A stretch of DNA of 20,000 bases from an uncultured virus (IMG/VR IMGVR_UViG_3300022555_000049) (taxonomy: Duplodnaviria; Heunggongvirae; Uroviricota; Caudoviricetes), in the IMG/VR virus record IMGVR_UViG_3300022555_000049, one strand, 5' to 3'. The notes under the pieces were generated by a model that was not told where the DNA came from, did no database searches, and saw nothing but the letters and a program-made list of their open reading frames with translations. The position numbers and the translations under genes were made by a program. Shown here piece by piece: positions 1-20,000 of this stretch (positions are counted from its first letter, which is position 1; each line of letters begins with the position of its first letter).

Positions 1-35
1 TGCCATTGGGAAGGTTTTAATTGGTTTAACATTTG

Positions 36-132
36 TGAAGATGAAAGGACTTGAACCTTTGACTCTCATAGCGTTACTTCGAAGATACTATGCCTATGTG
101 ACTAGGGACTCTGCCAACTGACTTACATCTCC
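36..132 (-). tRNA. tRNA-like element / aberrant tRNA (97 nt; anticodon not assignable)
   Basis: Minus strand GGAGATG-TA-AGTCAGTTGGCAGAGT-C-CCTAGTCACATAGG-CATAGTATCTTCGAAGTAACGCTATG-AGAGTC-AAAGGTTCAAGTCCTTT-CATCTTC-A. It has a 7-bp acceptor stem (one G-U), an AGTTGG D-loop and a perfect T-arm with TTCAAGT loop. The anticodon arm is a 4-bp stem with a 6-nt loop, followed by an extra long hairpin. The 3' end is CAA, not CCA. Confidence 0.6.
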
Positions 133-136
133 ATTT

Positions 137-167
137 ATTATACGTACATTGACCACTAAAGGTTATT
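137..167 (-). promoter_or_regulatory. ECF-type promoter (aaTAAC-N17-CGTATAAT) driving the tRNA-like element
   Basis: Minus strand AATAAC-ctttagtggtcaatgta-CGTATAAT; same architecture as copies at 328-357 and 869-898. Confidence 0.65.
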
Positions 168-169
168 GA

Positions 170-301
170 TTACCACAAGTAAAAGAACGCAGGTATTTTA
201 TATCCCTTAATCAATTGGTACATAAATTTGAAGAATGCGATGCACCAAGCCAATGTCATCAAAGAAAAAACTGCTGTTAAAATAAATGTAATTGCGTTCA
301 T
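170..301 (-). CDS. small hydrophobic membrane peptide, 43 aa (not in ORF track)
   Basis: ATG at 301, MNAITFILTAVFSLMTLAWCIAFFKFMYQLIKGYKIPAFFYLW, TAA at 170-172; preceded by the conserved promoter and TAAACCAATTAAAAC leader. Confidence 0.7.
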   Translation of the reverse strand: MNAITFILTAVFSLMTLAWCIAFFKFMYQLIKGYKIPAFFYLW

Positions 302-309
302 AATAAAAA

Positions 310-357
310 GTTTTAATTGGTTTACTTATTATACGTACATTGCACACAAAGGTTACA
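310..357 (-). promoter_or_regulatory. ECF-type promoter TGTAAC-N16-CGTATAAT plus conserved leader TAAACCAATTAAAAC
   Basis: Promoter at 328-357, leader at 310-324; identical leader also at 14-28 and 851-865. Confidence 0.75.
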
Positions 358-372
358 ACTTTTAATTAAAAT

Positions 373-555
373 TTATCCCGCACAACTCTTATAAGCCAGA
401 TTCCAAACATTATAATGTTTGCTTATAACATACAATTCAAAAAAGCTATCTGCCCTTGGGTGAACATTGTCTATATGAATTACCTTAAACTTTTCGCTAT
501 CATAATCATATTCAATGGGTTCTACGCCTTTATTAAAGTAATCCTTTAAGGACAA
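373..555 (-). CDS. hypothetical protein, 60 aa (TTG start, uncertain)
   Basis: ORF fills the gap between cassettes on the same strand; no recognisable motif, weak start context. Confidence 0.4.
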   Translation of the reverse strand: MSLKDYFNKGVEPIEYDYDSEKFKVIHIDNVHPRADSFFELYVISKHYNVWNLAYKSCAG

Positions 556-595
556 TAATAAATACTACTTAGTGAGAAAATGATATTAAATAAAG

Positions 596-843
596 TTATT
601 TGCACATTCTTTTTAATTCATCCTTTATTTCCCTTGCTTTCAAACCTTTCCAGCTTGAAGCATTACTTAAAAATACAGAACAATACTTTTGGCTGAGTCA
701 TATCCGAAATAGTCGTTAATGCTGTGCAATGTACACATTGCATTCAAATAAGGGACTGCACAGTAATTTACTTTTGTCCAATCCTTACGAATCTCCCTTG
801 CGATTTGGCTCAATGGTCTTACTTCTCTGGTTGTTGCGTTCAT
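596..843 (-). pseudogene. conserved small phage protein (RPLxxIAREIRxDW...YFLSNASxWxG family) interrupted by a 1-nt frameshift
   Basis: True start MNATT at 843 after the leader. It reads ...SIVLYF then TAA; adding one T to the T5 run (A5 at 669-673 on +) continues LSNASSWKGLKAREIKDELKRMCK* to 596, the expected C-terminus of this phage family as I recall it. Confidence 0.75.
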
Positions 844-850
844 GGTATTG

Positions 851-898
851 GTTTTAATTGGTTTATTAATTATACGTTTCTTAATTAAAAAGGTTACA
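851..898 (-). promoter_or_regulatory. ECF-type promoter TGTAAC-N16-CGTATAAT plus conserved leader
   Basis: TGTAAC-ctttttaattaagaaa-CGTATAAT at 869-898; leader TAAACCAATTAAAAC at 851-865, 7 nt before ATG 843. Confidence 0.75.
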
Positions 899-916
899 GA
901 AATTATATAATTACCA

Positions 917-1105
917 TTACAAAAGTTTCTTACTATTGTCAATAACATACAGTAAACTTATGTAACAGTATGTTGCAGAAACAATAACTATAAAGGTAAC
1001 TAACTTCCCAAAAGCTATTATGCTCACATCGTAAAGATATAGATAAAAGAACGTAGCCAAGCTAAAGAATAATACACTAACTAATAATACTAAGAATGTT
1101 TTCAT
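917..1105 (-). CDS. small two-TM membrane protein, 62 aa
   Basis: Two long hydrophobic stretches; ATG start; directly downstream of the sigma gene. Confidence 0.65.
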   Translation of the reverse strand: MKTFLVLLVSVLFFSLATFFYLYLYDVSIIAFGKLVTFIVIVSATYCYISLLYVIDNSKKLL

Positions 1106-1183
1106 TGTGTCAATTGTTTATGGTTACTAATCTGAACATTGTACTATTTACTTTTCGATTCTAAGCCGTTTTAACGGCACTTC

Positions 1184-1924
1184 CTACTTAAGTGAGTAGG
1201 AAGTACCAACGAATTTTAACTCTGCTTTCAGCATCTCCCTACAACGTAGGATTTGTACTTTAACATTACCTAATGACATATCTAAAGTTTCTGCAATTTC
1301 TTTATAACTGTACTGCCCAATGAAATAGAGTTGAGCAATTTGTTGATACTTTGGTTTAAGACTGTTAAAACCTTTGTTAACACTTGTTAACAATTCCTCA
1401 TTTTCGCTTTCTGCACTTGCATCGCTCTGAGCATCAAATTCTAACCATTCGCTACCATCTTCGTTAACAAAATCACTGATGTAGGTCTTGTTATTAACTC
1501 TCATTTTGGTGACAGTACTGTTGCCAAAATCATCAACATCCTCAACACTCTTAACACAAGTATCTTTGTGATAAGAATCAATAATTAATTGGTATGCGAT
1601 ACCCTTCAACCAAGTGGTTATCTTGCCTTTGGTTGAGTCGTAACCATATTTATCAGCCTTTAAAAAAGTATCATTGCAAACTTCCTTTGCAACTTCCTTA
1701 TGTTTGTAGTTCATCTTATAATTGATGAACTGTAAAACTTCATTATAATACTTTGAGTAGATTTGCTCAAACGTCATTTCTTTCTCAACCTTAACAGTAC
1801 CTTTGGCAATGCCCCAAGACTGTTTCATACAGAAACTAAACATTTCCATTGTCCTAACAGATTGGTTTCTAAACATTTGCCAAGCACGTTTCATTATTTC
1901 TGATTTGTTGTAGGTCGTTTTCAT
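1184..1924 (-). CDS. ECF-type RNA polymerase sigma-70 factor with extra N-terminal helical domain
   Basis: Region 2 (FEQIYSKYYNEV...EVCNDTFLKA...ITTWLKGIAYQLIID) and region 4 HTH (LKPKYQQIAQLYFIGQYSYKEIAETLDMSLGNVKVQILRCR). Likely start MKTTYNKSEIMKRAW at 1924 (track extends to 1963). Confidence 0.9.
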   Translation of the reverse strand: MKTTYNKSEIMKRAWQMFRNQSVRTMEMFSFCMKQSWGIAKGTVKVEKEMTFEQIYSKYYNEVLQFINYKMNYKHKEVAKEVCNDTFLKADKYGYDSTKGKITTWLKGIAYQLIIDSYHKDTCVKSVEDVDDFGNSTVTKMRVNNKTYISDFVNEDGSEWLEFDAQSDASAESENEELLTSVNKGFNSLKPKYQQIAQLYFIGQYSYKEIAETLDMSLGNVKVQILRCREMLKAELKFVGTSYSLK

Positions 1925-2044
1925 CGTGATAAGAATTAAGGTTTGTAACTGAATCCGATACAATAGTAGTGAATGTTTTTTAATTAATAACTATGCTGAA
2001 CGTAATCAATAATCATTATAAATTACGAAAGTTTTAATTAAAAA

Positions 2045-2075
2045 CGTAACAACGTATTAATATAATCCGTATAAT
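2045..2075 (+). promoter_or_regulatory. ECF-type promoter cGTAAC-N17-CGTATAAT
   Basis: CGTAAC-aacgtattaatataatc-CGTATAAT, 45 nt upstream of ATG 2121, divergent from the sigma gene. Confidence 0.7.
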
Positions 2076-2120
2076 TGTCAAACAAAACAATAACATTTTT
2101 AAACCTTTAATTTTATTATT

Positions 2121-2708
2121 ATGAAAACTTTCACAAAACAAATCAAAGCAATTGTTTCTTTATTCTCTGAATTAAACGGTGCGTCTTTTGTAGGCATTCG
2201 CAACTATGTCTCTGAAAAGTCAGGCGAAATTGCTAATTTTGTTGTAATAGCTAATTTCAGTTATGCAAACGCAATTGAACACGACTTAAAAGCACTTCAA
2301 AACTTTTCAATCTTTGATATTAATGAAATATCAAAATTAGGCTTTTCTGTTGAACTTATCAAACAAGCTATTGACAAGCTAAAAACTAGCTTTGAAAACA
2401 ACATTAACACTGAAACACAAAGCAACCAAAGTAAAGGACAACAAGACGCTTATTTGCCCATTACAAACAGTATTAAATTACACATTGAAACAGGCAAAAT
2501 ACATTTGTTTGCTTTGTCACACGATAAAAAAATTGTTCAACCTGCAACTGAACCTTTTAAAGAAGTAAACAGTAGAGAATTAACCCTTTGCCAAAATGCG
2601 GTAAAAAAATACTTTAAATTCAAAACCATTAAATACAGACAATTTATTGTAACACCTGAACAACTTTCAACTGTTGCAATTAAAGGTCAGGAAGTCTGTT
2701 TTGTTTAG
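2121..2708 (+). CDS. hypothetical phage protein, 195 aa
   Basis: Long ORF with its own promoter and downstream terminator; no function recognised. Confidence 0.85.
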   Translation: MKTFTKQIKAIVSLFSELNGASFVGIRNYVSEKSGEIANFVVIANFSYANAIEHDLKALQNFSIFDINEISKLGFSVELIKQAIDKLKTSFENNINTETQSNQSKGQQDAYLPITNSIKLHIETGKIHLFALSHDKKIVQPATEPFKEVNSRELTLCQNAVKKYFKFKTIKYRQFIVTPEQLSTVAIKGQEVCFV

Positions 2709-2722
2709 ACTGATTCCAATTT

Positions 2723-2752
2723 AAAAAGGTTACAGAAATGTAACCTTTTTTT
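2723..2752 (+). terminator. intrinsic (potentially bidirectional) terminator
   Basis: AAAAAGGTTACA-GAAA-TGTAACCTTTTT(TT): perfect 12-bp inverted repeat, GNRA tetraloop, T7 tract, 14 nt after the stop codon. Confidence 0.8.
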
Positions 2753-2904
2753 ATGTCCATACCTATTATTCATATCCATTCTAAATAACAAGTAGTCAAT
2801 CAGTTAAACCTTTTCTTTGCCCATTTTAAGGCGATTTAAGCTACCCTATTCTGATGTGGATGCCCAATATCATTCTCTAATTATCTTATCCCTATGCCTT
2901 CCTT

Positions 2905-2995
2905 TAGTACCCTACCACCCCGTATCCCCCGCTATCCCCCACGGGTAGGACACCTCCCTCTGGGGCTGTCGGTGCTGCCCTTGTATCTCCTCATA
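2905..2995. other. non-coding GC-rich island with G-quadruplex motif on - strand
   Basis: Minus strand 2940-2910: GGGGG-ATAGC-GGGGG-ATAC-GGGG-TGGTA-GGG; TATCCCCC twice; sits in a ~440-nt ORF-free gap of an AT-rich genome. Confidence 0.7.
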
Positions 2996-3146
2996 AAGTT
3001 CACAAATTTCCCAAAAAAAATTTTTATTTCCTAAATAATCGCTTTAATTAAATTTTATAAAAACCTGAGATTCAATGAGTTATGTAAAAATTCGGTCTTA
3101 TAATTATTTTCAAAAAATTTTAAGATTATCTTAAATAGTTATTAAT

Positions 3147-4460
3147 TTACAACCCAGAATTAATTCTACTTAACTCGATATCTAACTCCCATTCCATAAT
3201 ATTATTTAAATAATCGTTGTTTGTTATACGAATTATATTAATGTTATTATCTTTGCAATAATTATTTTTAATTTCGTCATGTTTTTTTCTTTTAATTAGT
3301 CCCTCTTCGCCTCCGAATTTTTTAACTGCTTTATAATGTTGAACACCATCAAACTCAACAATGGTATTATAGTCGGGAAGGAAAAAATCAAAAGGAAGTT
3401 TGTTTATGTTTTTACAGTCGTCAAATTTTTTCTGCCAGATATAATTAATATTTTTTCTTATTAAATAAGTTTTAATTCTTATTTCACCATGAGACATAAT
3501 TTCATCTGGGTCTGTTCCAAAGAAATCGAAATGGCTTACCCACATTTTATAAAACCTATGAGGGTTACTAGGCAATTCCGTTTGTTGAGTTCTTTTATAC
3601 CATTTTTTATATTCTCTAAATGATTTAATTTCGAGTTTTAACATTTTTAATTTTGCTTCTTCGTAGGATAAATAATTTTCACAATTTCCTTTTTCTGAAA
3701 TGATTTTGATATTTTTAGATAATGAGCCATTAATTATTGTATCTGCAGTAACTAAAATTTCTTTATTTGTTAATTTGTTATATAATTTAACCTTAATTTT
3801 ATCTGGGTTATGGTTATCAATTATTCCATTAAATTTATATAAGTTTGAATATTCATTTTTAATAATTTCGGATATTTTTTTATTAATTAATATTCTCGCA
3901 TTAACAATTACGTTATTATTATATTCCTTTAGACATGTTTTACAAATATAGGTAGTGTCCAATTTTTTATAATCATTTCTTTGTATATTTGTATTTGTTA
4001 AATGTTTTTTACAAAAGAAATTAACATGTGTGTCTGTTAAGGTAATATCGTAATCATCTGAAATTTTCTTCAATCTATTAATTAAACTTGTATTATTAAT
4101 TTCTTTTTGTTTTTCTATGTTACAAGTTGGACAACCTTGTGATGAATTTCTAGTTTTCCCAACCAAGACGTTACCGTGGGTTTCACAGGTATAATAATTA
4201 TGATTGTTTATTAATATTATTTTATTCTCTGGTTTGGGAGAACATTTTGGACATTTACTGCCTCCTTTTTGATGGTTTGAGATTCTATTAATAATAAATC
4301 TCCCGTGGGTTTTACAAATAGCATGAAACGGTTTATTTATGTTAATATAAGAATCTTCATCGTACTCATATTCGTTATTATGAATAATTCTCAAATTTTC
4401 AAATAATTGTTTTTTTATTTCTTTAAGATATTCTTCCCTGTTTTTTAAATAACTTCCCAT
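3147..4460 (-). CDS. putative homing endonuclease: CxxH/CxxC zinc-ribbon repeats + integrase-repeat-like unit + C-terminal Vsr/DUF559-like PD-(D/E)xK nuclease
   Basis: CKTHG..CPKC, CETHG..CPTC, CKKH..CKTC; LSYEEAK...IKSFREYKKW...LPSNPHRFYKMW; MSHGE...LPFDFFLPDYNTIVEFDGVQHY...HDEIKNNYC...IIRI. Confidence 0.8.
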   Translation of the reverse strand: MGSYLKNREEYLKEIKKQLFENLRIIHNNEYEYDEDSYININKPFHAICKTHGRFIINRISNHQKGGSKCPKCSPKPENKIILINNHNYYTCETHGNVLVGKTRNSSQGCPTCNIEKQKEINNTSLINRLKKISDDYDITLTDTHVNFFCKKHLTNTNIQRNDYKKLDTTYICKTCLKEYNNNVIVNARILINKKISEIIKNEYSNLYKFNGIIDNHNPDKIKVKLYNKLTNKEILVTADTIINGSLSKNIKIISEKGNCENYLSYEEAKLKMLKLEIKSFREYKKWYKRTQQTELPSNPHRFYKMWVSHFDFFGTDPDEIMSHGEIRIKTYLIRKNINYIWQKKFDDCKNINKLPFDFFLPDYNTIVEFDGVQHYKAVKKFGGEEGLIKRKKHDEIKNNYCKDNNINIIRITNNDYLNNIMEWELDIELSRINSGL

Positions 4461-4505
4461 TAAGTAATAATTAATTTCGTGTAAATATATAAATTAATAT
4501 TTATT

Positions 4506-4553
4506 ATAAATACTAATTTAGAATAAATTTTGAATTAACTTATTAGTATTTAT
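4506..4553. promoter_or_regulatory. divergent pair of AGTATTTAT (putative late promoter) motifs
   Basis: ATAAATACTAAT (4506-4517) and ATTAGTATTTAT (4542-4553) form a 12-bp inverted repeat, one facing each flanking gene. Confidence 0.6.
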
Positions 4554-4569
4554 GGTTAAAAGCATCATA

Positions 4570-5322
4570 ATGGATATAAGAAAAATCATAAGTGAAGAAA
4601 TATTAAAATTAAATGAAGCCTATATAGACAAAGATGGTAATTTGGTTGATATGGATTATAATTTAGTGGATTTTAAATCCTTTCCACCGTCTGTATTAAA
4701 AACTCTTGATAATGAATATTCTAATTATCAATACAATTTTGATTGGAATAGTAAGCAAGATGAGTATAGGGATGATCCTGAAGGCTTCACCGAATTTTTG
4801 GGAAAAAATAAAAGTGAGCAATTTTTAAAAAATATTAATAATATCATTAGGATGACAATTCAAGATATGATAATTAAAAAAAGGCAAGTGCTTGCTAAGA
4901 AAAAATTAAATGATTTTGAAGATTTAATAATACCTGCTTATGGGAATAAGATATTATCACAAAGATTAACTAAATATGAAGAATTGGTTTTAATGAATCC
5001 AGATGCAACACCAGAGAGTATTGAAAGGGGATTTATTGAAGCAAAAAATTTAATTGATAAAGATGGAAATATAAATCCATTGAAAACAGAATTATCCACA
5101 ATATTTCGTGGTGGTGATGTTAATTTACCAGCATTTGAAAGATTTGTTGAAAAGCATCCTGAGTATAGGAAATCATTTGACAGATGGAAGAAATTATTAG
5201 ATGATGATACAAATTTGATGTTAAAAGAATTAAATGCATTTAGAGAGTCAACATCATATGAAAGAATTAAAGAATTGAGAGATTTTTTAATAAATTATAA
5301 AAAACAACATAATATTAAATAA
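4570..5322 (+). CDS. hypothetical protein, possible virion/internal head protein
   Basis: Likely start MDIRKIISEEILKLNEAY (the track start at 4552 overlaps the AGTATTTAT motif). The IIxEEIxxLNE N-terminus is a pattern common in large-phage late proteins. Confidence 0.8.
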   Translation: MDIRKIISEEILKLNEAYIDKDGNLVDMDYNLVDFKSFPPSVLKTLDNEYSNYQYNFDWNSKQDEYRDDPEGFTEFLGKNKSEQFLKNINNIIRMTIQDMIIKKRQVLAKKKLNDFEDLIIPAYGNKILSQRLTKYEELVLMNPDATPESIERGFIEAKNLIDKDGNINPLKTELSTIFRGGDVNLPAFERFVEKHPEYRKSFDRWKKLLDDDTNLMLKELNAFRESTSYERIKELRDFLINYKKQHNIK

Positions 5323-5340
5323 TGATACATCATAAAGCTA

Positions 5341-5934
5341 ATGGATAAAGTACAAAAACAATTAATTGACACATATTTTCGCAAGAGAAAGATTGCTAAT
5401 GAGCAGGAATATCAATATGGATATAGACATTATGAAATAATATATTTTATGAAAAATAACATACCTATTGAGAGAGATAAATATACTGATAATAGCATTG
5501 CTGATTTATTATTATATCATCCAGAATATTTTAGTATGTTTGATTTGTCAAAATTGAATTCCTCACAAATTGAGTATTTATTAGTTGAACAACCAACATT
5601 GATTGATAAGTTAGATTTGTCTAAATTATATGGTTCACAAATAAGGAATCTTTTAATTAAAAATCCTTCATGGATTGATAGATTTACTGAATATTTGGAT
5701 GAACTTTCAAGTGAAAACATTGAAGATATTATAGATGCGCATCCTTTGTTAGCAAACAAACTTCCGTTAATCAGTCTTAATGGTGACAGCATTGCAAACA
5801 TTTTAAGTGGAAATCCTGATATTATTAAATATTTCACTAATAATCAGTTAATGGATGAACTTAGTAGAGAAAATATAAAAGATATTTTAACATTTGAACC
5901 TCAATTAGCAAAATACTTTAAAGGTAGAATATAA
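5341..5934 (+). CDS. helical-repeat protein, tandem paralog 1 (197 aa)
   Basis: N-terminus MDKVQKQLIDTYFRKRKIA; ~22-aa repeats DLSKLxxxQIxxLLxxxPxLIDK. Confidence 0.85.
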   Translation: MDKVQKQLIDTYFRKRKIANEQEYQYGYRHYEIIYFMKNNIPIERDKYTDNSIADLLLYHPEYFSMFDLSKLNSSQIEYLLVEQPTLIDKLDLSKLYGSQIRNLLIKNPSWIDRFTEYLDELSSENIEDIIDAHPLLANKLPLISLNGDSIANILSGNPDIIKYFTNNQLMDELSRENIKDILTFEPQLAKYFKGRI

Positions 5935-6240
5935 ATGGATAAAGCACAAAAACAATTAATTGATACATATTTTCGCAAGAGAGATATTGCAAGTGAGCAA
6001 AGTGAATTGTATTGGTATGTAGAATATGAGGTAATTTATTTTATAACTAATAAGATAGATTTTGATGATACAAAAATTACTGGAGATATAATCGCTAATA
6101 TAATTATAATTCATCCAGATTTAATTGGGTATTTTGATTTGAAAAAACTTAGTGGAAACAACATTGGGAATATTTTAGAATTTCACCCAATACTTATAAG
6201 ATATTTGAAAAAGATAATAGATTCACACAATGAGTATTAA
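5935..6240 (+). CDS. helical-repeat protein, tandem paralog 2 (101 aa)
   Basis: N-terminus MDKAQKQLIDTYFRKRDIA; only ~2 repeats; abuts the stop codon of paralog 1. Confidence 0.85.
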   Translation: MDKAQKQLIDTYFRKRDIASEQSELYWYVEYEVIYFITNKIDFDDTKITGDIIANIIIIHPDLIGYFDLKKLSGNNIGNILEFHPILIRYLKKIIDSHNEY

Positions 6241-6251
6241 AATTTAGTTAT

Positions 6252-6905
6252 ATGGATAAAGTACAAAAACAGTTAATTGATACATATTTTCGTAAGAGGA
6301 ATATCGCCAATAACCAAGATACTCAATATGAATTTGAGTCATATGAGATATTGTATTTTATTAATAACAATATTCCATTTGATTTATCAACTCTTAGTAG
6401 TAATACCATTGCTGGTATATTGGTAAAGCAACCATCATTAATTAATGAGTTTGATTTATCTAAACTTTCGTATTATCAAATTACATTCATTTTAAAACAT
6501 CAACCACAATTATTTGATTATTTTGATATATCGAAATTTGATGGATACAATATTGCAGACTTATTAATTGCACAACCATTATTAATTGATAAGGTAAATT
6601 TAAGTATACTTAATGATGAAAACATTACAGATATTTTAGTTGCGCAGCCTGAATTAATCAATAAATTTGATTTTATTATAAAATCAAATTGGCTTGTTGC
6701 AAATATATTAATAAAACAACCATCATTAATAAATTATTTTGATTTGTCAAAATTTGAAAATTATCAAATTGCATATATTATAGAAAATCAGCCAACATTG
6801 ATTAATAAAATTGATTTATCAAGACTTAACGGTGAATATATATCACGCATATTATTGAAGCAACCTGAATTAGCAAAATATTTTAACAATAGAAATAATG
6901 GATAA
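6252..6905 (+). CDS. helical-repeat protein, tandem paralog 3 (217 aa)
   Basis: N-terminus MDKVQKQLIDTYFRKRNIA; ~8 repeats FDLSKxxxYxIxxILxxQPxLIN. Confidence 0.85.
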   Translation: MDKVQKQLIDTYFRKRNIANNQDTQYEFESYEILYFINNNIPFDLSTLSSNTIAGILVKQPSLINEFDLSKLSYYQITFILKHQPQLFDYFDISKFDGYNIADLLIAQPLLIDKVNLSILNDENITDILVAQPELINKFDFIIKSNWLVANILIKQPSLINYFDLSKFENYQIAYIIENQPTLINKIDLSRLNGEYISRILLKQPELAKYFNNRNNG

Positions 6906-7295
6906 ATCACAAAAACAATTAATTATTTTTCTTCACGAAGATTTAGTAATGGATTAACCAGATATTTAATTGCGGATCACCCTGAACTTGTTAGTAGTTT
7001 AAATATAACTAATTTAGATGGGGGATCAATTTCAAAATCATTAATAGAGAATCCAGAACTAATCAATTATTTTAATGATAAGATTCTTAGTAAGATGGAT
7101 ATGATAGAAATTGGAAATATATTGAGATTACGTAAGGAATTATCTCCCCAATTAAAAAAATATAGTATTACTGAAACAATCATTGATTATCCAGAATATA
7201 TAGACAAATATGATTTAAGCATTTTAGATCAGAACAACATAAATAAAATCATAAATGCACATCCAGAATTAGCACCATACTTCAAAGAAAAATAA
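6898..7295 (+). pseudogene. helical-repeat protein, tandem paralog 4, frameshifted/internally deleted
   Basis: ATG 6898 gives MDKSQKQLI then loses frame. Another frame is open from 6906 to 7295 with the same repeats (YLIADHPELVSSLNITNLDGGSISKSLIENPELINYF...YDLSILDQNNINKIINAHPELAPYF), of which the track reports only 7095..7295. Confidence 0.75.
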
Positions 7296-7296
7296 T

Positions 7297-7306
7297 AGTA
7301 TTTATA
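7297..7306 (+). promoter_or_regulatory. AGTATTTATA putative late promoter motif
   Basis: 13 nt upstream of ATG 7320; the same motif precedes several other genes. Confidence 0.55.
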
Positions 7307-7319
7307 AAAAAGATTACCA

Positions 7320-8399
7320 ATGGACGAGAGAATTAAAAGATTATTATATCTAGCAGAGTTTGACTATAAGAAAGACAAAAAACTCATTAAGGAAAATGTT
7401 GATGTTTTATTTGAGTCAAAGCAAACTGAACAACAGGCAGCAGCGATATTAAAGTTACTTGATGAAAGAACTTTAACAGATTTAATTAATAAGTTTAAGA
7501 CTGTTGATTTAAGTAAAAATCAAGTATTATTACCATTAATGGCTAAATCATATTTGGAAGTTGGTAATAGAGGTTTAAATGAATTATTGATTTTATTTAA
7601 GAGTGTTTCTGAATTGATTAATGCCAATAAGATTACTACCCCACAAATTACTGATGCTGGGTATGTTGTTAACAATAAAACTTTTAGGAATTATTTAGGT
7701 TTTGCTGAATTCATTCATGGTTTAGAAGGAATGTCTAAGGGGCATGCTGAGTGGAAGGGTAAGATTAATTTAGAGACTGATGAGCCACCGATATTTGAGG
7801 GTAATGGTATTAAGGTTTATGATGGTAATGATGTTGGTAAATGTATTAAATATAGTACAGGAGGTTTAACTGGTAAGCATTATGGCTTTTGTATTGGTCA
7901 GCCAGCGAATACTATGTGGCAGAGTTATAGAGATAGTAAGACAAGTACTTTTTATTATATTATTGATCAGAACAGAGAATTAAATGATCCTTTACACATT
8001 ATTGTATTGGATTATACACAACATGGGATTGAGTTAACTGATGCCAATAATAGTACTGGAAATATTGCTGAGTATGGAGAAGATGTGGAGTCGTATTTAA
8101 AATATTTGAAATCTAAGGGTGTTCCAATAAATATATTTGTTAATAAGGAAAAAACTCCTGATGAAGAGGCTGAACAAGAAAAATTAGGAAGTGGGAATCC
8201 AGATTTGAATTGGTTCAAGAAATTATCATATGAAGAAAAGTCCAAGTATGTTGGTAGGGGACATTTATTGAGTGATGAGCAGTTTAATTATTTATGGGAC
8301 TTTAAGAATGATAAAGGTGGTTATCATTTATTGCATCAATATGTTGACACTGGTCAGGCGATTCCTGAAGAACAATTTAATGTATTGGTGAGTGATTAA
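7320..8399 (+). CDS. hypothetical large-phage protein, 359 aa, with (F/W)CI-motif domain and two C-terminal EQFNxL repeats
   Basis: Long ORF; CIKY...YGFCIG...WQSYR...TFYYIID core; repeats KSKYVGRGHLLSDEQFNYL / LHQYVDTGQAIPEEQFNVL. Confidence 0.85.
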   Translation: MDERIKRLLYLAEFDYKKDKKLIKENVDVLFESKQTEQQAAAILKLLDERTLTDLINKFKTVDLSKNQVLLPLMAKSYLEVGNRGLNELLILFKSVSELINANKITTPQITDAGYVVNNKTFRNYLGFAEFIHGLEGMSKGHAEWKGKINLETDEPPIFEGNGIKVYDGNDVGKCIKYSTGGLTGKHYGFCIGQPANTMWQSYRDSKTSTFYYIIDQNRELNDPLHIIVLDYTQHGIELTDANNSTGNIAEYGEDVESYLKYLKSKGVPINIFVNKEKTPDEEAEQEKLGSGNPDLNWFKKLSYEEKSKYVGRGHLLSDEQFNYLWDFKNDKGGYHLLHQYVDTGQAIPEEQFNVLVSD

Positions 8400-8422
8400 T
8401 AATAATTAGTAATAATTAGGTA

Positions 8423-9001
8423 TTAAGTATTTTTAAGTTTCTGTAGAGTTTTCTCTCCGTATTTTAAAATGAAATGTTCATGCAAGTAAATACCTCTGCA
8501 ATGTCTTTGTATTTCATGCATTGACAAATTTAGTTTTTGTCCTGCAATTTCCGTATTAGGGTAAATATCAATAAACTTTCCATATTCATCATAATGTTCA
8601 ACGGTATATCTTTTAGCGAATATTGGTAAGGTACGAGATTTTCTTCTATTGGCTTTCATTATTTTTATTCTCTCATAGATATAATCAATGAGTATTTTAT
8701 TTGGTATTGTTGTGAAACCAAATGTTAAGATTTCTTTTTCTTTAAACCAATAGGAATTATGGGCAAGTCTATTTTTAATTAATTTACATTCCAGTACATC
8801 ATAGATTTTGCTTTTAGCAGAACCGTTAATGATGTGGTAGTCTTTAAATATTTCAATTGCTGCATGTTTACAGGAATCCCAGACTTTCAATAGATTTCCC
8901 TCTTCATCATATTGAACAACCTTTATATATTTACTTTCGCTAAGTTTAGTTATGGTATTAGCATCTCTAATTCTACTTTTCCAATAGCCAGTGTGGTTCA
9001 T
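8423..9001 (-). CDS. NUMOD1/IENR1-like DNA-binding repeat protein without nuclease domain
   Basis: KVVQYDEEGNLLKVWDSCKHAA and VEHYDEYGKFIDIYPNTEIAGQKLNLSMHEIQRHCRG match the NUMOD1 pattern. Confidence 0.75.
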   Translation of the reverse strand: MNHTGYWKSRIRDANTITKLSESKYIKVVQYDEEGNLLKVWDSCKHAAIEIFKDYHIINGSAKSKIYDVLECKLIKNRLAHNSYWFKEKEILTFGFTTIPNKILIDYIYERIKIMKANRRKSRTLPIFAKRYTVEHYDEYGKFIDIYPNTEIAGQKLNLSMHEIQRHCRGIYLHEHFILKYGEKTLQKLKNT

Positions 9002-9010
9002 ATTATTGAT

Positions 9011-9415
9011 TTACATTAATGGGTCTTCTTTAAAATATTCGACAGTGTTTAGTTTGGACATGTCGAAAGTTTTTAAGATTGGTATAGTTGCAATAAGTTT
9101 ATTTTTGTCAAAATTTACCATTAAGATTTCTTCTCTAAATTCGTCACATCTCATTGCTTTACGTTTTGCATCATGGTCATCGGTTGCCAGTGTAAAATAA
9201 TATAATGCTTCACCTTTAAATATATTAGGGTTTGTATATTTAACACAGAATATGTATGTTATTGGTGCTTGATTGTATAATCTACCTTCACCGTTAAAGT
9301 AATGATAATTTTCATCAACATTTAATTGGAGTAAATATTCCTCTGGTAGATTTCTTTCAAATTCATCGATAACAAATCCTTTTTTATTTAATATTCTAAA
9401 ATTTACTTTTTTCAT
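9011..9415 (-). CDS. hypothetical protein, 134 aa
   Basis: Tightly packed in the - strand operon. Confidence 0.75.
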   Translation of the reverse strand: MKKVNFRILNKKGFVIDEFERNLPEEYLLQLNVDENYHYFNGEGRLYNQAPITYIFCVKYTNPNIFKGEALYYFTLATDDHDAKRKAMRCDEFREEILMVNFDKNKLIATIPILKTFDMSKLNTVEYFKEDPLM

Positions 9416-9733
9416 TTAGAAGTTGTTTCCGTTATTGGAAGGTATAATGGAATTTATATTATCAGTAGTTGAAGAATAATCACCAGTGGAAGTAATAATA
9501 TTTCCATTCTTAATACCTACATTCAATTTTTGATTAGTTTTTATTTCCTCATAATCGATATGTGGATATTGTTTTGAAAATGTTTCCATATAGTCACAAT
9601 TATTACATTTGTGTGGGAATTGTGGTGGGTAGGTACTAAACACAGTTTCCGTTGGTCTAAGATAACCCTTATTACATTTAGGGCAGCGATAATCTACTTG
9701 TACTTGTTTTACTTCTTTTCTAGTTTCTGACAT
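9416..9733 (-). CDS. zinc-ribbon protein, 105 aa
   Basis: CPKC...HKCNNC motif. Confidence 0.8.
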   Translation of the reverse strand: MSETRKEVKQVQVDYRCPKCNKGYLRPTETVFSTYPPQFPHKCNNCDYMETFSKQYPHIDYEEIKTNQKLNVGIKNGNIITSTGDYSSTTDNINSIIPSNNGNNF

Positions 9734-9746
9734 TTGGTAATTGTTA

Positions 9747-9959
9747 TTAGTGATCTCTAATTATTAATTCTTTATCAGTTATGATTATTTCATTTACTTC
9801 TTTTTTATATTTTTCATAAAGTTCGTCTACAACACTCATTATGTTTCCACATTTACAAGTACATAATCGATATGGCGGCATTGTTGCATAATGATATTCA
9901 TATTCTTCTATAATTTCACCACATCGGTCACAGATAATTGTATTAATATTTTTCTTCAT
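9747..9959 (-). CDS. small zinc-ribbon protein, 70 aa
   Basis: CDRCG...CTCKCG; ATGA overlap with the upstream dehydrogenase stop. Confidence 0.75.
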   Translation of the reverse strand: MKKNINTIICDRCGEIIEEYEYHYATMPPYRLCTCKCGNIMSVVDELYEKYKKEVNEIIITDKELIIRDH

Positions 9960-11230
9960 AATGTATAGGTATTTAAACTTTTACTCAACACGCCTTTCAC
10001 GTCATAAATAATTGAACTTGGGAGGGTTAAATGATCATAGTTATACGTTAAAAATTCATCATGAGCAACGGCAAGGATAATAGCATCATAAATTTTATCG
10101 TTTTTATTTATTAGCTCTATTCCATATTCATTTTTAACTTCATTTGGATTTGCATAATTGTCATAAACATCGACATGGGTGTTATAAGACAATAATTCGT
10201 TATAAATGTCAATAACTCTGCTATTTCTAATATCCGTACAATTTTCTTTAAAAGTAATGCCCAGTATTAATATTTTTGCATTATCAATTCTAATATGATT
10301 TTTAGCCATTAATTTAATTACTTCCGTAGCAATATATTTTCCCATGCCAGAATTTATTCTTCTTGCTGCCAATATTAATTCTGGATTGTAGCCATATTCC
10401 AAGGCTTTTTGGGCAAGATAATATGGATCGACACCAATGCAGTGTCCACCAACCAAACCTGCTTTAAATGGCAAGAAATTCCATTTAGAACCAGCTGCTT
10501 CTAAAACATCGTTGGTGTTAATGTCCATGAGATTAAAAATTTTTGCAAATTCATTAATTGTTGCAATATTTATATCTCTTTGGGTATTTTCGATTATTTT
10601 TGCTGCTTCAGCTACTTTAATTGAGGTTGCTTTGAATGTACCATTAAGCAATACTGAGTTATAAACATTATCTATTAATGTTGCAACTTCGGGAGTCGAG
10701 CCACTGGTAATTTTTTTAATTTTATCGATAGTATGTACTTTATCGCTAGGGTTTACACGTTCTGGTGAATAGCCAGCAAAAAAGTCTTTATTATATTTTA
10801 ATCCAGAAGATAGTTCAATCATTGGTATACATTCTTCTTCTGTGGCTGTTGGGTAAACAGTTGATTCATAAACAACGATATCTCCAATAGATATAACTTT
10901 ACCAACATCATGAGATGCCATTAATAATGGTTTCATATCAGGGTGGTTATATTTATCTACGGGTGTTGGGACAGTAACAATATAAAAATTTGAATCTTTA
11001 ACATCGTTTAAATCATTGGTACAGTACAAACCAACTTTATCATCGTTTGATGGTTTTAGTACCTGCTTTAATAATTCTTCATCTACTTCCAGAGTGCGAT
11101 CAATGCACATATTTAATTCATCGACTCTTTCTTTATTAATATCGATTCCAACCACAGAATATTTTGTGGCGAATAGTCTGGCTAATGGTAAACCAACATA
11201 ACCCAATCCAACTATAGCAATTTTCATCAT
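9956..11230 (-). CDS. tviB: nucleotide-sugar (UDP-GlcNAc/UDP-GalNAc) 6-dehydrogenase, TviB/WbpO/CapL family
   Basis: GLGYVGLP Rossmann motif, VTVPTP, YESTVYP, GYSPERVNP, KIIENTQRDINIA, catalytic GGHCIGVDPYYL, GITFKENCTDIRNS. Confidence 0.92.
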   Translation of the reverse strand: MMKIAIVGLGYVGLPLARLFATKYSVVGIDINKERVDELNMCIDRTLEVDEELLKQVLKPSNDDKVGLYCTNDLNDVKDSNFYIVTVPTPVDKYNHPDMKPLLMASHDVGKVISIGDIVVYESTVYPTATEEECIPMIELSSGLKYNKDFFAGYSPERVNPSDKVHTIDKIKKITSGSTPEVATLIDNVYNSVLLNGTFKATSIKVAEAAKIIENTQRDINIATINEFAKIFNLMDINTNDVLEAAGSKWNFLPFKAGLVGGHCIGVDPYYLAQKALEYGYNPELILAARRINSGMGKYIATEVIKLMAKNHIRIDNAKILILGITFKENCTDIRNSRVIDIYNELLSYNTHVDVYDNYANPNEVKNEYGIELINKNDKIYDAIILAVAHDEFLTYNYDHLTLPSSIIYDVKGVLSKSLNTYTL

Positions 11231-11406
11231 CTAACTTGTTTACGTAGGTCTTCAATTAATTTTCTATTTTCTTTCATAAAATTAGAATTTTCTTTAATTA
11301 AAGAATTATTTTTTCTAATGTTTTTTCTATTTAATGTAATTTGTCTAATTGCGAAGATTAGTACAATAATGTTTGTTATTGAGAGGAGTGTGTAAAGAAT
11401 GTCCAT
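11227..11406 (-). CDS. small TM + coiled-coil protein, 59 aa (not in ORF track)
   Basis: MDILYTLLSITNIIVLIFAIRQITLNRKNIRKNNSLIKENSNFMKENRKLIEDLRKQVR*; its TGA overlaps the dehydrogenase ATG. Confidence 0.7.
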   Translation of the reverse strand: MDILYTLLSITNIIVLIFAIRQITLNRKNIRKNNSLIKENSNFMKENRKLIEDLRKQVR

Positions 11407-11451
11407 TGGTGATAATGATTAAAATTTATTTGTTAATATTATTTGATTATT

Positions 11452-11910
11452 TTATCTTTCGAATTCGATGTATTGCGGTACTTTTGGTGTATAATCAGTT
11501 CCCCATAAATCAGAAGTTATCATTAAGTCTGCTGAGTGTCTATTACAAGCAACTGGAATGTTATGTATTCTACATTGACGCAAAAGCATTTGAATATCCG
11601 CTTCATGTGGATTTGCAGACAGATCATCGATAAGGAAAATACAAATATCAATTTCACCTGTTGCAACAAGGGCAGCAATTTGGGCATCACCACCCATCGG
11701 ACCGGAGTTGAATTTCGTTAAACGTATTAGTTTAAATCCGCTTGATGAGTTCATTACATATTTATGTAATGCTTCTTCAATTAGTTTACCAGTCGTACCT
11801 GTGCAATATAAATCATTATCCAATAACGTACTAGCATTATGCTCTGCCCATTCGACCATATCTTGCTTGCGCCGGTTGTGGGCAATAAGTGCAATCTTTT
11901 TATTTTTCAT
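11452..11910 (-). CDS. mgsA: methylglyoxal synthase
   Basis: IALIAHNRRK, CTGTTGKLI, SGPMGGDAQI, IFLIDDL, PHEADIQMLLRQC, IPVACN: complete MgsA motif set. Confidence 0.93.
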   Translation of the reverse strand: MKNKKIALIAHNRRKQDMVEWAEHNASTLLDNDLYCTGTTGKLIEEALHKYVMNSSSGFKLIRLTKFNSGPMGGDAQIAALVATGEIDICIFLIDDLSANPHEADIQMLLRQCRIHNIPVACNRHSADLMITSDLWGTDYTPKVPQYIEFER

Positions 11911-11922
11911 TTATTTTTTTTG

Positions 11923-11954
11923 TAAAGCTACGTAAAAAATAAATGATTTGCAAA
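11923..11954 (-). promoter_or_regulatory. Bacteroidota housekeeping-sigma promoter for mgsA operon
   Basis: TTTG-N20-TAGCTTTA (consensus TTTG-N19-21-TAnnTTTG, 1 mismatch). Confidence 0.6.
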
Positions 11955-11961
11955 CACTTTT

Positions 11962-12864
11962 TTATTTTTCTAGTTGTTTTTCCAAGATTTTTGCCATTTC
12001 ATATAATTTATGTACCAAAGAATTTTCATAAATTTTTTCAACGATAGTATTTCCATACATTTCTTCAATTGATGATTCTCCGTACATTTCCAAAACTTTT
12101 GATTCTTCGTTCATATAATTAATTCTTGATTTATCAAACATTTTTTGAACAATAGCATATTTCCACATTTCTTCAATTGCCGAATGTTCGTGCATTTCAA
12201 AAACTTTTGACATATGATTTAATTTATCTGCTTGTGACATGTTATGCATTTCCTCAATATTTGCATCGCCTTTAAGTACAACAATACGTGAATGGTCATG
12301 CATTTCGAATATCTTTGCTCTTTCAAACATTTTCATTACTTTGGTGTAGTTAAACATTTTATTTATTGATGAAAAACCGCCCATCTCAAGAACTTTCGTA
12401 CTGTCACGCATTTCACCAATATTTGCATTATCTGTCATAATATAAACCTCAGAATTATTATCAAAGACTTTTATTTTAGATTTATTATACATAGCAAATA
12501 CAACTGAATTTTTCACTTCTTCAATAATCGCATTGTTAGTTAGAATTGCCCCTTCGTGTAATAATATTGTTTTACGCCCTTTAATTATCATCGATGAAAT
12601 AATGTTTTGTAATTTAGAAATAATATTTATCTCAAATTCTCCTTTATACCAATTCGGTATATAAATTTCATTAATATATAAAGTATAGTTATTAACATCA
12701 TCAAGTCTATCTTTTGGGAGAAATGTTGCTTTAAAATAAGAATCTTTCTTATCACCAAACGAGATATATTTGCCAATTAAATCTTTATGAGATGTGGCAA
12801 ATACATCATGAATAATATCACCATTATTTTTTATTAGTACCAAATAAAAATTTTCCATAATCAT
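11962..12864 (-). CDS. 11-residue repeat (beta-helix-like) protein
   Basis: About 17-18 units of xMxxxSx(I/V)xE periodicity (EMRDSTKVLEMGGFSSINKMFNYTKVMKMFERAKIFEMHDHSRI...). Likely start at 12864/12858, downstream of AGTATTTAT at 12878-12886 (track start 12915). Confidence 0.8.
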   Translation of the reverse strand: MIMENFYLVLIKNNGDIIHDVFATSHKDLIGKYISFGDKKDSYFKATFLPKDRLDDVNNYTLYINEIYIPNWYKGEFEINIISKLQNIISSMIIKGRKTILLHEGAILTNNAIIEEVKNSVVFAMYNKSKIKVFDNNSEVYIMTDNANIGEMRDSTKVLEMGGFSSINKMFNYTKVMKMFERAKIFEMHDHSRIVVLKGDANIEEMHNMSQADKLNHMSKVFEMHEHSAIEEMWKYAIVQKMFDKSRINYMNEESKVLEMYGESSIEEMYGNTIVEKIYENSLVHKLYEMAKILEKQLEK

Positions 12865-12919
12865 AAGTGTTTCCTGAATAAATACTATTTGTTTAATATA
12901 AAATTTATTCACCAAAGTA

Positions 12920-12950
12920 TTGTATTATTAATTATTTTATATTATATTTG
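12920..12950 (+). promoter_or_regulatory. Bacteroidota housekeeping-sigma promoter
   Basis: TTG-N20-TATATTTG, 21 nt before ATG 12972. Confidence 0.7.
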
Positions 12951-12971
12951 GGTACTTAAAAACCAAAATAT

Positions 12972-13292
12972 ATGTTTGAGACAAATGATAACATGAGTGT
13001 AATTGAATCAGCAAATACACAAACAATTGAGATAAAAAGGGATGTTGAATTATATAATGAATTAAGACTTGCATTAGAGTTAATGAATAATGGTAAATTT
13101 AACTTAATGAAGGGTGAAATAAATAGCATTATTAATTTCGGAATTTCTACCCCATATCCACATGGATTGCCTGTGGAAGTTGGGATGCTATTTTATAACG
13201 TCAATATGGATTATGATATAAGCATAAAAGAAACCTCACAGTGTGTTTATAATGTTGAGAGATATTTTGAGATTACAATTAAAAGAGATTAG
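12972..13292 (+). CDS. hypothetical protein, 106 aa
   Basis: ORF with its own promoter; converges on the next gene with 4-nt stop overlap. Confidence 0.75.
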   Translation: MFETNDNMSVIESANTQTIEIKRDVELYNELRLALELMNNGKFNLMKGEINSIINFGISTPYPHGLPVEVGMLFYNVNMDYDISIKETSQCVYNVERYFEITIKRD

Positions 13293-13756
13293 TTATATAA
13301 ATTCTCAATTTCTTCCTGAATAATATTTTCCAGTTTCATTTTTTTCCTAATTTCTTCAACTTGTTCTGGAGTAATTTTGGCATTTAATATTGCATCCTTA
13401 TTTTCCTCCGTAAAGTCACGAACAAATGAACCAGATTTAAAATAAAGCAATCGATCCAATCTTACACTAATTGGTGCTCCCATAATAGGTCTTCCAGTTT
13501 CTGGATTTATAATTGGTTTATAATCAGCACCAAGTTTAGGTTTATTATTATCGAAAATTGTGATTATGTTTGCATCTTGTCTGTCATATCTACCTCTTTG
13601 ATCATCAGAGGTAGAGGCAGCGTATGTTAATTTCTTTCCATTTGCAAATCTAATGGAATTATCGGCTTTGATAAAGGTTACTGAATGAAATTTACCACTA
13701 TTGATAATATCTTTCATTTCTTGAACTTCTTGTGGGTTAGTTTTAAACGATAGCAT
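13289..13756 (-). CDS. SH3/WYL-like fold phage protein, 155 aa
   Basis: FHSVTFIKADNSIRFANG matches the phage F.V.F.K.DG..R pattern; C-terminal MKLENIIQEEIENL motif; AGTATTTATA at 13774-13783 upstream. Confidence 0.7.
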   Translation of the reverse strand: MLSFKTNPQEVQEMKDIINSGKFHSVTFIKADNSIRFANGKKLTYAASTSDDQRGRYDRQDANIITIFDNNKPKLGADYKPIINPETGRPIMGAPISVRLDRLLYFKSGSFVRDFTEENKDAILNAKITPEQVEEIRKKMKLENIIQEEIENLYN

Positions 13757-13781
13757 AGTTATTACGTTTTTGTTATAAATA

Positions 13782-14129
13782 CTATGCAGATACTCTTTTT
13801 GTTCCCCAACAATGTGGGCATACTTTTGTGTTTGATGATGAAGTATAATCTAACACAATTCCAGTTTCATTACAATTTGAGCATGGTTTTGTTGCATATG
13901 TTTGCGTTTGCGTTTGTGTTTCAAACATAAAATAGGTAATGTCTTCAACAAAACAATATTCTTCTTGAAATCTAGTGGTGAATTCCCAAGTGTCAGTTGA
14001 TTCTAAGCCATTATTCCATCTAACATAAAATGCTGTGTTTGTAGCCAACAAAATTGTAATGCTGCTTAATTTTAGGCGACTACTCACCGATCTTATTAAG
14101 TACGTATGTCCTTTTATTAAATCTTTCAT
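13782..14129 (-). CDS. hypothetical protein with DnaJ-type C-terminal zinc motif
   Basis: CSNCNETG...CPHCWGT. Confidence 0.75.
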   Translation of the reverse strand: MKDLIKGHTYLIRSVSSRLKLSSITILLATNTAFYVRWNNGLESTDTWEFTTRFQEEYCFVEDITYFMFETQTQTQTYATKPCSNCNETGIVLDYTSSSNTKVCPHCWGTKRVSA

Positions 14130-14140
14130 GATTAATATTT

Positions 14141-14314
14141 TTAATCTACAAATCCAATTATTTTTAAACTCTCTGGGTCGCAGAGCATTTTAACATCTTT
14201 ACCATCCACATCAATATGTACGACAGTTTTTTTATTTATTTTCTTTTCTCTATGGTATGTTCTACCCTTTTTACCTGTTTTTGTTTCCACAAGGTAGCCT
14301 GCATCTTTGCTCAT
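14141..14314 (-). CDS. small basic hypothetical protein, 57 aa (not in ORF track)
   Basis: MSKDAGYLVETKTGKKGRTYHREKKINKKTVVHIDVDGKDVKMLCDPESLKIIGFVD*; ATGA overlap with the upstream gene. Confidence 0.75.
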   Translation of the reverse strand: MSKDAGYLVETKTGKKGRTYHREKKINKKTVVHIDVDGKDVKMLCDPESLKIIGFVD

Positions 14315-14508
14315 AGTATTCTATTTTGTCTTTTGCCCCCAACAATGGTTAATAATATTTCATATGGTTCATATGGTTCTTGGGATAACGTTCTTTCGTT
14401 ATAATACACGATATCATAACCTCTGGTAACTAAATCATCAAAAACCGTTTGAATTTTATCCTCTTTAATTTTAATGCAAAATCTTTCGTATTTGATATAT
14501 CCTTCCAT
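14311..14508 (-). CDS. hypothetical protein, 65 aa
   Basis: First gene after the promoter at 14538-14568; translationally coupled to the next gene. Confidence 0.7.
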   Translation of the reverse strand: MEGYIKYERFCIKIKEDKIQTVFDDLVTRGYDIVYYNERTLSQEPYEPYEILLTIVGGKRQNRIL

Positions 14509-14537
14509 TTTCCAAAATTTTATTTAGTATTAATCAA

Positions 14538-14568
14538 CAAATGTATAAAAATATAATAACAATAACAA
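14538..14568 (-). promoter_or_regulatory. Bacteroidota housekeeping-sigma promoter
   Basis: TTG-N20-TACATTTG. Confidence 0.7.
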
Positions 14569-14612
14569 GTCTTTTGGTATTTATATTAAAATAAATTCAC
14601 ATAAAATTTAAT

Positions 14613-14780
14613 ATGATGACCAAAGAAAGGGAAATTGAGGTTTTAAAATATAAAATTGCTGGGCTTGAGGCGAAAATTGATAATTTCGAAAAATATAATA
14701 TTTCAGATAGAAAAATTAAAAATTTACAATTATTAAAGTTGAAATATGAGGATATGTTAGCTGGATTAGAATTAGAGTAA
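14613..14780 (+). CDS. small coiled-coil protein, 55 aa (not in ORF track)
   Basis: MMTKEREIEVLKYKIAGLEAKIDNFEKYNISDRKIKNLQLLKLKYEDMLAGLELE*; GTATTTATA motif at 14577-14585 upstream. Confidence 0.65.
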   Translation: MMTKEREIEVLKYKIAGLEAKIDNFEKYNISDRKIKNLQLLKLKYEDMLAGLELE

Positions 14781-15188
14781 AGAAAGTGGCAATTTATCTG
14801 CCCCTTTTCTTTTATGTACATATTCATTAATAAATCCACATTCCTTATCATAATCATTTGTACATATTGCAATATCATCAAGAAATGACTGATAATTATT
14901 CCTATAGTGATTGATAAAGCCATCAACTTCTTTTGTAATATCTTCTTCATCTTTAAGAATACCTTTTTCAAACAATCTTTTTATTGCAACAACAGTCCAA
15001 CTACTTAAATCAGCACCTAAATCTTTATGATTTTCTTTAATATATTTAATTACAATATCAGTTGTATATATTATATATGGTGCTAAATGTTTCTTATCTA
15101 TAGTTTCCAATAATGAAGAATATCTTACATATAATTCATTCATCTTATCTACTTCAATACCATTTACTTTATTTGTTAAATCTGTCAT
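14772..15188 (-). CDS. hypothetical protein, 138 aa
   Basis: Overlaps the end of the GMPR/IMPDH gene; co-oriented. Confidence 0.75.
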   Translation of the reverse strand: MTDLTNKVNGIEVDKMNELYVRYSSLLETIDKKHLAPYIIYTTDIVIKYIKENHKDLGADLSSWTVVAIKRLFEKGILKDEEDITKEVDGFINHYRNNYQSFLDDIAICTNDYDKECGFINEYVHKRKGADKLPLSLL

Positions 15189-16248
15189 ATGAATGCTTGG
15201 TTATTTCAATAAAGTTATTGTTACCAATAAATTCATCAAGATTATGGCTATTACTATAACTCATCGAATTTCTGAGATAGTGTTTAAAATTTTCAATCCA
15301 TCCATATATACTGTATTCTACAGGAACATATCTAACAACACCTTCAGAAGTTTTTAAAACAGTTTTACCCATTGCCTTTTGAGCACTCTTAGTGCTCATA
15401 CCTCTAAAATGTTTAACGATTTTAAATCCTTTACGATACAAGAATTTTGCTAATTTAACATTAATTTTAAGTCCATAAAAATAATTTTCACCAGAACTTT
15501 CAATTGATTTATTGAAAATAGAACCAACCATAACCATGTCTGCACCTAAATAAAATGATTTTATTATATCGGAATAATTTTTCATACCTCCATCAGCAAT
15601 AATCATTGGTGCTATTTGTTTATTTTCATTTTCGAATTTATCTTTTATCCCACGAATTTCATGAATTAAGGATGCGATTGGGTAGCCAATGCCGCTGTTT
15701 TTGGTGCTTAGGCAGGCATTCCCATTTCCTATTCCACATCTAATCATTTGAACGTCAGTGTTTTCCGCATAATACAAATATGTTTCAGGATTCCCAATAT
15801 TTCCAATCATAATTATAATGTCTGGTCTTATTTTTGTGAGTCTATTTACATAATTAACAACTTTAAGCATGTGAGCATTTGCAACATCAATTAACATATG
15901 AAACCCTCGATGTAATTTTTGTTGGAACATCCATTCGTTTTCAAAAAACTCATCCAAGTCATCAAACCCAAAACTTAAAAAAACGTTATTGTATTTGTTT
16001 CTGTTTCTACAAGTAAATAAAAATTCGTTAAATTCATCAATTTTTATTGTTCTTGGTAAACAAACCATAATGCCGTTATCGATATAGTCATCAATATTAT
16101 TAAGATTCACAACAGTATCCATTGGTGCAGTGAAAAGTGGTAATATTTCTGGTAAGGCAATATCTTTGTATCTGCTGGTAATATCACTAATTTTTGATGG
16201 GACAATTAATATGTCATCAAAATCGAATTTTGTGTTTAAATTATTCAT
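15169..16248 (-). CDS. guaC: GMP reductase / IMP dehydrogenase family protein (no CBS domains; closer to GMP reductase)
   Basis: FDFDDILIVP, APMDTV, IDVANAH, catalytic GIGNGNAC, IIADGG, FRGMST, TSEG, LRNSMSY; lacks the IMPDH GMGS and RY flap motifs. Confidence 0.8.
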   Translation of the reverse strand: MNNLNTKFDFDDILIVPSKISDITSRYKDIALPEILPLFTAPMDTVVNLNNIDDYIDNGIMVCLPRTIKIDEFNEFLFTCRNRNKYNNVFLSFGFDDLDEFFENEWMFQQKLHRGFHMLIDVANAHMLKVVNYVNRLTKIRPDIIIMIGNIGNPETYLYYAENTDVQMIRCGIGNGNACLSTKNSGIGYPIASLIHEIRGIKDKFENENKQIAPMIIADGGMKNYSDIIKSFYLGADMVMVGSIFNKSIESSGENYFYGLKINVKLAKFLYRKGFKIVKHFRGMSTKSAQKAMGKTVLKTSEGVVRYVPVEYSIYGWIENFKHYLRNSMSYSNSHNLDEFIGNNNFIEITKHSYDRFNK

Positions 16249-16262
16249 GTGTTTTATTTAAA

Positions 16263-16421
16263 AAGTGTGTGTTTGCAATTAATTATAAATATCGAAATTG
16301 AGTTTTAACTCTTGATTCTTAAGTCTTTAAGTCATGAATTCAGGATTTTTGAACATTCTAATCTCTATCGTTTTGTCCGTAAAGGAAATAATATTTACAT
16401 TAATAGTCAAACAACACACTT
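16263..16421 (-). ncRNA. putative structured ncRNA: long terminal stem enclosing heptamer repeat array
   Basis: Arms 16391-16421 and 16263-16292 are complementary over ~27 bp (AAGTGTGT(T)GTTTG..ATTAAT..TAAATAT). The interior has 8-9 units of ~AGAnTYA. It starts 5 nt after the stop of the DIP1984-like gene. Confidence 0.65.
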
Positions 16422-16426
16422 CTATG

Positions 16427-16876
16427 TTATTCTACATCCCAAGGAATATCGGTTGTGTAGTTATATGTATCAATTTCTTCTTGGAGTGCATCTACTTTTG
16501 TTTGTAATGCTTTAACCATTTCGTTACGTAGACTTTCGTCAACCTGAACCTTATATTCTCTGAGTGTGTCACTATATCCCTTAGATTCCATTCCCTCAAC
16601 AACGCTCACCTCATTCCAAAAAGCGATAAGTGCTTTATTCTCAGAAAGAACATAAATTTTTGATTGAATTTCGCTATTGGCTTCGTTAATTGCGAATTTT
16701 AACCCAACAAGATTGTTAATTTTTTCTTGGAGTTCTGAGTACAATTTATTCACGTCAAATTTTTCTCCGTTGAGTGAGCCAATCAAATAAGAATTTTTTT
16801 CTTTGATTTGTTGTTTTAGTTTGGTAATTTCTCCAACTAAACCTTTTCTTAGTTTTAATGCTTTGTATAATTTCAT
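16427..16876 (-). CDS. DIP1984/septicolysin-like (DUF6847-type) coiled-coil protein
   Basis: N-terminal MKLYKALKLRKGL and C-terminal ALQEEIDTYNYTTDI match the family pattern MKLAEAL..R..L / ...IQ..NW.TEL; central LKFAINEAN. Confidence 0.75.
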   Translation of the reverse strand: MKLYKALKLRKGLVGEITKLKQQIKEKNSYLIGSLNGEKFDVNKLYSELQEKINNLVGLKFAINEANSEIQSKIYVLSENKALIAFWNEVSVVEGMESKGYSDTLREYKVQVDESLRNEMVKALQTKVDALQEEIDTYNYTTDIPWDVE

Positions 16877-16896
16877 GATAATTTATTTTTAGATTA

Positions 16897-16928
16897 CAAA
16901 TATAAATATTTATTTTTAATAATGCAAG
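16897..16928 (-). promoter_or_regulatory. Bacteroidota housekeeping-sigma promoter for the DIP1984-like gene + ncRNA
   Basis: TTG-N20-TATATTTG, 20 nt before ATG 16876. Confidence 0.72.
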
Positions 16929-16929
16929 A

Positions 16930-17799
16930 TTAAATATTGGTTTTAATCCTGAAATCAACAGACCATCCATATGGCATGTATTCGGGTTGCATTGTATTAA
17001 TAAAATGATTTCTCCATAGCTTTACAAAATCTATGATCTTTTCTTCGGTATCTAATTTTTGTATAACATAATAACCATGCTCGTACATATACCTATTTTC
17101 ACCTTTAAATTGTTGGGTGTTTGTAATATGTTCATCGGTTAATAGTAAATATAATTTATATAGTTGAATATAATTGAGATTAATCAGTGTGTTATAAGGA
17201 AGATTACTATTTTCTGAAATATAAACCAATTTGTTTATTTTCACCTCTTCAGGCATCTTATTATAATTTCTAAATAATGAGTGGATGTTATTCAATAGTA
17301 ATGACCCATCCTTGCCGTTTTCACGCAGTTTAGCAGTATAATCAATGTTGAGTTCGCTTATTGTTTTAACATCGTAAATTCGGGCTATTTCGTCCTTATA
17401 TTCATTAGCCATTTGTTCATATTCAGAATGCTTTTTATCGTTAATTAAAACAACATCATGATGATTTTTTGATTTAAACTTTTCTGGAAAAAATTGTCTG
17501 TAACAATATGGAACAATATGATGACGTTGTAAGTGGGTTTTAATTCCACTCACAACGCATCTAGATTCTCTCATTCCTCGACCAAATTCTTCATTATCCT
17601 CAAAACCGTTGCCTTTGGGTTCAAAATTGAATTGAATTTGTTTACTACCAGTTATGGTCGCTAAATTTTTATCCAAATACCAATTAGCTTTTTTTTCGCC
17701 ACAGGTAAACATATGTCTCCCACTTGGATGATAAACTTTCCAATTTTCAGAATTCAAATTTTTACTCCCAACGTTTAAAATATTATTTAGACTACCCAT
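16930..17799 (-). CDS. HNH-like protein homologous to the C-terminal domain of EXD2
   Basis: ENWKVYHPSGRHMFTCGEKKANWYLDKNLA, CVVSG, RHHIVPYCYRQFFPEKFKSKNHHDVVLI, HGYYV, FVKLWRNHFINTMQPEYMPYGWSV; likely start MGSL at 17799 (track 17811). Confidence 0.8.
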   Translation of the reverse strand: MGSLNNILNVGSKNLNSENWKVYHPSGRHMFTCGEKKANWYLDKNLATITGSKQIQFNFEPKGNGFEDNEEFGRGMRESRCVVSGIKTHLQRHHIVPYCYRQFFPEKFKSKNHHDVVLINDKKHSEYEQMANEYKDEIARIYDVKTISELNIDYTAKLRENGKDGSLLLNNIHSLFRNYNKMPEEVKINKLVYISENSNLPYNTLINLNYIQLYKLYLLLTDEHITNTQQFKGENRYMYEHGYYVIQKLDTEEKIIDFVKLWRNHFINTMQPEYMPYGWSVDFRIKTNI

Positions 17800-18793
17800 T
17801 ATAAATTTCAAAAAAACGATTATGAATCTGCATATATGTTGACCTTAAAATAAAATTATCATATTCTTCACCAAGTGCAGATTTAAATTTACCAATAGCA
17901 ATACCTAATTCTTTGCCTTGTAAGTTTGGAAGCCATGACATAACGATATCCCCGTTGAACTTTTGTGAGATAACATTATTAAGTCTATCTTTTTCCTTTA
18001 AAACATATAACTTATTCATTAAATCTGCTTCAGGAAAAAACTTGTTAATAGCATCAAGATAATTATCTTTATTTTTATCAAAAGGATATTCTTTAACAAT
18101 ATTATTTTCTGTCAAATATTCCAAAAATTTGTGATATGAACCACGTTTACGATTTCTTTTTCTATCGAGATGTTTAAGATTTTCAATTTTAAACATTTCT
18201 GAGTCAAAATATTTGCTATCAATCGTAAATTTAAGAATATCCTCAAGAGTTTCAAACCCTTTCAAATATCTATCATAGTCATAACCACCAAATTCAAATA
18301 TTTTTCTCGCATCAGTAGATAATAAAATGTCTGCAGAATTATTTCCATTAAAGTTTCTGAATTTATAGAACAAACCTTCCCATCCATATGATAAACCAAA
18401 TTTATGATAGGTTTTTCCAGCAATATTGCATAGCGGATCGAATGAAAAATATGTTTTTGCAATTTCCCAGTTACTTGCTTTTATTGGAATGAAATCAATT
18501 TGGAAATCTTTATAATCAAATGAGTGTACATTACCGTTTGAATAAACGGCTTTAGGATTAAATGCTGTTTTGATATACTCATTCCAATTGATGTTGTTTG
18601 TATTGGCATCAATTTTAATTAACAAATCTAAATCGCCGTGATCTGCTTTTGTATAATAACATTTAATAACTTCACTGTATAATCCCAAATCAAGAAATGC
18701 TTTAACGCCAATTTCATAACCAATTTGATTGAATTCTTCTGTGTTCTTTCTTTTCGTAAAAACACCGTACTTGTTTAATGCTTTGCCTCCCAT
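17792..18793 (-). CDS. Pol-beta superfamily nucleotidyltransferase
   Basis: KADHGDLDLLI (GDxD) and third Asp in FQIDFI; C-terminal FNGDIVM...GKELG resembles the tail of tRNA nucleotidyltransferases. Confidence 0.75.
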   Translation of the reverse strand: MGGKALNKYGVFTKRKNTEEFNQIGYEIGVKAFLDLGLYSEVIKCYYTKADHGDLDLLIKIDANTNNINWNEYIKTAFNPKAVYSNGNVHSFDYKDFQIDFIPIKASNWEIAKTYFSFDPLCNIAGKTYHKFGLSYGWEGLFYKFRNFNGNNSADILLSTDARKIFEFGGYDYDRYLKGFETLEDILKFTIDSKYFDSEMFKIENLKHLDRKRNRKRGSYHKFLEYLTENNIVKEYPFDKNKDNYLDAINKFFPEADLMNKLYVLKEKDRLNNVISQKFNGDIVMSWLPNLQGKELGIAIGKFKSALGEEYDNFILRSTYMQIHNRFFEIYNG

Positions 18794-18807
18794 AATATTT
18801 TTTTACA

Positions 18808-18838
18808 ATATTACGAAAAAGAAATCACATATGTTACA
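18808..18838 (-). promoter_or_regulatory. ECF-type promoter TGTAAC-N17-CGTAATAT
   Basis: 14 nt upstream of ATG 18793; matches the motif repeated around the sigma gene. Confidence 0.6.
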
Positions 18839-18843
18839 AAAAA

Positions 18844-19179
18844 TTAAAATATTTTGAAAGAAATTGTGTCGTCAATAGTTTCCGATTCACTAATCGTCCA
18901 ATTTTCGGTTTCATCTAATTCATCCAGCAATGCCTCAATCTTCTGAAAAACACATTCATAATTCTCCAACAATAATTCTTCAGAACTAGTAGACTCGAAA
19001 TCGAAATCCAAAAGATCGTCATCATCATCGCTATAAAAACTTTTGACATAATTAGTATTATCGTAATTGTCCAACACATACGTCCAAACGATACAATTTC
19101 CCTCAATAGTAAACTCCCCATTTAAATCTTCGGAAGAAAATTTATGTTGTATGTTTTTGAATAGTTCATTAATATTCAT
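18844..19179 (-). CDS. highly acidic hypothetical protein, 111 aa
   Basis: SDDDDDLLDFDFESTSSEELLLENYE...LLDELDETENWTISESETIDD. Confidence 0.75.
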   Translation of the reverse strand: MNINELFKNIQHKFSSEDLNGEFTIEGNCIVWTYVLDNYDNTNYVKSFYSDDDDDLLDFDFESTSSEELLLENYECVFQKIEALLDELDETENWTISESETIDDTISFKIF

Positions 19180-19189
19180 GTGAATAATA

Positions 19190-19262
19190 ATTTATGGTTA
19201 AAATAATTTTAACCATAAATAGAAAATATTTTCCAAAAGACTATCTTTAGTGGAAAATATTT
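19190..19262. repeat. two adjacent inverted repeats
   Basis: Perfect 15-1-15 palindrome ATTTATGGTTAAAAT-A-ATTTTAACCATAAAT (19190-19220); hairpin AAATATTTTCCA-AAAGA-cta-TCTTT-ag-TGGAAAATATTT (19224-19262). Confidence 0.75.
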
Positions 19263-19317
19263 AATAAAAGATTATTGTTTAAGGTTTTTAGTGGAAAAAA
19301 ACCAGAAAAATCTGGCT

Positions 19318-19944
19318 TTAAATCTCAATTACTATTGGTTCATATGCTACTTGGTAATCCTCATCCAAATTAGATGCATTAATAAATAAGGTTTCACCAA
19401 TCTTTTTAGTTCCATGACTTGAGTGGATGTGACCAAAGGTAGCAATCAAAGGATTAGCCCTGTTAATGTTATCAATTAATGAAGGAGAACCTAAATTTAT
19501 ACCGTCATTATTTACTTCATCTAATATACCATATGGTGGATTATGTGTAATTAACACATCTGTGTTATCAGGAATTGCTTCAAAATATCTTGCTAATGAT
19601 TCTTCGGTTCTATTAAAAGCCCAATTACAAAATTCAAGATTTACTGGTGTGCCATAGAAATTAATGCCTCCAATTTCAATTGCTTCGTCTTCCAAATAAA
19701 TAATTCCTTCTGGTATTAATGATTTGGCTAATGTTCTATTTCTTTCAAACATCCAGTCATGATTACCTGCAATAAAAATTTTATGCCTAGCCTTTTGTTT
19801 ATTAAACCAAGACAAAAAACCAATAATTTCGTGCTCATAACCCATAGAAGTAAAATCACCGCAATGAATTAAAAAATCACACTCAGGAATTATTAGTTGT
19901 TTATGCTTGTTGTGAGTATCGCTAATAAAAATATACTTTTTCAT
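19318..19944 (-). CDS. calcineurin-like metallophosphoesterase (MPPED/239FB-like)
   Basis: FISDTH, HCGDFT, AGNHD, LITHNPP, FGHIH: all five motifs. Confidence 0.92.
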   Translation of the reverse strand: MKKYIFISDTHNKHKQLIIPECDFLIHCGDFTSMGYEHEIIGFLSWFNKQKARHKIFIAGNHDWMFERNRTLAKSLIPEGIIYLEDEAIEIGGINFYGTPVNLEFCNWAFNRTEESLARYFEAIPDNTDVLITHNPPYGILDEVNNDGINLGSPSLIDNINRANPLIATFGHIHSSHGTKKIGETLFINASNLDEDYQVAYEPIVIEI

Positions 19945-20000
19945 TTTGTTCTAAATTTAATTAAATCATTAATCCACAATATGAATTCGTTATAAGTTAA

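Follow-up and report, generated by a model that had tools for sequence, protein, structure and literature searches.

A conserved structured RNA directly behind DUF6847/DIP1984-family genes and a candidate protein-RNA module of giant phages, plasmids and bacteria

Within a 20,000-nucleotide stretch of an uncultured Caudoviricetes genome (IMGVR_UViG_3300022555_000049, hereafter the window), a gene of the DUF6847/DIP1984 superfamily is followed by a structured RNA about 165 nt long. Comparison of related sequences shows this RNA to be real, single-copy, folded on the strand of the gene and kept with the gene family from giant phages to bacterial chromosomes; by the same comparisons, it has been retained with the family while its own sequence and its neighbours changed. 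The best explanation is that gene and RNA constitute a self-contained two-part module on one transcript, with the RNA directly behind the stop codon. We favour, at a probability of roughly 0.55, the reading that this is a cis-encoded DUF6847 gene-RNA module in which the protein binds the RNA. As the pair recurs in giant phages, plasmids and bacteria, it is probably an undescribed RNA-protein unit. No public description of the pair was found; full-text literature on DUF6847, DIP1984, PF20935, NF038048 and 3KDQ offered neither a function nor an RNA partner, and the listed literature on jumbo-phage structured RNAs and 'septicolysin' contained nothing on it.

The features of the locus, in the order of transcription, are the following.

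18793-17792, minus strand: Pol X-like nucleotidyltransferase gene, 333 aa, a conserved upstream gene
17811-16930, minus strand: HNH-like protein gene, 293 aa, a conserved upstream gene (HNH_2, E 0.011)
16897..16928, minus strand: promoter-like site, CTTG at 16928-16925 plus TATATTTG at 16904-16897, ending 21 nt before the ATG
16427..16876, minus strand: DUF6847/DIP1984-superfamily gene, 149 aa, stop codon at 16429-16427
16260..16423, minus strand: whole RNA element, comprising closing helix, head domain, heptad array and terminal U run
16390..16423, minus strand: closing helix P1, 5' strand, beginning 3-4 nt past the stop codon
16361..16369, minus strand: invariant motif GAUAGAGAU, consensus GAUAnnGAU, with invariant columns G56, A57, T58, A59 and G62 (80 sequences)
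16334..16358, minus strand: conserved core GAAUGUUCAA ... AUUCAU, nearly invariant columns, possible hairpin P3 with putative pairing
16295..16329, minus strand: five phased heptads UAAAGAC, UUAAGAA, UCAAGAG, UUAAAAC and UCAAUUU, with a conserved CUCA at the end
16261..16293, minus strand: closing helix P1, 3' strand, running into the U run at 16264-16260
15169..16248, minus strand: downstream IMPDH/GMP-reductase-like gene, its ATG 12 nt past the U run

Relatives of the module were treated as group A, 102 related loci with 80 distinct downstream sequences, and group B, 58 loci from viruses and cyanobacteria whose proteins are 23-47% identical. In 62 of 75 distinct group A upstream regions, a TAnn[T/A]TTG motif stands 14-23 nt 5' of the ATG, and the promoter-like box of the window may resemble the Bacteroidota -33/-7 consensus. 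No promoter of the RNA's own emerged within the end of the ORF, where the motif occurs in only 7 of 80 loci and at scattered positions. An earlier note on this DNA had described a promoter-like box, a gene and a stem-closed element carrying repeats; the first three stand, and the repeat count requires revision, as described below.

We observed that the two ends of the element form a long helix. The minimum free energy fold pairs 16423-16390 with 16293-16261 through 31 pairs and intervening bulges at -35.7 kcal/mol, compared with a mean of -22.0 (sd 3.1) for 200 shuffled sequences, none of which folds as well (z = -4.38); the bulged pairing of about 27 bp claimed earlier is thereby borne out. 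A run of five T occupies 16264-16260. The covariance model R1 matches 16425-16260 on the minus strand with 117.4 bits (E 9.9e-21), its sole strong match in the window. Changes on both sides were present in 10 of 11 P1 pairs in one comparison, and compensatory changes in 18 of 18 closing-stem pairs in another. Cells of P1 were paired in 86.6% of cases versus 78.6% in shuffles, a level that none of 500 shuffles attained, and controls slid along the sequence gave 38.6-67.4%. Because G-U/U-G cells outnumber A-C/C-A cells by 138 to 30, the fold is assigned to the gene's strand, in agreement with the earlier proposal of an RNA rather than a DNA stem. The P1 duplex reaches -10.7 kcal/mol or better in each of the 80 distinct downstream sequences and begins 5-7 nt past the stop codon in 62 of 80 relatives. 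Five complete phage genomes of 322-363 kb contain exactly one copy each, as does the window.

This element corresponds to no catalogued RNA among those compared. The search against Rfam that had been suggested gave no family match: the 4227 covariance models of Rfam 15 yielded zero matches at gathering score in the window and only chance-level matches at 16200-16480 (E 0.83 and 4.7), and none were found at the element in 18 related loci. Nor does it have the form of an intrinsic terminator, with a G+C-rich hairpin, a 3-8 nt loop and a U run; its A+U-rich helix encloses ~100 nt, and a terminator scan returned zero sites at the element even though the U run is present. In several group B clades, an ordinary terminator hairpin is placed after P1. 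The window RNA contains no tRNA-like arm. Taken as a whole, the element is very probably a conserved structured RNA linked to the DUF6847 gene family.

The ~100 nt of head and heptads that P1 encloses are fully or almost fully invariant in group A. The GAUAnnGAU motif is also found in distant group B RNAs, some of which carry a GC-rich, UUCG-capped hairpin at the position of P3. Within group A, helices inside the head show no compensatory changes because the columns are too conserved, so that the head fold and the single-stranded state of the heptads remain presumptive. A pseudoknot between GAGU on the 5' arm side and ACUC at the heptad end was considered and found unsupported, since 26 of 80 rows do not have GAGU and, among these, ACUCA is unchanged in 18 and the loss is compensated in none. 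A GAGUA/GAAA arrangement looks loop-E-like, a resemblance only.

The heptads themselves comprise five strict 7-nt units over 16329-16295 (TAAAGAC, TTAAGAA, TCAAGAG, TTAAAAC and TCAATTT on the DNA), which follow a U-N-A-A pattern; its U and A positions show little or no variation across 80 sequences. A lag of 7 gave the strongest self-similarity among lags 2-15 and ranked top in both groups A and B; at most 4 of 100 shuffles reached the observed periodicity score in 39 of 80 group A loci and 31 of 58 group B loci, and the periodicity was individually significant in 2 of 15 core-family loci. The heptads showed no conserved pairing and are therefore presumed to be single-stranded. Of the eight to nine heptamers, in units of 7 or 8 nt, previously counted at 16356-16299, these five survive and the remainder do not; the supposed units ATGTTCA, AAAATCC and TGAATTCA lie outside the repeat array, in the invariant core GAAUGUUCAA ... 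AUUCAU.

We explored how far the RNA follows the gene. All 80 distinct group A downstream sequences carry the element, as do 21 of 21 viral loci, and this conservation behind homologous genes, together with covariation at all 18 stem pairs, bears out the expectation in the earlier note of a stem and repeat element retained downstream. In group B, a homologous RNA with different arm sequences lies behind the gene, and cognate P1 arms pair better than non-cognate ones (median -16.1 versus -12.4 kcal/mol, p = 7e-11). The group A model matches 28 of 75 distant loci (groups B and C) at E<=1, right behind the gene and on the same strand, with nine of these at E<0.01; in a joint alignment, 9 of 9 P1 pairs covary and the A columns of the heptads stay conserved. 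Core DUF6847 genes on Acinetobacter, Enterococcus and Paracoccus plasmids are followed by another conserved element, so that core members likewise precede conserved non-coding sequence, which differs from that of the window and has little 7-nt periodicity (the 2 of 15 loci above). On the 8.7-kb Acinetobacter plasmid, the gene precedes a 320-nt gap without annotation, and cultivable carriers of family members include Paracoccus versutus and Picosynechococcus/Synechococcus strains.

Searches of wider collections gave a patchy distribution. The DUF6847 module was present in 370 plasmid records and in 27 of 301 sampled genomes of the phylum to which the cyanobacterial locus belongs, and a genome scan with a narrower alignment found 4 loci. 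A motif scan of viral contigs identified 43 loci, of which nine had arms and heptads, all nine with the gene just upstream; the other 34, having no arms, heptads or upstream gene, look like ordinary coding sequence. The exact arm pattern had 0 matches in viral contigs. When the protein was searched by tblastn against 50,697 phage records, a single match was obtained, in an uncultured 595-kb record, and these records thus include no cultured carrier phage; megablast of 15000-18000 against phage records gave no match. Sequencing runs listed as containing all or part of the stretch number 17, with no RNA run among them.

The genes around the module vary. Across 14 distinct viral loci, the nucleotidyltransferase was found in 12 and the HNH-like gene in 10, and PHROG 24943 was recorded for the conserved upstream genes. 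The 333-aa nucleotidyltransferase has no Pfam match at E<=1 and resembles Pol lambda/beta by Foldseek (E 5e-6, TM 0.35-0.47); kinship with RlaP was rejected (hhalign probability 0.3%). An RlaP gene does stand behind the RNA in 2 of 24 cyanobacterial loci, among which neighbours are otherwise unrelated. Some relatives of the module sit among tRNA genes; in 6 of 60 loci, such genes are no more than about 1.5 kb away. An RNA-repair neighbourhood is not a general feature of the loci sampled. A SAM-II riboswitch and metK flank the module in one genome. The RNA is kept in bacteria and plasmids even though the gene that follows is often unrelated or lies on the opposite strand; as the flanking genes vary, the RNA is the only constant partner of the gene. 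In at least 64 of 79 group A loci, the ATG of the GMP-reductase-like gene falls 7-40 nt (median 12) past the U run, a gap too short to hold a promoter for that gene, and this proximity makes a cis role on read-through also plausible. At L012, L013, L018, L020 and L021, where the downstream gene differs, the RNA stays with the DUF6847 gene, in line with the earlier view that it belongs to the upstream gene rather than to the GMP-reductase-like one.

We then considered the protein. The window protein gives near full-length matches below the cut-offs to Pfam PF20935/DUF6847 (24.1 bits, cut-off 27) and NCBIfam NF038048 (35.2 bits, cut-off 70). Its AlphaFold model (pLDDT 89.1) has 3kdq_A as its best PDB match by Foldseek (TM 0.83/0.81, probability 1.00, 152 aligned columns), with runners-up at TM <=0.36; 3kdq is the crystal structure of Corynebacterium diphtheriae DIP1984, a protein of unknown function. 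Although its sequence scores below both family cut-offs, the 149-aa product is thus DIP1984-like, as had been proposed, with the same fold (TM 0.83), the same length, and a shared N-terminal M-K-L-x-K-A-L-K and C-terminal Q-[DE]-E-[IL]-D-x-[FY]-N. A profile of the window clade reached 1578 representatives at E<=1e-3, linking it to core members, and a profile of diverse relatives reached cyanobacterial genes, one of which (L258) scores 168.6 bits on PF20935; the family amounts to about 1,600 clusters at 50% identity.

The predicted shape is a helical bundle that includes one beta hairpin; its N-terminal helix is basic and its C-terminal helix acidic. K2, K5, K8 and R/K10 are conserved, and residues 1-30 have a net charge of +7; the protein is acidic overall (pI 5.24 in the window, median 6.0 among 108 relatives), and the basic helix may simply pack against the acidic one. 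A symmetric homodimer is predicted (ipSAE 0.69 versus 0.00 for the best control) and a 5- to 9-mer is not, with four modelled copies forming two symmetric dimers. Among proteins with solved structures, 20 of 30 known as pairs and 1 of 23 known as single chains attained this mark, and the dimer prediction may owe its pass to the model's memory of the solved relative 3kdq. Such a dimer does not match five binding sites one to one. No recognised RNA-binding domain appears among the Pfam, NCBIfam, PADLOC and PHROG matches of the window protein, and weak matches to XaxA/alpha-xenorhabdolysin and to LmuB (PADLOC, 19.2 bits) were discarded as coiled-coil noise.

Several known systems share parts of this arrangement. 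In TRAP with the trp leader and HutP with hut mRNA, a protein oligomer reads evenly spaced short single-stranded RNA motifs, HutP reading UAG units 7 nt apart; the window RNA has comparable phased short motifs, five U-N-A-A at exact 7-nt spacing. These RNAs, however, are terminator-switching 5' leaders read by 11-mer or hexamer rings of other folds, whereas the window protein is a predicted dimer with the RNA 3' of its gene. ToxIN, a type III toxin-antitoxin system found on phages and plasmids, likewise couples a protein gene with a repeat RNA from the same locus; its class has antitoxin repeats of about 34-36 nt that precede the toxin gene, while the window module has the reverse gene order, five 7-nt units downstream and a non-nuclease fold. 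The Pfam, NCBIfam and PADLOC searches gave no match to a ToxN/CptN-type endoribonuclease. As with Ro60 (Rsr) and Y RNA/YrlA, the RNA is closed by a long end-to-end helix and encoded beside a protein, yet no TROVE domain was found in 9 window ORFs or in 56 neighbours of bacterial relatives, and the Rfam models gave no YrlA match at the element. The T4 gene 32 operator joins a folded nucleation structure to a less structured tract with several UUAAA/UAAA repeats, which the gene product binds cooperatively (PMC535899). The window module resembles it in having a folded structure adjoining a presumably less structured A/U repeat tract of its own gene. The T4 operator, however, is in the 5' leader and covers the ribosome-binding site, whereas the window element follows the gene on the 3' side; gp32 has an OB fold and binds ssDNA, and the window protein is a helical bundle with putative RNA binding.

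Other explanations of the element must be weighed against this pairing. It could be a purely cis-acting 3'-UTR, not bound by the DUF6847 protein, whose helix and U run terminate or attenuate transcription, shield the message from 3' exonucleases and set read-through. The position of the U run at once behind P1 in group A, the GMP-reductase-like ATG 7-40 nt beyond it, the acidity of the protein, and a P1 so close to the stop codon in 62 of 80 relatives that a terminating ribosome would melt it all suit such a role. We nevertheless consider it unlikely, since a terminator has no need of ~100 nt of near-invariant head and heptads, the terminator scan is empty at the element, several distant clades bear a separate canonical terminator after P1, and bacteria and plasmids keep the RNA whether the next gene is unrelated or on the opposite strand. 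Another account, in which the element is a riboswitch or attenuator leader of the GMP-reductase-like gene and unrelated to the upstream gene, draws on its place immediately ahead of the GMP-reductase-like gene, seen in the window and in no fewer than 64 of 79 group A loci; it is made very improbable by the five loci at which the element stays with the DUF6847 gene while the downstream gene differs, and by 58 distant loci and bacterial genomes in which it does likewise among unrelated neighbours.

A toxin-antitoxin-like or conflict module, in which a harmful or anti-invader protein is restrained by a same-locus repeat RNA as in type III systems, accords with the compact unit of protein and repeat RNA, with its patchy, mobile spread over phages, 370 plasmid records and 27 of 301 genomes of one phylum, and with the one insertion between a riboswitch and its gene. 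The protein, however, is a helical bundle like 3kdq and not a ToxN-like nuclease, the repeats are of 7 nt rather than about 36 nt, the RNA lies behind the gene and not ahead of it, and PADLOC offers only the weak coiled-coil LmuB match at 19.2 bits; we regard this account as improbable. Of the earlier interpretation, the conserved gene-RNA pair holds, excision by an RNase III-like enzyme and binding of one repeat per subunit are putative, and the comparison with type III systems breaks down over the order of the genes, the length of the repeats and the fold of the toxin. Finally, terminal inverted repeats of ~30 bp flanking ~100 bp could point to a feature of the DNA, such as a miniature inverted-repeat transposable element, a recombination site or a cruciform, but the element occurs once in the window and once in each of five complete genomes, it keeps a fixed orientation and a fixed distance to the stop codon, the 138:30 excess of G-U over A-C indicates that only one strand folds, and its arms covary rather than stay conserved, leaving this explanation barely credible.

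The RNA is built of a long irregular closing helix formed by both ends, a head with GAUAnnGAU, GAAUGUUCAA and AUUCAU, a heptad stretch and a U run. Under the favoured reading of a protein-binding gene-RNA module, the protein, a predicted dimer with conserved lysines on its N-terminal helix, would bind its own 3' RNA. The phased heptads would set the register of binding and the helix would provide a rigid frame, and the ribonucleoprotein could assemble in cis while the protein emerges from the ribosome. Such a particle would most likely either exert feedback on its own message, and on transcription that reads through into the gene behind it, or serve as a trans-acting RNA-protein effector of a mobile accessory module. 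More tentatively, and at somewhat less than even odds, the module may represent a widespread, mobile and hitherto undescribed class of ribonucleoprotein in which DUF6847/DIP1984 dimers sit on a 7-nt-phased single-stranded track held in an RNA frame and act in trans. Its target might then be, for example, damaged or foreign RNA in phage-host conflict, and the class would span giant phages, Acinetobacter and Enterococcus plasmids and the chromosomes of several phyla.

These results make a structured RNA from outside every catalogue the constant companion of a family with a solved structure and unknown function. DUF6847 thereby gains its first concrete functional lead, an RNA, together with a directly testable partner, and the RNA itself is a new class with an unusual phased 7-nt track. 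The two point to a portable module that free-living bacteria share with giant phages and with small plasmids that are clinically common. If the pair does prove to be a ribonucleoprotein, it would join Ro-Y RNA and type III toxin-antitoxin systems as a mobile-element protein-RNA module.

All genes surrounding the gene–RNA pair of the window lie on its minus strand, with the following features at the locus, listed 5′ to 3′ on that strand:

16928-16925 (-), promoter-like CTTG upstream of the ORF (sequence)
16904-16897 (-), promoter-like TATATTTG upstream of the ORF (sequence)
16876-16427 (-), DUF6847-like ORF of 149 aa (ORF call)
16423-16390 with 16293-16261 (-), closing stem of the RNA, 31 pairs plus bulges (MFE fold)
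16329-16295 (-), five strict 7-nt units, UAAAGAC, UUAAGAA, UCAAGAG, UUAAAAC and UCAAUUU (sequence)
16264-16260 (-), run of five T after the stem (sequence)
16248 (-), ATG of an IMPDH/GMP-reductase-like gene, 12 nt past the T run (domain matches)

Four bases separate the stop codon of the ORF from the start of the end-pairing stretch, and the fold energy of the element, −35.7 kcal/mol, was reached by none of 200 dinucleotide shuffles (mean −22.0 kcal/mol, z = −4.38). The CTTG and TATATTTG boxes resemble the Bacteroidota −33/−7 promoter consensus. The RNA has no matching Rfam family: Rfam 15 yielded no gathering-score match in the window and, at relaxed thresholds, only chance-level matches in 16200-16480. 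ARAGORN found no tRNA in the window. Full-text literature searches under the names and identifiers of the protein family (DUF6847, DIP1984, PF20935, NF038048, 3KDQ) returned nothing relevant, the matches being one unrelated plasmid-epidemiology paper and chance strings; judging from the search listing, ‘septicolysin’ on plasmids is an annotation label only.

Within the window’s clade of loci (group A), the element is conserved with the gene without exception. Each of 21 viral loci fetched by protein, on contigs of 18-357 kb, had an element of this kind behind the stop codon. A metagenome scan supplied a further 80 loci, and 102 of 104 loci, including the window and the related locus L062, gave downstream sequence, which reduced to 80 distinct sequences (of the two left out, one lacked a stop codon within the locus and one gave too little downstream sequence). 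All 80 had alignable invariant motifs and a closing duplex at least as stable as −10.7 kcal/mol, the outcome of the check for a downstream stem in homologs that the earlier note had proposed. The spacing between the stop codon and the closing helix, P1, was fixed and short (5-7 nt in 62 of 80 loci). Approached from the RNA side, a 21-base degenerate core motif matched 43 viral loci, nine of which showed arms and heptads; the same nine, and no others, had a DUF6847 ORF ending just upstream, and the remaining 34, without arms, heptads or upstream gene, looked like ordinary coding sequence. The covariance model built from the 80 sequences (R1; 170 positions, 18 pairs) matched exactly once in every one of five complete phage genomes (322-363 kb) and gave a single strong match in the window (117.4 bits). 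Because the element is single-copy in these genomes and in the window, a dispersed repeat or mobile element is ruled out.

Compensatory changes occurred in 10 of 11 predicted closing pairs of a 15-sequence alignment. In the alignment of all 80 group A RNAs (A5), every one of the 18 pairs in helices P1a (columns 5-17 with 205-216) and P1b (columns 25-32 with 192-199) showed two-sided changes, bearing out the terminal stem drawn in the earlier note. Pairing held in 86.6% of cells compared with 78.6% in shuffles, none of 500 reaching the observed value, and 38.6-67.4% in a control with partners slid by 1-3 columns. Since G-U/U-G cells (138) outnumber A-C/C-A cells (30), the sequences place the fold on the sense strand of the gene. 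These comparisons show the RNA to be a conserved, strand-specific, single-copy structured element. No covariation was visible inside the group A head because its columns are too conserved. A GAGUA / GAAA(G) internal loop interrupts the helix in most clades and is absent from the window’s own subclade; its similarity to the loop-E motif goes no further than resemblance. Pairing of GAGU with the ACUC at the heptad end in a pseudoknot was unsupported, as GAGU is absent from 26 of 80 rows, of which 18 retain ACUCA unchanged and none has a compensating change.

The 8-9 heptamers originally counted in the head reduce to the five strict units, whose U and A positions are invariant or nearly so; three of the units so counted (16356-16335) are not repeats and form part of the invariant core GAAUGUUCAA ... 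AUUCAU. Self-similarity, scored in the best 35-nt window at lags of 2-15, peaked at lag 7 and again, less strongly, at lag 14. Taken one by one, 39 of the 80 group A sequences had a lag-7 score that no more than 4 of 100 shuffles reached. Other repeats occur elsewhere in the window. A tandem array at 5332-7300 (+) comprises at least four paralogous ORFs (starts 5341, 5935, 6252 and about 6898) with common 131-nt 5′ ends at 76% identity and further repeated blocks, and imperfect repeats of 27-nt period (multiples 27, 81, 189) at 11993-12399 sit inside a 317-aa ORF, 11962-12915 (-). Near the left end, a 36-48 nt motif (GTTTTAATTGGTTTA...AAAGGTTACA) in 3-4 copies (11-28, 307-357, 848-898 and 2016-2051, all +) may serve regulation or accompany promoters.

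The RNA of more distant DUF6847 relatives (group B) is homologous to that of group A. A one-genome-per-species scan with a distant-relative profile gave four loci, the fourth with a frameshifted gene; in the other three (32-55% G+C) the stop is followed by a GC-rich closing stem, a TCAAnnn array and a CUC end. A viral scan together with 301 genomes of the cyanobacterial locus’s phylum, 27 of which have a match, yielded 58 distinct loci with proteins 23-47% identical to that of the window. Their arms are quite unlike group A in sequence and keep the pairing: cognate arms had a median of −16.1 kcal/mol compared with −12.4 for non-cognate arms (P = 7 × 10−11), with only 16 of 58 loci past the 5th percentile of the non-cognate control. 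The top lag was again 7, individually significant in 31 of 58 loci. Over 75 distant loci (groups B and C), the group A model gave 29 matches at E ≤ 1; 28 of them fell immediately past the stop codon on the strand of the gene, nine of these at E < 0.01. When 19 group A RNAs were aligned jointly with 13 from group B, in an alignment fitted to the model, all nine P1 pairs showed covariation and conservation persisted in the A columns of the heptads. Several group B clades carry an ordinary terminator hairpin behind P1 in place of the U run.

Behind core DUF6847 genes lies another conserved element of about 230-320 nt (loci L243-L260 and L261-L263). In the 15 cyanobacterial loci with such genes (group C; PF20935 score of one, L258, 168.6 bits), the element measures about 230 nt and 7-nt periodicity is scarce (2 of 15). 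Motifs of this element include GCAGGUAGC, GAGCAC/GAGUAC, UUACUACCnnGUGCUG and GAGGGnGGGAnAGGGG, with a T-arm-like GGGUUCGAnUCCC in some. Rfam had no match for the elements of either group B or group C. A core-family gene was present in 370 plasmid records, 341 of them from Acinetobacter, and in all three plasmid regions examined an unannotated gap carrying motifs of the group C element follows the gene (about 320 nt in A. baumannii and E. faecium; in P. versutus a stretch without any annotated feature):

L261:1763-2084, group C-type element on plasmid
L262:1951-2267, group C-type element on plasmid
L263:1954-2280, group C-type element on plasmid

The element thus ranges over cyanobacteria and Acinetobacter, Enterococcus and Paracoccus plasmids. 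Separately, a 478-aa frame at L258:520-1953, with DUF6847 as its last 141 residues, represents either a true fusion or an ORF called too long, and in one cyanobacterial genome (L244:25-1224) an RVT_1 reverse-transcriptase gene is convergent with the DUF6847 gene and the element behind it.

Gene order in group A is conserved: p111, Pol X-like nucleotidyltransferase, HNH-like protein, DUF6847, RNA and GMP-reductase-like gene. Outside it no neighbours are conserved, the 56 neighbours of 24 cyanobacterial loci belonging to unrelated families. Two window genes upstream of the module and conserved with it in the phage clade (16930-18793, -) encode a 293-aa protein weakly matching HNH_2 and a 333-aa protein with an N-terminal half predicted to adopt the fold of family X DNA polymerases (Pol lambda/beta); positions 19944-19318 encode a calcineurin-like phosphoesterase. 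In the deltaproteobacterial locus L150, gene and RNA stand between a riboswitch and metK, which looks like a portable unit inserted into the metK leader:

1478-1553, SAM-II (SAM_alpha) riboswitch, 43.6 bits (gathering score 36)
1767-2216, DUF6847-like gene
2219-2446, its RNA
2741-3925, metK

L150 also holds a group II intron fragment at 965-1104 (-). Of 60 loci scanned, 6 had tRNA genes within about 1.5 kb of the module, and RlaP followed the RNA in 2 of 24 cyanobacterial loci. On one phage contig (L204:16-3380) gene and RNA are embedded among 17 tRNA genes arrayed on the same strand; a cyanobacterial locus (L246:1980-2866) has eight tRNA genes ahead of the gene and RlaP (PF10127) behind the RNA.

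Assignment of the window protein by sequence is weak, with Pfam DUF6847 (PF20935) at 24.1 bits (cut-off 27), NCBIfam NF038048 (DIP1984 family) at 35.2 bits (cut-off 70), no PHROG match and a sole PADLOC match, of coiled-coil type, to LmuB. A profile search of 1.84 billion representatives returned 1578 relatives at E ≤ 10−3. The AlphaFold2 model (16 relatives as input; pLDDT 89.1), four long helices and one beta hairpin, best matched PDB entry 3kdq (TM 0.83, all others at most 0.36), a C. diphtheriae protein of unknown function. Since the sequence match is weak but the modeled fold match clear, we assign the protein as a divergent member of the DIP1984/DUF6847 superfamily. A four-copy model predicted a symmetric dimer interface (ipSAE 0.69, best control 0.00; at least 90% of contacts common to runs, partner pLDDT at least 86). 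In a calibration based on two copies, 20 of 30 proteins solved as pairs attained this mark, compared with 1 of 23 solved as single chains; the model may also remember the solved relative. Overall the protein is acidic, with a pI of 5.24 (the median of 108 relatives is 6.0), and has a basic N-terminal helix (net +7 over residues 1-30; K2, K5, K8 and R/K10 conserved) and an acidic C-terminal helix (net −7).

To judge from this anatomy, promoter box, ORF and RNA would form a single transcription unit; the box is present in 62 of 75 group A upstream regions, and a promoter motif at the ORF end is absent as a rule (present in 7 of 80 loci). The main rival to binding by the protein, and one compatible with it, is a cis role: the helix may gate read-through into the next gene, because in at least 64 of 79 group A loci, by a motif test that undercounts, the median distance from the U run to the start of that gene is 12 nt. 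Counting against binding are the overall acidity of the protein, in which no RNA-binding domain was recognized, and, against the heptads as a register, the prediction of a dimer rather than a pentamer. TRAP and HutP likewise read phased triplets. The proposed reading also resembles that of T4 gp32, which uses a folded nucleation site and UUAAA/UAAA repeats on its own message (PMC535899). The comparisons tie the RNA in evolution to one gene family, and we put at about even odds that the DUF6847-like protein would bind its own 3′ RNA, reading the phased heptads as a register.
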